Shown here: positions 1 through 32,000 of the stretch, in pieces | Numbering within the stretch: position 1 is the stretch's first letter | Layout: each line of letters starts with the position of its first letter | NCBI RefSeq assembly: GCF_001564455.1 | Contig: NZ_CP011391.1 | Location: forward strand, 1,350,001 to 1,382,000 | DNA length: 32,000 nt | Source: Faecalibaculum rodentium | GTDB taxonomy: Bacteria > Bacillota_I > Bacilli_A > Erysipelotrichales > Erysipelotrichaceae | Direction of reading: 5' to 3' | Notes under the pieces: generated by a model | Told to the model about the DNA's origin: nothing | Database searches by the model: none | The model's input: only the letters and a program-made list of their open reading frames with translations | Made by a program: the position numbers and the translations under genes

Positions 1-481
1 GCGCCTTTGTCCGGGGCAGAAACCGGTCATAGTATCCGCCGCCATACCCCAGACGATGCAGGCCGTCAAAAGCCACCATCGGAACAAGGATCACGTCGAT
101 GTCCTCCGGTTCGACAAACTTTGCTGTGTCCGGATCCGGTTCCATGATTCCGTATGGTCCCTGCCGCAGCCTGCCGGTCCCGAAGCGCAGGGAGTGATTG
201 ACCGGATTGGTCAGGGGAAGAAGCCAGTCATCCTGCAGGATATCTGCCTCCTGTCCGATGGCGTGGTAGGCCGCCACGGTTTTTCCCTTCACAAAAGGAG
301 CAAGCCGTCTGAGGATGGCCTGCTCCTTTTCCCTGCGGCCGGTGATTGACTGCCGCTTTCCAGTCATCTCCCGGCGAATCTGCTTCCTCAGGGCCTGTCT
401 CTCGGTTTCAGAGTGCGCCAGGTCACTCCCGGCAGCAGAGCCGGGACGGCTCTCGTCAGTGTATGACCGCTTTGTCTTCAT
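1..481 (-). CDS. 5-formyltetrahydrofolate cyclo-ligase (MTHFS family), 3' end cut by window edge
   Basis: My own minus-strand translation from ATG 481..479 gives MKTKRSYTDES...VILVPMVAFDGLHRLGYGGGYYDRFLPRTKA, open to position 1. It is absent from the ORF track because there is no stop in the window. The GYGGGYYDR motif near the C-terminus is the family hallmark. It starts 6 nt after the sufB stop on the same strand. Confidence 0.75.
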   Translation of the reverse strand, partial: MKTKRSYTDESRPGSAAGSDLAHSETERQALRKQIRREMTGKRQSITGRREKEQAILRRLAPFVKGKTVAAYHAIGQEADILQDDWLLPLTNPVNHSLRFGTGRLRQGPYGIMEPDPDTAKFVEPEDIDVILVPMVAFDGLHRLGYGGGYYDRFLPRTKA

Positions 482-487
482 GACGGA

Positions 488-1885
488 TCAGCCGATCGCT
501 TCGCTCATGTCCAGCTTCAGCAGCTGGTTGAGCTCGACAGCGTATTCCATGGGAAGTTCTCTGGTGAAGGGTTCCAGGAAGCCCATGACGATCATCTCTG
601 TGGCCTGGGATTTCGTCAGTCCACGGCTCATGAGATAGAACAGCTGCTCCTCCGAAATGCTGGAGACCGTCGCCTCGTGTTCGATCTGGCTCGTGGGATT
701 CATCTGCCGGTTCAGCGGGATGGTGTCGGATTTCGATACCTTGTCGAGGATCAGCGTGTCGCACTCCACCTTGCTCTTGGCGTAGTCTGCATTCTTCGAA
801 TGTACGACCCAGCCGCGGTAGTTCACGATGCCGCCGGTGCGGGCAACGGATTTTGACACAATGCTGCTCGTGGTATGCGGTGCGTTGTGGATCATCTTCG
901 CCCCCGTGTCCTGGTACTGTCCACGGCTGCCGACGGCGATCGAAATCGTGGTCCCCTTCGCATACTCGCCAGCCAGGATGCAGGCCGGATACTTCATGTT
1001 GATGCCGGATCCGACGTTGCCGTCGATCCATTCCATGTGGCCATAGGCATCCACCTTCGCCCGTTTGGTCACGAGGTTGATGATGTTGTCGGACCAGTTC
1101 TGGACCGTGGAATACCGGCATTTGGCGTGTTCGTGGACAAAGATCTCGACAACCGCCGCATGCAGGGAATCCGAGGAGTAGATCGGAGCGGTGCACCCCT
1201 CCACGTAGTGGACATCGGCGCCTTCGTCGACAATGATGAGCGTGCGTTCGAACTGCCCCATGTTCATGGAGTTGATCCGGAAGTAGGACTGCAGCGGCTT
1301 GTCGAGCTGGACGCCTTTGGGGACATAGATGAAGGATCCGCCGGACCACACAGCGGTGTTCAGGGCCGCATACTTGTTGTCGGCGTAGGAGACGAGTTTT
1401 CCGAAATATTTCCGCACCAGATCGGGATGTTCCCGCAGGGCAGTGTCTGTATCCAGGAAAATGACACCCTTTTCCTCCACTTCCTCCAGCATGTTGTGAT
1501 AGACGACCTCGGATTCATACTGCGTGGAGACACCCGCAAGGAACTTCTGTTCCGCTTCCGGGATGCCCAGCCTGTCGAAGGTTTCCCGGATGGTTTCCGG
1601 TACGTCTTCCCAGTCGCTGCTCTGCCTGTCGGAGGGCTTGATGTAGTAGGTGAATTCGTCAAAATCGATGTCATTGAGGTTCGGGCCCCAGGTGGGGTTC
1701 GGGAGTTCCCGGAACTTGTGGTAGGCCTTTAAGCGCAGATCCAGCATCCACTCCGGTTCGTGTTTCATGGCCGAAATGTCCCGGATCGTCTGTTCGGTCA
1801 GGCCCTTGCCGGTGTTGTAGACCGTTACATCCTCGTCATGGAAGCCGTATTTGTACTCTGAACCCGGCAGGTTTGCATCACTCAT
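488..1885 (-). CDS. sufB: Fe-S cluster assembly scaffold protein SufB
   Basis: The ORF 488..2044 is trimmed to ATG 1885..1883 ([20 protein letters not shown]...), preceded by AAGGAGG. The result is 465 aa with typical SufB sequence throughout, including the C-terminal FYLMSRGL...A..MIV.GF motif. It follows sufU in a sufCDSUB arrangement. Confidence 0.95.
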
Positions 1886-2354
1886 TGCCTGTGGCCTCCT
1901 TGTCCTTTGCCGGATCGCCCGGCTTTCTGTAGTCATCCAGGATTTCCTCCATGGCATTCCAGCCAATGGTGGCACACTTGATGCGGTTTGCCTGCTTTCC
2001 CACGGTGGAAAAGGCAATGGCTTCCTCCAGGATGTCATCGTCATAGTCTTTCTGGTCGATCATTTTCCGGTAGTTGTCAATGATCTGCTGTGCCTCTTCC
2101 ACGGTCTTCCCCTTGACCAGTTCACAGAGAATGTCTGTGCTGGCGGTGGAAATCGTGCAGGCCACGCCGTCGAAATCCGCATCCTGGATGACCCCGTCTT
2201 TGATCTTTGCCTGGACAGTGATGTCGTCAATGCAGGATTCGCTCGCCATATGTTTCGAGTCATAGTCCTGTGACTCGGTGAGTTTCTTGTTCCGGGGATA
2301 CTGGTAGTGATCCATGATGATCTCCCGGAGGTATTTTGGATCGATGCTGGACAA
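1878..2354 (-). CDS. sufU: SufU/IscU-type sulfur-transfer (zinc-dependent) Fe-S assembly protein
   Basis: 158 aa with a TTG start at 2354..2352, 7 nt after GAAAGGAG. The N-terminus ...[17 protein letters not shown] aligns with the B. subtilis SufU N-terminus as I recall it (LYRQVIMDHYKNPRNKG). Conserved Cys residues are present ([21 protein letters not shown]). Confidence 0.9.
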
Positions 2355-2372
2355 CGCTTCGCTCCTTTCTAT

Positions 2373-3629
2373 CTAGAAAAAGATATCGAGGCAGTTGGTG
2401 AAGGTGCAGTCCTTGAGTGCTTCCACCAGTCTGTCGATGTCTTCGAATGTGTTGTAAAAATAGGCACTGGCCCTGACAGTTCCCGGCACGTCGATGAACT
2501 CCCCGAGCAGCTTGGCGCAGTGTTCACCGCTGCGGACCGCAATGCCCCTGGAGTTCAGGAAGCTTGCCACGTCCTGGGGAAAGATCAGCTTGCCGTCATC
2601 ATAGACATTGAATGTGATGATACCGCTTTTTGCCGTCGGGTTGTAGATCTTCACCCGTGGCAGTTCCTGGGCTGCCCTCTTCAGGAAGTGCTCCTTGAGT
2701 GCCAGTTCGTACTCATGAATGTTCTTCTTGCCGATACCGTCAATGTAGTCCATCGCTGCCTTCATGCCCAGGGCACCCTCGATGGGCTGTGTCCCGGACT
2801 CGTACTTGAAGGGTGTCTTCTTGAGCACAAGGTTGCCGCAGCGGTTGAAACGCGCATTGGATTCCCCGCCGAAGAACACCGGCGTCAGCTCTTCGAGCAG
2901 CTCGAAGCGTCCGTAGAGCACGCCGATGCCGGTGGGACCGCACATCTTGTGGGCCGAGAACACGAAGAAATCCACATCCATGTCCTGGACATCCACCGGC
3001 AGGTGGGCCACGGACTGGGCACCGTCAATGACGGTCAGGATGCCTTTTTCCCGGCAGATCTTCGCGATTTCCTTTACAGGGGCTTCGTAACCCAGGACAT
3101 TGGAGACCTGGGCGATGGCCACGACTTTTACCTTGTCATCCAGGACCGACAGGAAGTTTTCGACTGTCACCCGGCCCTCGGGAGAAAGAGGGATATAGCG
3201 GACTTCCACGCCCTTGCCTTCCCCGGCTTCAAGCCAGGGCAGCACGCTGGAGGCATGTTCGGACTGTGTGGAAATCACCACATCCCCTTCCTGCAGGACC
3301 TGGTTGGTGATGGCCATGGCCAGGATGTTCAGGGATTCTGTGGTCCCGGATGTGAAGACGATTTCCTTTTCGGATTTCGCATGGATGAACTGTGCCGTGC
3401 GCTTGCGCGCTTCCTCATAGTGGTAGTCCACCTGGGCACTCATTTCATAATCTCCACGATGGGCGTTGGCCCCCAAGTAGGTATAGTAGTTGACCACCGC
3501 ATCGATCATCTGCTGCGGCTTCAGGGTCGTGGCGCAGTTGTCCAGATAATCCACCGGGTAGCCGCTCATGGTCCGTTTGAGGATCGGGAAATCCGCCCGG
3601 ATCCGTTCAATGTTATCCCTGATGTCCAT
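2373..3629 (-). CDS. sufS: Cysteine desulfurase SufS (class V aminotransferase, PLP-dependent)
   Basis: The ORF 2373..3692 is trimmed to ATG 3629..3627 (MDIRDNIERIRADFPIL...YLDNCATT). It has an SAHKMCGPTG PLP-lysine region and the RSGEHCA active-site Cys motif. It overlaps the sufD stop by 17 nt. Confidence 0.93.
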   Translation of the reverse strand: MDIRDNIERIRADFPILKRTMSGYPVDYLDNCATTLKPQQMIDAVVNYYTYLGANAHRGDYEMSAQVDYHYEEARKRTAQFIHAKSEKEIVFTSGTTESLNILAMAITNQVLQEGDVVISTQSEHASSVLPWLEAGEGKGVEVRYIPLSPEGRVTVENFLSVLDDKVKVVAIAQVSNVLGYEAPVKEIAKICREKGILTVIDGAQSVAHLPVDVQDMDVDFFVFSAHKMCGPTGIGVLYGRFELLEELTPVFFGGESNARFNRCGNLVLKKTPFKYESGTQPIEGALGMKAAMDYIDGIGKKNIHEYELALKEHFLKRAAQELPRVKIYNPTAKSGIITFNVYDDGKLIFPQDVASFLNSRGIAVRSGEHCAKLLGEFIDVPGTVRASAYFYNTFEDIDRLVEALKDCTFTNCLDIFF

Positions 3630-4410
3630 ACAGTCCTGCCTTTCGTTCCAGATCCTCGCGCAGTCTGTGGCGCAGATCTTCGCTGCCAGCAAGGGAGATC
3701 ACCGGCATGAAATAGCCAATGGAGAGCAGGCTCATGGCCTGCAGGTTTGACAGGCCGCGGCTTTCCAGGTAGTACATCTGGTCGGCATCGGGCTGTCCGA
3801 CAGTCATGGCATGGCTGGCCTTGACTTCGTTTTCGTCTATGTACAGGATCGGCAGCACACGGGTTTTGTGGTCGGCATCCAGTGTCAGGACCCGGGTTTC
3901 CTGGTGACTTTCGCTGCCGCGGGCTCCCTTGACGATCTTCCCGGCTGCGACCATGTCATAGTCCGCCGCCCGGTGCAGCACCGCAAAGTTGTGCATCTTG
4001 CCGAAGGTGTGGTCTGTTTCACTCACCACCTGCAGGTCGTTTTTCTTCCTGGCACCCTCGCCGACCAGTTCCCCGGTGTACAGATCTGCACTGGCACCGG
4101 GCTCCTTGAGGCGGATTTCGCCCCGGAATTCCAGGAAACCTTTCTCCAGGTCCAGCAGGCCGATTTTCAGGTCCGCCTGGCTGTGCACGTCCGCTGACAG
4201 CGTGAGGGTCAGGTCATCGGATGATTCCCGCAGGATGAGGACCCTCAGTTCACTGTCCCTGTCGCAGCGCAGTGACAGATCCAGTGTCCGGACCTGGTCT
4301 CCGGCTTTCAGCAGCAGGGCGCCGTGACTTCCGCTTTCGGCCATCAGCTCCAGCCTGCCGTTTTCGGCCTGCAGGGTGCTGTCGTGACGCCCGGTCAGTC
4401 TGCGCTCCAT
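3613..4410 (-). CDS. sufD: SufD-like Fe-S assembly protein (short form, 265 aa)
   Basis: It sits between sufC and sufS. The C-terminal QMYYLESRGL...A..LL..GF motif is shared with the SufB/SufD family, and the body has a beta-helix-like repetitive character. It is shorter than the roughly 430-aa Bacillus SufD. Confidence 0.8.
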   Translation of the reverse strand: MERRLTGRHDSTLQAENGRLELMAESGSHGALLLKAGDQVRTLDLSLRCDRDSELRVLILRESSDDLTLTLSADVHSQADLKIGLLDLEKGFLEFRGEIRLKEPGASADLYTGELVGEGARKKNDLQVVSETDHTFGKMHNFAVLHRAADYDMVAAGKIVKGARGSESHQETRVLTLDADHKTRVLPILYIDENEVKASHAMTVGQPDADQMYYLESRGLSNLQAMSLLSIGYFMPVISLAGSEDLRHRLREDLERKAGLYGHQG

Positions 4411-4411
4411 G

Positions 4412-5227
4412 TCACTGGTCCTTTCTGGCGCCGCAGGTACCCAGGCTGATGGGACGGGACTTCTCTTCCCGCGCTGCCTTCACGCCGGTTTCCTTTTCGA
4501 TCCAGTCGTAGCCTTCGCCGTCGACTTTTTCAATCAGTTCCGGTCCACCGGACATCACGATGCGGCCATCCACCAGGATGTGGGCACGTGTCGGGTGCAG
4601 GTAGTCCAGGAACCTGGCATAGTGGCTGACCACGATCATTCCCAGACCGGTCTCTTTCTGGCATTCCCCGATGGCGTCTGCCACAATGCGCAGGGCATCC
4701 ACGTCCAGGCCGGAATCAATTTCATCCAGCATGGCAAAGCGGGGTTTCAGCAGCATCATCTGGACGATCTCGTTGCGCTTTTTCTCGCCCCCGGAGAACC
4801 CTTCATTCAGGAACCGGTGGGCCAGGTCGGGTTTCATTTCCAGTTCGGAAATGGCACGGTCCATTTCCTTGATGAACTTGAACAGGGAGATCGGTGTCTC
4901 GCGGCGCGCGTTGATGGCCGTGCGCAGGAAATCCGAGTTGGTGACCCCGGGAACCTCCGAGGGATACTGCATCCCCAGGAACAGTCCGGCGCGGCTGCGT
5001 TCATCCACCGGCATGGCCAGGACATCCTGACCGTCGAGCGTAACTGTACCGCGGGTCACTTTGTATTTCGGGTTCCCCATGATGGCTGCCAGCAGTGTGG
5101 ACTTGCCGTTGCCGTTGGGGCCCATAAGGGCGTGGCGTTCACCGGATCTGACGGTCAGGTCAACGCCTTTCAATATCTCCTGATCTTCCACGCTGACGTG
5201 GAGGTCTCTGATTTTCAATTCGGGCAT
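4412..5227 (-). CDS. sufC: SufC Fe-S assembly ATPase (ABC-type)
   Basis: MPELKIRDLHVSVEDQEILKGVDL... with Walker A GPNGNGKST, ABC signature FSGGEKKR and Walker B MLDEIDSGLD. AAGAGG lies upstream of ATG 5227. It is the first gene of the operon. Confidence 0.95.
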   Translation of the reverse strand: MPELKIRDLHVSVEDQEILKGVDLTVRSGERHALMGPNGNGKSTLLAAIMGNPKYKVTRGTVTLDGQDVLAMPVDERSRAGLFLGMQYPSEVPGVTNSDFLRTAINARRETPISLFKFIKEMDRAISELEMKPDLAHRFLNEGFSGGEKKRNEIVQMMLLKPRFAMLDEIDSGLDVDALRIVADAIGECQKETGLGMIVVSHYARFLDYLHPTRAHILVDGRIVMSGGPELIEKVDGEGYDWIEKETGVKAAREEKSRPISLGTCGARKDQ

Positions 5228-5541
5228 ATACTACCTCTTTTCACTACTGCTAATCATAGCAAAGCAGTATGTGAATCTCAAACCGCCGCCACTGCGATAC
5301 ATTGCTTTCCAAATCCGGGCTCTGTATAATTTAACAGTTATTCTCAGAGGTGGATTTCACTATTATTCGTTCTTAATCAAACCGTTATTTGCGTTAAATC
5401 AATGTTTTTCGCTGCATTATTTGAGTTTCAGTCATAATCATTACCGAACGTCTTTCCAAAAAATGCTCCAAAAAGTGCTCCAATTTTGTATCTGCCCACT
5501 CTGACGTTAATTTGATGCAGATGTTCGGATGATGAGGCATT

Positions 5542-5567
5542 AAAAAACGCCCCGGGTTTCCCCGGGG
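5542..5567 (-). terminator. Rho-independent terminator T1, ending the 2-gene cassette and the prophage late arm
   Basis: The minus-sense sequence right after the TAA at 5577..5575 is GACAAAA-CCCCGGG-GAAA-CCCGGGG-CG-TTTTTT. This gives a 7-bp GC stem (5550-5556 / 5561-5567), a 4-nt loop and a T6 run. Confidence 0.8.
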
Positions 5568-5574
5568 TTTTGTC

Positions 5575-6153
5575 TTATGGTCTGTCAAAATCCTCGTTAA
5601 GTTCTCTGGGAGCAAAATAGCCCTTGATACAATTCGGATTTTTAACTGCTATCTGCGTATGGGTACGTTCCATAAGAAGAGAACCCTCTGCGATTGGATC
5701 CCCTTCAAAGAAGAGACCTCTAACGAAATCAAACGGTGGCTTATCGTTTAGATCTTGAATTTCGTGGACAGCAGCTATAATGGCACAATCCAAATTTCTT
5801 AACAGTAAATCTCTACCATGGTTTTCTGGTAACGGAATTTGATGGTCAGCGCAGGCTTGCACTAAATACTCATACCCTTGCCTCAGGATGGGCGTCGCAA
5901 ATTGGTCTGTAAGATTTAAACAGTATCCCAAATCTAACGCTGCTCCGAGAACTCGGCCATTTTCTTTGTACCGTGCCTCCGCCCATTGTTTTGCTCGTTC
6001 TAGATTTCCTTCCCAGAAGTAAATACCAGGCCCGAGCCAGTCATAAGCGTTTGTGCTCTCTTTGAGGTCTTCTTTTCCAGATAACACTGCTTCGTAAACA
6101 TCTTTATGGCATCCGTGAAAGCCGAACACCACATTTGGAAGTTTTGAATACAT
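5575..6153 (-). CDS. Uncharacterised 192-aa protein with a diphtheria-toxin/PARP-like H-Y-[EDQ] motif arrangement (candidate ADP-ribosyltransferase fold); putative toxin/effector of a 2-gene module
   Basis: The ATG at 6153..6151 directly abuts the upstream TAA (TAAATG). Motifs are FGF-H13-GC, then 32 aa later YDWLGPGI-Y45-FWE, then T-Q167-IAV near the C-terminus. There is no signal peptide or TM segment. Sampled lines give about 38-40% GC. The functional call rests on motifs only. Confidence 0.45.
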   Translation of the reverse strand: MYSKLPNVVFGFHGCHKDVYEAVLSGKEDLKESTNAYDWLGPGIYFWEGNLERAKQWAEARYKENGRVLGAALDLGYCLNLTDQFATPILRQGYEYLVQACADHQIPLPENHGRDLLLRNLDCAIIAAVHEIQDLNDKPPFDFVRGLFFEGDPIAEGSLLMERTHTQIAVKNPNCIKGYFAPRELNEDFDRP

Positions 6154-6342
6154 TTACCAGTTAATACCCTGTGTAACAATCTGTTTTTTCGGTTTCCCGT
6201 TTTCTGTTATTCCCGATCTCTCTAAAAAACTAGCAGCCTGCTTTTTAGCCGCCACTGGGTTGCTTTTAGATAACTGCTTAAAAGCTTCTACCGTCTTACG
6301 CGCAGCATCGACATCTTTTTTAGTTACTCCATAAGCTGTCAT
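6154..6342 (-). CDS. Small (62 aa) lysine-rich helical protein, putative partner/antidote of the downstream gene
   Basis: The ORF 6154..6414 is trimmed to ATG 6342..6340 (MTAYGVTKKDVDAARKTVEAFKQL...GKPKKQIVTQGINW), 6 nt after GAAGGAGGA (6357..6349). It has 12 K/R against 5 D/E residues. Its stop is fused to the next start codon. Confidence 0.6.
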   Translation of the reverse strand: MTAYGVTKKDVDAARKTVEAFKQLSKSNPVAAKKQAASFLERSGITENGKPKKQIVTQGINW

Positions 6343-6379
6343 ACAAGTTCCTCCTTCACATTCTCCTTTGTTCATACAT

Positions 6380-6437
6380 ATTATTACATAACGAACGAAG
6401 ACGCGAGGTAACAATGCATTATTGGGGAATTTGTCAA
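6380..6437 (-). promoter_or_regulatory. Candidate promoter(s) for the 2-gene cassette
   Basis: On the minus sense there is a TTGACA (6437..6432) with only a poor -10 (TTGTTA) 17 nt downstream. There is also an extended -10-like TGTAATAAT (6388..6380) about 25 nt upstream of the SD. Neither is compelling alone. Confidence 0.3.
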
Positions 6438-6451
6438 CTTTTTTAATCGTT

Positions 6452-6477
6452 AAAAAAAGCCCCCGGGTTTCCCGGGG
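6452..6477 (-). terminator. Rho-independent terminator T2, directly after the endolysin gene
   Basis: The minus-sense sequence after the TAA at 6486..6484 is AAACAA-CCCCGGG-AAA-CCCGGGG-GC-TTTTTTT. This gives a 7-bp GC stem (6461-6467 / 6471-6477) and a T7 run. It is nearly identical to T1. Confidence 0.8.
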
Positions 6478-6483
6478 TTGTTT

Positions 6484-7323
6484 TTATTTAAATGTCGCCC
6501 AGGGGTCCTTACCCTGTGTCTCGCTGCCGCTTACTGCCACGCAGCCATAGCCGCCGGATGCTCTGATATAGCGCACCCACCGGTGGCCCTTGTAGGCACA
6601 TTTTGCGATGTACTTGACGCTCTGTCCCTTGTTGTATGTCACACCGGGGATGACTTCACCATCCGGATTATCCTTGTGGATTCGGATGGAGTCTTTGGTA
6701 AAGGTTGCGGTACCATTCTCAGCTACCCATTTGATAGATCCAGTGGAACCGCCAGTCTTCACGTCGGCTGCTTTTTTCCAGCTCATACCATTACCGTTGC
6801 GGATGGTCACACCATCAACCACGCAGGCTTTGTCTGCGCTGATGGAGTTGTGCAGGCAGTAAATTCCGTACCGGTTCGGGCCATCGTAAGGCCTGGAATA
6901 GCGTCCTTTGGCAACTTCAAAATGACAGTGGTTCCCTGTCGCCCGGCCAGCGGTGCCCTCATCGCCAAACTCTTCCCACTGAGCAAAAACATGACCTTTA
7001 TTGGCCAGTGCCAGGATGTCTCCGATGTAGTTATCGTGGATAAACATAAATGTCGCGTAATCAATGGTGCCATCTGCGAACATCACTTTATTCACAGACT
7101 CAAAGAAAATCGCGTTGCCGTTGGCTGCCGAGTCATGCCATTTATAGCGCATGGAACAAGGGGCAAAAGTCGGCTCAATGCCTGTGTCCTTGCCCGCAAT
7201 GTCCAGCGCATTAACGCCCTGGTGCGAATACTGCCCATTGTTTCCCTGGGTGATGGTCATCGTCTTCATGGGAAATCGGATGAGTTCGTAAGTCTTTCCG
7301 TCTTTGGTTTTTGTGAGTGTCAT
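6484..7323 (-). CDS. Endolysin: M23/LAS-type zinc peptidase-like catalytic domain + C-terminal SH3b-like cell-wall binding domain
   Basis: 279 aa. It has SHQGVNALDIAG and GRATGNHCHFEV (an HxH motif as in M23 TGPHLHFE). The C-terminal ...GQSVKYIAKCAYKGHRWVRYIRASGGYGCVAV... resembles SH3b. It is the last gene of the lysis cassette, has AAAGGAGAA upstream, and shares an ATGA overlap with the previous gene. Confidence 0.8.
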   Translation of the reverse strand: MTLTKTKDGKTYELIRFPMKTMTITQGNNGQYSHQGVNALDIAGKDTGIEPTFAPCSMRYKWHDSAANGNAIFFESVNKVMFADGTIDYATFMFIHDNYIGDILALANKGHVFAQWEEFGDEGTAGRATGNHCHFEVAKGRYSRPYDGPNRYGIYCLHNSISADKACVVDGVTIRNGNGMSWKKAADVKTGGSTGSIKWVAENGTATFTKDSIRIHKDNPDGEVIPGVTYNKGQSVKYIAKCAYKGHRWVRYIRASGGYGCVAVSGSETQGKDPWATFK

Positions 7324-31815: not shown

Positions 31816-31870
31816 CTCCCTCTCTGTGGGTCTCTCCTTACACTCTCATTTTAATCGGAGGTGAACGAAA

Positions 31871-32000
31871 ATGAAAACCATGAGTCTGATTTTATCTGTT
31901 GTCCTCGTCATTGCAGCATTCATCACCAACACAACAGCTGAAAGTCCGCTTCTTCGGGCATCGTCCTTCTTCCTTGGAATCACTGCTGCATTTGCTGCAA
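31871..32000 (+). CDS. Membrane or secreted small protein, 3' end beyond the window
   Basis: ATG 31871 follows GGAGGTGA. The sequence MKTMSLILSVVLVIAAFITNTTAESPLLRASSFFLGITAAFAA... is still open at position 32000. Confidence 0.45.
   Translation, partial: MKTMSLILSVVLVIAAFITNTTAESPLLRASSFFLGITAAFAA

Follow-up and report, generated by a model that had tools for sequence, protein, structure and literature searches.

Organization of the cassette

The window, that is, the whole 32,000-nt stretch of Faecalibaculum rodentium DNA that was analyzed, carries a siphovirus-type prophage on the minus strand that runs from terminase through tape measure and holin to endolysin, with the host sufCDSB operon beyond the prophage end. 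A self-contained minus-strand unit of two open reading frames (ORFs), encoding a 62-aa and a 192-aa protein, occupies the very end of this prophage (Table 1). The stop codon of the first gene (TAA, 6156–6154) directly abuts the start codon of the second (ATG, 6153–6151), giving a TAAATG junction. An earlier note on this DNA had described the two ORFs, their translational coupling, a strong Shine–Dalgarno sequence and a dedicated terminator, and all of these are present at the positions listed in Table 1. Its count of 12 K/R against 5 D/E in the 62-aa ORF was reproduced, with a pI of 10.08, and the low GC content that it had remarked upon extends over 5250–6450, where values of 38–46% fall below those of the suf genes (57–63%) and of the phage late genes (47–60%).

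The terminator that follows the endolysin gene and the terminator of the cassette are part of a near-identical direct repeat of ~35 nt, a motif that occurs at two sites only in the whole window, with 0 expected by chance. Upstream of the 62-aa gene lies a weak candidate promoter, and a perfect TTGACA is found at 6437–6432 without a good −10 partner.

Table 1. Features of the two-gene cassette and its boundaries, in window coordinates
Feature	Position	Strand	Remarks
62-aa basic partner ORF	6154–6342	minus	ATG start; from the ORF list and the sequence
192-aa ORF (predicted ART)	5575–6153	minus	ATG start; WP_067557223.1, annotated "hypothetical protein", Faecalibaculum rodentium
Shine–Dalgarno sequence of the 62-aa gene, GAAGGAGGA	6349–6357	minus	6 nt before the ATG; read from the sequence
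Candidate sigma-70-like promoter, TTAAAA-17-AATAAT	6418–6446	minus	Weak; 9/12 consensus match alone
Endolysin intrinsic terminator, CCCCGGGAAACCCGGGG + T-run	6461–6477	minus	Terminator-like hairpin; upstream boundary of the cassette
Cassette intrinsic terminator, CCCCGGGGAAACCCGGGG + T-run	5543–5567	minus	Hairpin 5567–5550; 3' of the 192-aa ORF
His13 codon (GFHGC motif)	6115–6117	minus	Proposed NAD-binding residue, the His of the H-Y-[E/D/Q] triad
Tyr45 codon (GxGIYFWE motif)	6019–6021	minus	Aligned to CmdT Tyr43
Gln167 codon (T-H-x-Q-I-A/C-V strand)	5653–5655	minus	Proposed third triad residue
Prophage–host junction (att boundary)	5322/5323		Homology to phage-form contig L178 ends at window 5323

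Position of the cassette in the prophage

From position 5323 upward the DNA is that of the phage, and below it comes the host suf promoter region. Given that the junction falls about 250 bp beyond the stop codon of the 192-aa gene, no coding unit of the prophage follows the cassette. In the phage-form contig L178, the order is endolysin, cassette, attP and integrase. Moreover, an identical endolysin is found in phages that carry the cassette (L172, L175 and L178) and in phages that do not (L171, L173 and L174), and homology breaks at the endolysin stop codon. In an unrelated prophage (L007), the pair likewise occupies the position after the endolysin, with HicAB beside it. The cassette is a prophage moron at the phage end, beside att; the earlier note had placed it there, and the presence or absence of the unit behind an identical endolysin, together with the mapped junction, supports that placement. 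The deviant GC content and the cassette's own Shine–Dalgarno sequence and terminator agree with moron status.

Family and predicted fold of the 192-aa protein

The 192-aa protein belongs to a large family. At a cut-off of E ≤ 1e-3, it is matched by 3474 representatives of 50%-identity clusters, and the family is carried by at least 597 species genomes from many phyla, among them Bacillota, Bacteroidota, Planctomycetota, Spirochaetota and Pseudomonadota. Throughout the family, the members are stand-alone domains of ~190–205 aa without an N-terminal trafficking or secretion region. Existing catalogs cover little of it: the window protein had no match in Pfam at E ≤ 1 and none in NCBIfam, and DarT (DUF4433) did not match it in either Pfam or PADLOC. 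The earlier note had considered that the fold may be catalogued in a Firmicute DUF family; no Pfam or NCBIfam DUF includes the protein, and its sole catalogued family match is PHROG 14664, which carries no function label. When the PDB was searched by sequence, with either the protein or its family profile as query, no meaningful match emerged; the matches were to an ornithine aminotransferase (E 0.06) and an exotoxin (E 1.8). Among the relatives of the protein, the Pfam PARP family PF00644 matches 27 of 36, over profile positions 44–149, which cover the His and Tyr motifs. Scores in six of these relatives range from 24.3 to 28.2 bits, one of the six reaching the gathering threshold of 26.7 bits.

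The three motifs on which the earlier note had built its case are all present, with FGF-H13-GC followed 32 residues on by YDWLGPGI-Y45-FWE and then by T-Q167-IAV, and the residues proved to be conserved as it had anticipated. Across 128 diverse homologs, neither H13 nor Y45 varies, and at least 90% retain Q167; in 69 genome-derived gene pairs, conservation of all three is 100%, and H13 is also invariant in a set of 36 homologs. Glu is found at position 167 in rare cases (P0232 and P0260), and position 57, 12 residues after Y45, is always aromatic (W, F or Y).

The AlphaFold (AF2) model of the 192-aa protein, built from an alignment of the 128 diverse sequences, has a pLDDT of 95.5 and a pTM of 0.89 and places H13 on strand 8–16 and Q167 on strand 165–170. 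It replaced a first model from 36 close homologs, which had a pLDDT of 74 and gave only noise in Foldseek, with TM-scores of about 0.15. When the accepted model was searched against the PDB, nearly all top matches were catalytic domains of PARP1/2, with probabilities of up to 0.98 and TM-scores of only about 0.4. Other matches included the anti-CRISPR ART entry 6kyf (TMt 0.45), presumably AcrIF11, as well as NatT and, weakly, Tpt1. Against the BFVD, the best match had an E-value of 3.6e-6, and the top matches included phage ART-PolyVal proteins, from E 3.1e-4. The model shows an ART fold of the H-Y-[E/D/Q] (diphtheria toxin/PARP) clade. The predicted protein resembles this group in its best PDB structural matches and in the order and spacing of H...Y...[E/Q], although it has Gln in place of Glu at the proposed third position, lacks the helical regulatory domain and is a minimal stand-alone domain. 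An ART-like fold had been suspected in the earlier note; the PF00644 matches in relatives, the PARP1/2 and ART-PolyVal matches in Foldseek and the CmdT comparisons given below all agree with it, and the profile and structure searches returned this fold and no unrelated one.

Relationship to CmdT

The earlier note had compared the cassette with DarT–DarG and ParT–ParS. The closest known system by sequence homology is instead CmdTAC (PD-T4-9), an anti-phage toxin–antitoxin–chaperone system (Vassallo et al. 2022; Vassallo, Doering & Laub 2024, PMC11618068; Mets et al. 2024, preprint). PADLOC models of CmdT (PD-T4-9_A) match the window protein with E-values of 1.5e-6 and 2.8e-5, and they match 123 of 128 family members, the best at 1e-9. 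For direct comparison, the CmdT sequence was taken from an E. coli CmdTAC locus (L090) that was located via primer sequences; this locus lies in a variable region of a prophage, and its SecB gene is present. BLASTP of the window protein against this CmdT gave an E-value of 9e-7 over residues 8–61, and hhalign of the two families gave a probability of 97.5% and an E-value of 7e-12 over 130 columns at ~17% identity. The similarity is confined to the N-terminal two thirds, the hhalign alignment ending at residue 146. Judged by sequence, the 192-aa protein is a distant homolog of CmdT, and given the distance of the relationship, its family is a sister family rather than an orthologous one.

The catalytic residues permit a closer comparison. 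The CmdT family has invariant H11, Y43, W55 and Q166. In the alignments, H13 corresponds to CmdT His11 (His9 in the numbering of PMC11618068) and Y45 to CmdT Tyr43 (Tyr41 in that numbering), and the Y41A mutation of CmdT abolishes both defense and toxicity (PMC11618068). Gln166 of CmdT lies in R-Q-Q-L-C-V, a motif similar to the T-H-x-Q-I-A/C-V of Q167. Because hhalign stopped at residue 146, the equivalence of Q167 and Gln166 that we propose relies on motif likeness and secondary structure and not on alignment or superposition; no CmdT structure is deposited in the PDB. In the account of the CmdT authors, the triad reads HY-[E,D,Q] (PMC11618068). A Gln at the third position, as proposed in the earlier note, is not unusual: the same residue is invariant in the corresponding motif of CmdT.

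That Gln, together with the lack of a Pfam match for the window protein and the presence of the RNA-repair enzyme Tpt1 among the weak structural matches, could indicate an inactive pseudo-enzyme with an ART fold, or a nontoxic housekeeping enzyme that modifies or repairs RNA. We consider either very unlikely. CmdT is active with an invariant Gln in the matching motif (PMC11618068), and the strict conservation of H13, Y45, Q167 and several other positions across phyla argues for retained catalysis, whereas a housekeeping role does not fit the patchy, mobile and phage-linked distribution of the family or its dedicated partner.

Beyond the toxin itself, the two systems share several properties. 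Both proteins have 192 aa and have GFH-x-C and G-x-Y-F-W motifs in common, both loci lie in variable prophage regions, and in both a toxin or its homolog is tightly linked to a small partner. However, CmdA is encoded downstream of CmdT, whereas the partner described here is encoded upstream and is unrelated to CmdA; CmdA also bears a chaperone-addiction tail, and the gene after the predicted ART is host sufC. The named CmdT homologs that were retrieved come mostly from Gammaproteobacteria, whereas the range of the 192-aa family is much broader.

The 62-aa partner and gene pairing

Members of the partner family range from 47 to 85 aa and have nearly invariant L40, G44 and G49. The partner has no Pfam family and no PDB relative, these searches revealed no recognizable antitoxin fold or DNA-binding domain, and hhalign against CmdA detected no similarity (probability 0.1%). 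Database searches returned small proteins only, all labeled "hypothetical" and none of them fusions. On present sequence evidence, the partner belongs to an undescribed small-protein family. A weak similarity to GA-module albumin-binding helices (E 0.004) was judged to be a helix-turn resemblance only and was discarded.

The two genes co-occur in other genomes across phyla, as the earlier note had expected of a functional module. An iterative search started from the 62-aa protein gave 79 matches among 5117 ORFs. Of these, 74 are homologs encoded immediately upstream of the ART gene and on the same strand, at 74 of 80 genome loci. In viral contigs, the partner was adjacent at 56 of 75 loci. The gaps or overlaps between the two genes are mostly −8 to +4 nt, or +25 nt. 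The distance matrices of partner and ART are correlated (Mantel r = 0.66), a value reached in 0 of 2000 permutations. Partner and ART are thus paired and co-diverge. One Segatella copri locus carries two full modules plus an orphan copy of the partner.

In type II toxin–antitoxin (TA) systems, the antitoxin gene usually precedes the toxin gene. The pair has further traits of such systems, being small, co-directional, coupled and conserved, with a patchy and mobile distribution. An inhibitor of a nucleic-acid-binding toxin would typically be acidic, whereas the partner is basic. In the literature on CmdT, NetFlax and ART antitoxins, only the CmdTAC papers were found, and we came across no description of this two-gene family.

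Distribution and genomic neighborhoods

The 192-aa family was found in at least 85 viral contigs. Its loci are not enriched near the ends of these contigs (of 67, 14 fall in the terminal 10% at one end or the other, where about 13 would be expected), and lysis genes are not overrepresented among the upstream neighbors of ART loci. A place after lysis genes is hence only one of many contexts. The surroundings of the pair at the 80 genome loci are largely non-phage and heterogeneous. Among 100 upstream and 106 downstream neighbors, 91 and 87 Pfam families were counted, none of them in more than three loci. The window has no SecB-like third gene, the counterpart of CmdC, and the 25 most frequent neighbor Pfam families listed include no SecB, macrodomain or NADAR. 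No conserved third gene, whether chaperone, hydrolase or regulator, was found among these neighbors on either side of the pair.

These surroundings bear on two further interpretations. Polymorphic toxins often have ART domains as their warheads, each paired with a small immunity gene, and the cassette could accordingly be read as a secreted or contact-dependent toxin with its immunity protein. We find this hardly credible, since the family consists of stand-alone domains with no N-terminal region for trafficking or secretion, the small gene lies upstream and not downstream, and secretion-system genes do not recur nearby.

The other interpretation is that of an offensive or counter-defense enzyme of the phage, in which the ART would modify a protein of the host or of a rival defense, with the partner as a specificity or regulatory subunit. 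Such enzymes exist: AcrIF11 ADP-ribosylates the Csy complex, and Alt, ModA and ModB of phage T4 modify host proteins. The structural matches to 6kyf and to the virion-type ART-PolyVal proteins of phages, the occurrence of the family in viral contigs and the phage-borne copy in the window are in keeping with such a role. AcrIF11 and the ART-PolyVal proteins are also small, phage-borne ART-fold proteins and structural neighbors of the AF2 model. However, they act on host or defense proteins without a dedicated partner, and no sequence-level similarity of the 192-aa protein to either was detected. The nearest sequence relative is the defense toxin CmdT and not an anti-CRISPR, and the neighborhoods at the 80 genome loci are heterogeneous and largely non-phage. 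Furthermore, the coupled upstream partner, the orphan partner copies and the multi-copy loci resemble toxin–antitoxin behavior, and the cassette stands after the late operon as a transcriptionally insulated unit instead of lying among early genes. Overall, we regard a counter-defense enzyme as unlikely.

Proposed function

We consider it probable that the unit is a chaperone-independent two-gene toxin–antidote cassette that a temperate siphovirus carries as a moron in a variable slot, flanked by its lysis genes and att. The 192-aa protein would act as an NAD+-dependent ADP-ribosyltransferase. CmdT ADP-ribosylates the N6 of adenine in GA dinucleotides of mRNA (PMC11618068); by analogy, the target here would most likely be nucleic acid, with ssRNA or mRNA as the leading candidate, and its ADP-ribosylation would arrest translation or growth. 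The 62-aa protein, translated just before the ART from the same mRNA through the TAAATG coupling, would bind the enzyme and keep it inactive, and it may also aid the folding of the ART, a role that CmdA has for CmdT. The cassette's own signals would drive its expression in the lysogen, at a time when the late genes are silent. If the partner were lost or titrated, for example through infection by another phage or loss of the element, the toxin would be freed and could cause abortive infection or addiction. We infer the catalytic activity, the toxicity, the neutralization by the partner, the nucleic-acid target, the trigger and the defense phenotype of the cassette alike.

DarT–DarG is likewise a two-gene TA and defense module whose ART toxin acts on nucleic acid (PMC12945103). 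Its toxin belongs to the same broad clade; however, the partner described here is not a macrodomain or NADAR hydrolase. As the 62-aa protein is too small for an enzyme, neutralization would have to occur by binding and not by reversal of the modification.

The role of the partner admits a different account. CmdT is insoluble and nontoxic without CmdA, which it needs for folding, and the combination of CmdT and CmdA is the toxic one (PMC11618068, PMC11445053), so the partner could equally be an activator or a chaperone. If it were an obligate folding or activating factor of this kind, the pair itself would be the toxic "warhead", controlled by an unlinked factor such as a host protease or a housekeeping chaperone; the conserved translational coupling and the co-divergence of the two proteins would suit that arrangement. 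However, the partner is unrelated to CmdA, and no conserved third gene emerged among about 100 neighbors per side; a pair with constitutive toxicity would be difficult to maintain. The small gene also comes first, which is the usual antitoxin–toxin order. We therefore judge an obligate folding factor to be improbable.

The toxin–antidote reading can be extended from this prophage to the family as a whole. The pair would then be a widespread, chaperone-independent ART defense system and the partner a new inhibitor or sensor of ARTs, which would neither undo the modification in the manner of DarG nor share the SecB dependence of CmdA, and the target may differ from the GA sites of CmdT. This extension is conceivable, although we hold it only tentatively and lean against it.

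To our knowledge, CmdT is the only characterized ART that modifies mRNA bases so far, and we know of it only within a three-gene toxin–antitoxin–chaperone system that is mostly enterobacterial. Our findings point to a much larger sister family in many phyla, which is annotated throughout as "hypothetical", has no entry in Pfam or NCBIfam and is matched only weakly by the PADLOC CmdT models. The same catalytic core would here be controlled by an unrelated protein of 50–60 residues without a chaperone. If active, these proteins would widen the known reach of nucleic-acid ADP-ribosylation in the conflict between phages and bacteria and would offer a minimal pair of proteins with which to study how such toxins are restrained. 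They would also constitute a prophage-borne exclusion or addiction function in a mouse-gut commensal that is used in microbiome research. The pair is abundant in gut commensals, for example in Segatella copri and Lachnospiraceae.

Cassette organization

The two-gene cassette lies on the minus strand in a region of low GC content (38-46% over 5250-6450), compared with 57-63% in the suf genes and approximately 47-60% in the phage late genes. This lower GC content had been noted earlier, in an earlier note, and the layout is exactly as described there, with a Shine-Dalgarno sequence, a TAA-ATG abutment between the two ORFs, and a separate terminator. The small protein is indeed lysine-rich (12 K/R vs 5 D/E; pI 10.1). 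The 192-aa protein carries the motifs FGF-H13-GC, YDWLGPGI-Y45-FWE, and T-Q167-IAV at the spacing claimed, with H13, Y45, and Q167 as the proposed H-Y-[E/D/Q] triad.

Features of the cassette and the surrounding prophage end (window positions)
Feature	Position	Strand	Remark
158-aa ORF	7320-7796	-	between holin and endolysin; 4-nt overlap with endolysin start
Endolysin	6484-7323	-	
Terminator-like hairpin + T-run	6477..6461	-	3' of endolysin gene
Shine-Dalgarno GAAGGAGGA	6357-6349	-	6 nt before start of 62-aa ORF
62-aa ORF (partner)	6342..6154	-	small basic protein, first gene of cassette
192-aa ORF (ART)	6153..5575	-	ATG directly abutted by TAA of 62-aa ORF
Terminator-like hairpin + T-run	5567..5550	-	3' of 192-aa ORF
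Direct repeat, two copies	6450-6482 and 5540-5572	-	~35 nt, near-identical
Tandem TTGGAGCA(C/T)TTTTT repeats	~5455-5485	-	AT-rich phage arm between cassette terminator and att junction
Prophage-host junction	5322/5323		96 bp upstream of sufC start codon; from alignment to L178
Sigma-70-like site	5281..5253		host side of junction

The endolysin and cassette terminators together form a near-identical direct repeat, A-A-CCCCGGG(G)AAACCCGGGG-T-run, a motif absent elsewhere in the window, with 0 occurrences expected by chance. Duplicate terminators therefore flank the cassette on both sides, perhaps as a relic of its acquisition.

A predicted ADP-ribosyltransferase

The 192-aa protein has the same sequence as WP_067557223.1, which is annotated in Faecalibaculum rodentium as a "hypothetical protein". 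It has no match in Pfam or NCBIfam, its PHROGs match is family 14664 (unknown function), and PADLOC returned two weak PD-T4-9_A matches spanning residues 8-83. Its family comprises 1344 matches at E<=0.001 (90%-identity clusters), or 3474 50%-identity cluster representatives at E<=1e-3, 433 of them at E<=1e-30. Members occur in at least 597 species genomes, from Bacillota, Bacteroidota, Planctomycetota, Spirochaetota, Pseudomonadota, and other phyla. Both H13 and Y45 are invariant across 128 diverse members, in which Q167 is at least 90% conserved; in 69 genome-derived sequences, each of the three is 100% conserved and an aromatic residue always occupies position 57. Natural variants at the Q167 position are rare, carrying Glu (H-S-E, H-I-E) or His (family members P0232, P0260, and P0236), and the Glu variants show that Q and E can replace each other at the proposed catalytic position in a single family.

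Weak Pfam PARP matches spanning the His and Tyr motifs were obtained for 27/36 close relatives, with scores of 24-28 bits against a cutoff of 26.7 bits; Pfam PARP membership of the 192-aa protein itself was rejected at the curated threshold. A first AF2 model, built from a shallow alignment, was poor, and the model from the 128-sequence alignment reached a pLDDT of 95.5 and a pTM of 0.89. Its best PDB matches were almost exclusively PARP1/2/3 catalytic domains (probability up to 0.98) and also included Tpt1, the NADase toxin NatT, and 6kyf, an anti-CRISPR entry that is an ADP-ribosyltransferase (ART). When predicted viral structures were compared, the top match overall had an E-value of 3.6e-6, and the best named matches, from 3.1e-4 upward, were ART-PolyVal proteins. 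Fold-match scores were moderate (TMq about 0.4). Three independent lines, namely PARP profile matches, CmdT homology, and fold matches of the predicted structure, agree in assigning the protein to the H-Y-[E/D/Q] clade of ARTs. The absence of a delivery domain anywhere in the family argues against a secreted polymorphic toxin, a reading we disfavor.

Relationship to CmdT and other known systems

The anti-phage system PD-T4-9 is CmdTAC, whose component A, CmdT, is an ART that modifies mRNA (PMC11618068). Using primer sequences in the supplement of that paper, we located the E. coli locus inside a P2-like prophage, where it encodes CmdT (192 aa), the antitoxin CmdA (77 aa), and the SecB-like chaperone CmdC. 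The window protein matched CmdT in BLASTP (E 9e-7), and the ART family profile matched the single CmdT sequence at 95.4% probability and a 58-sequence CmdT alignment at 97.5% (E 7e-12, 130 columns); CmdT models were matched by 123/128 family members. In these alignments, GFH13GC corresponds to CmdT GFH11NC and GIY45FW to GYY43FW. Alanine substitution of Y43 (Y41 in the published numbering) abolishes both defense and toxicity (PMC11618068). Within the CmdT family, H11, Y43, and Q166 are invariant, and its R-Q-Q-L-C-V motif resembles the H-x-Q-I-C/A-V of the ART family. A glutamine at the proposed third triad position is therefore the family norm rather than an oddity. That CmdT itself carries Gln, together with the strict conservation of the residues, makes it unlikely that the ART is a pseudo-enzyme.

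CmdT is a distant homolog of the ART, and the two probably share a mode of action. The cassette itself was rejected as a CmdTAC system, as its partner lies upstream and is unrelated to CmdA, and no SecB-like chaperone lies in the window or among the neighbor families listed. DarTG was likewise rejected, with both the DarT signature and a hydrolase antidote absent.

The partner protein and its pairing with the ART

A 58-64-aa gene precedes the ART gene in four independent contexts. An iterative profile search from the 62-aa protein across 5117 ORFs of 80 genome loci found partner homologs in 74/80 loci; 74 of the 79 matches lie immediately upstream of the ART on the same strand, the rest being extra copies. 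In viral contigs, an adjacent partner was detectable at 56/75 ART genes. The two genes are closely joined, in most cases at -8 to +4 nt, and overlap by 25 nt in a Bacteroidota subgroup. Partner and ART distance matrices are correlated (Mantel r 0.66, reached by 0/2000 permutations). The partner family spans 47-85 aa and is usually basic (median pI 9.55), with L40, G44, and G49 nearly invariant; it belongs to no Pfam family, lacks a solved relative, and does not resemble CmdA. One Segatella copri locus (L035, strain AF10-17) holds two full modules approximately 3 kb apart (159-925 and 3844-4609) and, immediately behind the second ART gene, a third partner gene that is an orphan (4626-4769). Additional partner copies also occur in L025, L029, and L037.

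The largest ORFs flanking the module (approximately 100 loci on each side) represent 91 and 87 different Pfam families, none present in more than three loci; SecB, macrodomain, and NADAR were not among the families listed. The conserved unit is strictly two genes, in housekeeping, mobile-element, and phage settings alike. The structural matches to 6kyf and ART-PolyVal proteins would suit a phage counter-defense or host-takeover enzyme; however, kinship with CmdT, the presence of a dedicated partner, and the heterogeneous, largely non-phage surroundings of the genome loci render this explanation less favored.

Proposed function

The most likely reading of the evidence is a toxin-antidote cassette of a type II-like kind. 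In this reading, the ART would use NAD+ to ADP-ribosylate a macromolecule, with single-stranded RNA or mRNA as the leading candidate target by analogy with CmdT. The small partner, made first from the shared transcript, would bind the ART and hold it inactive. With its own terminator and ribosome-binding site behind the late operon, the cassette would provide the lysogen with a means of abortive infection or exclusion, or alternatively act for the prophage as an addiction module. The partner might be required for the ART to be active, in addition to inhibiting it or in place of doing so, because CmdT requires CmdA for folding and the toxic form is the CmdT+CmdA pair (PMC11618068; PMC11445053).

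This mechanism is not categorically new. The analysis itself establishes the fold, the CmdT homology, the conservation of the triad, the gene pairing, and the moron status; activity, toxicity, neutralization, target, and trigger are inferred. No published description of the two-gene family was found in the literature, and database homologs of the ART and of the partner, every one of the latter small, are all named "hypothetical protein". The ART family is a sister of a defense toxin, recently discovered, that modifies mRNA; it is large, extends across phyla, and is entirely unannotated, and the apparent novelty of the cassette would be its minimal control partner.

Prophage context

A siphovirus late operon runs on the minus strand from approximately 29.1 kb down to 6.5 kb and encodes the large terminase, portal, protease, major head, major tail, tape measure, Dit, tail fiber, holin, and endolysin; the host genes sufC, sufD, sufS, and sufB lie below 5.23 kb. 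Public contigs with an identical endolysin fall into two classes. In the cassette-bearing class, the 62-aa and 192-aa genes come next after the endolysin. Beyond them lies either sufC, as it does in the window, or, in the phage-form arrangement of contig L178, an attP region with an integrase. In the cassette-less class (L171, L173, and L174), 96% homology ends at the endolysin stop codon and a different integrase arm follows. Alignment to L178 places the end of phage sequence at 5323; this makes the cassette the final coding unit on the phage side of the prophage-host junction, and the distance from the junction to sufC indicates integration just upstream of the sufCDSB operon. The cassette is a genuine moron in a variable slot between lysis genes and att. 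An unrelated prophage with a GH25 endolysin (L007) carries a homologous pair right after the endolysin (3803-5395). There, the next genes, on the opposite strand, are a HicA/HicB toxin-antitoxin pair, giving a small TA-type cargo cluster at the prophage end.

Several minor features were also noted. Between the endolysin and a different integrase, L171/L174 have another filler of approximately 750 bp (4340-5086), with two small called ORFs (60 and 98 aa) and, immediately past the endolysin stop codon, tandem CCACTAGACA repeats; this filler may be alternative cargo of the same slot. L178, otherwise 99.7% identical, bears a group II intron (RVT_1 + GIIM reverse transcriptase) at 4115-6000, corresponding to window ~5540-5542, right after the T-run of the cassette terminator; bacterial class C introns habitually insert after terminators. 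The tandem repeats in the phage arm are candidate arm-type sites for binding of integrase or excisionase, and the host side of the junction keeps a sigma-70-like site of good quality, TTGAGA-17-TATGAT, which also has an upstream TG. For the endolysin, Pfam gave no catalytic-domain match, and its one match, to SH3_5 at the C terminus, falls below threshold; its best PHROG is 11037 (function unknown), with a weak metallo-endopeptidase PHROG match at residues 110-141, and its catalytic domain may be of a poorly catalogued type. The neighboring 158-aa ORF matches only PHROGs of unknown function (4257 and 4105) and is kept in all related contigs.
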